A DNA stretch of 64,000 nt from a virus (IMGVR_UViG_3300025529_000004:5870-69869), one strand, 5' to 3'. Shown: positions 1-64,000, numbered from the stretch's first letter. Notes: generated by a model from the letters alone, not told the origin. A program made the numbers and translations.

Positions 1-15
1 GAGGTAAATAATAAT

Positions 16-237
16 CTACTGCTTCCTTTTTTTAAAAGTTTTTCGATCAAATAACCTAACGTGCTTAGATTTAAGCAAATTTTCATTTTTTAATACCAAA
101 CTTTTTAATTTCTCGTCATTTGGTAGTATTTGTTTTCCATCATTATAGACACGCTTTACATGTAATCCCACAGTTTTATGATGTTTGCTCCAATTAGGAT
201 ATTCTATGACATAGTCTTCAAAACCAAATTTAATCAT
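16..237 (-). CDS. hypothetical phage protein
   Basis: ORF with GGAG-type RBS, co-oriented with the early genes. Confidence 0.5.
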   Translation of the reverse strand: MIKFGFEDYVIEYPNWSKHHKTVGLHVKRVYNDGKQILPNDEKLKSLVLKNENLLKSKHVRLFDRKTFKKRKQ

Positions 238-491
238 TTATTCATCTCTCCCTTTATAGTTTATATTCTTTATAACCGACCAATTACCCTTAATATTCAA
301 ATTTGCTACAATACGTTTAACTGTTTTTATTATTTAATTATTTTTACTTCATGTGGTCATCCGGTTTCTTCTTCAGCTTCAATTACTGCTTCATGTGCTT
401 CAATTGAAGAATTAAATGTTTCCATCAACTCACCAAAAAGATATAGTCCAAAAAGTTCCATGATTAATCCACCTTTCTTTTTTATTTTAAT

Positions 492-719
492 TTATTTTGA
501 AAACTTACCTAAATGTTCAAACCGCCTAACTTTTAACCCATTAATCTCCACATCTTCAAAAAACATTTTAACTGGTCTAATCCACAAATCCCCTTTTGTT
601 CCTTCATAAATGACAAATTCCTCTAAAGTTTCGGTATGCTTTCCTGTTCCAATAACATTGTAAATGCCACCTTTATAATGACGATAAATATCACCCATTA
701 TACGTTCCCCTTTCATCAC
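492..719 (-). CDS. DUF1653-family protein
   Basis: YRHYKGGIYNVIGTGKHTET...EFVIY...LWIRPVKMF...RF matches the DUF1653 pattern. Confidence 0.75.
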   Translation of the reverse strand: MMKGERIMGDIYRHYKGGIYNVIGTGKHTETLEEFVIYEGTKGDLWIRPVKMFFEDVEINGLKVRRFEHLGKFSK

Positions 720-819
720 ATATTCTTTAATTCTAAACTGGTACTTGCGACTTTAATGTTAAATCCAATTAACTCAAAAATATCAGGATTTCTATATCAT
801 ATTATTTATTTTCAATTAT

Positions 820-1227
820 TCACACTCTTTTCCATGAGAAAGATTTTATTTCTGGAAACAATATGTCAAACGAATAAATTTTTTCTCTATGTATTTTTTG
901 TTGTTTTTGATATTCTAATTTTAGTTGATTATCATACTCTTTAATTTCTTCATTCGATACAATTCCTTTTTCAAGAAGCTTATTTTTTAAATAATCATTT
1001 CTTAAAATGTAACTTTTTATTTGATTTTCATCAATAATAAATATCCCTTCAAAGTCGCCATTGAGTTGTTCAACAATAAAAATTCCATTATCTTTTGTAA
1101 CTATTGTAATTCCTTCTGCAAATTCATCAGTGTTCATATGAGTAAAAGCAATTTCTTTACCAACCAAGTCTTCTTCTTTTGTGATAAAATACATATTACA
1201 CCCTCCTCCATTTTTAAATACTTTCAT
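820..1227 (-). CDS. hypothetical phage protein
   Basis: ORF downstream of the repeated promoter element at 1250. Confidence 0.6.
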   Translation of the reverse strand: MKVFKNGGGCNMYFITKEEDLVGKEIAFTHMNTDEFAEGITIVTKDNGIFIVEQLNGDFEGIFIIDENQIKSYILRNDYLKNKLLEKGIVSNEEIKEYDNQLKLEYQKQQKIHREKIYSFDILFPEIKSFSWKRV

Positions 1228-1249
1228 CCGTTTTCATCTGTTTTAATTA

Positions 1250-1268
1250 TATTATTTTAATTTATTTT
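1250..1268 (-). promoter_or_regulatory. repeated 19-mer within sigmaA-like promoter (TTGCTA-17-TATAAT)
   Basis: Exact TATTATTTTAATTTATTTT on the + strand, forming the -35/-10 spacer on the - strand. Confidence 0.7.
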
Positions 1269-1315
1269 TAGCAATATGATTTTTAAATTTTTTCAAATAA
1301 AAGACTTCTTTTATC

Positions 1316-1684
1316 TTAGTTTTTTCGATTAAGATCTCTAGTAATCAAGTCTTGCTGATTGTTGATGTCATTACTCAGTTCTTGATCACAATCTATACAA
1401 AGAGTTCCTGTCATCCTCCAAGGAGTATTTGAATAATTTCTTCCGCAACGTTCACAAGAAAGCAAATCATTGTATAATTTCCAATCCTTTTTCCGTGATC
1501 TGTCTCTTTTATTTCCTGTAAACACTATTTCATTTATATTTTCATCAAATGAATTCAAAGATTGTTTTATACTCCAAGGATAATCACTGTTTGAATGTTT
1601 TATTAGTTTCTTTTTCAATCTTCTATTTGACAAAGTTGGTCTGCTAAAATCTCTATTTTCAGTTAAATCAACGTTACGCTTCAT
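1316..1684 (-). CDS. hypothetical protein with CxxC...CxxC zinc-binding motif
   Basis: CERC...CIDC. Confidence 0.6.
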   Translation of the reverse strand: MKRNVDLTENRDFSRPTLSNRRLKKKLIKHSNSDYPWSIKQSLNSFDENINEIVFTGNKRDRSRKKDWKLYNDLLSCERCGRNYSNTPWRMTGTLCIDCDQELSNDINNQQDLITRDLNRKN

Positions 1685-1689
1685 TTATA

Positions 1690-2421
1690 TCACTTCTTAA
1701 AGAAAGTTTTTATTTTTGTAAAAAACGTTTGTTTATTATAATTTTGCATTACAAAACGACCATTTACATTTTCAATTCTGTTTAATTGCTCTTTCAATTC
1801 TTTAATGTCTTCCGGTGTTTTGATATGTAACATAACATCTTTGTTCTTGTTTTGTTTAATTTCATTCACCATTTTATCTAATGTTAAATCACAATATTCA
1901 TCTTCCCAATCGCCAATAAAATAAAATCTGTCAATAACTGTTTGACTATCCCTATCTTGAAAAGTACCAAACAAAATTGGATCTTTATCTCTCCGTTCTT
2001 TTTGAATTTGTCGCTCTACTTTTCCAGTGTAATCAGTGAATAATACATACGCTTTATCGAATAAATCTTTTACTTTTTCATACGCTTCGACAATTTCATC
2101 TGGAATTTCACGCTCGTAATTCTCTAACTCGATAATTTTCACAGTATCTTTGGCAATGTTGTCAATATACTCTTCAATATCATCACGGTAGATAAATGTG
2201 TCAATACCCAATTTGATAATTTCTCTTTCTTTTTCAATAGTTTCAAGATGAAAAATAAGTTTTTTCATGGCTTTTGTTTGCCCTGTTATTTTATATTTGT
2301 TTAATAATACTAAACAATTATCATAAATACGCTGCAATTCTTGGTCTGTGATTTTATTCTTTTTGTTCTTCAACATTTCAAAATATTCACTTGGCGTCAA
2401 TTCTTTTTCCATTATAAACAC
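1690..2421 (-). CDS. phage hypothetical protein
   Basis: 243-aa ORF with RBS; DPILFG...RFYFIGDWEDEYCDLTLD core looks conserved. Confidence 0.65.
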   Translation of the reverse strand: MFIMEKELTPSEYFEMLKNKKNKITDQELQRIYDNCLVLLNKYKITGQTKAMKKLIFHLETIEKEREIIKLGIDTFIYRDDIEEYIDNIAKDTVKIIELENYEREIPDEIVEAYEKVKDLFDKAYVLFTDYTGKVERQIQKERRDKDPILFGTFQDRDSQTVIDRFYFIGDWEDEYCDLTLDKMVNEIKQNKNKDVMLHIKTPEDIKELKEQLNRIENVNGRFVMQNYNKQTFFTKIKTFFKK

Positions 2422-2448
2422 TCCTTGAGCACTATTTTAATTTTTACT

Positions 2449-2727
2449 TCACAAACTAACAGGAATAGGAAAACTCCGTTTCTTTTGTTCTTTACCATAA
2501 AATAAATCCCACTTGCTCTTTTCATAATCCCATTTATACCAACTCATTGGTATTTCATCTAACAATAGTGATAATTCTGCATTAATTCCATCAATTTGAA
2601 AAGAATCAACACTTGGCAATATTATAAGATCTCTTTTCCCATCACGATAAATAATAAAATAATAATCTATTTCAAATTCCCTTTTGTCTTTTATAATTTT
2701 ATTTACTTTCAATTTACTGCACTCCAT
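2449..2727 (-). CDS. hypothetical protein
   Basis: Operon-like packing. Confidence 0.5.
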   Translation of the reverse strand: MECSKLKVNKIIKDKREFEIDYYFIIYRDGKRDLIILPSVDSFQIDGINAELSLLLDEIPMSWYKWDYEKSKWDLFYGKEQKKRSFPIPVSL

Positions 2728-2888
2728 TCCCCTTTTCGCTCATCTTCGGTCATGCCACATGCTTGACATGAGCCATAATGTTCTCCAATCCATTTTACAT
2801 TTAACATATCTTGCGTATATACTTTACCAATATTAGACTTAATGCTGAATCCTTGTTTTGATTTCATCAATGCCTCTAATAATTTCAT
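2709..2888 (-). CDS. small hypothetical protein (59 aa, not in ORF track)
   Basis: Manual translation MKLLEALMKSKQGFSIKS...CQACG...EWSAVN*; fills the gap in the operon. Confidence 0.5.
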   Translation of the reverse strand: MKLLEALMKSKQGFSIKSNIGKVYTQDMLNVKWIGEHYGSCQACGMTEDERKGEWSAVN

Positions 2889-2906
2889 TAATATCTTCCT
2901 TTCTTT

Positions 2907-3095
2907 TTATTTGCGCTCATATTGTTCTAATAATTCTTCATGGGTTATTTTTAAGGGCGAAGCTAATTCTCCTTCCGGAATTTTTTTATACCAAAATCCT
3001 GTGACATACCCTTTCTTATATACTCTGTCAACATAAATATATACATTAGGATCACTCTTGCTAACCCAATAACCGTTTAATTTTTGTTTAGTCAT
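2907..3095 (-). CDS. hypothetical protein
   Basis: RBS GAGGAAGTGG, operon packing. Confidence 0.55.
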   Translation of the reverse strand: MTKQKLNGYWVSKSDPNVYIYVDRVYKKGYVTGFWYKKIPEGELASPLKITHEELLEQYERK

Positions 3096-3173
3096 TCCAC
3101 TTCCTCATGTTCTACGTAATAATCACAACAAATCCTGATGATCGGCTTTTCGCTCCAAGCCTCCCAGCCACAA

Positions 3174-3539
3174 TCAGGACATCTGGAGATAATCATTCAC
3201 ATCAACCCCAACAGCTTTTAAAGCCGCTAAACAAATGGATTTTGGTGTCAAATAGAAAATCATCCAGCCTAAATCCAATAGCTGATTTTTATCTTTAAGC
3301 TCTTTTGGAGTGACTTCTTTTTGTAATTCAGTGACGAAACGATGTCGTGCGGAAAAATTCGATCGCTTCATTTTCTCCACCACTTGCCAAGCATCTGAAA
3401 TGTTAGCTGTCGGATTCCAACCAAGTGCAACGTGTGTTCCATCCTGTAATACATACAAAATTCTATCTTGTATTTCTCGTTGAGGTATCCACCCCATCAC
3501 TTTCTCAGCAACAAGCCGATCAATCTCCCGCAGATTCAT
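3174..3539 (-). CDS. phage ABA-sandwich domain protein
   Basis: IDRLVAEKVMGW...WNPTANISDAWQVVEKM...ICLAALKAVG signature. Confidence 0.75.
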   Translation of the reverse strand: MNLREIDRLVAEKVMGWIPQREIQDRILYVLQDGTHVALGWNPTANISDAWQVVEKMKRSNFSARHRFVTELQKEVTPKELKDKNQLLDLGWMIFYLTPKSICLAALKAVGVDVNDYLQMS

Positions 3540-3805
3540 TCCGACTCCCCCAATGCTTGTTTAGCAATCGACTTGAATTCAGCATAATAACCGATTGCAC
3601 CGATAGAACCGTAATATTGATGTTCTGCAATTGTTTTCAACGCCTTCTCATACCGTTCAACCTTTTCAGCTTCCTTCACTAGCAATCCGATCAATTCACT
3701 CATTTCATCTGCAAATAAATTTGTTCTACATCCATATCCATCTTCTAAATTTGTAAATCCAGATAATTGAGACAATAACTGATCCATCCGCTCTTTATCG
3801 CTCAT
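3536..3805 (-). CDS. hypothetical phage protein
   Basis: Overlapping start/stop; KVERYEKALK motif similar to 4685-5059. Confidence 0.6.
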   Translation of the reverse strand: MSDKERMDQLLSQLSGFTNLEDGYGCRTNLFADEMSELIGLLVKEAEKVERYEKALKTIAEHQYYGSIGAIGYYAEFKSIAKQALGESE

Positions 3806-4046
3806 TCTTATCCCTCCCGAAAAAATCCAAGAAATGTCTCCTAATCTCCAAAGCTCGTTTTTCTCCGATTCCCGGGATCTCTTCTAGGCTGGCAAGCCAC
3901 TTCATAATTTTTTCAATATCCTGTTCCTTTTGTTGCTTTGATCCAGCGTAAAAACCTTTATTCCACGCTTCCATCATCTTTGGATTCAAGGGAGAAGCAT
4001 GTTTCCTCTCCCGTTTCAGTCTTGCGGCTTTACCCATTGGATTCAC
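3795..4046 (-). CDS. hypothetical phage protein
   Basis: Overlapping operon gene; IPGIGEKRA is HhH-like. Confidence 0.6.
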   Translation of the reverse strand: MNPMGKAARLKRERKHASPLNPKMMEAWNKGFYAGSKQQKEQDIEKIMKWLASLEEIPGIGEKRALEIRRHFLDFFGRDKNER

Positions 4047-4302
4047 CTACTAAATATTTTCGAGTTATATCAGCAATCATCATGGCGAAATTGGCTACAT
4101 CAGCAGATTCCTCGATAATATTTTCTACTGGTTCCCCTTCCACCCAGGAATTAACAGCCTTTAATAATTCTCCTGTTTCTTCTTGGAGTCTATAAATCAA
4201 CTCATAGATTCCACATCCATCCCATCCGCCTTTATGATCGTTTTCTTTCAGCTTCAACTCCATTTGTTCAGCAAACCATCGCACTTGCTCTCTTACTTCC
4301 AT
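4030..4302 (-). CDS. MazG-like / all-alpha NTP pyrophosphohydrolase
   Basis: RLQEETGEL...IIEESADVANFAMMIAD (EExxE...ExxD metal-binding pattern). Confidence 0.65.
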   Translation of the reverse strand: MEVREQVRWFAEQMELKLKENDHKGGWDGCGIYELIYRLQEETGELLKAVNSWVEGEPVENIIEESADVANFAMMIADITRKYLVGESNG

Positions 4303-4688
4303 TGTGGATCACCTAACAATTCCGGGTTTTCGTATATGTTGCCGATGACTGTTGCTCCTTCTTCCGCAGAACTGTCAAGACGATATGCAGGGGCGTAAAT
4401 TTCCCCTTCTTTTAACTTGAACGATCCTTGATCATATATCACGTATCCCACAAAACCGCTTGCGAAACCCCACTTTTCCCAGTCATCATCAATTTTTAGG
4501 ATGTCCCCTTCGTAAATCTTCCGACCGTTCTTGTCTTTGAGGCCTGTGTATTGCATAAAAATAGGTTCATCCGTTTCAAAATGTTCAAACCTAAAACCTA
4601 GCATGTCATCAAAAAGTTCAATTTTGCTGTAACTCATTCTTTTTGCAACATCATCCCATACACGAATATCAAACTCCCTAGTTTTCAT
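4293..4688 (-). CDS. yopX: YopX-family protein
   Basis: REFDIRVWD...MQYTGLKDKNGRKIYEGDI...VIGNIYENPELL. Confidence 0.9.
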   Translation of the reverse strand: MKTREFDIRVWDDVAKRMSYSKIELFDDMLGFRFEHFETDEPIFMQYTGLKDKNGRKIYEGDILKIDDDWEKWGFASGFVGYVIYDQGSFKLKEGEIYAPAYRLDSSAEEGATVIGNIYENPELLGDPQWK

Positions 4689-5059
4689 TCCGATCCCTCC
4701 AATGCTTGTTGAACTTGTTCGTATATAACTGTTAGCAGACTAGTCATTTCTCCAAGTGCAATTTCTTCTTGTTTGTAATCTGTTTCTATGTCGTTTTTAA
4801 TTTCTTTCAAAACCTTCTCATATCGTTTAATCTTCTCAATTAATTGTTGAAGTTGCTCTTTCATTTCTCGTTTTTCTTTCAAGTTTGTATTCAACCATTT
4901 TCGGTAAGGAACTATATCTTGTTTGTATTTTTCTTTTTCTTGATGTAATATCTTAATTTGTTTTATAAGCCAGTCAAAATGTTCACGATCAATTTTAACC
5001 AAATGTCCTTTACTCATCCAACTTGTTTCAATTTCATCTAAAATTTCTTTATCACTCAT
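4685..5059 (-). CDS. hypothetical coiled-coil phage protein
   Basis: Operon packing. Confidence 0.6.
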   Translation of the reverse strand: MSDKEILDEIETSWMSKGHLVKIDREHFDWLIKQIKILHQEKEKYKQDIVPYRKWLNTNLKEKREMKEQLQQLIEKIKRYEKVLKEIKNDIETDYKQEEIALGEMTSLLTVIYEQVQQALEGSE

Positions 5060-5072
5060 TTTAAAACGCCTC

Positions 5073-5522
5073 CTATCTTAGTTCATCCATTCCTTTATTA
5101 GCTAATTCATCAGCTTTTTCATTCAATTCAATTCCGTTATGACCTTTTACTTTTATGAATTTAATATTATTTTGTTTATCAACTAATTCTTTAAGTTTTA
5201 TCCATAATTCCTTATTTTCAACGGGCTTCTTTTTTGCTGTTTTCCACCCTTTTTTAATCCAATTATGTACCCATTTGTTCATACCATTAACTAGATAAGC
5301 GCTGTCTGCATATACCTCAACTGGAATGTTTGTTGTCTTTATCTCTTCTAACGCTTTAATTGCAGCAGTTAATTCCATGACATTATTCGTTGTATTCTTT
5401 TCTCCACCATATATTTCTTTTCTTTTATCTTTATATTTTAAAACAGCTCCCCATCCACCAATATTTTCATTAAATTGATTACCTGAACATGCACCATCAG
5501 AATAAATAATTATTTTATCCAT
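5073..5522 (-). CDS. rnhA: ribonuclease HI
   Basis: YSDGAC, TTNNVMEL, DSAY, WIKKGWK, KVKGH, NEKADELA motifs. Confidence 0.95.
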   Translation of the reverse strand: MDKIIIYSDGACSGNQFNENIGGWGAVLKYKDKRKEIYGGEKNTTNNVMELTAAIKALEEIKTTNIPVEVYADSAYLVNGMNKWVHNWIKKGWKTAKKKPVENKELWIKLKELVDKQNNIKFIKVKGHNGIELNEKADELANKGMDELR

Positions 5523-5535
5523 TAAGCTTCACCCC

Positions 5536-6447
5536 TTAATCTTCGCGTGAGTCGTCGATGATTCTCGCCATATCGAGCGAAATGTATCTCGCTGCTAACT
5601 CTACTTTTATTTCGTCAATAACCGATGGAATAAGCTTATCGGTTACACGCCTCCTATTTGAAAATAGTGAATACGGAACGTAAACTATATCACCGACCCG
5701 CACTTCCGTTGGCTGCGGCGCATTCTGGTATTCGTCAGGCACTTCGAGTCCTAACGCCTTATATAGCGCTATAACCTTTCCGAGGTGCACATTGAAGCAG
5801 TCGTCAGGCGCACATTTGGCGATTCCTTTCGAAACGACTTTACCTTTGTTGTCGTACTGTATTTCTCGCATCAAACAAACGACAGTTCTTTTTTCTTTAT
5901 TTACAATAAATTCCGCATTACACTCATATTTAACGTACTTTCCAACGTTATAAAACTGTAATAATGTCGGATGATGCGTTACCTTTAATTCGTCAATATC
6001 TCGCTTTGCCTTTTCGATGATCTCGTCGCGTCGTTGCTGCTGTTTCTTTTCGGTGAATATTCGTAACAAATCCTCGTGTGATTCTTCTAAACTCATTTTC
6101 TTCGCTTTTATTTCACGATATTCTGCAAAACTTTTTCGAACTCGTTGCTTCGTTTCTAATTCATCCACACGTTTTTTCAACGCTTCTAGTTCATCTTTCG
6201 TTTGAGATAATTCAACCTGTAATTTTTCGATGATTCCCACGTTATCAGCCTCCGTTTCGTCTACGATAACTTCATATTCTTCATGGTAAACAAATATATT
6301 ACCTTCACCGATATTATCGACAAAAACACCACCTATACGTTCTTCTTTAGCTACGCCAATACTTCCATTTCTATACCTTCTATCGCAACTATTCGCAATC
6401 AAAATCCGTTCGCCAACTTTTGCTTTCAGTTTTTCTGTTTTCGTCAA
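5536..6447 (-). CDS. Bacillus-phage hypothetical protein
   Basis: C-terminal KRTVVCL...GIAKCAPDDCFNVHLGKVIAL...PQPTEVRVGD domain typical of Bacillus phages. Confidence 0.65.
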   Translation of the reverse strand: MTKTEKLKAKVGERILIANSCDRRYRNGSIGVAKEERIGGVFVDNIGEGNIFVYHEEYEVIVDETEADNVGIIEKLQVELSQTKDELEALKKRVDELETKQRVRKSFAEYREIKAKKMSLEESHEDLLRIFTEKKQQQRRDEIIEKAKRDIDELKVTHHPTLLQFYNVGKYVKYECNAEFIVNKEKRTVVCLMREIQYDNKGKVVSKGIAKCAPDDCFNVHLGKVIALYKALGLEVPDEYQNAPQPTEVRVGDIVYVPYSLFSNRRRVTDKLIPSVIDEIKVELAARYISLDMARIIDDSRED

Positions 6448-6653
6448 ATTCCTCCATATGTACTTGCCTTACTTTCTTCTTTTTCTATCAAACTACGAAT
6501 TTCACCAGCAGCTCTTTCTTTTATTTCTAATTCATTTTCTATTCTTTCCAGAGTCTTTTTAAGTTTGTCTTTCTGATATTTCAATTCATCAATATCTTGT
6601 TCCGTCAATTTGAGCATTAAATGTAAATTCATTAACTCCTTCTCCTCCATCAT
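6444..6653 (-). CDS. hypothetical coiled-coil protein
   Basis: Overlapping operon gene. Confidence 0.55.
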   Translation of the reverse strand: MMEEKELMNLHLMLKLTEQDIDELKYQKDKLKKTLERIENELEIKERAAGEIRSLIEKEESKASTYGGI

Positions 6654-6655
6654 TA

Positions 6656-7177
6656 TTAAGTTTTTTCTTGTGTTAATTCTGCAAGCAATTCCTTAACATA
6701 ATCAATTTTTTCTTTATATTCTTCATCACCGAATTTATCTAACAAGAATTGATAAGAATTCATAGTATCTAACAACAAATCGATTGCTTTTGAGCGTTCC
6801 ATTTTCATAATTGTACGTTTTTCTGCTTCTTTTACAAGCTCTTTATTTGTATTAGACGATTTTTCTTTAGATTCACCCATCAGTTCTCCCTCCTTTATCA
6901 GATCGTAATCGAATAACAAATCTTTTATAAAATTACTAAAAGATTCGATTTCTTTTTGGTCAAAGGTAAACATTTTAATAAAATCATCGTTACTAGCATA
7001 GTTGTATTCTTTGTTTTTAACTGGTTTCAATTCATCTTCAAATGCCAATACTCTTTCGTTATTTTTTAAGCTGACAATTTCACAAACATCATAATATGTT
7101 TTAACAACTTTAAATACTTCTTTATTGTCTTTGGAAAAAATAAAATACACCATGTCTCCAATTGAAAACTTGCCCAT
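6656..7177 (-). CDS. hypothetical protein
   Basis: RBS AAAGGAG; 173 aa. Confidence 0.6.
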   Translation of the reverse strand: MGKFSIGDMVYFIFSKDNKEVFKVVKTYYDVCEIVSLKNNERVLAFEDELKPVKNKEYNYASNDDFIKMFTFDQKEIESFSNFIKDLLFDYDLIKEGELMGESKEKSSNTNKELVKEAEKRTIMKMERSKAIDLLLDTMNSYQFLLDKFGDEEYKEKIDYVKELLAELTQEKT

Positions 7178-7232
7178 ATCTCTTATTTCTCCTTTTTACA
7201 TTATGTATTAATTTATTTTTATCTTGTCATCA

Positions 7233-7421
7233 CTAATCCCAACCTTCACCAACGACTGCTTTGGTTCCTTCTAAATCTGTGTATCGTTCGTTAACATAAC
7301 GATAATCATCTAGCCACCTATGAACGACAACAGCATTAGGTTCAACTCTAAATACTGTCATTTGAATTGATGGATCTTCTAATAAATGAAGTTTTTGTCC
7401 TTCATAAAATTTTTCTACCAT
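7233..7421 (-). CDS. hypothetical protein
   Basis: RBS GGGAGG. Confidence 0.55.
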   Translation of the reverse strand: MVEKFYEGQKLHLLEDPSIQMTVFRVEPNAVVVHRWLDDYRYVNERYTDLEGTKAVVGEGWD

Positions 7422-7650
7422 TGTAATTACCTCCCTTTATCAAACCTGTTTGTTTCATTTTCTCAAAAACAAATTCATCGACCCTTCTCGTGTTTTCGCA
7501 TTTCTCGCAGCCTAGAATATAATATTCGTTAAAATCAGTACAAGTCCCATCTGATTCCACTGTTTCTTCAAAATCTACAACACACCATTCATGAAAACAT
7601 TTTGATTTCTTCTCTTTGCTTTTGTTCTTATGAATTAGCTTATAAATCAT
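7402..7650 (-). CDS. hypothetical Cys/His-containing protein
   Basis: CFHEW...CEKC; RBS GGGGAG. Confidence 0.55.
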   Translation of the reverse strand: MIYKLIHKNKSKEKKSKCFHEWCVVDFEETVESDGTCTDFNEYYILGCEKCENTRRVDEFVFEKMKQTGLIKGGNYNGRKIL

Positions 7651-7683
7651 ATTTGAATCTCCCCATTATCATTCACTCCAAAT

Positions 7684-7974
7684 CTACTTTTCTTCATTTT
7701 CATCTAATCCCAGATATTCCTTAAAATACTCTACATCTTTTTTAATCTGCTGTTTTTGCCAATCCATTATTTTTTGAGCCATATCAAAATCAATTACCCC
7801 TTCATGTGCCAATGCGGACGTAAATTCAATATAATTAACTTTTTCTAAAATTGAACGAGCATAGCTCTTAATATAGTTGATTTCTCCTCTACTTGGTGAA
7901 AGTTTTTGATCAATTTCTCTTTGTTTTTCAAACATCCTGTCTATTCCTTCAATCCATTTTTCTACATCCATCAT
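7684..7974 (-). CDS. hypothetical protein
   Basis: RBS AAGGAG; first gene after the promoter at 8019. Confidence 0.6.
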   Translation of the reverse strand: MMDVEKWIEGIDRMFEKQREIDQKLSPSRGEINYIKSYARSILEKVNYIEFTSALAHEGVIDFDMAQKIMDWQKQQIKKDVEYFKEYLGLDENEEK

Positions 7975-8018
7975 TAACTTCTCCTTTCAAAAATAATTAA
8001 TTCGTTATGTTTATTCTA

Positions 8019-8037
8019 TATTATTTTAATTTATTTT
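8019..8037 (-). promoter_or_regulatory. repeated 19-mer within promoter (TTGTAA-17-TAGAAT)
   Basis: Exact 19-mer copy. Confidence 0.7.
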
Positions 8038-8180
8038 ACAAGAATTTTTTGAAAAATTTCATATAGATAAAATTCACCTTTTATTGATTTTTTGTATTAC
8101 AAAACCCTTTATTTTCAAGGTTTTTGGACACATATAATCTCAAAATACTATATTTTACGAATTTGCTCATCACCTCCTTC

Positions 8181-9233
8181 TCATTCTCTTAGTGGATATG
8201 TCTTGCGGATGTTTTCAACTGTTAAAAATCCTTTTAAATTGTGATATGAAGTTATGTTAAAACGATCTGCTATAATTTTAATATCATCTAATGATAATTC
8301 ATTATCTTGAATCAAATGATTTGCATGATAAATCATGCCGGAACGCTGAATAAATTTTGCTGTTAGATCAATACCTAAGCTTTCGGAAATTGTTTTGATC
8401 CTTCGGTAAATAACATATTTATCAACTGGTGCATGCCAATTTTCTGTATTTGTTATTGAAGTTCTAATAACATAATCATTATTAACTAAATTTGTAAATG
8501 GTCTTATGTTATTTCTTTCAGTTTCCATTTCTCCATTTTTCTTAGTATATATTTTTTGTTTTAGAGCACCATCAATTAATTGTAAAGTTCGATTATCTAT
8601 ATTTATCCATCGTTCAGTATATTTTACTGGAAAACCATGATCGTCAGCCTTTAAAGTATTTATAAGTTTTAAACACATATTGTCCCTATCAATATCATTC
8701 TTTTTTAAATTTCTTATCTCACTAAATTGTTTCCCTCCTACACCCATAAATAGCAGTCTCATAATAACAGCATCTTGAAAATTTACGCAATTAGCTTCGT
8801 ACAACCTTAATTCCGTATCAGTAAAATATCGTTCTTCGTTTGTTAAATATTTCGAAAAATCATCAGGTTTAATGTCTGCTAATGGATTACTTTGTGATAA
8901 TCCCTTATTGACACTCCAATTGAAATAGCTTGAAATAATTCGAGCATAACTTTCAATTGTATTTCGATTATTTGCTTGAAAATCAAATAAAATCGTTTCC
9001 AATTCTTCTAAAGTAAATTTGTTTAAGTCCTTATTAGTTTTTTCTTCATAGTATGATGTTTTTTCAAGAATTCTAGCATAGCTTTTAGACGTTTCTTCTG
9101 ATATTGAACCGCTTTGTACCATGTCTTTAAGAAAACTGTTTTTTACTTCTTCATTAAATAAACAATTATTATTTTCGTTTGACAAAAGAATCACCACATT
9201 CTTATTTGATATTAATTTAATTTTATCACCCAT
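8181..9233 (-). CDS. degenerate tyrosine-recombinase-fold DNA-binding protein (YopR/MrpR-like paralog)
   Basis: SAM-like N-domain plus core with GVGGKQFSEI (catalytic Arg absent) and KFIQRSG (His of HxxR absent). Confidence 0.75.
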   Translation of the reverse strand: MGDKIKLISNKNVVILLSNENNNCLFNEEVKNSFLKDMVQSGSISEETSKSYARILEKTSYYEEKTNKDLNKFTLEELETILFDFQANNRNTIESYARIISSYFNWSVNKGLSQSNPLADIKPDDFSKYLTNEERYFTDTELRLYEANCVNFQDAVIMRLLFMGVGGKQFSEIRNLKKNDIDRDNMCLKLINTLKADDHGFPVKYTERWINIDNRTLQLIDGALKQKIYTKKNGEMETERNNIRPFTNLVNNDYVIRTSITNTENWHAPVDKYVIYRRIKTISESLGIDLTAKFIQRSGMIYHANHLIQDNELSLDDIKIIADRFNITSYHNLKGFLTVENIRKTYPLRE

Positions 9234-9341
9234 AACAAAATTTAGTCAAACAATTTAATCACTGAACTTTCCCGACAAACACGATTGTTAAGAGCAAGAT
9301 AATCAATATTGCTATCTATTTATTCATTTAATATTCTCACA

Positions 9342-9524
9342 TTACAATCTCCCTTCCCTTTCAATCACATCATTAATTAGAATCCATTTTGCACCTTCCA
9401 ATTGAAACTCTGCTTCATCAATACATCCAATTGCCTTTCTTTCATCCCCCTTTTCTAATAATTCTAGTGCTTGTTGACACTCTTGTATTGTTTGTAATAG
9501 TTTCCGCCTAGCCAACGAACACAT
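9342..9524 (-). CDS. hypothetical protein
   Basis: RBS GGGGGA; promoter element upstream. Confidence 0.55.
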   Translation of the reverse strand: MCSLARRKLLQTIQECQQALELLEKGDERKAIGCIDEAEFQLEGAKWILINDVIEREGRL

Positions 9525-9546
9525 TTACACAATCCCCCTATGATAA

Positions 9547-9565
9547 TATTATTTTAATTTATTTT
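9547..9565 (-). promoter_or_regulatory. repeated 19-mer within promoter (TTGACT-17-TAATAT)
   Basis: Exact 19-mer copy. Confidence 0.65.
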
Positions 9566-9643
9566 AAAAGTCAATAAGAAATTCTTTTTCACAAAACGAA
9601 GCCACCATACGGTTTCGCAATGGTGACTTGAAAAACTGTTATT

Positions 9644-9853
9644 CTATAATTTTCGTTCATCTTCTTCAAAATGAAGCCAATCAATTTTCGGTTCAAATCC
9701 TTCTATCGTATGTACGCTACCGTCTGCCAAAGTCATTTTCATATCTATTTTTATAATTGCGTCACCATTGAATTTGCTTCTAACTTCTTCTTCGGTAAAC
9801 TCTGTATTAAAAAATAAATCAAAATTCCCTTGTCCATGAGCAAACTGTCTCAT
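9644..9853 (-). CDS. hypothetical protein
   Basis: RBS AAGGGGG. Confidence 0.55.
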   Translation of the reverse strand: MRQFAHGQGNFDLFFNTEFTEEEVRSKFNGDAIIKIDMKMTLADGSVHTIEGFEPKIDWLHFEEDERKL

Positions 9854-9949
9854 GTCTTTTCCCCCTTCTTAATTATTAAAATCCCAAGCCAATTCTAAAT
9901 TAAATTTTCAATAATCTTATGTTTTCACACTAACATCTCCTATCAAACC

Positions 9950-9961
9950 GAACATTTGTTC
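9950..9961. promoter_or_regulatory. LexA/DinR (Cheo) box
   Basis: GAAC-ATTT-GTTC, perfect match to GAAC-N4-GTTC, just downstream of an extended -10 (TGTATAAT) on the - strand. Confidence 0.7.
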
Positions 9962-10036
9962 TTGTTTTTATTATACATCAAACCATTCTAATTGACTAGG
10001 TATTAATTAAATTTTTGTTGTTCACATGTTCCAATT

Positions 10037-10306
10037 TTGGTATCATTATCCTATCGGATTTTCAGGAGGACTTTCGTCATGAAAAATGGTAAAAAAAGGA
10101 ATATTGTAGGTAGATGTCTTTTAGGCGACATCTTGTATAAAAAAGCAATGACTCAAGTTGATCTTGAAATTATAACAGGGATAAACAAGGTTCAAATAAA
10201 CGAGTTTATTAATAATAAGAGAGTCATGTCTTTGAATAATGCTAAAATAATTTCCGATGCTCTGAATTGCCTAATCGAAGATTTATATGAATGGAAAAAT
10301 GATTAG
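10037..10306 (+). CDS. XRE-family HTH regulator (YopS-like position)
   Basis: LGDILYKKAMTQVDLEIITGINKVQINEFINNKRVMSLNNAKIISDALNCLIEDLYEW; probable start at MKNG. Confidence 0.8.
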   Translation: MVSLSYRIFRRTFVMKNGKKRNIVGRCLLGDILYKKAMTQVDLEIITGINKVQINEFINNKRVMSLNNAKIISDALNCLIEDLYEWKND

Positions 10307-10620
10307 ATAATTCAGAATTTACAGTAATAACAAGCCTTTAGTCCCTTGAGAATAAATTAACTATTTCGTTAACTTAATATGACAATAATCCTATTAAATT
10401 CATTTTACAGCATTTTTTGCATTTTGTCTTTATCAAATTATGTCGAATTGTGTAAATTATTAAATTCTTGTCGAAAATAATTGCTTGCCTTCTCTTTATT
10501 AGATGTAGTATCATATTATATTCCCCACAACAACTTAATAATTTACTCTATATCGTATAAATTTATTTTTGTCTGTTATGTAATCCCTGATAATTGATTC
10601 AGGGATCAAATTAATATTAA

Positions 10621-11595
10621 TTATATTTCCACATCTAAACCATAAAGTTCTTTTAAATTTTCTGAATTAATATATTGTTTCATTGCAGTCGTATTATAGT
10701 ATTCATATCCATTCGCTTTGATCTTACTCAAGTTATATCTGTCACCAATAAGTTTGAATTCTTCCTTTTCCAATTTGCCTCTTTCCAAATACAAATCATG
10801 GGCCATCTTAATCATTCCGGATTGTCTAATTAAATTTGGAGTTAAGATTTCCAAATCGTGTTCATCTCTAAGATATCTCAATCGAGTATGAATATTGTAT
10901 TTCGTTAATTTAACACTTTTCGTATTTCGACTCTCAGTATTTCTAAAAATATATTCACCATTTAACAACGAATATTCTCTGTGTACTCCTTCTTCTGGAT
11001 CGTAAATATAATAAACTTGCTCCTTATAAGCATTTTCTATATATCTCATACATCTATCGCTTACTTTTAATACTCTAACTTCATCGCCATCTCTTAATGT
11101 CAATTTATTGCTATTCCAATCAACGTCATTGTAATTTAAATTTAACAATTCTTCTGTCCCTTTTCCCATTACTCCTTCAAACAATAACCATATCAACGCC
11201 TGATCTTGAGCATTGTGAAAGCTTTCAACTAATTCCAATAGCTCGTCTTCAGAAAAGTGTTTTTTAATTCCTTTGACTATAAATTGTTCAAACCAACTTT
11301 TGTCTACACCATGTAAAGGATTTAAATTATCATCACGATAACCGTTTTCTATAGCCCATGAAATATAATTTTCGATAAAATGCGCCCTAGTTCTCGCTAC
11401 CAAAAAAGTAGACGGACTTGAATTATAAAGAACCTGTGCTATTTCATCTATATTAAAATTATACAAGTCTTTTTCAAGAACAGTCTCTATATCATATGCT
11501 TTAACAAGTGTATATTCAATAGTCCTTCGTGTATCAGGATTATCGTATAACTCCAAAAAACGCCTTTTTATTTCTTCATTGTACAATTTCATCAC
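10621..11595 (-). CDS. YopR/MrpR-like master repressor (degenerate tyrosine recombinase fold)
   Basis: MYNEEIKRRFL...; GVMGKGTEEL and NLIRQSGMI lack the catalytic R/H; third gene of a yopPQR-like trio. Confidence 0.75.
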   Translation of the reverse strand: MMKLYNEEIKRRFLELYDNPDTRRTIEYTLVKAYDIETVLEKDLYNFNIDEIAQVLYNSSPSTFLVARTRAHFIENYISWAIENGYRDDNLNPLHGVDKSWFEQFIVKGIKKHFSEDELLELVESFHNAQDQALIWLLFEGVMGKGTEELLNLNYNDVDWNSNKLTLRDGDEVRVLKVSDRCMRYIENAYKEQVYYIYDPEEGVHREYSLLNGEYIFRNTESRNTKSVKLTKYNIHTRLRYLRDEHDLEILTPNLIRQSGMIKMAHDLYLERGKLEKEEFKLIGDRYNLSKIKANGYEYYNTTAMKQYINSENLKELYGLDVEI

Positions 11596-12952
11596 TCGTT
11601 TTCACCTCTTCGCCATCTTCAATACTAATATTTTCAAAAAACTCTTTAATTGCCTTACGTGCTTTCTTCACATTGTCATTTATATTCCCAGCCACTAATA
11701 CTCCAATCTCTTCCCACATCGGATTATCTTTTCTAAAATCAATATCAGCAATATATCTAATGACATTTCTTGCTTTAATTCCTTTTTCAAACATTCTTCT
11801 TGCTAATACGATATAGCCTATGAACGTGATATTTTCATTAATTAAAGAATTTTTTCTTGTTTCTTGAACATTGTCAACAAACTCGTCTGTGTACGTTCCA
11901 ATAAGTGTATTAAAAAATTCCTTCAAAAAATCTGCTACATCATATACATCAGCTCTTGTTTTCATTTTGAATTGTTCTTCTATAGTATCAGCTAATATAT
12001 TGTAAGAGACAAGTTCACCCACTGTTATACGTGGTTGATGAGTTTGAGAAATTTTGTCTTTTAAATCCGAATCAATTTTTAATTCTTTTACAACCAAATC
12101 AGCATTTCTTGAACCTTCTAATTCTTTTTGACGAGTTCGTGAAATTGGTGTAGCTTTAGCTAATTGGGCTTGATATTGTTTTGCTCTATTGTCGGTATAA
12201 TTTGTAAATAATACTCCAAACTCAAAATCAATTTCTGGGTTTTCGGTTACAGCTAATTCACAGGCTTTACACCTATGATAGCCATCAACTATGTCCAACC
12301 TTGTGCCTTTAGTGATGGTTAACTGCATTTTTGAAGCATCATAAACTAATTCATCACCAGTATCAGAAGTTCTTACTGCTGCATTAAAAACCAAAAATGT
12401 AGGCACTAGGGTGTTCTTTTTTAAGTGCTCTTTTATTTCTAACACATTTTCCATTACTAATTTAGCTTCTTGAATAATTTTACCATGTCTTTGTGTTTTA
12501 ACTGATTCTCTTTGAATATCAAAATTATAGTTAAGATGTCTTGATTTCAGTAATTTGGCAATTTCTTGTGCGCTCAATTTTGCGACAAACGCATCTTCTT
12601 CGATCATGATGACGTTATCAATAACATATGGAAATTCAATTTCATCTTCTAATTGTAGTTTTCCATTATATTGACGCGATTTTTTAATTTCAGCTTCAGT
12701 AAAATATTTTTCGGGATTTAATTCTTGGATTCCTGTTTTCAAATAAATTTGTTCTGTTAATAACATTAATACTCTGGGATCTAAATTTTTTAAATGGCTT
12801 GGATCATTTAAACAAAGTTGAATTGTTCCAGCCAATATGTCATACTTATCAACTAAATGTTTTTTAATATCATGAACTGTCCTTCGTTTTTTTCTTACTT
12901 CTTTAATGCCTTCTTTAAGTTTTTCCTCAAGTTCTTCTCGCGGTAAAAGCAT
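11576..12952 (-). CDS. YopQ-like DGQHR/DndB (ParB-superfamily) protein
   Basis: NYNFDIQRE and IVDGYHR motifs; synteny between two integrase-fold genes. Confidence 0.75.
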   Translation of the reverse strand: MLLPREELEEKLKEGIKEVRKKRRTVHDIKKHLVDKYDILAGTIQLCLNDPSHLKNLDPRVLMLLTEQIYLKTGIQELNPEKYFTEAEIKKSRQYNGKLQLEDEIEFPYVIDNVIMIEEDAFVAKLSAQEIAKLLKSRHLNYNFDIQRESVKTQRHGKIIQEAKLVMENVLEIKEHLKKNTLVPTFLVFNAAVRTSDTGDELVYDASKMQLTITKGTRLDIVDGYHRCKACELAVTENPEIDFEFGVLFTNYTDNRAKQYQAQLAKATPISRTRQKELEGSRNADLVVKELKIDSDLKDKISQTHQPRITVGELVSYNILADTIEEQFKMKTRADVYDVADFLKEFFNTLIGTYTDEFVDNVQETRKNSLINENITFIGYIVLARRMFEKGIKARNVIRYIADIDFRKDNPMWEEIGVLVAGNINDNVKKARKAIKEFFENISIEDGEEVKTSDEIVQ

Positions 12953-13024
12953 TTTGAATTGTCCTCCTATTATTTAATTTTTTATTTAATATTTATTATA
13001 CACGAACCAAAATTAATGTAAACA

Positions 13025-14056
13025 TTATACAGTTTCATTATTAATTAATTTTTTGATGTTAACATTCAAAATGTATTTAACATCTTTTGGACATGCTTCT
13101 ATCGCTTTAACTAGTGTATCATGATCAACTTTTTTATATGCATCTTGGTCAATATTTCCTAATGAAGAAACAGCACCCAATACTCCAACATTTTCATAAT
13201 TCAAATAACGTTGTGTTGTTGCAAGCGATGAATGGTTAGCTGCTTTTTGTGCCTCTAGGATGTCTCCGGTAATTCTATATTTGAAAGTGACCCCTGCCTT
13301 TCTTATTGAATGAAATTTTATATTTCTTTCTTCAGGAATGTTCATTATTTTTTTTAGTCTTTGCATCATATCATTGATAGAATCTTTACTTATTGTGAAA
13401 ACCTTTTGTGAATCACTTTTTATAGAAAGCAGTTCCTCATAAAAATCTTTGTTAATAATGTTCCTAAATTTTTTATTTCTCTTATCTACTCCTTGAACCA
13501 GCACATCGTTTTCGCGTTCTATAAAATTTGACCATTTTAAATTCAATAAAGCTGATTTTCTAATACATGTGTCTAATGCAAATAATATTAATAAACGTTT
13601 TTGTTCTCTTAATTCTCTTTCCGTTTGATATGCTAATTTTGCCATTTCAAACACTTCATTTACCTCTAAAACTCCAAAAGATTCCTCATTCCTTGATAAA
13701 TGTGGAATTAATTTTAAATAATTTATGTTGTTTACAATATCTTTTGAAGCCAAATATTTAATTAAACTTTTTACAGAAGCAACTTTCCTGTTAATCGTAC
13801 TATGAGAAAGCCCTTCTTCCATCATAATGTCAATAAAATCTTCAAAATCATCTAAGGTTAATTGAACATCATCTATAGTTAAAAATTCAATTTCACTCTT
13901 TTTTTCTTTGTCTTTGATTAGTCTAAAAAATAACCTAATATCAGCTTCATATGCTTTTTTTGTATTATCGCTTTTATAGCCTTTCTGCCGTAAAAACTTT
14001 ATGATCTGATCATAAACCATATTTTCATTTATTTTAGCAACTTTATTAGCAATCAT
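13025..14056 (-). CDS. tyrosine recombinase with intact catalytic residues (YopP-like)
   Basis: TCIRKSA (R), DKRNK (K), FHSIRK (HxxR), NHSSLATTQRY (H, Y). Confidence 0.9.
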   Translation of the reverse strand: MIANKVAKINENMVYDQIIKFLRQKGYKSDNTKKAYEADIRLFFRLIKDKEKKSEIEFLTIDDVQLTLDDFEDFIDIMMEEGLSHSTINRKVASVKSLIKYLASKDIVNNINYLKLIPHLSRNEESFGVLEVNEVFEMAKLAYQTERELREQKRLLILFALDTCIRKSALLNLKWSNFIERENDVLVQGVDKRNKKFRNIINKDFYEELLSIKSDSQKVFTISKDSINDMMQRLKKIMNIPEERNIKFHSIRKAGVTFKYRITGDILEAQKAANHSSLATTQRYLNYENVGVLGAVSSLGNIDQDAYKKVDHDTLVKAIEACPKDVKYILNVNIKKLINNETV

Positions 14057-14190
14057 CCAACTTCACTCCAAAGAGATTTTTCTAACAAACATTCTATCGA
14101 TTTAATTTCTTTCAGTGCGTCTTCTCTTTGCTTTTGTGTCATTGTATAAACGTGTCTCTTGAAATAATCAAACAACCCGAATAAAACCAT
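14053..14190 (-). CDS. small hypothetical protein (45 aa, not in ORF track)
   Basis: RBS GGGAGG; MVLFGLFDYFKRH...EVG*; ATGA overlap with the recombinase gene. Confidence 0.55.
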   Translation of the reverse strand: MVLFGLFDYFKRHVYTMTQKQREDALKEIKSIECLLEKSLWSEVG

Positions 14191-14241
14191 CTAGGTTTCC
14201 TCCCTTTACTCACATATTTATCTGTTTATTTTTATGTCTAT

Positions 14242-14270
14242 ATTATATTTAATTAATTTATTTTTGTCAA
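14242..14270 (-). promoter_or_regulatory. consensus sigmaA promoter TTGACA-17-TATAAT
   Basis: Spacer AAAATAAATTAATTAAA is a variant of the repeated element. Confidence 0.8.
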
Positions 14271-14336
14271 ATGATTTTTTTAAAAAAATAGTTAGGGATG
14301 ATCCCTAACTACAAAAACATGGAGCTGGTTAACGTG

Positions 14337-14380
14337 AAAACTGTAGAGAGAAAAACATCAGTAATTCTCTCTACAGTTTT
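14337..14380. terminator. intrinsic terminator-like hairpin
   Basis: AAAACTGTAGAGAG...CTCTCTACAGTTTT. Confidence 0.65.
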
Positions 14381-14386
14381 ATTTTA

Positions 14387-14405
14387 TATTATTTTAATTT
14401 ATTTT
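14387..14405 (-). promoter_or_regulatory. repeated 19-mer within promoter (TTGAAA-17-TAAAAT)
   Basis: Exact 19-mer copy. Confidence 0.7.
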
Positions 14406-14464
14406 TCAAGAATTTTTTGGATTTTTTTATTAATAAAAATTGTATTTTATTATATTTTTTTATT

Positions 14465-15091
14465 TCAGCTATTTCTTACGGTTCTGATCGGAACTATCAT
14501 TACAAACAACTCATCATCTTCTCCCGCTGTAAGTGTAAATGGTCGTAACTCACCGTAATAGCGCATTTCAACTTCAGTAGCTCCTACATCTTTGAAAAGC
14601 TTCAATGCATCAACCATAAATATAGTATTAAACGTCAATTTTCCAACAGTTCCAGCAGCTACACCAGCGTCATAACTAGCTTCCATCACTAGATTTTTAG
14701 TATGAAAAACCACTTGATTATTATTTCTTTCGCTAATACTAACCCATTCGCCACCTTTACCAATTACTTGATTTACTTTTAACAAAGCACTAAATGCATC
14801 AAGTGCCGTTATAACTGGTAAGTTTATGGTAAATTCCGCATTTGATTTATCAGGAATCAATCGATCACAACTGGGGTATTTTCCATCAATTTTTACACCA
14901 GTTTTCGGATCAATGGTTGACTCACTAACGTCTGCATGAACATTCTTTGCACGATATAAACGAAATGAATCCGTAACAAATAATGTTCCATCTTTCGCAT
15001 GATACACTCCTTTTAATATTGGTCGCCCTGATGAAGCTGTTTTAGTTATTTTTTGGGCGTGTTTCATAAATGTTATGTATGATAGTTCCAT
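14465..15091 (-). CDS. DNA polymerase III beta-clamp-like protein (two-domain length)
   Basis: GRPILKGV, VTDSFRL, GKYPSCDRLIP, FNTIFMVDALK, LRPF, IVPIR resemble DnaN domains II-III. Confidence 0.75.
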   Translation of the reverse strand: MELSYITFMKHAQKITKTASSGRPILKGVYHAKDGTLFVTDSFRLYRAKNVHADVSESTIDPKTGVKIDGKYPSCDRLIPDKSNAEFTINLPVITALDAFSALLKVNQVIGKGGEWVSISERNNNQVVFHTKNLVMEASYDAGVAAGTVGKLTFNTIFMVDALKLFKDVGATEVEMRYYGELRPFTLTAGEDDELFVMIVPIRTVRNS

Positions 15092-15177
15092 TTAAGTATC
15101 CTCCCTATTTTTTATTTCAAATAAATATTTGTTTAATTACAATATTTCATCATAACGTTTTTGTATTTTTCTTCATA

Positions 15178-15480
15178 TTACACATCAATTTCTCTTAATA
15201 AATCATGCTCATCATCTATAAATTCAAGCACAGGTTTTTCAAAGGCTTTCTGAATTTCTTGATAAACAGTTTTTAAATCATTTAATTCTTCACAACAAAG
15301 TAAATGCTTGTCATTTGTCCACATGTGAGGCTTATTTTCTTCATTATAATAAACTTCACAAACCTCATAATAAGGTTCATCATACTCATTTTTCTTCTTG
15401 ATCACTCGATAATTCCAATACAAAACATTCACATCCTTTTTGTTAAAATAATTTTTCAGCAAGTAAAGCACCGGATGCAA
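15178..15480 (-). CDS. hypothetical phage protein (true start probably downstream of the annotated one)
   Basis: WNYRVIKK...YYEVCEVYY; N-terminus overlaps the next gene. Confidence 0.55.
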   Translation of the reverse strand: MHPVLYLLKNYFNKKDVNVLYWNYRVIKKKNEYDEPYYEVCEVYYNEENKPHMWTNDKHLLCCEELNDLKTVYQEIQKAFEKPVLEFIDDEHDLLREIDV

Positions 15481-15592
15481 TAAACGCTATAGCTGACATT
15501 GCTTCAAAAACTGATATTCCAAGTGAATGATAAACAATAACTGCTCCGATCATTGCTGTAAAAACCATTACAGTTGTTAATATTTTTTTCAT
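15443..15592 (-). CDS. small two-helix membrane protein (49 aa, not in ORF track)
   Basis: MKKILTTVMVFTAMIGAVIVYHSLGISVFEAMSAIAFIASGALLAEKLF*. Confidence 0.55.
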   Translation of the reverse strand: MKKILTTVMVFTAMIGAVIVYHSLGISVFEAMSAIAFIASGALLAEKLF

Positions 15593-15613
15593 TCATAATC
15601 ACCTTGTATTGTT

Positions 15614-15949
15614 TTAATCATTTTTTAAAACATACTTAATTACGGTTACTTCTTTCGGAACTACTTCACAAAATCCCCACGACAAATCCATTCCATCTTG
15701 CAATTCTGTTGCTGGCACTTCTCGCCACAATTCAAAATAAGCAACTTCCCCATTTTGTTCGATTTTATATACATCAGTTTCTATATTAGTCCATCGACCA
15801 CCATCTTGAAATTCATGATGGACATTTTCTACTGTATAACCTTCTGGTTTGTAAGCCTCAATAATGTTTTCAATTTCTTCATAATCTTTGTTATAGTTTA
15901 CATCCTCTACACCATCAAGCTTCCGTAAAATTTCAATCACATTTTTCAT
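15614..15949 (-). CDS. hypothetical phage protein
   Basis: GGRWT...ATELQDG...EVVPKEVTVIKYV. Confidence 0.65.
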   Translation of the reverse strand: MKNVIEILRKLDGVEDVNYNKDYEEIENIIEAYKPEGYTVENVHHEFQDGGRWTNIETDVYKIEQNGEVAYFELWREVPATELQDGMDLSWGFCEVVPKEVTVIKYVLKND

Positions 15950-16080
15950 TTACAATCACTCCCTTTTATACACATATATTTTTAATATAAAATTCATTCC
16001 TTAATTGTATGATTGAATTCTCTTTTAAATAATCCTGATCTTTTTTCTTAGCCCATTTCACAAATTCACTAAACAAAGGT

Positions 16081-16588
16081 TTAATTGGATACATAATACT
16101 TATTCGTTGGAGTTTTGGATATAGTACAAGATTTTATAACAGCTTCAAATGGTCTATGTTGTTTTATCTTTACTTTTGTTTTCAATTTTGGTAATTTCAA
16201 ATAACCATCTTCAATAGTAACTGTTCCTTTTTGATTATTTGTTGTATAAGATTGATGACTCTTTTTCTTCTTGAATTTTGGAAAACCTACATCTTTGTTT
16301 CTAAAAAAATTCTTAAAAGATTTTTTCTAAATTAAGTTGTGCATTTGCAAGTGCAAGACTATCTACCTCTTTCAAAAAAGGATATTCTTTTTTATATTGT
16401 GCAGGTGTCGGAAACTTTTGTTTTCGAAGTGCTTCTTGATCATCTTGAAATGTTTCATATATTGCCTTGCGTTCAGCAAGCATTTGATTGTAGACAAAAC
16501 GAACACAGCCAAAAGTTTTCTCTAACAACTCTTTCTGTTCTTTATTTGGATATAGGCGAAATTTGAACGCTTTATTTTGTTTGGTCAT
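16081..16588 (-). pseudogene. tnpB: truncated, frameshifted TnpB
   Basis: KAFKFRLYPN...GCVRFVYN...VDSLAL; extra A in an A6 run near 16322-16327; the shifted frame continues SFKNFFRNKDVGFPKFKKKK...YLKLPKL...KYYVSN*; RuvC half absent. Confidence 0.9.
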
Positions 16589-16609
16589 GCCAAATCACCT
16601 TTACAACAC

Positions 16610-16621
16610 GAATGTATGTTC
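16610..16621. promoter_or_regulatory. LexA-like box downstream of TTGGCT-17-TATAAT tnpB promoter
   Basis: GAAC-ATAC-ATTC on the - strand (one mismatch). Confidence 0.55.
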
Positions 16622-16744
16622 GTTTCATTATAGCACATCTATTGGCTAAAGCCAACCGAAATTCATCTCCCACCTACTCACTGGGCTATCGCCCTTCACG
16701 CTCCTTGATGTGGGAGACTTCTTTCGGAAATTACGTTAAAAAAA

Positions 16745-17128
16745 TTAGTGAAGCAACTCTCTTTCAAACACATCCTTATTAATCATAAAATTCTTTTGAT
16801 ATTTATTTGATGATTTCTTCATTCTTTTTAATTTCTTTTTTGTTCGTTTTACTTTTTCTTTTATTTTATTATCGCGAATCTGATTATGTAGTAATTGCAT
16901 TTTACGAAGCTCATTTTTGATAATTCTTCTCTTTTGTAAAATTTCTTGAAGTTCTTTTGCTAAATAATATCCTTCCGCAGCATTGAATTTTGCAGTCTCA
17001 ATTTTGTGATAATGTTCCGACAATTTTTTGTCGTATTCAGATTGTTTTCGGTTTAATTTTTCCAAATCATCCTCAATGTTCCTAAGAAAACAATTCAATT
17101 CCTGCAATCTTTTTGAAGCCATGCACAC
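16745..17128 (-). CDS. hypothetical coiled-coil phage protein
   Basis: YHKIE...FNAAEGYYLAKELQEILQKRR. Confidence 0.65.
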   Translation of the reverse strand: MCMASKRLQELNCFLRNIEDDLEKLNRKQSEYDKKLSEHYHKIETAKFNAAEGYYLAKELQEILQKRRIIKNELRKMQLLHNQIRDNKIKEKVKRTKKKLKRMKKSSNKYQKNFMINKDVFERELLH

Positions 17129-17143
17129 TTTTCTCCCTCCCTG

Positions 17144-17506
17144 TTATTGTTTTTCATCTGAAAACAACCTCTTTATCTTTTGAAGTTTTTTATGCATTCT
17201 GGCAAGCTCTTTGACTTTTTTCTCTGGATTAGACAATAGTTCACAATATAAATCAGGATATTTTTTAAATGCTTCTAATATTTTTACATAATCCGATGTT
17301 AATTCTGTCCTACCCAGAAGATAATCTGTTGATACTTCATATAATTCAGCTAGGTTTTTTAATGTTTCCGCATCGGGTTTTGTAATATCTTTTTCATATC
17401 TCGAAATAGCGAAATTTGTTACGAATAATTTCTCTGCTACATACTTTTGAGTCCATTTTCTTTTTTGACGTTGAAATCTTAATCTTTGGCCTAAAGTCAT
17501 TTGCAA
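17144..17506 (-). CDS. XRE/ImmR-like HTH transcriptional regulator
   Basis: LGQRLRFQR...TQKYVAEKL...ISRYEK...PDAETLKNLAELYEVSTDYLLG. Confidence 0.9.
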   Translation of the reverse strand: MQMTLGQRLRFQRQKRKWTQKYVAEKLFVTNFAISRYEKDITKPDAETLKNLAELYEVSTDYLLGRTELTSDYVKILEAFKKYPDLYCELLSNPEKKVKELARMHKKLQKIKRLFSDEKQ

Positions 17507-17587
17507 ATACCTTTCTTTTGTTCTTTGTATTTGCTTATATTTTAACCAATCGATGAGTCGCGTGGTAAATAAAATCTTACTTTTATT

Positions 17588-18292
17588 TCATTTCAACTCT
17601 TCAATTAAATGTCTTTTTATATGCTCTTTCACTGTTTGATACAACCAATTTTTTAATTCGCAATCTTCTTTTTGTTCTTTATAAATTTGTTTAATTGCTT
17701 TTAAATATTGTTCCAAATCATCCATTTCTTCTTTTTCATAATAGGGTATAATACCATATCGAATATCAAGTAACGCTTGTCTATTAAAATCTTGTGTATC
17801 ATAATAAATAGCTTTTTGGAAATTCCATCCGTTTAAAGCATACCTCTCAAGGAAATCAACAATTCTAATTGCTGACATAACATGTTTATGCACTTTATTC
17901 ATTTCACCTTTATTTAAATCTCGTTCAAATTCTTTCTTTTTCTTGTAGAACATGCCCACACAAGCATCATACAAATATGGTAGATTCATACGAGCAATTT
18001 CTTCTCTTCTGTTATGTAGAATTTGATATAAATTATCATATTCGTACACTTCTTGGGAAAACAGAACTTCAAGGAAATTTACGTTGCTTTTCCATAGCAT
18101 ATCAGGCAATTTTCTAATATCATGATATTCAATGTCTTCTTTATCACTTGTCATTGCTTTAGTATACTTTTCTCCTGAATACAAATCATCATAGGAGGGA
18201 ATGAAAAATACCTTAAAATCCTTGTCTGATTCAGGAACGGCTAAATTATAGTTATGACTACCAACCAAAGCTTTAAACGATTGTTTTCTCAA
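17588..18292 (-). CDS. Pol-beta-superfamily nucleotidyltransferase
   Basis: GSHNYNLAVPESDKD (GS..DxD), DIEYHD, NVNFLEVLF. Confidence 0.8.
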   Translation of the reverse strand: MRKQSFKALVGSHNYNLAVPESDKDFKVFFIPSYDDLYSGEKYTKAMTSDKEDIEYHDIRKLPDMLWKSNVNFLEVLFSQEVYEYDNLYQILHNRREEIARMNLPYLYDACVGMFYKKKKEFERDLNKGEMNKVHKHVMSAIRIVDFLERYALNGWNFQKAIYYDTQDFNRQALLDIRYGIIPYYEKEEMDDLEQYLKAIKQIYKEQKEDCELKNWLYQTVKEHIKRHLIEELK

Positions 18293-18311
18293 TGATTTTC
18301 CTCCTATCTGG

Positions 18312-18497
18312 TTATGGCAAATTCATTTTACTCAACGACATCACCCAATAAGCCCCACATTCGCAATAAATCGTATGAAACCAAACTCCATCTTCTGGAT
18401 TGAAAATTGATTCACCATCGTCCTCAAACAAATAATCCATCTGTTCAAAGAAATTAACGGTGGTTTTACAATTAGGACAAATAAACCATTGTTTCAT
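18312..18497 (-). CDS. small zinc-binding hypothetical protein
   Basis: CPNC...CECG. Confidence 0.55.
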   Translation of the reverse strand: MKQWFICPNCKTTVNFFEQMDYLFEDDGESIFNPEDGVWFHTIYCECGAYWVMSLSKMNLP

Positions 18498-18571
18498 TTT
18501 AAAATCTCCTATTTCATTATTTTTGACATATGTACATTATATATTATAACATTTTTTGTATTATTTTAATT

Positions 18572-18763
18572 TTATTTTGAAAGTAGTTGCATGTATCCCT
18601 TGATCATCTCCTTACGGATTTCTTCAGGAGTTTTCTTTTTACGTACCTTAAATAATTCTCCATTTGACCAAGAGAAGCCACCATTGGAGCATTTTAAATA
18701 CTCCTTATACTGTTTTTCTAATTGATATTCTCTCAAAGACACTAAGTTATCATCAACAAACAT
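18572..18763 (-). CDS. hypothetical protein
   Basis: RBS AAGGAG upstream. Confidence 0.5.
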   Translation of the reverse strand: MFVDDNLVSLREYQLEKQYKEYLKCSNGGFSWSNGELFKVRKKKTPEEIRKEMIKGYMQLLSK

Positions 18764-18998
18764 TATCCCAAATCTCCTTTTCCTTTAACATCACATCCTT
18801 AACCTATTATTATTTTACCAATTTTATTCGTAAATTTCAATATATAATTATAATTTATTTTAAAAAAGGGCAGACTTATCCCCTGGGATTAAGGAGAATT
18901 TTTTGAGATTCAGGATAATATATTGATGATTTTTTAGGTTAAATTAAAGGATAAGGAGAAAGGATAAGTCTGTTTTTTTATCATAAATAACGAAAATA

Positions 18999-19286
18999 TT
19001 ATTTAATTGTTCTTTCATGAATTGTACAATAAATATAAAAATCTTTTGAATATGGCCAGTCAGAATCGTCTTCTTCGTGAATTTTAACTTTGGGATATTT
19101 TGTCTTGAATTCATCTAATTCAAAACTATACAGCTTTAACTTAACAAGTGGAAATCTAGCAATCGATAAGCGTATATTATCACTCCACCCATCTTCTTTT
19201 AACTTTTTAATATTCTCTAGCATTTCTTCAACACTATTATGGTACACTTTAATCGTTTCTTTAGCTTCCCTATTTACAATAATCAT
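18999..19286 (-). CDS. hypothetical protein
   Basis: RBS GAGGAAG. Confidence 0.55.
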   Translation of the reverse strand: MIIVNREAKETIKVYHNSVEEMLENIKKLKEDGWSDNIRLSIARFPLVKLKLYSFELDEFKTKYPKVKIHEEDDSDWPYSKDFYIYCTIHERTIK

Positions 19287-19304
19287 CGATTCTTCCTCAA
19301 TTCA

Positions 19305-19583
19305 TCAAACATATACATCCACATCATTTACTTTGATATATGTATTCCCGCTTCTAATATCCTCCTCAACAAACGTTCTAAACAGTAATCCTTTCTTCAT
19401 GGCTTCAGTGAAAAACATTCCAGTAGTGTATCCAATGATAAAATCAACTGCTTCATTTTCCGTTTTAAAACTTTCAATTGGCAGCCGAGAAAACTCCGTT
19501 ACGATATGATATTCATCTCCATTTTTTACATAGTTAATGTTAGAAATATCAGCAATCATCATTTTGTATCCCTCCGATTTCAT
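19305..19583 (-). CDS. hypothetical protein
   Basis: ORF downstream of a variant promoter element (~19605). Confidence 0.55.
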   Translation of the reverse strand: MKSEGYKMMIADISNINYVKNGDEYHIVTEFSRLPIESFKTENEAVDFIIGYTTGMFFTEAMKKGLLFRTFVEEDIRSGNTYIKVNDVDVYV

Positions 19584-19771
19584 TTTTAATTATAAATTAC
19601 TAATTATTATTTTAATTTGTTTTAAAAAAGCTAATTCATTGAAAAAATAAGATATAATCCACCAAGAAATGATAATAGAAAGCAAATAATCGTGAAACCA
19701 TATTCACTTAATAAAGTTTTGATCATGATCTAGTCCTCCTTAATTTTTATCAATTCTTTAATATGAAATCA

Positions 19772-20005
19772 TTATTTTATTCGTTCTAACTTACTCCAGT
19801 GAACTAATTCTGTTTTTGTAGGATATTCCTCTTTATCCATTACCTCAATTTCCTGAAATTTTGAATATAATTCAAAAACAATATCTCCTGCATTAAACTG
19901 TTTAGTATCTTCGAGAAGTACATATTTTTTAATTTCTATCATAATCACTCCTTTAATTATCTTCATTATTATAACCACTATCATCAAATCTGGATACAAT
20001 TTCAT
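19772..20005 (-). CDS. hypothetical protein (true start likely at MIEIKK)
   Basis: AAAGGAGTG RBS before the internal ATG. Confidence 0.45.
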   Translation of the reverse strand: MKLYPDLMIVVIIMKIIKGVIMIEIKKYVLLEDTKQFNAGDIVFELYSKFQEIEVMDKEEYPTKTELVHWSKLERIK

Positions 20006-20165
20006 TGGGTACTTCTTTCAAGTACCCTTTTTTTATCTTCATGGCGCAGAAAACTGAAATTGCCTTTTTTATCAACATAATATCCAATAACCTTTTTTCA
20101 TATTATCATCCCTTATATATGTTTTTGACGTTTAAATTTAATCTTTTTTCGCACATATAAAATTG

Positions 20166-20375
20166 TTATTTAATCGAACCTTCACTAATTGGATTCCCCT
20201 TGTATCCATTTCTTTCAATTATATACTTGGCAATGATGTGTTCATGTCCATCAAGTGCCAAAGGAATGTTTTCTTCTAATATTTTGTATCCCTTCTTCTG
20301 CATTTCTGTAGAATGTTTTCTTCTTTCTTCCTTTGTCTCATACTCATAAGTAAGAATTTCTTTAATTAGTTTCAT
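20166..20375 (-). CDS. hypothetical protein
   Basis: RBS AAAGGAG. Confidence 0.55.
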   Translation of the reverse strand: MKLIKEILTYEYETKEERRKHSTEMQKKGYKILEENIPLALDGHEHIIAKYIIERNGYKGNPISEGSIK

Positions 20376-20410
20376 TGTTCTTTCTCCTTTTAGATTTGAT
20401 TATTCCTTTT

Positions 20411-20986
20411 TTATTGATGAAACAATTGCGTTAATGCCGGAATGAATGGTGAAATAAGCGTCATATGATTTGCAGCATTTTGAATAAAGTTTTGATATGC
20501 ACTGATGAATTTATTGGTGCCTACATTATCTTTCATTTCTTCAACTAATCTAATTAATTGATCTCTTTGATCTTGTTCTTGAATGTTTCCAATTAAAACT
20601 TTCTTTAATTCACTAAATAAATCTTCAGAAGTAGTGTTAATAACATTAGTAGAATTATCATGAGAGTTAATATTTATTCTTGCATTGTTGCCTTGTATAT
20701 TATAGATGACTTGTTTTGGTTGCTCTAACTCTCTAGTTGTTTCTTTTTCAACTTTACATTGATAATGAGCCTTAAATCCATATCCCCCACTCCTGAATCC
20801 TCTATCTAAAACCACGTACCTTTCTATTAAACCATTATTCAGTTTTCTAATAAAAATGTCGCCTTCTTCTATCGGCAAGGAATCATCTTCAATGAATATC
20901 TTATTGGGCTGAACTAATGCTCTTATATTTTCAATTTTTTCTCCATTTTGTTTCTCTAAAGTTACAATATCATTTCCTTTAATCAT
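20411..20986 (-). CDS. two-domain hypothetical protein (possible moron)
   Basis: Beta-rich N-domain, Asn-rich linker, helical C-terminus FISAYQNFIQNAANHMTLISPFIPALTQL. Confidence 0.7.
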   Translation of the reverse strand: MIKGNDIVTLEKQNGEKIENIRALVQPNKIFIEDDSLPIEEGDIFIRKLNNGLIERYVVLDRGFRSGGYGFKAHYQCKVEKETTRELEQPKQVIYNIQGNNARININSHDNSTNVINTTSEDLFSELKKVLIGNIQEQDQRDQLIRLVEEMKDNVGTNKFISAYQNFIQNAANHMTLISPFIPALTQLFHQ

Positions 20987-21116
20987 ATCACATTCACCTT
21001 TTCATAGAGAATACTTTATTGATTCAGTTTGTTATTGTAATTAACTGATCCTTTTGTTCCTGTTAAAGAATCATTTTCAATGAATATCTTTTTGTATGGA
21101 GACATCGAAGTCTCCA

Positions 21117-21386
21117 TTAGATTCTGTTGGCCAACAATTGGGCTAAATTGGATAATGTTCCGATTCGTTGTTTTTCTTCCTTAATTAGACGACTCAACGT
21201 TTCAAGCTCTCTCATCAAAAATACATTCAATTCCGATGGAATGTTTTCTTGATTTAAGATGTAGAGTTTCATGACTTCGATATTTGAAGCAATTTGATTG
21301 ATATTCGATTTAGGTATCATTGGGAATTCCGACATTCGTTTCACTCCTTGGTACAAGTCTACATACATCATGCCATAATCATCCAA
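21117..21386 (-). CDS. hypothetical protein
   Basis: ORF track; co-oriented. Confidence 0.45.
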   Translation of the reverse strand: MDDYGMMYVDLYQGVKRMSEFPMIPKSNINQIASNIEVMKLYILNQENIPSELNVFLMRELETLSRLIKEEKQRIGTLSNLAQLLANRI

Positions 21387-21515
21387 CGTTTTGAATTAAA
21401 TTTTTGCCAAACCGACAATATTTTCTAATGACTAAAATCTTGTCTTTCATAATATAGTTTTTATAATACCAATTTCCTTGTTATAGCGATTTCTCCCGAT
21501 TCTTCAGACTCGAAA

Positions 21516-21710
21516 CTATCTTAATTCCATCGGATCGCTAATAAGATAATCTCCATCATGTGCGTACTCTTTCACTTCCTCAACCGTTTCAAATTCAAAA
21601 TCTACTTCTAAAACTATTTTCATTGCTTCAATTGGACTTTCAGCTTCTACAACTTACAATTCATTTGTGCCTTCGTACAGATTCGCTAAACCGATAACAT
21701 ATTTTTTCAT
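21516..21710 (-). pseudogene. small gene with an in-frame premature stop
   Basis: RBS AAGGAG; MKKYVIGLANLYEGTNEL*VVEAESPIEAMKIVLEVD...DPMELR*. Confidence 0.55.
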
Positions 21711-21749
21711 TCGATACATCTCCTTGGAATTTTTTTATTGACTTTATTA

Positions 21750-21768
21750 TATTATTTTAATTTATTTT
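21750..21768 (-). promoter_or_regulatory. repeated 19-mer within promoter (TTTACA-17-TATAAT)
   Basis: Exact 19-mer copy. Confidence 0.7.
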
Positions 21769-22044
21769 TGTAAACCCTTTTTATTAAAATTTTTGCATTT
21801 TCATCCTTTTTGTTTTTTCATAAACAATTCTCTTTTCCCAGTCTAAGAACTTAACGGTTTGATTGACTGCTCTTTTTTATATGCTCCTTTTTCTATGTAC
21901 TGATTATATCACAATATCCCATCAAATAGTACGAATATAAACAAGTTTCTTTATTTTTCTTTTTACTAAGGTATTTTAATGTGACTTTCTCCTAATACGT
22001 ATTCATGAAAAGATAAAAAGCCATCACTGATATATAAATATTTT

Positions 22045-22311
22045 TTATTTAAACTCGTTAACTAAAGCTCTAATACCTTCTTTAATTAATCCATCAACAC
22101 TTACCGTATTAGATTGGTTGGAATATTCCATAACAGTGGTTTTATAATCGCTTATCACTTTTTCAGTAAACTCCTTAATGATCTTTTTTCTTTCCTGCTG
22201 CCGTTCATCTAGATTATTTTCAAATTCAAATATACTACTTCCCATTGCTGACCAATGAGCACGATGCCTATTCATATTATCAGCCCTTTCTGTTATATAA
22301 TTAAAAGCCAC
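22045..22311 (-). CDS. hypothetical protein
   Basis: ORF track. Confidence 0.45.
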   Translation of the reverse strand: MAFNYITERADNMNRHRAHWSAMGSSIFEFENNLDERQQERKKIIKEFTEKVISDYKTTVMEYSNQSNTVSVDGLIKEGIRALVNEFK

Positions 22312-22354
22312 CGATTCTAAATGGCGGCTGTTATAAAAAAAGAAAAATCACTTT

Positions 22355-22783
22355 TTAATCCAATAATTCAATAAGATTAGATTTTTCTAAAGTATCCCTG
22401 TCAACATCTGTGTGATACCAAAATTCATTTAAATCTAAATTTTCATCGAAATCAAAGCGACCACCATATAATTTTCTCAATCTCGAAAATACAATGAATT
22501 CATTACCGATCACTTTTATTTTAAACCTATTTTTGTACTTCTTTTCAAGGACGGGATCTTCAATCGCCCCAATACGTTTCAACTCTTCTACGTTTTTTAG
22601 ATGCTTAGTCTTCTTTCCTTCTCCTTCCATGTATTGGACAATCTTTCTTTTCTGACCAAGACGATGCGTCAGAACAATAGTTGCTAAGTCTTTGCTGATA
22701 TATCCAGCCTCCAACGGTGAAAATTTGTAACCTAAGTCCTCCAATTTTTTGTAATCAAAGTCTTCTTTGATTCTTAAAATCAT
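22355..22783 (-). CDS. hypothetical protein
   Basis: RBS GGGTG; 142 aa. Confidence 0.55.
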   Translation of the reverse strand: MILRIKEDFDYKKLEDLGYKFSPLEAGYISKDLATIVLTHRLGQKRKIVQYMEGEGKKTKHLKNVEELKRIGAIEDPVLEKKYKNRFKIKVIGNEFIVFSRLRKLYGGRFDFDENLDLNEFWYHTDVDRDTLEKSNLIELLD

Positions 22784-23035
22784 TCATTTTCACCCAATCC
22801 ATTTATTTTACCTATTTACTTCGACAAAAAAACACTTTCTCCTGCCAAAAATAAAACTACAGATAACTCTTTTTCGTTTTTTTACATGTGACCCATCCGA
22901 GCTGTCTATCAATAAAACACTTGTTTCATTGATCATTCCATAAATAATGTTTTGTGGTTTATGGAAATGACCTTTCATATCAAATCCTCCTATGTATATT
23001 CATGGTGACGGTGGTGATGTTCGAGATATAAAAAA

Positions 23036-23473
23036 TCAATATTGTTTGAAGTAAGGATTTTCTTTTTTTGAGAACCAAGTCCAATTGATTCCTTCGTAAT
23101 CAACTAATACAAAATCGTTCCCATCCCTACATAAGTTACAAGCGTTAGCATCTAAAACCAAAATAGTGTTATCAATTATATCTGCAAATTTATTTAACAC
23201 TTCTTTTGTTATTTCATTGTTGTACTTTTTCATTCTTAACCAATAGCCTTCAGGATGAAAATCAATAATCTCGCCTAAATTTAAAATACGGTCATTTTTT
23301 TCAATATGTTCTAAATAATCATAATAGCATTTTATTTCTTCTAAATTGGAACGTATTCCACATCTTCCCCAATCTTTATTAGCCACTTTTATCACAGTGC
23401 CATCACCCATATCATACACCTTGCGAGAAGTCCCCTCAGCTAATAGCTTAGGTATTTTTCTCAAATTTAACAC
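23036..23473 (-). CDS. minimal protein-kinase-like (ePK/PKL fold) protein
   Basis: LAEGTSRKVY (Gly loop), VIKVA (Lys), NLEE (alphaC Glu), DANACN (catalytic DxxxxN), LVDYE (DFG-like). Confidence 0.65.
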   Translation of the reverse strand: MLNLRKIPKLLAEGTSRKVYDMGDGTVIKVANKDWGRCGIRSNLEEIKCYYDYLEHIEKNDRILNLGEIIDFHPEGYWLRMKKYNNEITKEVLNKFADIIDNTILVLDANACNLCRDGNDFVLVDYEGINWTWFSKKENPYFKQY

Positions 23474-23545
23474 TCTCCCATATAGAGATTAATTCAAAAA
23501 GACCCTAATACCAACTTTAATATCATTCTGTATAAAATCAACATT

Positions 23546-23803
23546 TTATTCATATTTGCCATATTGATTGAGCCATTTCAAACATTCTTTTTTAGTGTTT
23601 AAAGCGTCATAGTATTCTTCCCCAGACATATCACCCATATCCATATCCATACGCTCTATAGTCCATTTAACGTCTTTAATTAGATATTTAATGTCTACGT
23701 CTTTCAAGCTTAATCCATCATCAGACAAGACTGTATCTATTTGTTGTTTTGCTTCATAAGGAAGTTTATTATAAGCTTTAACTACATCTACTTTTCTTCC
23801 CAT
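23546..23803 (-). CDS. hypothetical protein
   Basis: RBS AAAGGAG. Confidence 0.55.
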   Translation of the reverse strand: MGRKVDVVKAYNKLPYEAKQQIDTVLSDDGLSLKDVDIKYLIKDVKWTIERMDMDMGDMSGEEYYDALNTKKECLKWLNQYGKYE

Positions 23804-24518
23804 TTTGCGACTCCTTTTCTATAGAAAAATCAACTTTTTTATCAAGCATAATATAAATCAAAATATTTATTCCAAGCTGTCATAAATTCATCTTTTGAAA
23901 TTATTTGAGACTTATCATTCGTGCATAGTTTAGCCTTTCTATAAGTACCTTTCTTAGTAACATAGAATTTAAATCCATCAATATCAAAGCTTTTCTTAAT
24001 ATTTTTTCTATTCATAGATAACCACCTCTGTATAAAATTAGAATTTTCTTAGAATTTGTACCAAATAACGATAAACAACTCTTCCATCTTTTAATTTAAT
24101 TTCTGCTAATCCATTTTCTTCAATCGCCTGAATGATACCAACTTTATCATCAGTTGTTAAAACTTTATCATTCACTTTATAATTCATTAAACATCATCTT
24201 CTTTCCTTATAAATACATAATACTCTTCTCCATTATTTTCATGAAGAATTGCCTCATACCCCAAATCAATTGCATATTCATATAAGAATTCAACATCATA
24301 CCCCTCTTGTTCATTTGCATATTCCTGCATTTCTTTTTCGGTCATAATTTCTTTCATATATATCACATCCTAACAGTAATTTATATAATTAAATTATAAT
24401 CCTTACATACCACCTTAATACTTTTAATCTCCACCATCAATCCATTTGATCATTTCATGATATAGATATTTTAAAGTCGCTGTTATACAAAGGGAGCGAC
24501 ATCACTCCCCTAACAATT

Positions 24519-25004
24519 TTAAAAGCAAATGTCTCCTGATGGAGCTTTTACCATGATTCGTCTTTGTTCCCCGAAAATATTTTCTTGAATAAGTTCCACT
24601 GAATTGTCTGCAAAGTCCGCAGTTGAAACAGTTTGCCATTGCGGTTTGACTTCTTTGATGTAGTGACAGAACCTTCTGTATCTTTGTTCCAACTTAAAAA
24701 TGTCTGTCCATATATCTTCATTTGCACCCATATCATAAGCTATTTTGCGCGTATATGTTCCTTTTCCGAATCCGACAATTTCAGATTCGGAAATATCAGC
24801 AACAACAACAAAGTCATAACCATGATGATTTGGAAGCGAATAGGCTTCCGTAAACCAGCACGTAACAGCTCCTAATTCTTTTCTGTACGTGCTATCTTCA
24901 TTTTCAAACTCGAATGTCGGATCTACTTTTTTATCTCTGAAGAGCTTCACCAACTCTATCAGAGAAATGCTCCTATATAATAACATCTTTCTCACCTCTC
25001 GCAA
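24519..25004 (-). CDS. hypothetical protein
   Basis: RBS GAGGTG before MLLYRS. Confidence 0.5.
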   Translation of the reverse strand: MREVRKMLLYRSISLIELVKLFRDKKVDPTFEFENEDSTYRKELGAVTCWFTEAYSLPNHHGYDFVVVADISESEIVGFGKGTYTRKIAYDMGANEDIWTDIFKLEQRYRRFCHYIKEVKPQWQTVSTADFADNSVELIQENIFGEQRRIMVKAPSGDICF

Positions 25005-25305
25005 TTGCTTCTAGGTTCAATTGCTCTTGTGTTTCTTGTGTCTACTACTTTCATATTCCTTTCTGAAATCTTATTGCAGCGTTCTTCATGCCACATCTCC
25101 AATACACTTCAGAACGAAATATATTGGAGGCATGGCACGAAGCCATATGCCTATAACACCTGAAATCTTTTTACGCCAATGATTTGGCCATCGGCGTGGC
25201 TGACTACAGACGCCGGAGAAGTATCAGGTTACGTTCAAATTACTGTCTTTGCTGTCGAAGTTTAAAACATAATAGCCGCCCTGGGTGGGGTGGAAATCAT
25301 TCCAC

Positions 25306-26028
25306 TCATACAAGTTGCCAACCTTCGCGAGCCACCGTTTGAATGATACGGCCATCCGGTAGTTCTTTCTTGTCTCGTTGGTCGTTGTGGAAGACGAGGA
25401 CGTCATACTGATTGTATGTATAGATGTCATCGTCAACGTCCGCCCAAATCGCCATCTGCGTCAACTCCCGCAACAGATAGGGGATTGGTGAGGCAAAAAC
25501 GATAGCACTTCCAAAGGGACCATCCCAAGGTATCTTGTTATGAAGGTCATAGGCGATCTTCCGCATCTCATCAAGCGTCCACCCAGCCGCCGGAACTTTC
25601 ACAAACTCAATTTCCTTGAATCGTTCCCGGAGAATGGCTTCCTGTTCCGGGAACAACGAGTGGTTTTCGTTGATGATGACGATGGCTTTCATTTGTATCT
25701 CTCCTTTAGGATTTTCTAGAAAGCTATATAACCAATTTTCCACATCTTCCAATTGCTGAGCATGTAAATCTTCAATAAGCTGCTCAAATGAGAATGTGTC
25801 AAAACTATAGGATTCATTGAAAACGGAATTTACTCCGTTTGGCACAAAACCTTTTGCTGTATCAGCTTCCGTCCGTTCATAGTAAACTGTTACTTGTAAC
25901 CACTCGCCTTCATCATTGAAATTAAGTACAAAATAACCATCTTCTTGCTCAATTTTTGTTTCACCGAGCAAGGCCTGCAACGCTTCATCGACATTCACTT
26001 CAATTCCGGCGATATTTTCAATTTTCAT
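25306..26028 (-). CDS. apparent in-frame fusion of two phage genes (second start at 25692)
   Basis: Internal AAAGGAGAG RBS precedes MKAIVIINENHSLFPEQE; composition shifts to higher GC at that point. Confidence 0.6.
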   Translation of the reverse strand: MKIENIAGIEVNVDEALQALLGETKIEQEDGYFVLNFNDEGEWLQVTVYYERTEADTAKGFVPNGVNSVFNESYSFDTFSFEQLIEDLHAQQLEDVENWLYSFLENPKGEIQMKAIVIINENHSLFPEQEAILRERFKEIEFVKVPAAGWTLDEMRKIAYDLHNKIPWDGPFGSAIVFASPIPYLLRELTQMAIWADVDDDIYTYNQYDVLVFHNDQRDKKELPDGRIIQTVAREGWQLV

Positions 26029-26134
26029 TTTGAATTCCTCCTGTTTTTTCTCATTATATCAAATCATGAGTATTTTCTAAAATATCTGCTAGATACTTAA
26101 CAAGTGACATTTTTATTATTTATCTTATGTCTAT

Positions 26135-26163
26135 ATTATATTAATTTATTTTTGTTTTGTCAA
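26135..26163 (-). promoter_or_regulatory. consensus sigmaA promoter TTGACA-17-TATAAT
   Basis: Spacer contains the AAAATAAATTAA variant element. Confidence 0.75.
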
Positions 26164-26524
26164 CTAGAAAAACGAAAAAATAAAAAATATTTTGGAAGGG
26201 GGCTTGGGGGAAAGCCGACGAAAAAAATTCATGAGCATTTTTGCGAATGAATTTTTCGATTCCCCCATTATTAGTTTTGAAAACAAAAAGATACAATTAA
26301 ACCTTCCAATATATAATCCATTGATTATCCAGTTTCCTCATTTTTTTGTTTCTTAAAAATTAAAAATAGTACAAAAGACCTATTAACAAATTAATAAAAT
26401 AACCGATATAATAAGTATGATAACTATTTTTATGTATAAGAATCCCATTATATTTATTATAATTCTTATGGCTACATTATAGAGATAAAAATAATAAATG
26501 TCAACAAAAAATTAAGCGAAAGGT

Positions 26525-26725
26525 GTGTTATTAATGAATTATCAAGAAGACAAAGATTTTGTGGTATTTACTCAACGATTAGCAGGTTATCTAATGTTTC
26601 ACGGCTGCCGATTAATCAAATTAAAAAGAAACAAAAAAGATCCGAAAAAATATGTCTATTTCTTTCCTGACAATAAACGAATCAAAGAATTAATTGATCA
26701 TTATTATAAAACTTTTAAAAACTAA
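26525..26725 (+). CDS. DUF5659-like small protein
   Basis: FVVFTQRLAGYLMFHG...KKYVYFF. Confidence 0.65.
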   Translation: MLLMNYQEDKDFVVFTQRLAGYLMFHGCRLIKLKRNKKDPKKYVYFFPDNKRIKELIDHYYKTFKN

Positions 26726-26750
26726 AATAAACTGATCAGGAGGTCAACGA

Positions 26751-28250
26751 ATGAGGGTAAGCGAAGTGGTCACGATTGATGAAATTAACAAGTGGAAAAC
26801 TGGAGATATTATAACCATTAAAGCTCCAACTGGGGCAGGGAAAAGTTATTTTATTAAAAATATACTTTACGCAATCGCAAAAAAGAATAAAAAACGAATC
26901 TTAATGCTAATACATAGAAAAAATTGTGTCAATCAGTTTCAAGAAGAAATAACAAGGGATAAAAAAGATGATGTTATAGACATTTGGACATATCAATATT
27001 TAGAACATACATATAAAACCAATAAACGATTTGATTTCTCCGATTATCATTACATAGTTTGCGATGAGTTCCATTATTTTATGAGTGATGCACAATTCAA
27101 TATTTTTACTGACATATCGTTAAATACAATATTACAACAAAAAGATTGTATCAAAATCATGATGTCTGCAACAGGCGATTATATGACTAGATACATAACC
27201 AATTATAAGAAGTTAAAAACAATTAATTATGAATTACCTTTTTCATATGATTTTATTAGAAAGCTTACATTCTTCCAAAAAGACGAAACATTAGACGATT
27301 TTATCCATGAAGCAATCGAAACAAAGCAAAAAGCTATATTCTTTATTGAATCAGCTGAAAAGGCTTATAGGTTATATGAGAAATACAAGGATCATTGTCT
27401 ATTCAATTGCGGAAAAAGCAATAAACATTATAAATATGTCGATGAAGCGAAAATACATAATATGCTGAAAAATGAACGATTTGACAACTTAATTTTAATC
27501 ACAACAACATGCATGGATTCAGGTGTCAATATAAATGACGAAGATTTAAAACATATTGTCTGCGATGTGAAGGATGTTGGAACGTTGATTCAGTGTATTG
27601 GCAGAAAGCGATTGCAACACAAAAAAGATAAAATTTATTTATACATAAAGACAATCAATAATAAACAATTGGGCGGAATTGAGACACAGATCAAAAAGAA
27701 AAGGGAAATGGCACAATACTTAATGAATAACAGTGTTAAAGAATACATAGAAAAATATAAACGTCAATTAGATTATTCACAAATTGTTTATGATGATATA
27801 GTTGATGATTCAGATAAAAGCACAAAAAAGGTAAATGACTTGATGTATTTTAAATGTTTAATTGACATAATCGAAATTCAAAAAATGAAAAGCTACGGAG
27901 ATTTTGGATATTGCAAATACATGGCGCATTTGTTTGGATTTTATGATGAGGAAAAAGGATATACATACAGGCTGATCGAGGAAGAACATGAAAAAGAAAG
28001 TTTGGAAGAATATTTGGATAGTATTGTTGGGAAGGTAATGCTCCAAGCAAAAGACAGAAAAGACTTAATTGAAAAAATAAATGTAAAACAAAACGGTAAG
28101 CTACTGAAAAGTTTAAATAGTTTAAATGCAGCATTAAGCGAACAAAATTTTAATTATTACATAAAACAATTTGAAACAAGTCGAATAATAAACGGAAAGA
28201 AGAAAAAATATAAGAATGCTTGGAAAGTATTAAGATTGGTTGATGAATAA
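26751..28250 (+). CDS. superfamily 2 (DExH) helicase-like protein
   Basis: APTGAGKS, CDEFH, SAT, TTTCMDSGVNI, QCIGRKR. Confidence 0.85.
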   Translation: MRVSEVVTIDEINKWKTGDIITIKAPTGAGKSYFIKNILYAIAKKNKKRILMLIHRKNCVNQFQEEITRDKKDDVIDIWTYQYLEHTYKTNKRFDFSDYHYIVCDEFHYFMSDAQFNIFTDISLNTILQQKDCIKIMMSATGDYMTRYITNYKKLKTINYELPFSYDFIRKLTFFQKDETLDDFIHEAIETKQKAIFFIESAEKAYRLYEKYKDHCLFNCGKSNKHYKYVDEAKIHNMLKNERFDNLILITTTCMDSGVNINDEDLKHIVCDVKDVGTLIQCIGRKRLQHKKDKIYLYIKTINNKQLGGIETQIKKKREMAQYLMNNSVKEYIEKYKRQLDYSQIVYDDIVDDSDKSTKKVNDLMYFKCLIDIIEIQKMKSYGDFGYCKYMAHLFGFYDEEKGYTYRLIEEEHEKESLEEYLDSIVGKVMLQAKDRKDLIEKINVKQNGKLLKSLNSLNAALSEQNFNYYIKQFETSRIINGKKKKYKNAWKVLRLVDE

Positions 28251-28319
28251 AATTTTACCCCCCTTTTTGGGTGTGAAGCTATATATATAGCTTGTCATCC
28301 ATTTAGGGGGGTAAAATTT
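28250..28319. repeat. 70-bp imperfect palindrome with a perfect 18-bp core
   Basis: AAATTTTACCCCCCT (28250-28264) / AGGGGGGTAAAATTT (28305-28319); core AAGCTATATATATAGCTT (28276-28293). Confidence 0.85.
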
Positions 28320-28361
28320 ATTTAAATCAAATGCAAACTTAAATGCTTTTGATTCATCTTT

Positions 28362-29516
28362 TTAAGCAGATTCAGTACATTTATACAATGGAGACAATCC
28401 ATAACGTTCAATAGTTTTTTGTATAATATCATCCATTTTATCTTTATTTTGTTTAACTTTTTCTTTTACTATCTCAATGGCTTCTTTTTTAGTATCATGG
28501 CTTCCGGCTAGGCTTGCACCAGTTTTGGCTTCTGTTATTACGTATTTCCCATTGTCCAATCGACGTATAAAGCAGACATAGCCTTCAATATCGATTTTTT
28601 CCCCTTCAGCTTCCACGAAACGAGAATTTTTTAAATCATAAAAATAAAATGTTTCTTTTATCACAGGTTTAGAATTACCTTTATACTCTTTGCCAGTGTA
28701 GAACGATTTTATTTTGGCTGTTATAGTGCGTTTGGAGTCCGACTCTGAAATATTAAAGATAGACATATAAATATCTTTGTAAAGCTTGCTAGTCAAACTA
28801 GTCTTATTTATATCATTGTAAACGAGATATTGAATGTGATTCTTCATGAATTCATAATTCCCTAGATATTGCGGCATTGATTCAATTATTTTGTTAATAA
28901 ATTCATCTTTATTTGTTGCTGGAAATTTGCTTTCAATCTCATTCCAGCGATTTTCCACGGTTGCTGTTATTGCATTTTTAACCTGTTCATTCATCAATTG
29001 TTTACCTATTTCAGTCCATTTTTTGATTTTTTCTTTTCTTTCTGCTTCCTCTTTCTCTCTTTGTTTTCTTATGCGCTCCTGACGTTCTTCCTCTTCCTTT
29101 TGACGTTGTTCTGCTTCCTTCCTTTGTTGTTCTTCTTTTTGAAGTTGCTCATTGGCGATAAACTCTTTTGCTTTCTGTTCGTCTAAAAAGCCATTTTCTA
29201 GGATATAGGAAGCAAATTCATAGTCTGTTTTAGTAACGGAATAGAAAGAACCGGTTTCATCATTGAACATCTGATAATCAGTTTTTGGCTTTGTCATAGC
29301 GTCAAGGCGTTTGCTGTAATATGAATAATTAGCTTCAATATGAGGCATATAACCTTCTTTAAGAAGTGTGTAGATGAATTCTTTTTCAGTCATAACGGTT
29401 CCGTTGTGTCTGATCAATTTGTCTAATGTTTTATATTTTCTTGCTTTTTGCATAGGTTTCAGGTTCTCTCCGAATCCTAAATAAGTATTTTTCAATTCCA
29501 TCTTGTTTCCCTCCAT
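28362..29516 (-). CDS. hypothetical protein with central charged coiled coil
   Basis: 384 aa; C-terminal YVITEAKTGASL motif. Confidence 0.65.
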   Translation of the reverse strand: MEGNKMELKNTYLGFGENLKPMQKARKYKTLDKLIRHNGTVMTEKEFIYTLLKEGYMPHIEANYSYYSKRLDAMTKPKTDYQMFNDETGSFYSVTKTDYEFASYILENGFLDEQKAKEFIANEQLQKEEQQRKEAEQRQKEEEERQERIRKQREKEEAERKEKIKKWTEIGKQLMNEQVKNAITATVENRWNEIESKFPATNKDEFINKIIESMPQYLGNYEFMKNHIQYLVYNDINKTSLTSKLYKDIYMSIFNISESDSKRTITAKIKSFYTGKEYKGNSKPVIKETFYFYDLKNSRFVEAEGEKIDIEGYVCFIRRLDNGKYVITEAKTGASLAGSHDTKKEAIEIVKEKVKQNKDKMDDIIQKTIERYGLSPLYKCTESA

Positions 29517-29642
29517 TATAATTGATTCAAAAATAATTTTTATTCGCTGTTATAGAGTGTATGGATTTCATTGGCTTGCTGTTATAGAAAAAAGTTGGTC
29601 TATATGCTCCAGCAAATAGCCAGAGCATATATGATTCAATTT

Positions 29643-31391
29643 TCAGCTTACCTTTTCCGTGTCTGTTGTATTTTGTTCGGACTGCACAAGCATGGAAACA
29701 TATTTCTTGGCATCCTCTAGCCTGTCGGTGGTTTTCATGCTATAGATTTCTTTTCCATCTTTAAAAATCCGATAGCAACCCCATAGCTTGGAAATCCAAT
29801 AATTTTGATATGTGTAAACTCTTTTCTTTTCCTTTAAGCCCATGTAAGTAAATTCTTTTGTTTGTGTCTCAAAAGTGATCGTTATTTCTGCTTGCTCAAT
29901 TCGCTTTTTAAGTGCTTCTTTTTCGTCTTTTCTGATTTTATCTTTATATTTGTTTAATTGTTTTTCAAATTGTTTTGGTAAGTCTACAACCTCAAGCATG
30001 TATCTATTTTCCCTGTCTTGGGCTTTTTGGTCTCTGCGCGTGTTTCTTCCTGCTCTGCCCGTAACTGCCCATGACGGATTATCCGCGCGTGCTGACAAGT
30101 ATTTTATATAAGTTTTGTAATAATTCTTTTTAAAGCGTTGGAGCGCTTCTTTTAGTTTAAAAATATAGTATTCGTTTTGTGTCGTCTGGATGAATTCCTT
30201 TGTCTTTTCGGTGTAATGGTTAAAAAGTTCTCGAATCTCTTTATTGTGATCACGTTTTTGAGTTCTAAAAATCCAGTGGCTGCTGTGTTCACGGTCGATT
30301 AACGACTGATCGATAATATATTGGTCGTTGTCGTCAATGTTTATTTCAGGATATTCTATGACCGCTGTTATTGGTTCTTTTGACAGTTGGAAAGTATGAA
30401 TCAATTCGAAACCATCCAATGGATATGAATATCCTTTTCCTGATTCCTGACCGTTTTCAAAGTATAGGAAATAGAATGGCTTTTGGTTTTCTTGTGAAAG
30501 GTTCAAATTGACACATTCCAATAAGACAAGCCCATCTTTTTTAAATAAGCGTAAAGGCTTTACGTTTTCTTTTTCAAGTCGTTTTGAAAGTGTTTCCTTT
30601 TGCGCTGTTGTTAAGTGGCTGTTATAGTCGTATTCCGTTTGTTCTGCTGCTTGTGTATCGTTTTCACCTGCAAGTTGTTTTGCAAGGGAAATTGTTTCTT
30701 CTGATTGTTTAGCGTACCAGCATTTTTTATTCCGTGACCATCTGAAGCCGTGCGCTTTTAGTACGTTGCGAATTTCTTCGGACGGTTTTCCGGAAAAATA
30801 CAATTCTACACCGTTCTTTTCTTCGTTTAACTGATATGTAGCTGTCACGGCTTCCGTTTGGTTTTCTGATTCTTGGTTTGGTTGTTGGGCTTCTGGTGCT
30901 GTTTGTTGCGGTTGTGTTTCTGTCTGTTTTGTTACGCTGTCTTTTGGATCTTCTTCAATGACCAACAAACCCCTGTTATTTTTCATGTCATCGATTGCAT
31001 TGATAACATAATTTTTCACTTCTTCGCTAACTGACAAGGATTCCATAATACTCAAAGCCTGATCATATAAATATGATTGCCCTTGAATACTCCGCAAATA
31101 TCTAAACCATAATACGAGCGATTCCGCAGGATTCAAAATGTCTTGCTCTTTTATCTCTTCATAAAACATTCCAGAACCGTAACTTACCATTTCTTGCAAA
31201 TAATCGTCATAGTAAGAACCTTGTTGTTCTCTTTTGATATATCCCTCTGCTCCTCTTTTTGTCTTTTTAAATGTGTCAATGTGACCATTTGGACGACCAA
31301 CGGCATAAGTTTTTCCGCGATACAGATTTTTAAAAGCTTTAGCGGCCAATAAAGGATCTGAATTGATAACGGACAATAAGGTTTTTGTCAT
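29643..31391 (-). CDS. multi-domain polyvalent-protein-like hypothetical protein
   Basis: NEEKNGVELYFSGKPSEEIRNVLKAHGFRWSRNKKCWYAK domain and PSWAVTGRAG motif; Q/T-rich linker. Confidence 0.65.
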   Translation of the reverse strand: MTKTLLSVINSDPLLAAKAFKNLYRGKTYAVGRPNGHIDTFKKTKRGAEGYIKREQQGSYYDDYLQEMVSYGSGMFYEEIKEQDILNPAESLVLWFRYLRSIQGQSYLYDQALSIMESLSVSEEVKNYVINAIDDMKNNRGLLVIEEDPKDSVTKQTETQPQQTAPEAQQPNQESENQTEAVTATYQLNEEKNGVELYFSGKPSEEIRNVLKAHGFRWSRNKKCWYAKQSEETISLAKQLAGENDTQAAEQTEYDYNSHLTTAQKETLSKRLEKENVKPLRLFKKDGLVLLECVNLNLSQENQKPFYFLYFENGQESGKGYSYPLDGFELIHTFQLSKEPITAVIEYPEINIDDNDQYIIDQSLIDREHSSHWIFRTQKRDHNKEIRELFNHYTEKTKEFIQTTQNEYYIFKLKEALQRFKKNYYKTYIKYLSARADNPSWAVTGRAGRNTRRDQKAQDRENRYMLEVVDLPKQFEKQLNKYKDKIRKDEKEALKKRIEQAEITITFETQTKEFTYMGLKEKKRVYTYQNYWISKLWGCYRIFKDGKEIYSMKTTDRLEDAKKYVSMLVQSEQNTTDTEKVS

Positions 31392-31540
31392 TTTAAAACA
31401 CTCCTTTTTGAATTTGTATATAATTTATTTTAATCCTTCCATGATACACACTATTTTATAATAGTGTGTACTAGCAAAGATTAAAATTATTTTTTAATAG
31501 GATTCTTTTTAACAATCGGCAATAAGATTGTTTAAAAATT

Positions 31541-31864
31541 TCAGTTCTTCTTGTTCTCGTTTTGGAAAATTACTAACCGACTAGCAAAATTGTAATTGGA
31601 GCCATCTGTAATTAAAAATGTATGATTTTCATATTCAGATACGCAGTCATCTAAAACAGGTTTAACGTCACTAAAATCAATTACAGTATCTTGATTGCAT
31701 GCGGAACATCTAGCGATATTTTGAAAATCAATATCGAAATAATCAGCATCACTAACATGAACGTTTTCGCCACAATGTGAGCATTTAAGAGATATATCAA
31801 ATAAAAAACCTCCATTTTTAAAACCGTTGATTTTTTCCAAAACTGCTACAGATTTTCTTTCCAT
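31541..31864 (-). CDS. zinc-ribbon hypothetical protein
   Basis: CSHC...CSAC. Confidence 0.55.
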   Translation of the reverse strand: MERKSVAVLEKINGFKNGGFLFDISLKCSHCGENVHVSDADYFDIDFQNIARCSACNQDTVIDFSDVKPVLDDCVSEYENHTFLITDGSNYNFASRLVIFQNENKKN

Positions 31865-32072
31865 TTTGTTTGTCAGCCTCCTCTAAAATTTATGTATAAC
31901 TCAAATTTCATCCTACAAACGTCTTGGCGTTGGCCATCGCATGTATTCTGGCGCGGCTCAATCTCAAAGGGAGATGTCTTGGCTCGCTCACGCTCGATTT
32001 GTGGAATCAAATTTAAGTTATATTGAATATTTCTTACAATTATTATTATACTCTTTTCTTATAAAAAGTCAA

Positions 32073-32091
32073 TATTATTTTAATTTATTTT
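32073..32091 (-). promoter_or_regulatory. repeated 19-mer abutting the -35 of TTGACT...TATAAT
   Basis: Exact 19-mer copy. Confidence 0.7.
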
Positions 32092-32117
32092 TGATAAAAA
32101 GAAAAACATGCTACAAA

Positions 32118-32321
32118 TTAGCATGTTTTGAATTCAGTGAGATCTAAGGCATATTCTTTGATGTTGTATTTTTTAATTAAATTTTTGACGTCTGAAAACA
32201 ATTCTTCTAGTGTCATATTTTCCTTATCAAATTGATTGTAAAAATTGACGTCAATAAATTCTTTTCCACGTTTTAAAATTAGTGCTGCTGTTTCATTTAC
32301 AAATTTAACTTGATATAACAT
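32118..32321 (-). CDS. hypothetical protein, paralog of the 32365-32841 N-domain
   Basis: Shared FYNQF and IKEYALDLTEF. Confidence 0.7.
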   Translation of the reverse strand: MLYQVKFVNETAALILKRGKEFIDVNFYNQFDKENMTLEELFSDVKNLIKKYNIKEYALDLTEFKTC

Positions 32322-32364
32322 TTTTATTCCTCCTGATAATTTATAGTATTATTTTTGTTATAAT

Positions 32365-32841
32365 TTATTTTTGAACCACTTCTATTTCATTTTTAATCGC
32401 CAATAATGCCTTTTTCAATAATGGAGCACCGCCGTTGTCTACAATGTTTTTCACAATGTAATCAAATTTATTAATTAGTTTGCTTGCTTCTAATGGTAGG
32501 AAATCAGCGAGCATTAAAAGATGTTTGATGTCTGATTGCTCGAATGTGTTTTTGTATTCGTATTTGTCAAGCATGTTTTGAATTAACTCATGTGATTCAA
32601 TTAATTTATTTTTGATATAAAGAGCTTGCTCATTTTTTGAAACGAATTCGGTCAAGTCTAGTGCATATTCTTTTATGCTGTGAGCTTCCGCCAGCTTGGA
32701 AGCGTCTTTTTTGAGTTCGTCAATTGTGAGATAATCCTTTTCGAATTGATTGTAAAAGATTGTATCAATTAGTTCTGCTCCGTATTTGAGCATTAAGCAG
32801 CCAGTGGAATTTATAAATTTGATTTGATTCATCTGGATCAT
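32365..32841 (-). CDS. hypothetical protein, paralog of 32118-32321 with a C-terminal extension
   Basis: Shared FYNQF and IKEYALDLTEF. Confidence 0.7.
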   Translation of the reverse strand: MIQMNQIKFINSTGCLMLKYGAELIDTIFYNQFEKDYLTIDELKKDASKLAEAHSIKEYALDLTEFVSKNEQALYIKNKLIESHELIQNMLDKYEYKNTFEQSDIKHLLMLADFLPLEASKLINKFDYIVKNIVDNGGAPLLKKALLAIKNEIEVVQK

Positions 32842-32902
32842 TTCCTTTCTGTTTTACTTTCTTTAATGTTGTCATCTTTTTTTGTGTTGCTCTCTATCTG
32901 TT

Positions 32903-33139
32903 TTAAATAATTTCTTGAATATGGGTAATTTCATTTAAAAATTCTTTTCCGTCAAGTTTAACAGTACCGTGTTCGTTAGAATCAAAATAAACCCAAGCAC
33001 CAGACAAGTCGTTTTTTCGTGTAATTAGTTCAATTTGTCCGTCTCCAAATGAGTTTGTAAAAATATGTTTATTTTGTAAAGGTAAAAGTTGTTCAAGAAT
33101 ATCTGATTCCGCTTCATTTAATTTTGGATTCATATCCAT
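32903..33139 (-). CDS. hypothetical protein
   Basis: RBS GGAGG; first gene after the promoter at 33184-33212. Confidence 0.6.
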   Translation of the reverse strand: MDMNPKLNEAESDILEQLLPLQNKHIFTNSFGDGQIELITRKNDLSGAWVYFDSNEHGTVKLDGKEFLNEITHIQEII

Positions 33140-33183
33140 TTTTCAATTCCTCCAAATTAGTTTTTGAATTATCTTATGGTTAT

Positions 33184-33232
33184 ATAATAGCAGGTTATTC
33201 GGTTAATGTAAAGTATTATTTTAATTTATTTT
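33184..33232 (-). promoter_or_regulatory. promoter TTTACA-17-TATTAT with the repeated 19-mer (33214-33232) upstream of the -35
   Basis: Exact 19-mer copy. Confidence 0.7.
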
Positions 33233-33276
33233 TAATTTTTACAAAAAGAAGGCAGCCAAATATTTGACCGCTTTAA

Positions 33277-33453
33277 TTATGGTTTGTACTTTCTGTTTAA
33301 AAAAGACAAGATCAAGTTGACAATAAAGAGTAATGAAGCGACAAATAAAATGATGTCTGTTATTGTCAAGAATGATGAATCAAAATTGTTTCGGACTAAG
33401 ACATAAAGAACAAGGAAAACAGGAAAAGCAAACGTTTTTAATATTCTTTGCAT
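33277..33453 (-). CDS. small membrane protein, YoyJ-like position (58 aa, not in ORF track)
   Basis: MQRILKTFAFPVFLVLYVLVRNNFDSSFLTITDIILFVASLLFIVNLILSFLNRKYKP*; weak RBS. Confidence 0.55.
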   Translation of the reverse strand: MQRILKTFAFPVFLVLYVLVRNNFDSSFLTITDIILFVASLLFIVNLILSFLNRKYKP

Positions 33454-33480
33454 ATTGTTTCAGAATGTGGTATATATTAA

Positions 33481-33575
33481 GTAAGAGATAGAAGGAAAGC
33501 AGTTCCCTCTATACTCTTACTTTTAGCACATCAGTCTACCGACGTTTCTTGCGCCTACGTTTGGTAGACTTTTTC
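33481..33575 (+). ncRNA. putative antisense antitoxin RNA (SR6-like)
   Basis: Promoter TTGCAT-17-(TG)TATATA at 33448-33476; hairpin GTAAGAG/CTCTTAC; terminator AGTCTACC/GGTAGACT plus T-run; overlaps the 3' end of the toxin ORF. Confidence 0.6.
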
Positions 33576-33694
33576 CTTTTGGATTTACGTTTCTTTAATT
33601 GCATGAGTTTTGCAATTATGTCTATTGTCGTGCTTATAATCGTTAGCATACCGACAATAGTAGAAACGTAAACTCCTAATTCTTTTATTCCCAC
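33536..33694 (-). CDS. YonT-like type I toxin (52 aa, not in ORF track)
   Basis: RBS AAAGGAGGTG, GTG start; MGIKELGVYVSTIVGMLTIISTTIDIIAKLMQLKKRKSKRKKSTKRRRKKRR*: TM helix plus polybasic tail. Confidence 0.75.
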   Translation of the reverse strand: MGIKELGVYVSTIVGMLTIISTTIDIIAKLMQLKKRKSKRKKSTKRRRKKRR

Positions 33695-33731
33695 ACTCTG
33701 TTTTCACCTCCTTTCGTATGTTTATGTTTAT

Positions 33732-33779
33732 ATTATACCATTAATGATATTATTTGTCTATATTATTTTAATTTATTTT
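33732..33779 (-). promoter_or_regulatory. toxin promoter TAGACA-17-TATAAT with the repeated 19-mer (33761-33779)
   Basis: Exact 19-mer copy immediately upstream of the -35. Confidence 0.7.
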
Positions 33780-34665
33780 TGTTTTTTATAAAAACGTGGA
33801 ATGCTAAACAAAGAAGGTTCACTAGGAATAGTGAGCTTTCTTTGTGTTTATTTATTTGCTTGCGTTATTAAGTGAATAAATATATAATGTTTCTTGTATT
33901 CAATAGCTTTTTCATTCATTGATCTATTGTTATCCCTATCGTGAGGAGTTTGCTATTGATTAGTGGACTCCTTCTTTTTTTGTGACATGAAATATTAAAA
34001 ATAAATGGAATGATTAAGCCCAATTTGAAATATATTGTTTTGTGTAAGCCCAGTTGGATTAAAAGGTTAAGAAAATCCCCTTTAATAAATAGATAAAAGG
34101 GGATCTCTTTTTTTGTGGATTGATTATTTTTATTGATTGTGGTTATAATGATGTGCAGCTACTTATTTTTCTATACGCATTTTTTCTGGGAGAAAGTGAG
34201 TCTGCCAATTTGGTGGACTCGTTTGTTGCAAGTTTAAAGAAAATAAGTTAGTTACTAAAAGTAAGTAGGTTATTATATGTAATTAATTTATTTTATGTTA
34301 GTTTATGTATATTAGTTAGTTAGTGGATATATGTGTGTAAGTGCTACAATCCGCCTGCGCTGTTAATATATCGGCTTTTCATTTCCAATATTTGTAAGTT
34401 GATGGAATAACCAAAAAATTTTTAATGAGAATCAAAATGTAAATTATTGACAGTCAAAATAACACAGCAAAATAAGGATTTTATATGCTTGCGAGTTACC
34501 TATATAATGAATATTATATAGGCAGTTCAAATCCATAATTTACCATGGAGGGGGGATAGTTTACATCCAAAAATTAACAATTATGGGATAAAAAGCCGTT
34601 AGCTGGTTCATTTTCACACCACAGCCCCATTTTTCACTCGGTATTCAAATTTCACCCCAATTTTT

Positions 34666-34939
34666 TTACCGTAATCGTTACCGTAAGACAACGGTAAAAC
34701 CCTTTATTTTCAACACTTTTCACACTCACATATTTACCGTAATTTCACTAAATTTACCTATTCCACACCAAAAATCGCAACAATCCCCTTATTTTATAGG
34801 CATTTTTCGGTAACTCATTAACACATCAAATTTTAATCCACCTATCCATCACTCAATATCCCACAAATTCCAATACTTTTATCATCATTTCATCATCAAT
34901 TTACCGTTTACCATTAAACCCCCATTTTTTACTTTACCG
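34666..34939. repeat. cluster of TTACCG/CGGTAA hexamers
   Basis: Copies at 34666, 34678, 34692 (inverted), 34734, 34808 (inverted), 34901, 34934. Confidence 0.55.
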
Positions 34940-35068
34940 ACCCATTCTCCACTTACGGTTTCCATTTTTGATTCAATTTTTCACCTTATAACGTCAAAAA
35001 CAAAACATAAAAAAATAAGTGACACATATAATGCCACTTATCACTAACTCCTCTCCATAACTCAATTA

Positions 35069-36850
35069 TCACCCAAAATATTCATTTATAAATTGATTTC
35101 CTTTCCCAATTTCACTGATATATAAATTTTCCTTCGCTCTTGTCACTCCCACATAAAATAATCTTGCTTCGTCTAACAACTCACTATTTTCATGTGGAAA
35201 TGATCCATCTTCTACACCAATTAAAAACACATGCTTAAACTCTAATCCTTTACTTGCGTGAATCGTCATTAACTTAACACTGTTTTTCTTACTCTTCTTT
35301 TTCCCGCCTGTATACATTACATAAGACAAGAATTTCTCTAAATTAGTTCCTTTAACAAAACTCTTCAATATTTCAAGTGACTTCAATCTGTCTTCTCGTT
35401 CTTCATAATTCATATACTTATCATAAATGTATTCCTCTATTTTAAATGCCTTGATTACATTGTCAATCAATGTTTTTACATCAATTCCTTTATCTTTTTG
35501 TAAACTCAATCGTGTAATATTATCCTTAAACTGTTCCATATTCTTTTCTTGCCAAGCTTTAGGATAATTGAACGTAATAAAACTTTCATAATATGATAAG
35601 TTATTTTTACCAGCAAAAACTTTAATGTCATCAAATAATTGACCAGAAAAATAGGTTAATGGATAGTTTCTGAATTTAAAAATCGTTTCAAATGCCTGAT
35701 CATCATGTGGATTTGCTAACAATCGCAAATAAGCAAGAATCCCTTCAATTTCTTTTCTTTTAAAGAAACTGCTGTCATTAGAAATCTCATAATCTATTTT
35801 TCTTCGTTTTAACTCATTTTCAATATTTCCAGCATGTGAATTGTTCCTATACAATACTGCTATTTCACTGAGTTTTTCACCGTTATCAATTAAATCAGCA
35901 ATTTTATCAGCAACATATAGGGCTTCATGTTCTCTACTTATGTATGAATCTAAAGTAATTTGACCATTATGTTCTTTATGTGGAATGGAATCACTGTAAT
36001 GAATATAATCACCATAATATTTCTTAATAAAGTGATTGGCTTTATGTACAATATTTGCTGCTGATCTATAGTTGGTGTCTAAATGTATAATTGTTGCATT
36101 TTCCCATTCTTTATCAAAGTTCATGCAATATTCCGGGTTGGCTCCGCGAAACCGATAGAGTGCTTGCTTAAAATCAAACACTGTAAAAATATTACCTGAA
36201 GCACACCATTCTTTAAGCAATAAATTTTGAACTAAATTAGAATCCTGATGTTCATCAACAAGAACAAAATCGTATGTATATTTTTTAGGATTATTCTTCA
36301 ATACCTTATAACACTCAATTAAATAATCATCAAAATCAAACAATCCGTTTTGCTGTTTATATGTTTCATACGCTCTAAAAAATTGTCTTAAATCACTTTC
36401 ATCATACATGCTTTCTTTTGACACAAACTCATCGTTATAACTTCTCAAATAATTCTTTTGATAACTGATAAAGCTGATAATGTCTTGAATATCTGCTTTA
36501 TCATCAATAGGGTTAAAGCATTTTTTTATTTGCCATTCTTTAATTAAATTGTTTCCAGATAAATTATATCCTTCATTGGTTAAAATCCTTCCGCAGATTG
36601 AATGAAATGTTCCTACATTAACATTTGAAAATCCCATATTATTTAATTTTTGTTTTAATTCATCTGCTGTGTTTCTTGTGAAGGTGATTGCTAAAATTTC
36701 TTTTTCTGAAACATTGTGTTCTTCTATAAGATTTCTAATTCTATTTAATAATACTGTCGACTTTCCCGATCCTGCTGAGGAGATAACAGCACATGCTCCT
36801 TTATAAAATTCAATCGCTCGTTTTTGTTGCTCGTTAAAAGTAATATCCAT
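35069..36850 (-). CDS. pcrA: UvrD/PcrA-family SF1 helicase
   Basis: SSAGSGKS, VDEHQD, TIHASKGLEF, EARLFYVGVTRAKE. Confidence 0.9.
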   Translation of the reverse strand: MDITFNEQQKRAIEFYKGACAVISSAGSGKSTVLLNRIRNLIEEHNVSEKEILAITFTRNTADELKQKLNNMGFSNVNVGTFHSICGRILTNEGYNLSGNNLIKEWQIKKCFNPIDDKADIQDIISFISYQKNYLRSYNDEFVSKESMYDESDLRQFFRAYETYKQQNGLFDFDDYLIECYKVLKNNPKKYTYDFVLVDEHQDSNLVQNLLLKEWCASGNIFTVFDFKQALYRFRGANPEYCMNFDKEWENATIIHLDTNYRSAANIVHKANHFIKKYYGDYIHYSDSIPHKEHNGQITLDSYISREHEALYVADKIADLIDNGEKLSEIAVLYRNNSHAGNIENELKRRKIDYEISNDSSFFKRKEIEGILAYLRLLANPHDDQAFETIFKFRNYPLTYFSGQLFDDIKVFAGKNNLSYYESFITFNYPKAWQEKNMEQFKDNITRLSLQKDKGIDVKTLIDNVIKAFKIEEYIYDKYMNYEEREDRLKSLEILKSFVKGTNLEKFLSYVMYTGGKKKSKKNSVKLMTIHASKGLEFKHVFLIGVEDGSFPHENSELLDEARLFYVGVTRAKENLYISEIGKGNQFINEYFG

Positions 36851-36895
36851 ATTTTTTCATCACTCCATATTATTTTAATTTTGTTTTTTACCTAA

Positions 36896-37032
36896 CTCCA
36901 GTTTATGCAGGATACATCTCCAGTTCATGCAGTATTGAACTCCTAAATATGCAGAACTCGTCTCCAGTTTATGCAGGATACATCTCCAGTTCATGCAGAA
37001 CTCAACTCCTATTTATGCTGCATAAACTGGGG
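36896..37032. repeat. iteron array: six direct 15-bp cores at exact 22-bp spacing plus one inverted copy
   Basis: CTCCAGTTTATGCAG-like cores at 36896, 36918, 36940, 36962, 36984, 37006; inverted CTGCATAAACTGGGG at 37018-37032; followed by AT-rich TAAGATAA repeats (~37051-37097). Confidence 0.9.
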
Positions 37033-37149
37033 TGTATATAGAATAGTACAGTAAGATAATAAGATAGTAAGATAATAAGATACATATTAAGATAATAATA
37101 TACAGTAACTATATGCGCGCGAAAAAGTTTTGAAAAATTTTTGGATAGG

Positions 37150-37785
37150 TTAAAACAAACTTTCACTCACATAATAGTGATTATTATACTTGGTAAATAT
37201 CAATTCATCATTCTCATTATAGGAATAATCAGTTTTTAGTTTATGTTTCACCACCCTTATTAAATTGTAATCAGTCAACTCATCATTGGCTTTTAATAAA
37301 GTGTCCCAACCCATTTTTAAATTATTTTTAATCGTTTCCAGTCCAACAAAACAATATTTCTTACTCTTGTCTTCGTCATTAAGATTTATGTGTGACTTGT
37401 AATAAAACAAAATTCTAATCGAGTGTTCATTTAACTTATGTATATAATTAAATATTCTAGTGTTCATCATCGTGAAATACTTGCCTTTTTGGAAGAAATC
37501 CGAATTAAAAACAATCTTCATGTTCCCTCTTCTTGGTAAACTTTTTATTTCATTTTTAATTAATTTGTTTTTATGTAAGCTTTGTAATCGTTTTTTGAGT
37601 GTTCTCGTATCAGTTATTCCAATATTAATCATCAATTTCTTGTGATCAATTTCTATTTCTTCTTTTTGATAATTTTTGAAATACAAGTAGCACAGTCTTA
37701 AATATAAAACAAAGTCTCCACTAGAAATTTTCACTGTTTCATTTCTTATCACTTCATTAGGTACTTTAACAAATTCTTTACTCAC
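37150..37785 (-). CDS. putative replication initiator (winged-helix-like)
   Basis: FVKVPN...FVLYLRL N-terminus and two HTH-like segments; adjacent to the iterons, between two helicases. Confidence 0.55.
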   Translation of the reverse strand: MSKEFVKVPNEVIRNETVKISSGDFVLYLRLCYLYFKNYQKEEIEIDHKKLMINIGITDTRTLKKRLQSLHKNKLIKNEIKSLPRRGNMKIVFNSDFFQKGKYFTMMNTRIFNYIHKLNEHSIRILFYYKSHINLNDEDKSKKYCFVGLETIKNNLKMGWDTLLKANDELTDYNLIRVVKHKLKTDYSYNENDELIFTKYNNHYYVSESLF

Positions 37786-37800
37786 CCATTGTAATCCTCC

Positions 37801-40014
37801 TTAAGACACAACTAATAAATCATACAAGAATGTTCTTCTTTCACCACTTGTATTGACTTTAAGTGCATGATGTAAAGCATCATTTTGACAAATCATTACA
37901 CATCCCTTACTAGCACGGGTAATCCCTGTATATACAAATTGACGGGATAATAACATATAAGAACCATAATCAAATACAAATAAAACATGTTGAATCGTAC
38001 TACCTTGTGATCGATGAACCGTTATTGCATATGCCAATTCAATGAAATCTAGTTCACTTTTTGAATAGCAAATTAGTTCATCTATTCCTTCAAAGCGAAT
38101 CCAAATCTTATGATTTTCATTCTGATAACTATCAAACTCGATTTTTTCAATGATTCCTAATGTACCATTAAACACTTCAAATATAGAAAATTCGCCCATT
38201 GCCTCATAATTGTTCCCTACTTGAATAACTTTATCTCCTTCTCGATATTCATATCCTCCTCTTTTAACACTCTTTTTGGAAATATCATTAAATATTGCTT
38301 GTAATTCATTGTTTAATTTTTTAACTGATATATCACCTTTTGACTTTAAGCCTGTAATTACTTGAAACTCCATCAAATCCTTATTCTTATATTTTTTACA
38401 AATGTCTATCACCATGTCTTTAATGTACTCTTTGTTTTGAACAGGGATAAGTACCATATCCCTTAGTTCCCCATAAGTCCGTGTTTCATAATCATATCTA
38501 TCATTGATCGCTTGTCCGTCCCGAATGGTATTGGCTGTAAGAAGAATACCGGATTTAGAAGCTTGACGTTGAATAATCGTTAATTCTTGTTGTGGAAATA
38601 CATTTGCTTTTAGCAAATCTTCAAATACAGCACCACTACCTATTGCGGACAATTGACCTGAATCGCCAACAATAATAATTTTAGCATCATCTTTAAGTGC
38701 AGAAATAACACAGTTAAATAGATAACTATTCACCATACTGGCTTCATCTAAGACTACAATGTCATAAGGAAGTCTATTTTTAGAGTTATAGTTGAACTTA
38801 CCGTCTGATCTTACTTCAAGCATTCTATGTATAGTTTTTGATACTAAACCATGATTAGATAGAATCTTGGCTGCCTTTCCACTCAAAGCACAGCAACAAT
38901 ATAAATAATCTTTTAATACATTAAGAATTCCATTAACTGTGAAGCTTTTCCCTGTTCCTGCCTTACCGTTAAGAATGAATACATTATGTTGAGTGGCTAA
39001 CTTAATTGCTCTTTTTTGTTCGTCTGTATATTGGAATCCACCTTCAGTTTCCATTTGGGCGATGATTTCATCAATGTTTTCAATATTTGTTTTACTTTCT
39101 TTTTTATTCATATGTATTAATTTATTTTTGATTTGCAATTCATAATCATAATACTTACGTAATGCTACACGTTCACCTTCAAAATAAAACTCTTTTGGTT
39201 TTTCTTTGAGAATATTAATTGTGTTTTCAATAGGTTGAAGATCAATTTGTAATAATTCTTTTAATTTTTTGTATAATTGTTTTTCATTAATCCAAACATG
39301 TCCATTGTTTGACTCTTCGTTTAATAGGTACTTTAATGCAGCAATAATTCTATTCTTATTTGTCTTACTATCCCCTCTGTTTAAAGCATATTCATCCACT
39401 TTTCGGAATCCAAACATATTGACTTCACACAAGTTATAGATATTTTCCTTTACTTTTTGTACGACAATTTCAGGACTGCCAAAATGGTCAATTAATTTTT
39501 TCATTGCTTTAAAGGTTATCTTCAAGTCCTTTAATTCAACAATCGCTTCCTGTATGTTGATGTTTTTGAATAAGTAATCTTTGATTTTTTTATATGTTTT
39601 TTCTTTAATGCCCTTAATGTCACTATAATCAAACTTATCTTCTTTCATTAAGTCTAAAATTTTTTCGTTCGGATATTTTTGAATGATTGCTTCTGCTTGT
39701 GTTTCCTTTAACATCGCCCTTATGTATGCTTTTTGTTCTTCTACTGTTGTTGGTTTTTTTGTTTTTACTGCAACAAAAGAGTAACCTTTCCCGTACTTAG
39801 GATGTTCTGATGGCTCAATTATAATATCGTATGTATTACCAATAATTAATTCTGGTGTATTACCACTTACCACAAAATTATTATAAGAATTGAGTTTGAC
39901 CTTTTTTGAAGATTCTTGGTCAAATGGTTTTAAAGCATATACACCATACATCGAATCTTGATTATAATGCAATTTTCTCACAACATTAACTTTCAATTCA
40001 ATTTGATTAGACAA
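37801..40014 (-). CDS. recD2: RecD2/TraA-family helicase
   Basis: GKAGTGKS, LDEASM, VGDSGQL, AYAITVHRSQGS; N-terminal HhH region. Confidence 0.9.
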   Translation of the reverse strand: MSNQIELKVNVVRKLHYNQDSMYGVYALKPFDQESSKKVKLNSYNNFVVSGNTPELIIGNTYDIIIEPSEHPKYGKGYSFVAVKTKKPTTVEEQKAYIRAMLKETQAEAIIQKYPNEKILDLMKEDKFDYSDIKGIKEKTYKKIKDYLFKNINIQEAIVELKDLKITFKAMKKLIDHFGSPEIVVQKVKENIYNLCEVNMFGFRKVDEYALNRGDSKTNKNRIIAALKYLLNEESNNGHVWINEKQLYKKLKELLQIDLQPIENTINILKEKPKEFYFEGERVALRKYYDYELQIKNKLIHMNKKESKTNIENIDEIIAQMETEGGFQYTDEQKRAIKLATQHNVFILNGKAGTGKSFTVNGILNVLKDYLYCCCALSGKAAKILSNHGLVSKTIHRMLEVRSDGKFNYNSKNRLPYDIVVLDEASMVNSYLFNCVISALKDDAKIIIVGDSGQLSAIGSGAVFEDLLKANVFPQQELTIIQRQASKSGILLTANTIRDGQAINDRYDYETRTYGELRDMVLIPVQNKEYIKDMVIDICKKYKNKDLMEFQVITGLKSKGDISVKKLNNELQAIFNDISKKSVKRGGYEYREGDKVIQVGNNYEAMGEFSIFEVFNGTLGIIEKIEFDSYQNENHKIWIRFEGIDELICYSKSELDFIELAYAITVHRSQGSTIQHVLFVFDYGSYMLLSRQFVYTGITRASKGCVMICQNDALHHALKVNTSGERRTFLYDLLVVS

Positions 40015-40210
40015 TCAATTCTCGCTCCTTTTTATTAATTTTGTTTTGCAAAAATTCAATCCATTTTATGTATAGATGATGAGGAATTGGAATCTTTTCA
40101 TTTTCCATCTTACTGATGTAGCTTTTATGTACATTTAGATATTCTGATATTTCTTTGGCTTTAATATTGAGCATTATCCTTTTAATCTTTAATTCTTTTC
40201 CTGACAGCAT
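40007..40210 (-). CDS. XRE HTH protein
   Basis: ELKIKRIMLNIKAKEISEYLNVHKSYISKMEN. Confidence 0.8.
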   Translation of the reverse strand: MLSGKELKIKRIMLNIKAKEISEYLNVHKSYISKMENEKIPIPHHLYIKWIEFLQNKINKKERELIV

Positions 40211-40424
40211 ATGTTCTCACCTCCATTCAACTTGTTGAATTATCTTTATATTATATTAATTTATTTTTAATGTCAACAAGTTGAATGAAATTTTTTATAT
40301 CATTTTTGATACTTATAAAATAAAAAATCCAAATCATTATTTAATGAATAGGATTATCCTAGTCTTCTTTTTCTTATTAACTTTTCTATTTTATAACGTT
40401 AAAAATTAAAACAAAAATGGCACT

Positions 40425-40583
40425 CTATTGTGCCACTATAAAGTATTCATATATTGTTCCTGTTCTAATATTGTATTTCTTTATTTTGCCATCCTCTGTT
40501 ACTTCATAATATAAATCATCATCATCCCAATCCTGTTCCAAGTTTTCGATAATCCAATTAACATCCACTTTTAATCTCTCCAT
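40425..40583 (-). CDS. small acidic hypothetical protein (52 aa, not in ORF track)
   Basis: MERLKVDVNWIIENLEQDWDDDDLYYEV...FIVAQ*; overlaps the ftsK-like stop. Confidence 0.5.
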   Translation of the reverse strand: MERLKVDVNWIIENLEQDWDDDDLYYEVTEDGKIKKYNIRTGTIYEYFIVAQ

Positions 40584-42772
40584 TCATTCAAAGTTTCTTC
40601 ATCAGCCGTAATCACATAATTCCTTCCTTCTTTCGTAAGCCAGCCCTCATCACATAATTGTTTCATTAAGTCTGATACTATGTTAATTCTTATACCCATC
40701 GCTTTACGCAATTCTCCTATTCTTGTTTCTCTTGTAGTAGCTATTATTCTTTTTAGTTTATCAATTGGTTGCTCTGAGGAAGTTATTTCAATTTCTTTTT
40801 CAAAATTGTTAGATGTGCTATTAGGTAACAATTTTTTAATATCTTTAATGATTTGCTCTTCTTCCAGTTCATCTGTGGAGATAATCGGAGATTGAAATCT
40901 TATAAATTCGTCTTCGTACCCTTCTAACATAGCAACCCCATCCCCCATGCCAGTTAAATTATAGGGAATTCCTTTTCCAAAAACAGTCCTATAATCACTG
41001 GATGTTTTTAATTTAAACCCTATGACTGATGGCAAATTGCTTTTTAAAACGCTTGTTACAATTTTCTCAAGTGGTTTTTGAGTAGCTATAATCAAATGGA
41101 TTCCACAAGCTCTTGCTTTTTGACTTAATCTGACTATATATTCTTCAATTTCTTCATTTACCATTAAAAGATCGGCATACTCATCAATCACTAATACAAT
41201 ATAAGGCATTGTTTCTTTTTTCTTTTTATTATAAGCATCAATGTTTTTACATCCATTGGCAGCCAGCACACTATATCTCTCATCCATTTGTTCACATAGC
41301 ATATTTAATAATTGACAGGCTTTTCGAGCATCTGTAACAACTTGTTTTACTTGTGGAAACCCATTAAATTGTGAAAATTCCACCATTTTTGGATCAATTA
41401 GATACATATTCAGCATTTCTATTGGGACATTTAAGATTAAAGATAATAACAATTGATTTAAAAAAACTGATTTTCCAGATCCGGTTGTTCCGGCAATAAG
41501 AAGATGTCTCAATTTTGCTAAACAACCAAAAACAAATTCGCCATTTGTGTCTTCACCAATCACAAAAGGGATTTCATTTTGTTCTTTAAATATTTGAAAC
41601 TCATCTGATTCTAATATATCTCGCAAATATACAACTTCTCTTTTATCTGATGGTAAAATAACATCAACAGTATTTGGTTGATTACCTATTTCAATTGATA
41701 CGTTTTTATTCCCTAAACAAGCTTGAATATCAGGAAGCTTTTTAATTATTTTGGAGTAGTTTGTATCTTTTGGTATCTTAAATTGGATTTTAACTGTAGT
41801 GGCTCCTTTGAATGAATCGTTGACAACAAGCCTGTTTTTAACTACACCAGACATAATAAATGCGGAATTGACTTCTTTAATTAATTCTTTTGGTACAGTG
41901 CGATCAACATTTAGATTATTGGGCATTAGAGAAATAAGATTCTGAAGTAATTGATTCTGTTCTAAGATTTGATCTTGAGTCGAGTTAGAGGAATTACTTA
42001 ATACTTTGTGATGTTTAGGTATGAGGAAGGAGTATAGTTCTTCTTTGGACAGTATATTGTCATTGGTTTGAATAATTCGTTTATTAAAATTTTGTAAAAA
42101 ATTTTCTTTATTATCGACTCTTTTTAATTTCAAAGAGTTGAACAAGTCAATTTGTCTAAAAGAGCCTTGTATTTTATCTTCAAAATCATGAATATTCCCT
42201 TCAAATATGACCATTCTACATTCAAAATGATATAATTCACTCAATATTTTATCTTCTATCTCTTGAATCGGCGTTCTTTTAACATCTGATTTCAAAATAG
42301 TGTTGAAAAATCCTATCATTTTGGTTTGAATCGTTCTTAACACTTTATTGTCAATTGGTTCGTCATTTCCTTTTAAATATTCTTCGTATAGATCAATCGC
42401 TTTATATCTCCATCTTGGGCTAGATTTCTTAACTAATAATTGAAAAATAAACGAGTAATCTTCAAATTGATTTAATGTCGCTATAATATCTGTTTTATTT
42501 CTTGTATCTAATGGGAAAAATGATGATTTTTCTAATGAGATTGCATATAAATGCGCTTTTTGAAAATCTTGATGAATTAGTGGATCTTCTTTTAAAGAAT
42601 AGTTGTTAAATTTATGAAAACGGGGAGTCATCATAATGATTTTTCTTTGTTCTTGTAATTTAACAATTTCGATTCCGTAAACATAATCAGATATATATTG
42701 AGATTCCAATATGGTATCGATAATTTCTTCATCAAATGTATTTATTTCATAATGATTATGATCCATCTTCAT
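40571..42772 (-). CDS. FtsK/SpoIIIE-family ATPase
   Basis: HLLIAGTTGSGKS, IDPKMVEF, VIDEYADL, GIHLIIATQKP; C-terminal wHTH. Confidence 0.9.
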   Translation of the reverse strand: MKMDHNHYEINTFDEEIIDTILESQYISDYVYGIEIVKLQEQRKIIMMTPRFHKFNNYSLKEDPLIHQDFQKAHLYAISLEKSSFFPLDTRNKTDIIATLNQFEDYSFIFQLLVKKSSPRWRYKAIDLYEEYLKGNDEPIDNKVLRTIQTKMIGFFNTILKSDVKRTPIQEIEDKILSELYHFECRMVIFEGNIHDFEDKIQGSFRQIDLFNSLKLKRVDNKENFLQNFNKRIIQTNDNILSKEELYSFLIPKHHKVLSNSSNSTQDQILEQNQLLQNLISLMPNNLNVDRTVPKELIKEVNSAFIMSGVVKNRLVVNDSFKGATTVKIQFKIPKDTNYSKIIKKLPDIQACLGNKNVSIEIGNQPNTVDVILPSDKREVVYLRDILESDEFQIFKEQNEIPFVIGEDTNGEFVFGCLAKLRHLLIAGTTGSGKSVFLNQLLLSLILNVPIEMLNMYLIDPKMVEFSQFNGFPQVKQVVTDARKACQLLNMLCEQMDERYSVLAANGCKNIDAYNKKKKETMPYIVLVIDEYADLLMVNEEIEEYIVRLSQKARACGIHLIIATQKPLEKIVTSVLKSNLPSVIGFKLKTSSDYRTVFGKGIPYNLTGMGDGVAMLEGYEDEFIRFQSPIISTDELEEEQIIKDIKKLLPNSTSNNFEKEIEITSSEQPIDKLKRIIATTRETRIGELRKAMGIRINIVSDLMKQLCDEGWLTKEGRNYVITADEETLNEWRD

Positions 42773-43950
42773 CGTCTCCCAATTTTCTTTAAGGAAAATT
42801 TTTTAAATGTAATGGTATTGACGACATTTGAAAATGTACTGTGCATATTTTTAAACATGTCAACAATGTTTGTATCCCCTCTGGTGTAAGATTTAATAAA
42901 ATTTGGTGGGTTAGCTAGACGATACAAAGCACCAATTACAATAAGAAATTTAATTGACCATGCTTCTGGAGTTACAAAACGAGTTCCATATATAAAGATA
43001 CCCATTAACATGATGAAAGTAGCATAAACCAATTGAATAATTGAATGTTTTTGAATTGTTGACCACCATATATTAAATAAATATCTTTTATCGTCAAAAA
43101 TCCATGCAGTCATTGCCAATGGAGAAATAGCAGCTAAACAAAATAAATCCCACCACCTTTTTGCGTTTTGCATAATGATCGGCACTAATAATCCAATTAA
43201 AATTACGTCAAAGATCAAAACACTAACAGCATCCATTCCAGTGAGTGTCATATTTTCTATTAAACTACCATTTAAAAAGTTTCCTCCTAATTCAATTATG
43301 TCCAATGCTATTTTATTAATCATACGAAAGCCTTGTTGAAACAAAAACGGGGCAAATCCAGATACAGCTATCGATATAGGTATCCGTTTTATAATTTTTT
43401 GAAAATGTGTGGGTTTAAATTTCTTTTTATTTATCATTTGTTTAAGTGATTCGACAATTGTAAGAATAATTATGATTCCTATTGAAGCTGTTGAAAATAT
43501 TATTGAAGTATTAGGAACAAAAGTGTTATCAAATATAAAAGAAGGAGTTTGTGTCACAACTCTTAAAATGGTTTTATAAATAAAAATTAATAGTTCGATG
43601 GACATTTTATATATATTTTCTTTAAAATTTTTAAACCACTCAATTACATTGCTGATACTATGAATAAATGATTGAAATTCATTGATGGGATTTATTTTAT
43701 CACTTGTAAATATTCCATATTCTTTAATATTACCTTTTGCCAAAAAGGACTCCGCATAAGCAAAATGGGAAAATAGAAATGAAGTTGAAAGGACACATAC
43801 TGGTAGAGCGATAAATTTTATGCCTTTTAGAATGGTCGGAGAAACATTGAAAAACCTCCGAGTAGTTTTACTGTTACGTAATAAATTAAAAACACTAGTG
43901 GAGTTGTGATTAATATTTGTATGAAGCCTTTGATGATATCTGTCGTCCAT
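42769..43950 (-). CDS. multi-pass membrane protein (VirB6/TrbL-like)
   Basis: About 6-8 hydrophobic segments; ISPLAMTAWIF...WWST pattern. Confidence 0.55.
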   Translation of the reverse strand: MDDRYHQRLHTNINHNSTSVFNLLRNSKTTRRFFNVSPTILKGIKFIALPVCVLSTSFLFSHFAYAESFLAKGNIKEYGIFTSDKINPINEFQSFIHSISNVIEWFKNFKENIYKMSIELLIFIYKTILRVVTQTPSFIFDNTFVPNTSIIFSTASIGIIIILTIVESLKQMINKKKFKPTHFQKIIKRIPISIAVSGFAPFLFQQGFRMINKIALDIIELGGNFLNGSLIENMTLTGMDAVSVLIFDVILIGLLVPIIMQNAKRWWDLFCLAAISPLAMTAWIFDDKRYLFNIWWSTIQKHSIIQLVYATFIMLMGIFIYGTRFVTPEAWSIKFLIVIGALYRLANPPNFIKSYTRGDTNIVDMFKNMHSTFSNVVNTITFKKFSLKKIGRR

Positions 43951-44351
43951 TCGATTGATTGCTCTTTTTTTCTTAGCATTCTCAGTATTCCGGCTGAAAT
44001 TAGTAAAAGCATTGTTAGAAATACTGATGACCCTATTGCCATGTAAATTAGATGAATGAATGGATCTAGTATTTCTGTTGGCACTGTGTTTACCGGACTT
44101 TGTGAAAGTGTGGTTTGTAATTCGCTTGCCATTGACTTTGATGATAATGTCAGAAAACTGATTGTTGTCATTATGAATGATTTGACTATTATTGCAAATT
44201 CCTTTCTTTGTTTCTTTGAAAGTTTTGTCACCTCCTTTTCGTATATTTTTATTGGAAAATTTACGGGTTTGGTATCAATCGTAAATGAAGTCGTTTTATA
44301 TTTAATAAAGCTCTTTGGCTCTCTTGCGCAGATATTCACTGTGAGACTCAT
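43827..44351 (-). CDS. membrane protein with a VirB2/TrbC pilin-like C-terminus
   Basis: Signal-like segment followed by two TM helices, ...WTTDIIKGFIQILI... Confidence 0.5.
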   Translation of the reverse strand: MSLTVNICAREPKSFIKYKTTSFTIDTKPVNFPIKIYEKEVTKLSKKQRKEFAIIVKSFIMTTISFLTLSSKSMASELQTTLSQSPVNTVPTEILDPFIHLIYMAIGSSVFLTMLLLISAGILRMLRKKEQSIEWTTDIIKGFIQILITTPLVFLIYYVTVKLLGGFSMFLRPF

Positions 44352-44490
44352 TTTTATTCCTCCCTTTTTTGCTTACAAATTCGTACTCATGAAATTTTTT
44401 CATTAAAGAAGCAACTCCAATCCCCAAACCACCAACAGCTCCAATGTTTAAAGCTAATTTAACAACCGCATAAGTTCCTAGAGTATACAT
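44302..44490 (-). CDS. small membrane protein
   Basis: Single hydrophobic helix. Confidence 0.45.
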   Translation of the reverse strand: MYTLGTYAVVKLALNIGAVGGLGIGVASLMKKFHEYEFVSKKGRNKNESHSEYLRKRAKELY

Positions 44491-44561
44491 GCTTATCTCC
44501 TCGCTTTACGTTTTCTTATTTTCATTCTATTTCCATGTAAAATTGTCTTATTACCAATTTT

Positions 44562-44996
44562 TTATTGCTCATTTTCAATTTCTCGATAAAGAATTTCCTC
44601 TAATGGAGGACAATCTAATGCAGTCCATATTCGCAAAAAATTATCTAATGAAGGTTGAGATTTATTATTTAAAATTCTGCTAAGATTGCTTTCATCAACT
44701 TGTGCTAAAGTTGACAATTCTTTTTGCTTTATTCCTTTTCTTTCCATATAGTCTTTGATCTTGTTCTTCAATTTGCCTGAATTACCAATGTGATCAAAAG
44801 GAACGAAATTATCTTGGCCATAAATTCGTTTTAAATATGTGACTACGCAGCCATTAACAAAATCAGAAATTTCATTATTATTAAATCGTTCTGGTTTAAA
44901 TATTGTGTTTTTACTGTTTTCAAATTCAACTACTTTTTTCATTTGTTCATATGTTGATTTTTTGAAAAAGCAGTCTACTTTAACGAATTCCTCCAT
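44562..44996 (-). CDS. HTH (XRE) regulator with an N-terminal RHH-like segment
   Basis: LKNKIKDYMERKGIKQKELSTLAQVDESNLSRILNNKSQPSL. Confidence 0.8.
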   Translation of the reverse strand: MEEFVKVDCFFKKSTYEQMKKVVEFENSKNTIFKPERFNNNEISDFVNGCVVTYLKRIYGQDNFVPFDHIGNSGKLKNKIKDYMERKGIKQKELSTLAQVDESNLSRILNNKSQPSLDNFLRIWTALDCPPLEEILYREIENEQ

Positions 44997-45146
44997 GTAT
45001 AACTCTCCTTTTCAATGGGCAAAATGTGACTACAACAACATTCAACAAGGGGATATGGCAATGTATAAAAAAGATGATGCAGACTCCATTGAACTAATAG
45101 AAGAAATATTTGATAATTCTGAAACAAATAAGTGAGGTGAATCAAT

Positions 45147-45305
45147 TTGTCATTTCAATTTGGCTCTTGGTTTACTGATGAACGCCCGGCTTGGGAAGCT
45201 GAATTTGATGAATTGACTGAACGCGATTTTCAACAACTGAAAATTGAAAAAGAAAAATTGCGAGAAATATTAAACACCCTTTATCAATGGAAAGTGATAA
45301 GATGA
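45147..45305 (+). CDS. small hypothetical protein (52 aa, TTG start, not in ORF track)
   Basis: RBS GAGGTG; MSFQFGSWFTDERPAWEAEFDEL...WKVIR*. Confidence 0.5.
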   Translation: MSFQFGSWFTDERPAWEAEFDELTERDFQQLKIEKEKLREILNTLYQWKVIR

Positions 45306-45364
45306 TTTAATTCCTCACTACTGATTAGTGAGGAGTTTTTGTGAAAAAGTTTTTTGAAAGTTTC

Positions 45365-45489
45365 GTTACCCATTTTCACAAAATGGCAAATTTCATTATT
45401 TGCTGTTTGGGTAATTACCCACATACGGGTAACGATGTGGGTAATGAATTAGACAAGCTTTCGGTAATCTTAGGGTAACGATTGGGTAA
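45365..45489. repeat. GGGTAA(C/T) repeat array downstream of tubZ (candidate centromere-like site)
   Basis: Palindrome GGGTAATTACCC at 45409-45420; direct copies at 45427, 45439, 45462, 45473, 45484 (11-12 bp phasing). Confidence 0.7.
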
Positions 45490-45515
45490 TATGGTTTTGT
45501 TTTCATATAAAAATT

Positions 45516-46664
45516 TTATTTTTGGTATTTCTTTAGAATGTCGGAAATGTTCTTCTTTTGGGCTTGTTTTTTGATTTGTATATCTGTTTGTTTAAACTGG
45601 ATTGAGTGTGGTGCAGATATGACTTCGGATAAAATTTCTGATTGTTGCAATGTTTTATTCTCCATTTCCTTTAACCGTTCTTTGTTGAATTGTAAACCTG
45701 TAAGAATTGAATAAACGTCTCCTTTATTTTGATGATAATAACCTTCAAATACATCTAACGGCTGATTGCTGAAATTGGATAAAATCGATGAAATATTGAT
45801 GTATTGCATTAATTGTTCTTGAGCATCAAATATAAGCCCATACCGTATGATTTTGTCTGTATTAGGTTTAGTAAACAATGACTTATTCCACGATTTAACA
45901 ATTTGTTCACCAACATATTCAGAGGTTAAAGTGAATCCTTCCTTTATGTTTGATATGTTAACGTGAGATATATTTGCGAATCCTTTTGTTCCAAATACTG
46001 TAATAAGATCTTTCTGATCAAAATTACCATGCTTAGAGTACATTTCGGTGTGTAGTATAATGTTTAAAATTAAAGTAGAAAATGATTCATTTACATAGGA
46101 ATAAACTTTATTTTTGCTACCTAAGTGAGAAAAATTGTTGTTATCAATAGGTAGAATGCAAATATCCAACGAACTTAATTCTTTTAGGCAGTTTAAAGTA
46201 TTTAAATGTCCTATTGTTGATTCATTTATATCTGGCAATATTGGACAAGCTACTATTGTTTTATTGTCTAATTCATTGATTAACATATCAGTAATTAAAG
46301 GAGAAATCCCACTTCCAGTTCCCCCGGCTGTTGAAAAAACAACAAAAATCAATTCACTTGAAGGTTGAGAAACGTGATTTTTAATAAAATTAAGGGTTGA
46401 TTCCCAGTTTTGATTCATTAATTGAATAGCATAATCTCTTTGTTTTCCAACACCTTCAGTTCCAACGAGTTTAAGTTTCTTTTTATCATCTATGTTTTCG
46501 CAGCTGTCTAAGTCTTTTTGAGAATAATTTATTACCAATGAGCCAATCCCTTTACTTGCGAAATTGTCAGCTATACTTCCCCCTGCTTGCCCTATTCCAA
46601 TAACACTAAGCATTTTGTTCAACCCCCTCGATGATATTTTGAATTGCCTTTTCCCCAAATTCAC
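45516..46664 (-). CDS. tubZ: tubulin/FtsZ-family GTPase, TubZ-like (probable start 46613, MLSVIG)
   Basis: VIGIGQAGGSIAD and tubulin signature AGGTGSG; downstream of a wHTH gene. Confidence 0.9.
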   Translation of the reverse strand: MNLGKRQFKISSRGLNKMLSVIGIGQAGGSIADNFASKGIGSLVINYSQKDLDSCENIDDKKKLKLVGTEGVGKQRDYAIQLMNQNWESTLNFIKNHVSQPSSELIFVVFSTAGGTGSGISPLITDMLINELDNKTIVACPILPDINESTIGHLNTLNCLKELSSLDICILPIDNNNFSHLGSKNKVYSYVNESFSTLILNIILHTEMYSKHGNFDQKDLITVFGTKGFANISHVNISNIKEGFTLTSEYVGEQIVKSWNKSLFTKPNTDKIIRYGLIFDAQEQLMQYINISSILSNFSNQPLDVFEGYYHQNKGDVYSILTGLQFNKERLKEMENKTLQQSEILSEVISAPHSIQFKQTDIQIKKQAQKKNISDILKKYQK

Positions 46665-46893
46665 TTAAAAAATACATGTGTTTTCGTTTACCATTAACAA
46701 TTTCTACAAAACATAATGACTCCAGTTTTGTGATCGATTTCCTAAAGATTGAAACAGAAATATTTAATTGTTCGAGAAAAAAGAATTTATCTATTGCTGT
46801 GTATTTACTATAAGAATTGTTTTCGTGTAATGCGTTCAGCAAAACAATATCCTCTTCTGTTAGATTGTTTAAGACAGTTTGAAAATAATCCAC
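46606..46893 (-). CDS. tubR: winged-helix DNA-binding protein, TubR-like
   Basis: 95 aa, MarR/wHTH-like (FRKSITKLESLCFV...YFLSEFG); coupled to tubZ. Confidence 0.65.
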   Translation of the reverse strand: MDYFQTVLNNLTEEDIVLLNALHENNSYSKYTAIDKFFFLEQLNISVSIFRKSITKLESLCFVEIVNGKRKHMYFLSEFGEKAIQNIIEGVEQNA

Positions 46894-46910
46894 TGATGCC
46901 CCTCCTTAAT

Positions 46911-46990
46911 GATGTATTTAACAACAAAATTTTGTATTATGATGTTTTGATATACATTATGAAGCAGTTGCTTGTATTAATGACTTTTAT
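46911..46990. repeat. four ~20-bp phased repeats upstream of tubR (candidate tubC/operator)
   Basis: TGTATT(A)ATGA-like units at 46911, 46931, 46951, 46971. Confidence 0.55.
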
Positions 46991-47022
46991 GAAAGAAAAA
47001 ATTGCGAAATTGCAATTAAGTG

Positions 47023-47051
47023 TTGATAAAAATAAATTAATATAATATAAT
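47023..47051 (+). promoter_or_regulatory. sigmaA promoter TTGATA-17-TATAAT for the rightward operon
   Basis: Spacer AAAATAAATTAATATAA is a variant of the repeated element. Confidence 0.7.
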
Positions 47052-47118
47052 AATTACAAACACATAAACGTCTTATTTTTAAAAATAAATTATAATAATA
47101 TTAATAAGAGATTAGGGG

Positions 47119-47334
47119 GTGATAACGTTGAACAAACTTAAAAGATTAAGATGGAGTAACAGCGAGGTATTAGCATATCTTGAACATAAAATTTTAAATG
47201 AATTGGCTGATGAAGATGAAATTGAATTTTATGAAGATTGTCTATGGAGTGGAAGTATTAATAAATATACGTATACATACAAAAATTTGATCGATGAGAT
47301 GAGAGAATACTATAATAATGGGGATGATTATTGA
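47119..47334 (+). CDS. hypothetical protein
   Basis: RBS GGGGGTG. Confidence 0.55.
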   Translation: MITLNKLKRLRWSNSEVLAYLEHKILNELADEDEIEFYEDCLWSGSINKYTYTYKNLIDEMREYYNNGDDY

Positions 47335-47578
47335 GGTGTATAGTAAAGAAGAACAAGAAACAGTTTTAGTGTACAATAAAGCCGATAAAGTTTGGTATGT
47401 ATATTCATGTGTTCCAAAACATATCAGAAAATTTTTAAGGATAGGAAAAATGGATATAACAGAAAGTGAGAATGGTAGACCGATAGCAATCAAAGGAGTA
47501 GTACAAGAATCAAATATTTCGATTAGAAAACAGCGTTCTAAAAGTGAAAAACAAGAAGAGAAAGATGGAGATGAGTAA
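47318..47578 (+). CDS. hypothetical phage protein
   Basis: EEQETV...WYVYSCVPKHIRK motif. Confidence 0.6.
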   Translation: MGMIIEVYSKEEQETVLVYNKADKVWYVYSCVPKHIRKFLRIGKMDITESENGRPIAIKGVVQESNISIRKQRSKSEKQEEKDGDE

Positions 47579-47669
47579 TTCTAAATGTGAATGGAATAAA
47601 TCTTAAAATCTGCGTTATAACATAAAAAATTGAACTAAAATTTGAAGGGGTTGTTAGGAGTGAATAATT

Positions 47670-48716
47670 TTGGGATCTGTAAAGTTTGATTTGACTAAAA
47701 ATGAAATTAAATTAAAAGACTTAGGCTTAAACAGCGTTGAAGACATTTATGACTTACTTTTTAGACTAGATATTATTCAAGCAGAAAAAGAGCAAGGAAA
47801 TGATGAAGCGTTTTTCTTGTTTAATGATTTGATTAATTCATTACAATACATAAACGAGAATAAATACATAAAATCTTATATTAACATTCAATTGGGCATT
47901 ACTCCTATGGGAGTCAATGATTATGATAAGGAAATTGAAGAAGTTTGTTCTGAAAGAATGGGAATATCAATTGAGAAATTTAAAGAAGGGTTACATAAAA
48001 ATGTCGAGGATGTTTATGAGTATTTGAAAAATAAACGTTCTAAATGGATTGATTCTTATTATAAAAATAAAGTTATTGATATGAATTTAAAAGTTAATAA
48101 AGAATATGAGTTGTTATCAGATGTGACTGAACTGTATCAAATTGACTTTAATAAAAAGTATATGGATCACAAAATCATCTACAGAAATATTGAGAAACCA
48201 AAGAGTCTTGAGGAATTGGAATCTTATCAGAAGGATTTGGAGTTAAAAATAAAAGAAACTAAAAGAAAATTAAACAAATATAGAAAAAAAGATAACAAAA
48301 GATTTCTTAAGTACAAAAATGAATTAAGTAAGCTTCAAACTCTCAATATACAAGTGAGGAAAGATATCAACATTATCCGGGAATGCTACGGAGAGACATT
48401 GGGGCATCAAAACAAAAAAGGGAAAAAAGATACTGTATCTTATGATTCAAATATGAGTGAAATTGTTAATGCTCATGAAGAGCAGTTAGCGAAAGAAAAA
48501 TATGAAAGTTATTCTGCTATTGATGCAAATATTGAGGTGGGTAAATTGCAAAAAATCGCAGAAAAAATACTCACCAGCCGTCAGTACATAATTTTTGAGC
48601 TTTATTATTTAAACGGTATGACACAGCAAGAAATCGCTGAAATTATGGGCGATTTTAAAGGTAACATATCAAATGATATAAAAATAATTAATAAAAAAAT
48701 TAGTAAAAATCTTTAA
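47670..48716 (+). CDS. protein with a C-terminal sigma70 region-4 HTH (candidate phage transcription factor)
   Basis: LTSRQYIIFELYYLNGMTQQEIAEIMG...NISNDIKII. Confidence 0.7.
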   Translation: MGSVKFDLTKNEIKLKDLGLNSVEDIYDLLFRLDIIQAEKEQGNDEAFFLFNDLINSLQYINENKYIKSYINIQLGITPMGVNDYDKEIEEVCSERMGISIEKFKEGLHKNVEDVYEYLKNKRSKWIDSYYKNKVIDMNLKVNKEYELLSDVTELYQIDFNKKYMDHKIIYRNIEKPKSLEELESYQKDLELKIKETKRKLNKYRKKDNKRFLKYKNELSKLQTLNIQVRKDINIIRECYGETLGHQNKKGKKDTVSYDSNMSEIVNAHEEQLAKEKYESYSAIDANIEVGKLQKIAEKILTSRQYIIFELYYLNGMTQQEIAEIMGDFKGNISNDIKIINKKISKNL

Positions 48717-48767
48717 AATTACATAACTTTAATAAAAAATGTCCCTATTAGTGAGGAGGAATTTTAT

Positions 48768-49646
48768 TTGAATTTAAAATTGGCATATGGAAAAGAATTG
48801 CCACTCCCAAAAAATTTAAATTTTGAAGAAAGAATTAAATATATAGAAGATAACTTATTAAATAACAAAGAGAATATTTTTGAAGAAGAAATTACATATA
48901 CGGATAAGCAAGGTAAACAAAGAAAAAAGACAATTTCAGTTACATATGAGGAGTTTTACAATGTTTTATCTCCTAACATTTCCAATAAAAAGAAAATGAA
49001 ACAGCTAAAAGATAGATGGTTAGGAGTTAAACGAGAAGGATTACCATATCCAAATGATTTAGTGAAATTGAACATTGACTATTTGTCAAGTTACTTATTG
49101 TTTGCAAGAGATTTCTCCGTAAAAACTGAAACACGGAGGTTCAAAGAGTTAAAAAGGATAGAATTAAATAAACGTAAGAAACGGGTATTAACTAAAGATG
49201 AAAACAGAGAATTAGATAAGTTACATAAAAGCGTACTTTATTTTAAGTTAAAACCTAAAAATTCAAATAAAAATGATGTAGTTCTTTATGAAAATAAAAA
49301 ATATGAAAAATTTATTAAGCATAGAGCTAAAAACATTGATGAAGACTCTTCTCTAAAAGAGAGATTAGTAAAACAAAATAAAAAAATAAAAGCAATTAAA
49401 CAAGAAGTTGAGTTAAAACAGCAAGAAATACATGACATACATAACGAAATTAAATTATTAAAAAGTGAACTCAAAGAATTATATGAAAAATTGAAAGTCG
49501 ATAAAAAGAATGTTGAATTGTTGAAAAAAATCAAAGAAAAAACTAAAAAAATCAGGCTTTTGAAAGGCGATCTATCTTACTTAGAGTCCTCTATTGAATG
49601 GTTAGTTGATGATTATTATTTCATAACTGATTTGAAAGTTATTTGA
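48768..49646 (+). CDS. hypothetical basic coiled-coil protein
   Basis: 292 aa, heptad-rich C-terminal half. Confidence 0.6.
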   Translation: MNLKLAYGKELPLPKNLNFEERIKYIEDNLLNNKENIFEEEITYTDKQGKQRKKTISVTYEEFYNVLSPNISNKKKMKQLKDRWLGVKREGLPYPNDLVKLNIDYLSSYLLFARDFSVKTETRRFKELKRIELNKRKKRVLTKDENRELDKLHKSVLYFKLKPKNSNKNDVVLYENKKYEKFIKHRAKNIDEDSSLKERLVKQNKKIKAIKQEVELKQQEIHDIHNEIKLLKSELKELYEKLKVDKKNVELLKKIKEKTKKIRLLKGDLSYLESSIEWLVDDYYFITDLKVI

Positions 49647-49700
49647 TAAAATAAGCATTTTATTTTCAAAAATTCAATGGATTAAAAGGAGGAATTTTCT

Positions 49701-50327
49701 ATGGAAGTTTCTATTACACGCGCTCTTAGTGAGTTGAAATTGTTGGATAAAAGAATCAATCGTGCAATTAATGAAGCGATTTTTGCTGGATATCTTGATG
49801 GAGACAAACCAATGGCAGGGTTTCAAAATAAAGAAGAAATTGAAGCTAGAGCAAAATCTGATTTTCAATCGGTTAAAGATTTGATTAAAAGGCGCAACGC
49901 TATTAAGTCTGCTATTGTTGTTTCAAATGCAACTACAGATGTAGAAATCGCAGGTAAGACAATGACTGTAGCAGAAGCAATTGAACGAAAAACTTCCATA
50001 GAATATGAGAAAAAATTGCTTCAAAAATTAAAAAATACATATACAACCATTGTTTCTTTAATTGAAGATAAAAATGAAGAAGTTAAAGAACGTTTAGACA
50101 GACAATTAGAGGGATTTACAGAGAGTGCCAAGAAAGCAACTGATTCTCAAGTTATTCAAACGTTCATTGATAACTATTTAGCAAAGAATGAATATAAATT
50201 TGTCGATCCTCTTAATATCAAGAAAGTTATTGAAGAATTAACTAAAGATATTGAGGATTTTGAGTCGGAAGTTGATTTTGCTTTAAGCACAAGCAACACA
50301 ATCACAAAAATTACAATTCCTGATTGA
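49701..50327 (+). CDS. coiled-coil protein resembling the DIP1984-like family, followed by a structured RNA
   Basis: RBS AAAGGAGG; ALSELKLLDKRI N-terminus, SNATT...TMTVAEAI middle, IEDFESEVDFALSTSNTITKI C-terminus. Confidence 0.75.
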   Translation: MEVSITRALSELKLLDKRINRAINEAIFAGYLDGDKPMAGFQNKEEIEARAKSDFQSVKDLIKRRNAIKSAIVVSNATTDVEIAGKTMTVAEAIERKTSIEYEKKLLQKLKNTYTTIVSLIEDKNEEVKERLDRQLEGFTESAKKATDSQVIQTFIDNYLAKNEYKFVDPLNIKKVIEELTKDIEDFESEVDFALSTSNTITKITIPD

Positions 50328-50360
50328 TTTTAGAAAAAAGTGATATAACGATCTAAAGAT

Positions 50361-50672
50361 ACTTGTTAGTTAGTCGAAAACCATGAAACTAAACACCTTC
50401 GGGGGTAGGTTAATCCCCCACTTACACTTATTCATTTTGGAATAATACATAGTGAATGGTATTAGCAAATTGACACTATATCTAGTCATTTACTACAGAC
50501 GGCTAAAAGCTCAAACTTCAAATTCCAAAGTTCAAGTGTTAAGTTTCAAGACTCTTTAAGTTCAAAGTTTAGTTTTTAAAGATAACAAGCTTTTTAAAAT
50601 CTAGGGGTAAAGGTTAATGAGTGGTTGTTTATTGGCTCGATTGGTTTCCTCCTAGCTGACTAGCTAACAAGT
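50361..50672 (+). ncRNA. putative ~310-nt structured ncRNA with a central heptamer array
   Basis: 15-bp closing helix ACTTGTTAGTTAGTC / GACTAGCTAACAAGT (one G-U); GAAAACC/GGTTTCC; GGGGG/CCCCC hairpin; CTAGG/CCTAG; phased AA(A/G)NYYY heptamers from 50506. Confidence 0.7.
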
Positions 50673-50679
50673 TTAACCG

Positions 50680-50722
50680 TGATGTGAGTAGTATTTTCTT
50701 GGTGCAACTCCAAGGCGCATCA
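50680..50722 (+). ncRNA. tRNA-like minihelix (acceptor stem plus T-arm)
   Basis: 7-bp TGATGTG/CGCATCA stem stacked on CTTGG-TGCAACT-CCAAG (7-nt loop). Confidence 0.5.
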
Positions 50723-50771
50723 AAAAATAATTAATAAAAAATTTTTTAGGAGTAACAAGGAGGAAATAATA

Positions 50772-51041
50772 ATGAAAAAAGCAGAATTTGTAGGATTGGT
50801 AGCTGAACAATTAGGTAAAACAAAAAAGGAAACTGGAGAAATTCTTGATGTAGTATTTGGTACTATTGAAAAAGCATTGGTTGAACATGGTGAAGTGCCA
50901 TTGGGTGATTTGGGTAAATTTGTTGTCAAAGAACAAGCAGGTAGAACAGGTAGAAATCCACAAACTGGTGAACCAATTGATATTCCTGCAAGGAATGTCG
51001 TCAAATATAAAGCCTCTAAACATGCTAAAGAATTAGTTTAA
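50772..51041 (+). CDS. hup: HU-family DNA-binding protein (YonN-like)
   Basis: MKKAEFV...LGKFVVKEQAGRTGRNPQTGEPIDIPA. Confidence 0.95.
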   Translation: MKKAEFVGLVAEQLGKTKKETGEILDVVFGTIEKALVEHGEVPLGDLGKFVVKEQAGRTGRNPQTGEPIDIPARNVVKYKASKHAKELV

Positions 51042-51051
51042 TTAAAATACT

Positions 51052-51085
51052 AAAAAGTGGGTGGTTTATTACCACCTGCTTTTTT
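51052..51085 (+). terminator. intrinsic terminator
   Basis: GGTGG-TTTATTA-CCACC stem followed by a T-run. Confidence 0.6.
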
Positions 51086-51103
51086 AATTAAAGGGGCAAA
51101 TGT

Positions 51104-52276
51104 ATGGAAAAATATTATGTAGTGGATACGAATGTTCTACTTGATGATCCAGAAATTATTAGTCAATATAAAGTAGTAATTTTAGCTGATGTTTTGCGTG
51201 AGTTAGAAAAACATAAGAAAAGTTACAACAAAGAATTAGCTTATAATGCTAGGAAAGCTACTAGGTTTATTGAGGACAATTCTGATAAGATACTTGTTGA
51301 TTTAAATGACTATGAAGTTAAAGATGATCGATTAGATAAAGATTACGTTGATAATAGGATTATCTTTGCTTGCAAAAATAATAACTATGGTTTGATTACT
51401 AACGACTTGTTGCTTAAATTTAAGGCAAAAGGGTTTGGGATTGAATTAATTGAAGTTAAAGAAAAAGATGAAATTGACTATAAAGGTTATAAGTTTGTAG
51501 ATTTAACAGAAGAAGAAATGGCATATTTCTATGAAAATATGGATACAAACATTTATAACCTATACATAAATCAATATTTAATTATTAGAGATAAATACAA
51601 AAATACTATTGATAAATACAGATGGACTGGTGAGACTCATAAAAAACTACATCTCCCTCCTAAAAAGATTATAAAAGCACAAAATGATTTACAAGAATGT
51701 GCTTTAGATTTATTACATGATACCTCTATTCCTATTAAATTTGTAGTCGGCACATATGGCAGTGGTAAAACGCTATTAAGTACTAAGATGGCTGTATATC
51801 ATGTACTAGAAAAGGGAAATTACGCAAAGATTATGGCTGTAAGAAATCCAATTGGAACCGGTGAAGCTATTGGATTTTTAAAGGGGGATAAAGATCAGAA
51901 AACAGAAGGATTCTTTAAACCAATTATTCAACATCTTGAAGGTGGAGAACAAGAAGCTGATTATTTAGAACAGCGCGGTCAATTGATTCGTGAAATCCCT
52001 TATTATATGAAAGGTCTTTCAATTGATGAGGCTTTTATTATAGTTGATGAAGCCGAAGATTTGGATGTAAAACTAATTAAAACAATAGGTACACGTTTAG
52101 AAAAAAATTCGGCTATTGTTTTTTCTGGTGATTTTAACCAAAGTGAAGAAAAATATAAACATAACAATGGATTAATACATGCTATTAATAAATTAAAAAA
52201 TAATCCGTTAGTGGGCATTATTGTGTTAGATAAAGATGTTAGATCAGATGCAAGTAAGGTATTTTCTGAGTTGTAA
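51104..52276 (+). CDS. phoH: PIN-domain plus PhoH-family ATPase
   Basis: YVVDTNVLL (PIN); GTYGSGKT, RG/KGLSIDEAFIIVDEAED, GDFNQ. Confidence 0.9.
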   Translation: MEKYYVVDTNVLLDDPEIISQYKVVILADVLRELEKHKKSYNKELAYNARKATRFIEDNSDKILVDLNDYEVKDDRLDKDYVDNRIIFACKNNNYGLITNDLLLKFKAKGFGIELIEVKEKDEIDYKGYKFVDLTEEEMAYFYENMDTNIYNLYINQYLIIRDKYKNTIDKYRWTGETHKKLHLPPKKIIKAQNDLQECALDLLHDTSIPIKFVVGTYGSGKTLLSTKMAVYHVLEKGNYAKIMAVRNPIGTGEAIGFLKGDKDQKTEGFFKPIIQHLEGGEQEADYLEQRGQLIREIPYYMKGLSIDEAFIIVDEAEDLDVKLIKTIGTRLEKNSAIVFSGDFNQSEEKYKHNNGLIHAINKLKNNPLVGIIVLDKDVRSDASKVFSEL

Positions 52277-52359
52277 TTTTGCACAGAAATTAATTAAAAA
52301 TTCTAAGTTAAAATTTAATGAATAATTAAAACATTATTGGAGTAAAAGGAGGAGCTATA

Positions 52360-52554
52360 ATGGCTAAGTTAAACCATACAATTTCTTTTAAAAATGCTGA
52401 AATTTCTTTGGAAGATAATCAAATTGTTGAATTTCTTAAAGATGAGACTTTAACTCATACATTATCAGATATTATTAATCGTTTTGCTGGCAAAAAAGTA
52501 GATGTAACTTTTAAAGAAGTATTAGAATTAGAACCTGAAAGTCATGAAGGGTAA
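52360..52554 (+). CDS. yonK: YonK-family protein
   Basis: Size, position and ...LSDIINRFAGKKVDVTFKE pattern. Confidence 0.7.
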   Translation: MAKLNHTISFKNAEISLEDNQIVEFLKDETLTHTLSDIINRFAGKKVDVTFKEVLELEPESHEG

Positions 52555-52568
52555 AGGATGGTGATTGA

Positions 52569-53759
52569 ATGTTAGATGATCCCATTCTAAGAAGACAAGA
52601 AGGAGAATCGTTTAATCGTTACCATATTCGTTTGTATGAGAAAAAGAATGAATATGGACTAAGTAGAGAAGAAATCGCAGATTTGCTGAATAAAGAATAT
52701 GGAAGCAATTATGATGAAAGCAAGTGGCGAAAAGATTATGCAGCCTATGTAAAATGGAAAGATTTCATTATTGCTGAAAATCTTAATGAAGACATTGTTA
52801 AAAAGTATGAAGAATTGAAGATTGAAGCTGAAAAAGAGAAAGTTCGTCAACGAGATCAAAAACGTGAATATCGAAATTTAATCAGAAATTCAGCACGTTT
52901 TGAAAAAATTAAAGATGATATTTACGAAGCAATTCTTCAACTTGAGAAAAAGAAACCCCTGAAATTTAATAATAAAAATCGTTCATTTGAGTTCAGTGAA
53001 GAACGACACGGGCTTGCATTATTTAGTGATTGGCACTTTGGTATGGAAGTTGATAACACAATAAACAAATACAACAAAGAAGTGTTTAACGAACGAGTAA
53101 CAAAGTTGGCAAACAAAATTATTACATATGGAAAATTTAATAAGATCTCTACATTACATGTTGCACAGTTAGGTGATCTTTTATCGGGAATGATTCATGT
53201 CTCAACAAGAGTTCAGTCAAATGAAGATATTATTGAGCAAATTCAATATGTCTCAGAAACATTGGCTGAAATATTGGTTAAATTAGCTTCTGAATTTAAT
53301 GAGATTCACTTCTATAACGTAATTGGAAATCATGGTCGTATTGGTAAAAAAGATGATGTAGGAATAAAAGAAAATTTTGAATATCTTGTACCTTGGTATC
53401 TTGAAGCAAGATTAAAAAACATACCAAATATAAAAATTGTTTCAGATAATGATGGGTACATAACCACAAACATTTTTGATACAAAAATTGTATTTGTACA
53501 TGGCAATTTTGATAGAATCGATCAAAGTGTTACAAAATTACCTCAGCTATTAGGATATGTACCGGATATGATTATCGGTGGGCATATTCATCATAATTAT
53601 GAAAATGAATATGGAAAAACCACTGTTTTAACAAATGGTTCTCTTATAGGTGTAGATGATTTTGCAATGCAAGGTAGACATGTAGCAAAGCCTAGTCAAA
53701 AGTTTATGGTTTTTGATAAAGAAGAAGGTTTGGAAAGCACCTATTCTATCAAACTTTAA
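52569..53759 (+). CDS. calcineurin-like metallophosphoesterase (YonJ-like)
   Basis: SDWHFG, GDLLSG, GNHGR, VHG, GHIHH. Confidence 0.85.
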   Translation: MLDDPILRRQEGESFNRYHIRLYEKKNEYGLSREEIADLLNKEYGSNYDESKWRKDYAAYVKWKDFIIAENLNEDIVKKYEELKIEAEKEKVRQRDQKREYRNLIRNSARFEKIKDDIYEAILQLEKKKPLKFNNKNRSFEFSEERHGLALFSDWHFGMEVDNTINKYNKEVFNERVTKLANKIITYGKFNKISTLHVAQLGDLLSGMIHVSTRVQSNEDIIEQIQYVSETLAEILVKLASEFNEIHFYNVIGNHGRIGKKDDVGIKENFEYLVPWYLEARLKNIPNIKIVSDNDGYITTNIFDTKIVFVHGNFDRIDQSVTKLPQLLGYVPDMIIGGHIHHNYENEYGKTTVLTNGSLIGVDDFAMQGRHVAKPSQKFMVFDKEEGLESTYSIKL

Positions 53760-53863
53760 TTTGGTGAATATATATGAAAAAGAAATTAAATAATTTTTTA
53801 TTAAAGTTGTACATAAAGGCGTATTTTGCTTATTTCAGGATTTTTAAAAGAAATTAAAATGGT

Positions 53864-54520
53864 ATGACGATTTATTTTCGTCCGATGCCTTCTATTAGTG
53901 ATAAGGAGGCTAAACACATGAAAAATAAAAAGATGTTTGTTGAGGATATTGAAGAAAATGTTGGTGGATTACATTTATTAGAAAAAATTTTTGTAGATCA
54001 CTTAAAAGATCGCAGAATCATTTTGAATGAAGAAATTAGTCCATTGGGCTTTGATACAGTTGTGATGCAAATTAAAAAATTTAATAAAGAAGATGAAGGT
54101 AAACCAATTGAAGAAAGAAAACCTATTGAATTATATATCAATTCCTATGGTGGATCAGTTTATGATGGATTTGCTCTGATTTCTGCAATTCTTTCTTCTG
54201 AAACTCCTGTTTATGGTTATGTAGATGGTTATGTCATGAGTATGGCATTTGCTATTTTTATTGCATGTCATAAACGTTTTTGCGGAAAATATTCAAATTT
54301 CATGTATCATGAGATCAGTACAGTTAGTGTTGGAAAAAATACAGAAATTGAAGAAGTAACAAAAGAAAATAGACGTTTACAAAAGATGTATGATGAATTG
54401 GTTATCGAAAGAACTAATTTAAAAAAGAACCAATTGGATAGAGTTAAACGTAATAAAAAAGATTGGTTCTTTGGCGCTGAAGATGCTGTTAAATTTGGGA
54501 TTGCTCATGAAATTCAATGA
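53864..54520 (+). CDS. clpP: ClpP-family serine protease (probable start at MKNKK)
   Basis: LYINSYGGSV, VMSMA (Ser), FMYHE (His), KDWFFGAEDA (Asp). Confidence 0.85.
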   Translation: MTIYFRPMPSISDKEAKHMKNKKMFVEDIEENVGGLHLLEKIFVDHLKDRRIILNEEISPLGFDTVVMQIKKFNKEDEGKPIEERKPIELYINSYGGSVYDGFALISAILSSETPVYGYVDGYVMSMAFAIFIACHKRFCGKYSNFMYHEISTVSVGKNTEIEEVTKENRRLQKMYDELVIERTNLKKNQLDRVKRNKKDWFFGAEDAVKFGIAHEIQ

Positions 54521-54705
54521 CTTATTTTATGAGGAGAATTTGTATGTTATCAATAATTGACAAGATAAATGAAAAACTAGAGCTTATTGAAAAATCTAAG
54601 TGTGGTTACTCATTTGGTTCCAATCAATATCGTGAATTATTATGTCAAGAAGTTGAATTGTTAAAATTAAAAAAGAAAGAATGTAGCAAATTACTCAATG
54701 TTTAA
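54517..54705 (+). CDS. hypothetical protein
   Basis: Internal GAGGAG RBS; likely start at MLSII. Confidence 0.45.
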   Translation: MTYFMRRICMLSIIDKINEKLELIEKSKCGYSFGSNQYRELLCQEVELLKLKKKECSKLLNV

Positions 54706-54710
54706 AATAA

Positions 54711-55600
54711 ACCACAGAGGATAGAATAGGCAGCTATCGCCCTAGATGGAGATGCGTGAGTGCCGACACGCCTGCGGTATGAAGTGACGTAGGGATAGCG
54801 TCACGTTAATAAAGAAAGTCCATCGTTTTGATGTTGTGGTAAGGTCGCCCAACGTTAAATAAAGAAAGTACCAACTAAAAATGTTTGAGGGTTTGGCAGT
54901 TGTCTCCGACTAATAATACAACTGAAAATGTTATTAAGTTTGGGTCATAGCACCCTGCGAGACATAGAATCTTGCAATAATTCTTACACGTTTATATGAA
55001 GATCCGGTTTTCGGTCATCTGTTAAAATCGATGATTCAATTGCGATTTGCTTATAGCTTGTCGCCTGCAAAGGTTTCGGACGCTGAACCCGTTAAATCAG
55101 CGTTCAATATATATCAATTGCGGTGTGTATCTTCGGAACACACTTCGTAGTCTGGATGCGTCTGGGCTACGGTCAGCGCGTATGTTTGCGGACATGCGTG
55201 TATAGAGTCGAGATGCGTCTCGACTCTATTTATAATTACGTTTTTCCTGTATCGATTGGTGTCTACTTAATTGAAGAATCGAGGATAGCTTGGTCGCCTA
55301 TTGTAAAATGTTCCCCGCCCGCCATTAAATTAATGGGTTGTGCAGGAGGGTCAATAGGATTAAGTAGATACCAGTGGGTGCAGGAATGCTGATGTAACTT
55401 TTAGGCGTTTTAATATTGTCACTCGTTCCGAACGAGGAGTTACATTTCGGACAGTAAATCCTGTGCTTTTTATCTAAGTGATCAACCGCAGATTGCTCAC
55501 AAGCGCTGCGTATGCACATTATTCGCTAAAAATTTAATTCGTTATTTTTTTATTCGCTAGGTTTTGTTTCGCTAGTCGTCTACCTCAGACGACATTTTTT
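54711..55600 (+). ncRNA. putative large (~890 nt) highly structured non-coding RNA
   Basis: GC-enriched; more than 10 helices including a 12-bp perfect stem (55202-55229), a cUUCGg hairpin (55123-55143) and a 14-bp long-range helix (55258-55271/55359-55372); ends in terminator GTCGTCT/AGACGAC plus T-run. Confidence 0.7.
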
Positions 55601-55623
55601 ATTTCATAATAAAGAAGGGGTCG

Positions 55624-55929
55624 ATGGACATGACGGACAAATTGTCGCGTGAAGAATTTAAATTTGATGTAGATGTATCTAAAGCACTTACTGGACTTAA
55701 GGCTTTGCAACGTGAAATAAGAAAAACTATTCAATTGTTGCGTGAATTAGAAAGTAAAATCCATAAAGTTGAAAGTTCTAAAGTTTCAGCAGAAATGGCT
55801 CACCTTATTTTTGTTAATTTTGGAATAACGCCTGATAAATTAGTAAATATGTCAGATGAATACATCTATGAAATGATTATGTTTATTGAAAAACAAGCAA
55901 GGGAAACATGTGAAACTAAATCCAAATGA
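55624..55929 (+). CDS. hypothetical protein
   Basis: RBS AAGGGG; DVDVSKALTGLKALQREIRK. Confidence 0.6.
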   Translation: MDMTDKLSREEFKFDVDVSKALTGLKALQREIRKTIQLLRELESKIHKVESSKVSAEMAHLIFVNFGITPDKLVNMSDEYIYEMIMFIEKQARETCETKSK

Positions 55930-55999
55930 ATAGACAAATATCTAAAAAGCATCCATCTGAGGGGCTTTTTTTATTGAAATAGTAGAGGAGGTTAAAAAG

Positions 56000-56164
56000 A
56001 TGGAGGACTTCTATACTAAAAAGGAAATAAAGGCAATTAAAACGCTAATTACATTTGGATTACCTGAACATATTGCTGAAAATTGTGTAAATAGTAGAAA
56101 CTCAAAAGAGTTAGAAATATTCATGGAATTCCTTGATAGGTACGGGCATTATATAAATAACTAA
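56000..56164 (+). CDS. small hypothetical protein (54 aa, not in ORF track)
   Basis: RBS GAGGAGG; MEDFYTKKEIKAIKTL...YINN*. Confidence 0.55.
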   Translation: MEDFYTKKEIKAIKTLITFGLPEHIAENCVNSRNSKELEIFMEFLDRYGHYINN

Positions 56165-56302
56165 TTAAACATCTTTCGGAGTGCTTTTTCTTTTGAAAAA
56201 TAATAATTAATAATAAAAGAGTGATTTTATTGAAAGAGTCCTTATAGTGCTTGCCATTTTAAACGGTCGAAATGGCAGATATTATTAAGGATTCTTTTTT
56301 AA

Positions 56303-57181
56303 TTGAAATTTGGGGGTGATCAGATGGCTACTAGAAAAAGTCAACCTAAAAAAGAGTGTGCTAAATGTAAAAAAACATACTCATTAACACAATTCTATGC
56401 TGCTGATCCACCGTTTTTCCCTGATGGTAGACTACATATCTGTAAAAAATGTGTTTATGAAATCATAGATGAACAAGGGTTTGATGGTTTTAAATCTTTG
56501 TTGAGATTAATAGATAAACCATTACTTAAAGAATTTTTCAATGGTAATTATAGGGATTACATAAAAATGATTCCTAGTGTTTATAAAAATTCCTCTTTTG
56601 AAGACTCGGATATGTTTAAAGAAGTTAAAACGGTGGGTAGTTTTAAGAAGTCTAAACCAAAAGAATTAACAGAAGAAGAATTTTTAGAATCTGAAGATTT
56701 TTGGGGACGAGGATTTACTGAAGATGAATACATATTTTTAAATAGTGAATTTAGTGATTATCTCAATCGATATGAAGTTGATTCTAAAGGAATGGAGACA
56801 TTAATACAAGAAATTTGTCTGACTAAATTAGACATAAGGAAAAGACGAGCCAATGGAGAAAGTGTTGATAAACAACTTAAAACATTACAGGATTTACTTG
56901 GCTCAAGTAACTTAAAGCCTGTACAAGAAACTGGTGCAAACGCAGTTGAACAAGAAACTTTTGGAACACTTATAAAAAAATATGAAAGAGAAAGACCGAT
57001 TCCCGAACCTGATCCACAATGGAAAGATGTTGATAATATTGGTAAATATCTAAGAACATTTTTCTTTGGTCATATGGCTAGAGCATTAGGAATGGAAAAT
57101 AAATTTCAAGATGAATACGAAAAAGAATTAAACAAATATACAGTAAGACCAGAAGAAGTTGATGACGATGGCGAGCTATAA
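56303..57181 (+). CDS. putative terminase small subunit (YonG-like), with zinc finger
   Basis: CAKC...CKKC; overlaps terL; position. Confidence 0.6.
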
Positions 57182-58955
57182 GAACTATCAGGTAGATAGA
57201 AACAAATCGGCAAGAGGATTAAACATTTTTAAAAAGGAAAGGAACTTTAGGAAAACACAAACAAAATCAGAAAGACTTATGGAAGGAATTGGTATATGGA
57301 CTTCTTATTATCGTGCTAACCCCCATAAGTTTGTAAAGGAATATTTAGGTATTCAATTAAAACTATTTCAGGTATTCCTCTTGTTTGCAATGAATGTCTG
57401 CCACTATTTTATGTACTTAGCAAGTCGTGGACAAGGGAAAAGTTTTTTATCTGCGGTTTATTGCGTTGTAAGGGCGATTCTTTATCCTGAAACAAAAATA
57501 GTTATTGCGTCAGGAACCAAAGGGCAGGCGCGTGAAATCATAGAAAAAATTGATGATATGCGTAAAAACAGTCCAAATCTCAATCGAGAAATTTCAGATT
57601 TGAAGACTAGTGCTAATGATCCAAAAGTTGAATTTCATAATGGAAGCTGGATAAAGGTTGTTGCCGCCAACGACAATGCAAGATCCAAGCGCGCCAACCT
57701 AATACTTGTTGATGAGTTTCGCATGGTTGATTTTTCTGTGATAACTAAAGTTTTAAGAAAATTTTTAGCTGCTCCAAGAAGCCCTAAATATCTTGAAAAG
57801 CCTGAATACGCTCATTTAAAAGAACGTAATAAAGAAATTTATTTGTCTTCTTGTTGGTTAAAATCTCATTGGTCATATGAAAGAATGTTAGCTTATTTTA
57901 AAGCAATGATGGAGGGGAAGAAATATTTTGTTTGCCATCTTCCTTATCAATTGGCCATCAAAGAAGGACTATTAATGAGAGAGCAAGTTTTAGATGAAAT
58001 GTCAGAATCTGATTTCGATGAAATAGCTTGGAAAATGGAAATGGAAGCATTGTGGTTTGGTGAATCAGAAAAGGCATTTTTTAAATTTGATGATTTACAC
58101 AAAAATAGAAAAATAGGTAAAGCTGGATATCCGAAAGATATTTTAGAGTTAGTTAATGATAAATCATTTTCTTTAGATAAAAAGGCAAATGGTGAATTAA
58201 GATTGCTTACTGCTGACATTGCAACAATGAGTGGTAAAGAAAATGATGCTTCTGCTTTTTTTGTTTTAAGATTAGTCCCAACAAAACAAGGATATGAAAG
58301 ACAGGTAATATACGCTGAGAACATTGAAGGTGGACATACAGGCGATCAAGCTATGAGAATTAGACAATTATTTTATGATTTTGATTGTGATTATATTGTC
58401 TTAGATACTCAAAATGCCGGAATTGGTGTATATGATCAATTAGTTTTACCTCAAATGGATTATGAAAGAGGGATTGAATACGAACCTTTAAATTGTATTA
58501 ATGATGAAAAAATGCAAGAGCGATGTGTTTATCAAGATGCCCCAAAAGTCATTTATAGCATAAAAGCAAATACTCAATTTAATAGTGAAATAGCCGTTCT
58601 TCTTAAGGATGCTTTTAAAAGAGGAAAAATTAAACTTCTAGTAAAAGAAAATGAAGCTGAAGAATTTCTAAGAAGTCATAAATCATATAACGATTTAGAC
58701 GAAGAAATTAAAGTCAAATTGAAACTACCTTATGTACAAACCACTCTATTAATTAATGAAATGGTTAATCTTGAAGGAGAAAGAAATCCTGATTCGGGTG
58801 TAATTAAAATTAAAGAACAAGGAAGAAACCGAAAAGACAGATATAGTAGTCTGGCTTATGGAAATTATATTGCGAATGAATTGGAAAGAGAATTATTAAA
58901 AGATGATAATGTAAGTGTAGATGACTATCTATTCTTTATGTCATCAGGTTTTTAA
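57159..58955 (+). CDS. terL: terminase large subunit (YonF-like)
   Basis: ASRGQGKS Walker A, ILVDEF Walker B, ADIAT nuclease motif, [10 protein letters not shown]. Confidence 0.92.
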
Positions 58956-58991
58956 ACTAAATTATTTTAATATAGAAAGGAGGTAAAAAGA

Positions 58992-60521
58992 ATGTCTGAT
59001 GAGAACAAAAATATCGAAAATGAATATGAGCAATGGTTAGAAGTAGCTTCGCTGACCGATTTTTTTACTCAATATGGGTCAGGAGCATCCCTAACTGATA
59101 TTAAATTAGCTGACTTATATAGATATTTACAAAATCCATATGCACATATTCAAGAAATTCAGCGAGCTGCCAAATATTTATCAAATAAACACGGTATTTT
59201 GCGGGATGTTTTGAGAACAGTAAAATCATTGCCTAGTTTAAATTATCACCTGTATTGGTCAAGTCTCGAAAATATTAAAAAAATAAAAAAATATGAACAG
59301 GTGGTTCAAGAGTTTTTAGAAAATATTGATGTAATAAAATTTGTTCGCGATGGCTTATATGAAGTTGGTGAAATGGGGACATTAGTTGTTTGTTTACGTT
59401 CTAATAAATACTTTCAATTTTTAGATTTAGATGATTTAAGAATAAACAAACAACGTAATGGTAAATGGGTTGTAGAATATGATTTAAAAGCAATTGATTC
59501 TTATAAAAGCGTGAATGAAAAAACAATGATAATAGAATCTTTGCCTGATGAAGTAACTCTACAAAAATATAACCTCTATAGAAAAAAAGGTGAAGATTAT
59601 CGTTATGTTGAGTTAAATAATTGTCATGTTATCAATATTGATGCTAGAAGGAATTTCCCATACGGGTTACCAATGACATTGGGGGCTTGGGAATCAATCT
59701 TGCAAAAAGAAATTATAAATCGTGTTGAAAGATCAGTTGCAGATCGATTAATTAAACAAATATTGATTTTATATGCTGGGAATATGCCAGATCCAAAAAA
59801 TCCGAAAGGAAGTAAACCAGCACCTAAACCACTTATTCAAGCATACTTCAAAGAAGTAAGTCAGCTAATACAAAAGAAAGAACAAGTTAATAGTCGTTAT
59901 TCTTCTAATGACACTTCAGGCACAGGAGTTATAGCGTTACCTGAATTTTTTCAGTTAAAAGCATTAGAAATTGATACACAAATGTTTAAAAAAGAATTAT
60001 ATGAAAAAATTGATAATGAAATTTTTGCTAATCTAGGCATTTCTTCTGCAATTGTCTATGGAGGTGGCAATTCAGACTATTCTTCAGCACAAATGAACTT
60101 GGAAAAACTATTTAGATTTATTTTCACCATTTTAGAACAGTTTGAATCGATAATCAATTATCACATTAATCAATTACTTCCTAAAAATTTAAGCTGCAAA
60201 TTAATTTTTGATAGATCGACTACTATAGATAAAGAAAATAAGATAAACAATTATAAAGATTTATATATGCAAACAGGAATTGTACAACCTTGGTTGGAGA
60301 ATTTATTGGGTATTCCTTATCACTATGCTATAAATCAAGCTGAATATGAAAAGAAAGTATTAAAACTTCAAGATGTGATTTATCCTGCGGCTAATGCGTA
60401 TACCAATTCAGGTAATACTGAAGATAAAGGTGGTAGACCAGAAGAAAAAAACCCTACAAATGAAAACACAATTAAGAGTAAAACTCAAGGCGGAAATGAT
60501 AAACCTTCCCCATCTGGTTAA
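58992..60521 (+). CDS. portal protein (YonE-like)
   Basis: 509 aa immediately after terL; acidic/proline tail GGRPEEK. Confidence 0.8.
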   Translation: MSDENKNIENEYEQWLEVASLTDFFTQYGSGASLTDIKLADLYRYLQNPYAHIQEIQRAAKYLSNKHGILRDVLRTVKSLPSLNYHLYWSSLENIKKIKKYEQVVQEFLENIDVIKFVRDGLYEVGEMGTLVVCLRSNKYFQFLDLDDLRINKQRNGKWVVEYDLKAIDSYKSVNEKTMIIESLPDEVTLQKYNLYRKKGEDYRYVELNNCHVINIDARRNFPYGLPMTLGAWESILQKEIINRVERSVADRLIKQILILYAGNMPDPKNPKGSKPAPKPLIQAYFKEVSQLIQKKEQVNSRYSSNDTSGTGVIALPEFFQLKALEIDTQMFKKELYEKIDNEIFANLGISSAIVYGGGNSDYSSAQMNLEKLFRFIFTILEQFESIINYHINQLLPKNLSCKLIFDRSTTIDKENKINNYKDLYMQTGIVQPWLENLLGIPYHYAINQAEYEKKVLKLQDVIYPAANAYTNSGNTEDKGGRPEEKNPTNENTIKSKTQGGNDKPSPSG

Positions 60522-60535
60522 AAGAGGTGATAAAA

Positions 60536-60667
60536 ATGAAGGGATATAAGCCTAAAAATTTTGAAGCAAACAATAAAAGCAAATTAAGTTTGTTGGAATT
60601 AGGATCAGTAAAATGCGAATGTGAAGAAAACTGTGAATGCGATGAGTGTAAAAAGAAAATTAAATAA
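60536..60667 (+). CDS. small Cys-rich protein (43 aa, not in ORF track)
   Basis: RBS GAGGTG; MKGYKPKNF...KCECEENCECDECKKKIK*. Confidence 0.5.
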   Translation: MKGYKPKNFEANNKSKLSLLELGSVKCECEENCECDECKKKIK

Positions 60668-60708
60668 TAATGAATTAGCAGCACCTGAAAGGAGGTGAAA
60701 GTTGGAGA

Positions 60709-62163
60709 ATGAGTGACAGATTAACTCTTGCCTCTAAAATCCTAGAATTGAATGAAAATTCCAATGATATTTACATGACAGTTAAATTATGTATACTTTC
60801 CAATCAAGTAAATTATAATAATGCACTTTTTACTGATGACTTTATACAAGGTGTAATTGACAATAAGTCAAAATACATAGGTATTCCTTTGGTTGCAAAT
60901 AAGGTTAAGCTTGAAAACGGTGTATACGATAATTTAACTCATGAATACAGCAATGGAGAACTAAATACTGATATTATTGGAAGTTTTATAGATTTCTGGG
61001 AAGAAACAGATGAATCAAATGCTAAACTGCTTATGGGTGAAGCACGTATTTTCAAAAGATTCCCTTCGGTTTGTGAAGCCATTGTTGAATTATATAAAAA
61101 TAGTGACTTAGAGTTTTCATGTGAAGTTTTGATTTCGTCATATGAAAACGTGGAAGATGGTGTGAGAAGAATTCATTATAACGATGGTAACAATGCTTTA
61201 ATTGCTAGTTGTGTAGTGTCAGAACCGGCAGAATCACGTAGTCGTGCAACACTTCTTATTGCAGAAGCATATGAGAAAGATTTAAACAATCTCAGAGAGA
61301 AAGGAGATGTTGAAGTGTCAAAGGAACTATTTAATAAAGGGCAAAAAGTTAAATATCATATTGAGAAAAGTGAATTAAGTCTTGATGATATTCGAGATCA
61401 AATTTATAACCTTTTGAATCCAACTGATCCAGAAACAGAAGAAAGAAAATATAGATACTGGATTCGAGAATTATTCCAAACATACGTAATCATTGAAGAT
61501 TGGAATGAAACTGACAAGCTTTACAAAGTAAGTTATACAGTTGAAGATGAAAAGGTTACTATTGCTCCTGAGTCTGAATGGATTCAAGTTGAATTAACTT
61601 ATCAACCTATAAATGTTGATTTGAATTCATTAGTTTCTGAAAAAGAAAAGGAAATTAATGAATTACAAGATAAATTGAATAAATCAAAGGAGGATTTGGA
61701 ACTAATGTCTGAACAAAATAAAGAAAAAACACAAGAGTTAGAATCTAAAGTCGCAGAGTTACAAGAAAAAATTGATGAATTAAATGCTTTGTTAGTTTCT
61801 GAAAAAGAATCCAAAGTTGAATTGGAAGAAAAAATTAAAGAACTTAATTCTCAAATTGAGGAATTAAAACCTTACAAAGAAAACTTTGAAAAAGCTGAGA
61901 AAGAGAAAAAAGTTCAAGAATTGTCTTCTAAATATTCTAAATTGCTTTCTGAAGAAACTTTCAAATCTGAAAAGGTACAAAACGCAATTAATGAATTGAA
62001 TACAGCAGAGCTTAACAATATTGTAGTTGAAGAAGTAGCTAAACAAAAAGAAAAAGTTGAAACTGCTGAAAAAGACAATAAAGACATTCTAATCGCCGCT
62101 TCAAAACAAGGAGATTTAGTAACAAAAGATAAGCATGAGTATTGGGCTTCCCCATCTCATTAA
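60709..62163 (+). CDS. prohead protease / scaffolding fusion (YonD-like)
   Basis: N-terminal YIGIPL...FSCEV...SEPA protease-like domain; long C-terminal coiled coil. Confidence 0.75.
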   Translation: MSDRLTLASKILELNENSNDIYMTVKLCILSNQVNYNNALFTDDFIQGVIDNKSKYIGIPLVANKVKLENGVYDNLTHEYSNGELNTDIIGSFIDFWEETDESNAKLLMGEARIFKRFPSVCEAIVELYKNSDLEFSCEVLISSYENVEDGVRRIHYNDGNNALIASCVVSEPAESRSRATLLIAEAYEKDLNNLREKGDVEVSKELFNKGQKVKYHIEKSELSLDDIRDQIYNLLNPTDPETEERKYRYWIRELFQTYVIIEDWNETDKLYKVSYTVEDEKVTIAPESEWIQVELTYQPINVDLNSLVSEKEKEINELQDKLNKSKEDLELMSEQNKEKTQELESKVAELQEKIDELNALLVSEKESKVELEEKIKELNSQIEELKPYKENFEKAEKEKKVQELSSKYSKLLSEETFKSEKVQNAINELNTAELNNIVVEEVAKQKEKVETAEKDNKDILIAASKQGDLVTKDKHEYWASPSH

Positions 62164-62209
62164 TTAATAAAATAAAATAAATTATATACTTATTAAGGAG
62201 GAATTTTTA

Positions 62210-62641
62210 ATGGCAGGTTTTGTTGCTTTAGGAAATGATCAGTATCTATCTTATATCAATGCAGAAGCTAATGGGGTGAAAAATGGACAGTTTGTAGTTT
62301 TAAACCATGCAGCCAAAACAGCTTCTTTGGCTGATGCTACTACCGGAGATGGACTTGTTTATTTCGTAGTAAACGAAATTGAAACTATTGATGAACAAGG
62401 TGTTGACGATATTGATTTTGTTGTAAAACAAGGTAAATTTTTACGTCTTCACTTGCCTCAAAAAGGAGAAATTTTAGTTACTACTGAATTCAATGGTACT
62501 TTGAATGAAGGTGATGTAGTAGCTGTTGGTGTTGATGGGAAAGTAGAGGCTGTTGGTTCTCGTACTCCACAAATTAAATTTGTTGTAAAAGAAAAAACAA
62601 ATGAATATGGAACAGATACATTAAGATTACAAGTTATTTAA
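62210..62641 (+). CDS. capsid-associated/decoration protein (YonC-like)
   Basis: Small beta-rich protein between scaffold and capsid genes. Confidence 0.6.
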   Translation: MAGFVALGNDQYLSYINAEANGVKNGQFVVLNHAAKTASLADATTGDGLVYFVVNEIETIDEQGVDDIDFVVKQGKFLRLHLPQKGEILVTTEFNGTLNEGDVVAVGVDGKVEAVGSRTPQIKFVVKEKTNEYGTDTLRLQVI

Positions 62642-62680
62642 TTAAATTAAAATAATATTATAATCGGAGGTTATATACAT

Positions 62681-63664
62681 ATGAAAATCACAAAAGATTC
62701 GCGTATTGTTGAAGTATTTTCTAAAGATTTATTGAAAGCAGAAGTTGATAAAAAAGAAGTTAAAGATGCTAATGAATATATTCGTGAACTAGCGTCTAAC
62801 CCTAATCCAAACAATCGTTATGAGATTGGGCAAATTCTTCAATATGTTATTGATGAAGGTTTAACTCAACGTCTTCAATATGTTGAACAAATTGCTGATG
62901 TAAAAAATACGGGTATGGGAGAAAAAGCACAATTCAAAATTGAAGTTGATGGTTTGAAAGCGTTCTTCCAAGCCAAAAGTTCATCTACTGAACGTTCCAA
63001 AATTAGCAACAAATATGTAACTTTGGATACTGATGAAGTATCTATTCGTCCAGTAGTAAATTTCTATGAACTTCAAACAGGAAAAGTAGATTTCAACCGA
63101 ATCGCTTCTCAAGCAATTACTCAAATGGAATTAAAAATTGTAAAACGTATTCAAGATGCTGTATATGCAGCTTTCTCTGCAATGAGTACGCCTAACTATG
63201 CTTCAGGAGCAGGTTTAGTTAAAGGTACATTTGATCCAATCTTTAATGCCATGATGAGAATTGCTGGATCTGTAGCAATTGTTGGTGATATTGAAGCATT
63301 GAGTAAATTTACTGCGCTCACTGGATTTAGCAATCGTGTTCCTGATGCTTATATGGTTGAACATAACCAAAATGGAATGATTGGGCAATATTTAGGTGGA
63401 CAACTTATTAAATTAAACAATCCATTCCAAGTAAACTCTTTAACTCAAACAGAATTGCGTAGAGATTTAATTTATGTCATTCCTAATGGTGTTCCTGAAC
63501 TACGTCCTATTAAAGTTCAATTTGAGGGTGGCGTTCAAAATATTGACTCTCAAATTAACATCAATAGCAAGGAAATGGAAATGCGTTTTGATCAATATGT
63601 TGGTGTTGGTGCAGTCGGTGTACGTAAACTTATGGGAGTTTATGAAGATACAACTCTTGCTTAA
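62681..63664 (+). CDS. major capsid protein (YonB-like)
   Basis: 327 aa, position, high-expression codon style, followed by a terminator. Confidence 0.8.
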   Translation: MKITKDSRIVEVFSKDLLKAEVDKKEVKDANEYIRELASNPNPNNRYEIGQILQYVIDEGLTQRLQYVEQIADVKNTGMGEKAQFKIEVDGLKAFFQAKSSSTERSKISNKYVTLDTDEVSIRPVVNFYELQTGKVDFNRIASQAITQMELKIVKRIQDAVYAAFSAMSTPNYASGAGLVKGTFDPIFNAMMRIAGSVAIVGDIEALSKFTALTGFSNRVPDAYMVEHNQNGMIGQYLGGQLIKLNNPFQVNSLTQTELRRDLIYVIPNGVPELRPIKVQFEGGVQNIDSQININSKEMEMRFDQYVGVGAVGVRKLMGVYEDTTLA

Positions 63665-63678
63665 TAAAAATAAATTAA

Positions 63679-63710
63679 ATTGATAAGGGAGATTATTCTC
63701 CTTTATCAAT
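63679..63710 (+). terminator. terminator hairpin after the capsid gene
   Basis: ATTGATAAGGGAGA-TTAT-TCTCCTTTATCAAT. Confidence 0.7.
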
Positions 63711-63748
63711 TTATCATAAATCAGTTAAGAATACAAGGAGTGTAGTTA

Positions 63749-64000
63749 ATGAATACATATAAAGTAATAAACAATAATCCATTTAATGTTGGAATTCACT
63801 TTGCTAACGAGGCTAATCGTGAAGTCACTATTAGAGCCAATTCATTTGCTATGTTGAGTGAAAATGATATTTTGTATGCCGATTCGGTTAGCACTTTGTT
63901 TTCTAATGGAACACTTTATGTTGAAGATGAAGAATTGATGAACAAAATGGGTTACATTGAAAAAAATCCAAATACGATTTCTGAAGAAGATATCCAAAAA
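63749..64000 (+). CDS. head-module protein (YonA-like position), truncated by the window end
   Basis: RBS AAGGAG; MNTYKVINNNPFNVGIHF... open to the window end. Confidence 0.6.
   Translation, partial: MNTYKVINNNPFNVGIHFANEANREVTIRANSFAMLSENDILYADSVSTLFSNGTLYVEDEELMNKMGYIEKNPNTISEEDIQK

What the first reader, a model, noticed from the sequence alone, without database searches (positions are those of the whole stretch)
49701..50722. Coiled-coil gene plus ~310-nt structured RNA with a phased heptamer array: candidate uncharacterised RNP system
Seen: 34 nt after the stop of a 208-aa coiled-coil ORF, 50361-50375 (ACTTGTTAGTTAGTC) pairs with 50658-50672 (GACTAGCTAACAAGT). The only imperfection is a G-U pair, which favours selection on RNA over DNA. 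Inside this helix are further pairings (GAAAACC/GGTTTCC, TAAACACC/GGTTGTTTA, GGGGG/CCCCC, CTAGG/CCTAG). There is also an apparently unpaired core of seven contiguous 7-mers (AAAGCTC AAACTTC AAATTCC AAAGTTC AAGTGTT AAGTTTC AAGACTC, 50506-50554), followed by more degenerate copies to ~50600. The core has no RBS or useful ORF. Recalled from memory, not searched: the protein termini resemble DIP1984-like proteins, whose function is unknown. Inference: protein and RNA form one functional unit in which the protein polymerises on the heptamer register, as a toxin-antitoxin-like, anti-defence or scaffold RNP carried by the phage just upstream of its late operon.
Basis: partly seen in the sequence, partly recalled or inferred. 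Interest (0 to 1): 0.9.

Follow-up and report, generated by a model that had tools for sequence, protein, structure and literature searches.

The report
Undescribed phage RNA with protein partner
Right after a small helical protein gene, this phage encodes a real, intricately folded RNA of about 310 bases that carries eleven evenly spaced 7-base units; the same gene-plus-RNA pair recurs in hundreds of phages (including T5) and in bacterial chromosomes, matched no Rfam family and turned up in no paper I could find, and probably forms a protein-RNA particle of unknown function.

Summary
Window 50361-50672 (+) is a conserved structured RNA directly 3' of the 208-aa gene 49701-50327.

- **Linkage:** the element follows the gene on the same strand in 165 of 167 homologous loci. 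In 91 Bacillaceae genomes the same 16 hold both parts, adjacent.
- **Structure:** They form two pseudoknots.
- **Strand:** G-U outnumbers A-C 129:9 in two helices, so the folded molecule is RNA of the gene strand, not DNA.
- **Heptamer tract:** it is the most conserved part. An A recurs every 7 nt, seven times and then four times, with unit U-Y-A-A-R-g-n and a rail length that hardly varies.
- **Databases:** Rfam 15 has no match. The protein has no significant Pfam match. Its best fold match is the uncharacterised structure 3KDQ ('septicolysin'/DIP1984-like).
- **Literature:** I found nothing on it.
- **Earlier scan notes:** the scan flagged the same module before, in other genomes.

Binding of the protein to the rail is inferred, not shown, and the function is unknown.

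My best reading, at about 0.5, is a ribonucleoprotein in which about 11 protein copies dock on the heptad rail held by the pseudoknotted core.

The parts
49686..49692 (+). Shine-Dalgarno-like AAGGAGG, 8 nt before the ATG of the partner gene
   Evidence: Read from the sequence.
49701..50327 (+). Partner protein gene: 208 aa, acidic (pI 5.2). A long helical bundle with a small beta-sheet at one end. PHROG 1491, no significant Pfam match.
   Evidence: ORF. PHROG 1491 at E 5e-69. No significant Pfam match. AF2 pLDDT 95.8. 2434 cluster representatives at 50% identity. pI and conserved residues.
50361..50672 (+). The whole structured RNA, from the outer base pair of P1 to its partner. The covariance-model match spans 50357-50678. 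It is the only copy in the window.
   Evidence: Model R1: 206.4 bits, E 2e-62, a single hit in the window. nhmmer 198.9 bits.
50361..50375 (+). P1 5' arm, pairs with 50658-50672 (closing helix; conserved core 50364-50375 with 50658-50669). The U-G at 50370/50663 is the commonest pair type at that position in the family.
   Evidence: 93.7% paired, 11 of 11 pairs with compensatory changes. Partner swap z -35.8.
50376..50383 (+). GAAA junction: G50376, A50377 and A50378 were invariant in the 26-sequence seed alignment. Then the P2 5' arm, 50378-50383, pairs with 50642-50647.
   Evidence: Invariant columns. P2 own -5.7 against swapped -2.1 kcal/mol, z -20.6.
50390..50395 (+). P3 5' arm, pairs with 50626-50631, which lies in the loop of P6 (pseudoknot with P5/P6).
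   Evidence: Own -5.2 against swapped -1.1 kcal/mol, z -22.8. Compensatory examples read.
50395..50419 (+). H-type pseudoknot. S1 is 50395-50397 with 50408-50410. S2 is 50401-50405 with 50415-50419. The conserved GGUUAA lies in the S2 loop.
   Evidence: S1 z -13.1, S2 z -25.1. Alignment.
50420..50503 (+). Variable expansion region. Its length differs widely between relatives, and it has no conserved fold.
   Evidence: Gappy in A3. MFE z -0.74.
50504..50554 (+). Heptad rail 1: seven 7-nt units, with the invariant A at 50506, 50513, 50520, 50527, 50534, 50541 and 50548.
   Evidence: These A positions are 98-100% conserved in 102 sequences. Rail length is 47 nt in 69 of 90 sequences. No conserved pairing.
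50555..50561 (+). Linker between the rails. It shifts the register by 2 nt, and some relatives carry a hairpin inserted here.
   Evidence: Linker is 9-14 nt in most sequences and 20-77 nt in a few. Alignment.
50562..50590 (+). Heptad rail 2: four units, with the invariant A at 50564, 50571, 50578 and 50585.
   Evidence: 98-100% conserved. Length is 33-34 nt in 78 of 90 sequences.
50591..50605 (+). Conserved junction (family consensus UCGAUAAAAUC; the window has UUUUUAAAAUC), running into the P5 5' arm, 50601-50605, which pairs with 50651-50655.
   Evidence: P5 is 99% paired, 4 of 5 pairs with compensatory changes. z -21.7.
50618..50639 (+). P6 hairpin (50618-50622 with 50635-50639). Its loop carries the P3 3' arm.
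   Evidence: z -13.3.
50642..50672 (+). 3' strand of the core: P2 3' arm (50642-50647), P5 3' arm (50651-50655), conserved GCUG, then P1 3' arm (50658-50672).

Best explanation
Window 49701-50672 is one two-part module.

Shown: gene and RNA are almost always adjacent on one strand, with too little room between them for a promoter, and they are kept or lost together. The RNA has a closing helix P1, inner helices P2, P3, P5 and P6, and an S1/S2 pseudoknot. These clamp the two ends of a stretch of about 90 nt with no conserved pairing. That stretch carries 7 + 4 heptads of the form U-Y-A-A-R-g-n.

Inferred: about eleven copies of the protein dock side by side on the heptads, one per 7 nt. They would bind through the conserved polar end of the bundle (K13, R65, K69, N76, T79, K97, N199, T202). 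The result would be a defined ribonucleoprotein, possibly loaded in cis as the protein is made, because the stop codon lies only 7-34 nt from P1.

What the particle does is unknown. In phages it sits inside tRNA operons, so a role in tRNA or translation biology or in phage-host conflict is the leading guess.
For: - **Co-occurrence:** the element is found after the gene, on the same strand, in 165 of 167 loci, starting a median of 20 nt after the stop. In 91 Bacillaceae genomes the same 16 hold both parts adjacent. One genome that lost the gene keeps only a truncated RNA remnant.
- **RNA fold:**. G-U:A-C is 129:9.
- **One transcription unit:** a simple intrinsic terminator follows the element in 27 of 48 bacterial loci, including Bacillus safensis.
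- **Rail:** the period-7 invariant A and U, the nearly fixed rail length, and rare length variants that differ by 7 nt (40 against 47; 26-27 against 33-34).
- **Family-specific unit:** 6-7 of 16 DUF6847 genes sampled also have a period-7 tract downstream, but with a different unit (GUA).
- **Protein:** a confident single-domain model with tightly conserved length. Conserved polar residues lie in segments that, by the model's secondary structure, adjoin the beta-strands.
- **tRNA context:** tRNA genes lie on the same strand within 1.5 kb in 37 of 60 viral loci.
Against: - No binding, stoichiometry or transcript was observed.
- The protein is acidic (pI 5.2; family median 5.7) and has no known RNA-binding domain.
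- That the conserved residues cluster at one end was judged from sequence position and secondary structure, not measured on model coordinates.
- The count of eleven sites is read from sequence only.
- This window has no tRNA gene at all, so the tRNA link is not universal.
- The covariation alignment was fitted to the model for P1 and P5. P2, P3, S1, S2 and P6 rest on my own partner-swap test.
Confidence: 0.5

Rival explanations
1. A toxin-antitoxin-like, abortive-infection or counter-defence pair. The RNA sequesters and neutralises many copies of a harmful protein, in the manner of type III systems, or the phage copy acts as a decoy for a bacterial copy.
For: - It is a stand-alone two-part module with its own terminator, sitting among unrelated housekeeping genes in Bacillus chromosomes.
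- It is patchy within a family: 16 of 91 genomes.
- It is common in phages and phage-plasmids.
- The RNA is repetitive, as in ToxI.
- Where the gene was lost, only a truncated RNA remnant is left.
Against: - The gene order is the reverse of type III systems: the RNA lies downstream, with no terminator between the two parts.
- The repeat unit is 7 nt, not about 36 nt.
- The protein is a helical bundle, not a ToxN/AbiQ-type fold.
- PADLOC gave no meaningful hit.
- The locus is stably syntenic across the Bacillus pumilus group, which is unlike a mobile addiction module.
Confidence: 0.15
2. The RNA does not bind its neighbour. It would be a stable RNA that acts on a host factor or on another RNA (for example as a sponge for an RNA-binding protein or RNase, or through pairing with tRNA). 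Alternatively it is a 3'-UTR device that controls the stability or expression of the upstream mRNA. Adjacency would then reflect only shared expression.
For: - The protein is acidic and lacks an RNA-binding domain.
- In phages the module lies in stable-RNA (tRNA) operons.
- A-rich single-stranded repeats are typical of sponges.
- One Lysinibacillus genome carries an extra partial copy (rail and 3' domain) without the gene.
Against: - Linkage is near-perfect across proteins only 33-60% identical, from E. coli phages to Bacillota and Sericytochromatia. No single host factor is shared across these in an obvious way.
- The heptad unit differs between the two related protein families.
- Seven helices and two pseudoknots are far more than an mRNA stabiliser needs.
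Confidence: 0.2
3. A DNA-level element: iterons of a replication origin, a packaging site, or a binding array for the neighbouring HU protein.
For: Direct 7-bp repeats next to an HU gene (50772-51041) resemble iteron arrays. HU genes also lie near the module in two other phages.
Against: - Helices are kept through G-U pairs, which would be A-C mismatches in a cruciform formed by the opposite DNA strand: 129 G-U against 9 A-C.
- All hits are on the gene strand; the HMM gave only 2 hits on the opposite strand.
- In bacteria the element is followed by transcription terminators.
- It also occurs at ordinary chromosomal sites far from any replicon function.
Confidence: 0.02

Closest known systems
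TRAP and its binding array in the Bacillus trp leader (own knowledge)
   Same: A row of about 11 short, evenly spaced, unpaired RNA units, which in TRAP is wrapped round an 11-subunit protein ring. Here there are 7 + 4 = 11 units, with both ends held together by a folded core.
   Different: - TRAP sites are (G/U)AG triplets with 2-3 nt spacers, lying in a regulatory leader.
- The TRAP protein is a beta-sandwich ring encoded elsewhere.
- Here the unit is U-Y-A-A-R with strict 7-nt spacing, inside a pseudoknotted stand-alone RNA, next to a helical-bundle gene.
- Binding is not shown here.
Type III toxin-antitoxin systems (ToxIN, CptIN, TenpIN) (own knowledge)
   Same: A two-part protein plus repetitive-RNA module, found in both bacteria and phages, in which one RNA could hold several protein copies.
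   Different: - Opposite gene order, with no internal terminator.
- Repeats of 7 nt rather than 34-45 nt.
- The protein fold is not ToxN-like.
- No evidence of toxicity.
Ro60 (Rsr) with Y RNAs in bacteria and phages (own knowledge)
   Same: A conserved protein gene adjacent to its structured noncoding RNA partner, found in bacteria and phages and linked to tRNA-like RNA biology.
   Different: No TROVE or other Ro domain, no Y RNA match in Rfam, and a repeat rail that Y RNAs lack.
DIP1984-like / 'septicolysin' / DUF6847 proteins (PDB 3KDQ, function unknown)
   Same: 3KDQ is the best structural match, covering the whole chain (Foldseek E 7e-4; VIA Z 9.8, 151 of 152 residues). An AlphaFold DB cluster named Septicolysin scores E 8e-3. 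Some DUF6847 genes sampled here also have a period-7 tract downstream.
   Different: - No sequence-level match: DUF6847 did not appear in the Pfam searches, and I saw no DIP1984 model among the NCBIfam hits.
- This family is about 50 residues longer.
- TM-scores are only 0.34-0.44.
- The heptad unit differs.
Periodic assembly signals of viral nucleoproteins, such as the TMV origin of assembly (G every third base) and RSV N (7 nt per subunit) (own knowledge)
   Same: A base periodicity in RNA that equals the footprint of one protein subunit.
   Different: Those coat whole genomes. Here there is a short, fixed-length rail inside a small cellular or phage noncoding RNA.

Membership tests
Any Rfam 15 family | Covariance-model match at or near the gathering score | tested here: not met
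   There is no hit on the element at gathering score in the window or in five homologous loci. With E up to 10, only chance-level hits appear, at most 28.5 bits against cut-offs of 55-120.
PHROG 1491 ('tail fiber protein') | Profile match over the full length | tested here: met
   E 5e-69, residues 2-206 of 208.
PHROG 1491 ('tail fiber protein') | Tail-fibre function: a structural-gene context and a fibre-like fold | tested here: not met
   - In Bacillus chromosomes the gene stands alone among housekeeping genes.
- In T5 it lies among the rnh, thy, promoter and tRNA genes, not among structural genes.
- The model is a 208-aa helical bundle.
- The label looks like a propagated misannotation.
DIP1984 / DUF6847 (PF20935) | Sequence match to the family model | tested here: not met
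   PF20935 did not appear for the window protein at E up to 0.01, or for seven homologues at E up to 1. Among the NCBIfam hits at E up to 1, none was one I could tie to DIP1984.
DIP1984 / DUF6847 (PF20935) | Shared fold with the solved member 3KDQ | tested here: inconclusive
   3KDQ ranks first in both searches and is covered end to end. However, TM is 0.34-0.44, and Z 9.8 is within the range helical bundles reach by chance.
Type III toxin-antitoxin | RNA repeat array upstream of the toxin gene, separated from it by a terminator | tested here: not met
   The RNA starts 34 nt after the stop codon here, and a median of 20 nt after it in the family.
Type III toxin-antitoxin | ToxN/AbiQ-type endoribonuclease fold | tested here: not met
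   The model is an all-helical bundle. No such match appears in PDB, AlphaFold DB or PADLOC.
TRAP-type wrapped RNA array | The RNA units are bound by a ring of matching subunit number | not testable with these tools
This needs EMSA, mass photometry or cryo-EM.
tRNA / tmRNA / RNase P RNA (stable RNAs of tRNA operons) | Model match by ARAGORN or Rfam | tested here: not met
   ARAGORN finds nothing in the window. Rfam finds nothing on the element.

The most novel reading that the evidence does not exclude
This is a previously undescribed class of ribonucleoprotein, found in several bacterial phyla and many large phages, including the model phage T5. A pseudoknotted RNA core presents a fixed 11-unit, 7-nt-period rail that lines up a matching number of helical-bundle proteins into a defined ring or palisade. 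Its job would be tied to tRNA or translation, or to phage-host conflict.
Probability: 0.45. Interest if true: 0.9.

Novelty: categorically new. Interest (0 to 1): 0.85.

Why it matters
If the pair is a particle, it adds a widespread RNA-protein machine to bacterial and phage biology that no database names.

- The protein family has 2434 clusters at 50% identity and no Pfam entry that it matches.
- The RNA has seven covarying helices and matches no Rfam family.
- It sits in T5, Bastille-like Bacillus phages, Lactococcus 949-like phages, the Clostridium botulinum D-1873 phage and large Clostridium plasmids, and the core chromosome of the Bacillus pumilus group. Genetics and biochemistry are therefore immediately possible in standard laboratory systems.
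- It corrects the 'tail fiber protein' label now spreading through phage annotations.
- It fills a gap of about 350-500 nt left unannotated in the phage records examined.
- The strict 7-nt register with fixed length is an unusual RNA design. Its logic, one protein per unit, can be tested directly.

Tried and rejected

**Searches that found nothing**
- Literature searches on T5.085/T5p08, DIP1984/DUF6847/DUF7873, 3KDQ, T5 RNA-seq, and heptamer-repeat or phage noncoding RNA terms found nothing relevant. One call was malformed.
- blastn of the element against the phage collection found nothing.
- A single-protein scan of viral contigs found nothing. The alignment-based scan did work.
- PDB sequence searches found nothing meaningful.

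**Methods that under-performed**
- Column-pair covariation on the plain HMM alignment recovered only P1 and P5, because indels misalign the other arms. I replaced it with the partner-swap test.

**Structures not supported**
- The 3-bp hairpin that RNAalifold placed inside rail 1 is not supported: 75% paired, only 1 of 3 pairs with a compensatory change.
- The variable region 50420-50505 has no significant fold.

**Ideas rejected**
- T-loop or tRNA mimicry by the heptads: the invariant positions are U1 and A3, not the T-loop pattern, and there is no tRNA or tmRNA match.
- A ClyA/XaxA-like pore former: those fold hits have E around 1, the beta-hairpin at residues 80-89 is hydrophilic, and the protein is soluble and acidic.
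- A DNA iteron, origin or packaging site: rejected on strand asymmetry.

Full report
**What is in the window.**
The 208-aa ORF 49701-50327 (+) has a good ribosome-binding site. It is followed by 444 nt that hold only ORFs of 35-45 aa, before an HU-family gene at 50772-51041. This covers the 15-pair closing helix 50361-50375/50658-50672 with one U-G, four inner pairings, and seven contiguous heptamers at 50506-50554 followed by more degenerate copies.

The single sequence alone is not compelling. The minimum-free-energy z-score is -3.4 on the + strand and -2.3 on the - strand. The window has 14 long-range inverted repeats of this quality, against 0-8 in shuffles. The case rests on comparison with other loci.

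**The protein.**
- It matches PHROG 1491 ('tail fiber protein') at E 5e-69.
- It has no significant match in Pfam, NCBIfam, PADLOC or PDB sequences.
- The family is very large: 2434 representatives at 50% identity, nearly all 200-215 aa.
- tblastn finds it in 750 phage records. These include T5 (T5.085), Bastille-like Bacillus phages, Lactococcus P1048, Clostridium phage D-1873, and Pseudomonas, Vibrio, Salmonella, Klebsiella, Erwinia and Ralstonia phages.
- It is also in 18 large non-mobilizable plasmids.
- It occurs in chromosomes of Bacillaceae, Brevibacillus, Paenibacillus, Lysinibacillus, Clostridia, Sericytochromatia and others.
- In Bacillus safensis and another Bacillaceae genome it stands alone among unrelated housekeeping genes. 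The tail-fibre label is therefore almost certainly wrong.
- AlphaFold2 gives a confident model (pLDDT 95.8): a long helical bundle with a small sheet made of the two termini and a hairpin at residues 80-89.
- The best structural match in two independent searches is 3KDQ, an uncharacterised Corynebacterium diphtheriae protein (Foldseek E 7e-4; VIA Z 9.8 over 151 of 152 residues). An AlphaFold DB cluster named 'Septicolysin' scores E 8e-3.
- The protein is acidic (pI 5.2). Its invariant polar residues lie in segments that, by the model's secondary structure, adjoin the beta-strands.

**The RNA recurs with the gene.**
In D-1873, P1048, T5 and JBP901 the homologous gene is followed by an unannotated gap of 360-1230 nt. 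Read by eye, these gaps show the same closing helix and an A-rich repeat tract.

I collected 160 further loci and took 800 nt after each stop codon. An nhmmer profile, iterated from the window element, finds the element on the gene strand in 165 of 167 loci and gives only 2 hits on the opposite strand. Of these, 116 are full length, at 245-392 nt. They start a median of 20 nt after the stop.

A covariance model built from 26 diverse copies finds 102 matches in 100 sources, all on the gene strand, and exactly one in this window, at 50357-50678.

The reverse test also holds. Among 91 Bacillaceae genomes, the same 16 carry the protein (E at most 1e-76) and the full RNA (E at most 1e-56), 4-8 nt apart. 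None of the 75 without the protein has a full RNA. One of them keeps a truncated remnant at the syntenic site, directly after the neighbouring permease gene.

**The fold.**
On the model-fitted alignment of 102 sequences:
- P1 is 93.7% paired, with compensatory changes at all 11 pairs.
- P5 is 99% paired, with compensatory changes at 4 of 5 pairs.
- The covariation score is 0.700, against 0.206 +/- 0.009 in shuffles (0 of 500 reach it) and at most 0.105 when partners are slid.

For the helices not encoded in the model I used a partner-swap test. It compares the duplex energy of a sequence's own two arms with the energy of its 5' arm paired with other sequences' 3' arms. P1, P2, P3, S1, S2, P5 and P6 all give z between -13 and -36, with 0 of 2000 permutations as good. 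Three arbitrary segment pairs give z of -1.1 to +0.3.

The helices cross. S1 pairs into the loop of S2. P2 and P3 pair the 5' strand to sequences enclosed by P5 and P6. The core therefore holds two pseudoknots.

In P1 and P5, G-U pairs outnumber A-C 129 to 9, and the commonest pair at 50370/50663 is U-G. The folded molecule is therefore RNA of the + strand.

A simple intrinsic terminator follows the element in 27 of 48 bacterial loci. There is no room for a promoter between gene and RNA. The RNA is therefore most likely made as the 3' part of the gene's transcript. Whether it is then cut out is unknown.

**The heptad rail.**
This is the most conserved part of the RNA. Across 102 sequences an A is 98-100% conserved at 50506, 50513, 50520, 50527, 50534, 50541 and 50548. 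After an 11-nt linker that shifts the phase by 2, the same holds at 50564, 50571, 50578 and 50585. A U two bases before each A is nearly as constant.

| Position in unit | Consensus base | Frequency |
|---|---|---|
| 1 | U | 0.87 |
| 2 | Y | 0.87 |
| 3 | A | 0.99 |
| 4 | A | 0.79 |
| 5 | R | 0.82 |
| 6 | g | weak |
| 7 | n | none |

- Rail 1 measures 47 nt in 69 of 90 copies; rail 2 measures 33-34 nt in 78 of 90.
- The rare length variants differ by one unit (40; 26-27).
- Autocorrelation of A peaks at lags 7 and 14.
- No conserved pairing involves the rail.

The core thus holds the two ends of a loop of about 90 nt that carries 7 + 4 = 11 equally spaced units.

**Mechanism.**
Shown: a structured RNA is obligately linked to this gene.

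Inferred: the units are docking sites for the co-encoded protein, one copy per 7 nt, giving a many-to-one ribonucleoprotein. Four points favour the neighbour over a host factor:
- Linkage holds across hosts as different as E. coli, Pseudomonas, Bacillus and Sericytochromatia.
- Gene loss goes with RNA decay.
- The rail length is nearly fixed.
- In a sample of the related DUF6847 family, 6-7 of 16 genes also have a period-7 tract downstream, but with a different unit (GUA).

Against it: the protein is acidic and has no known RNA-binding domain, and nothing was measured.

In phages the module is embedded in tRNA operons. tRNA genes lie on the same strand within 1.5 kb in 37 of 60 viral loci, often starting a few bases after P1. 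That fits either shared processing of stable RNAs or a role in tRNA or translation biology. This window, however, has no tRNA gene.

**Context here.**
The window comes from a 101.7-kb viral record. Its closest relative in the phage collection is Clostridium phage D-1873. Its - strand block carries helicases, an exonuclease V-like gene, an FtsK-like gene and a PhuZ/TubZ-like gene. Its + strand block runs from a sigma-like gene through the module, HU, PhoH, an SbcD-like exonuclease and a ClpP-like protease to the terminase and portal genes.

**Novelty.**
I found no Rfam family, no significant Pfam match and no paper on it. The scan's own notes show that other agents met the same module in other genomes, including T5-like phages, candidate-phyla bacteria and DPANN archaea, and reached similar readings. 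Those notes are not independent evidence, and I re-derived everything reported here. I rate the module as lying outside every characterised system. Its closest analogies are the TRAP array, type III toxin-antitoxin RNAs and Ro-Y RNA pairs, and it fails the membership tests for each that I could run.

Noticed in passing
window 54710-54779 (+): A skipping-rope RNA (Rfam RF02924, 47 bits against a cut-off of 36.7) lies just after the ClpP-like protease gene. It is the only Rfam match in the 64-kb window.
   Followed up: no
L060 2120-2428 and 2446-2786: One locus, a contig labelled as a Parabacteroides metagenome-assembled genome, carries two tandem copies of the RNA element after a single protein gene.
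   Followed up: no
L188 1501-1625 (genome G021): A Bacillaceae genome without the protein gene keeps a truncated RNA remnant (model positions 134-262). It lies directly after the amino-acid permease gene that flanks the intact module in Bacillus safensis. This looks like a decaying locus.
   Followed up: partly
L172 about 1501-1666 (genome G003, Lysinibacillus): An orphan partial copy of the RNA (rail plus 3' domain, E 2e-19) has no homologous gene beside it. The same genome also has a complete module elsewhere.
   Followed up: partly
window 50772-51041; L193 5434-5721; L001 1687-1974: An HU-family gene lies next to or near the module in this window, in an SPbeta-like Brevibacillus prophage (HU, module, YonK, YonJ, YonG) and in Clostridium phage D-1873. 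This may be lineage synteny or a functional link.
   Followed up: no
L002 503-851 (Lactococcus phage P1048): Rfam finds a full tmRNA (111 bits) in a stretch where the deposited record lists no feature.
   Followed up: no
L001 5401-5508 (Clostridium phage D-1873): A drum RNA (RF02958, 47.7 bits) lies about 420 nt after the heptad RNA, in the same unannotated 1.2-kb gap.
   Followed up: no
phage records: Many RefSeq phage records call this protein 'tail fiber protein', and one calls it 'major capsid protein'. Chromosomal stand-alone copies and the T5 gene context argue that this is a propagated misannotation.
   Followed up: partly
window 45516-46664 (-) and 40571-42772 (-): A PhuZ/TubZ-like tubulin homologue (weak, E 1e-8) and an FtsK/SpoIIIE-like protein (E 1e-201) lie on the opposite strand. 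This fits a phage-plasmid lifestyle like that of the Clostridium botulinum C/D toxin phages.
   Followed up: no
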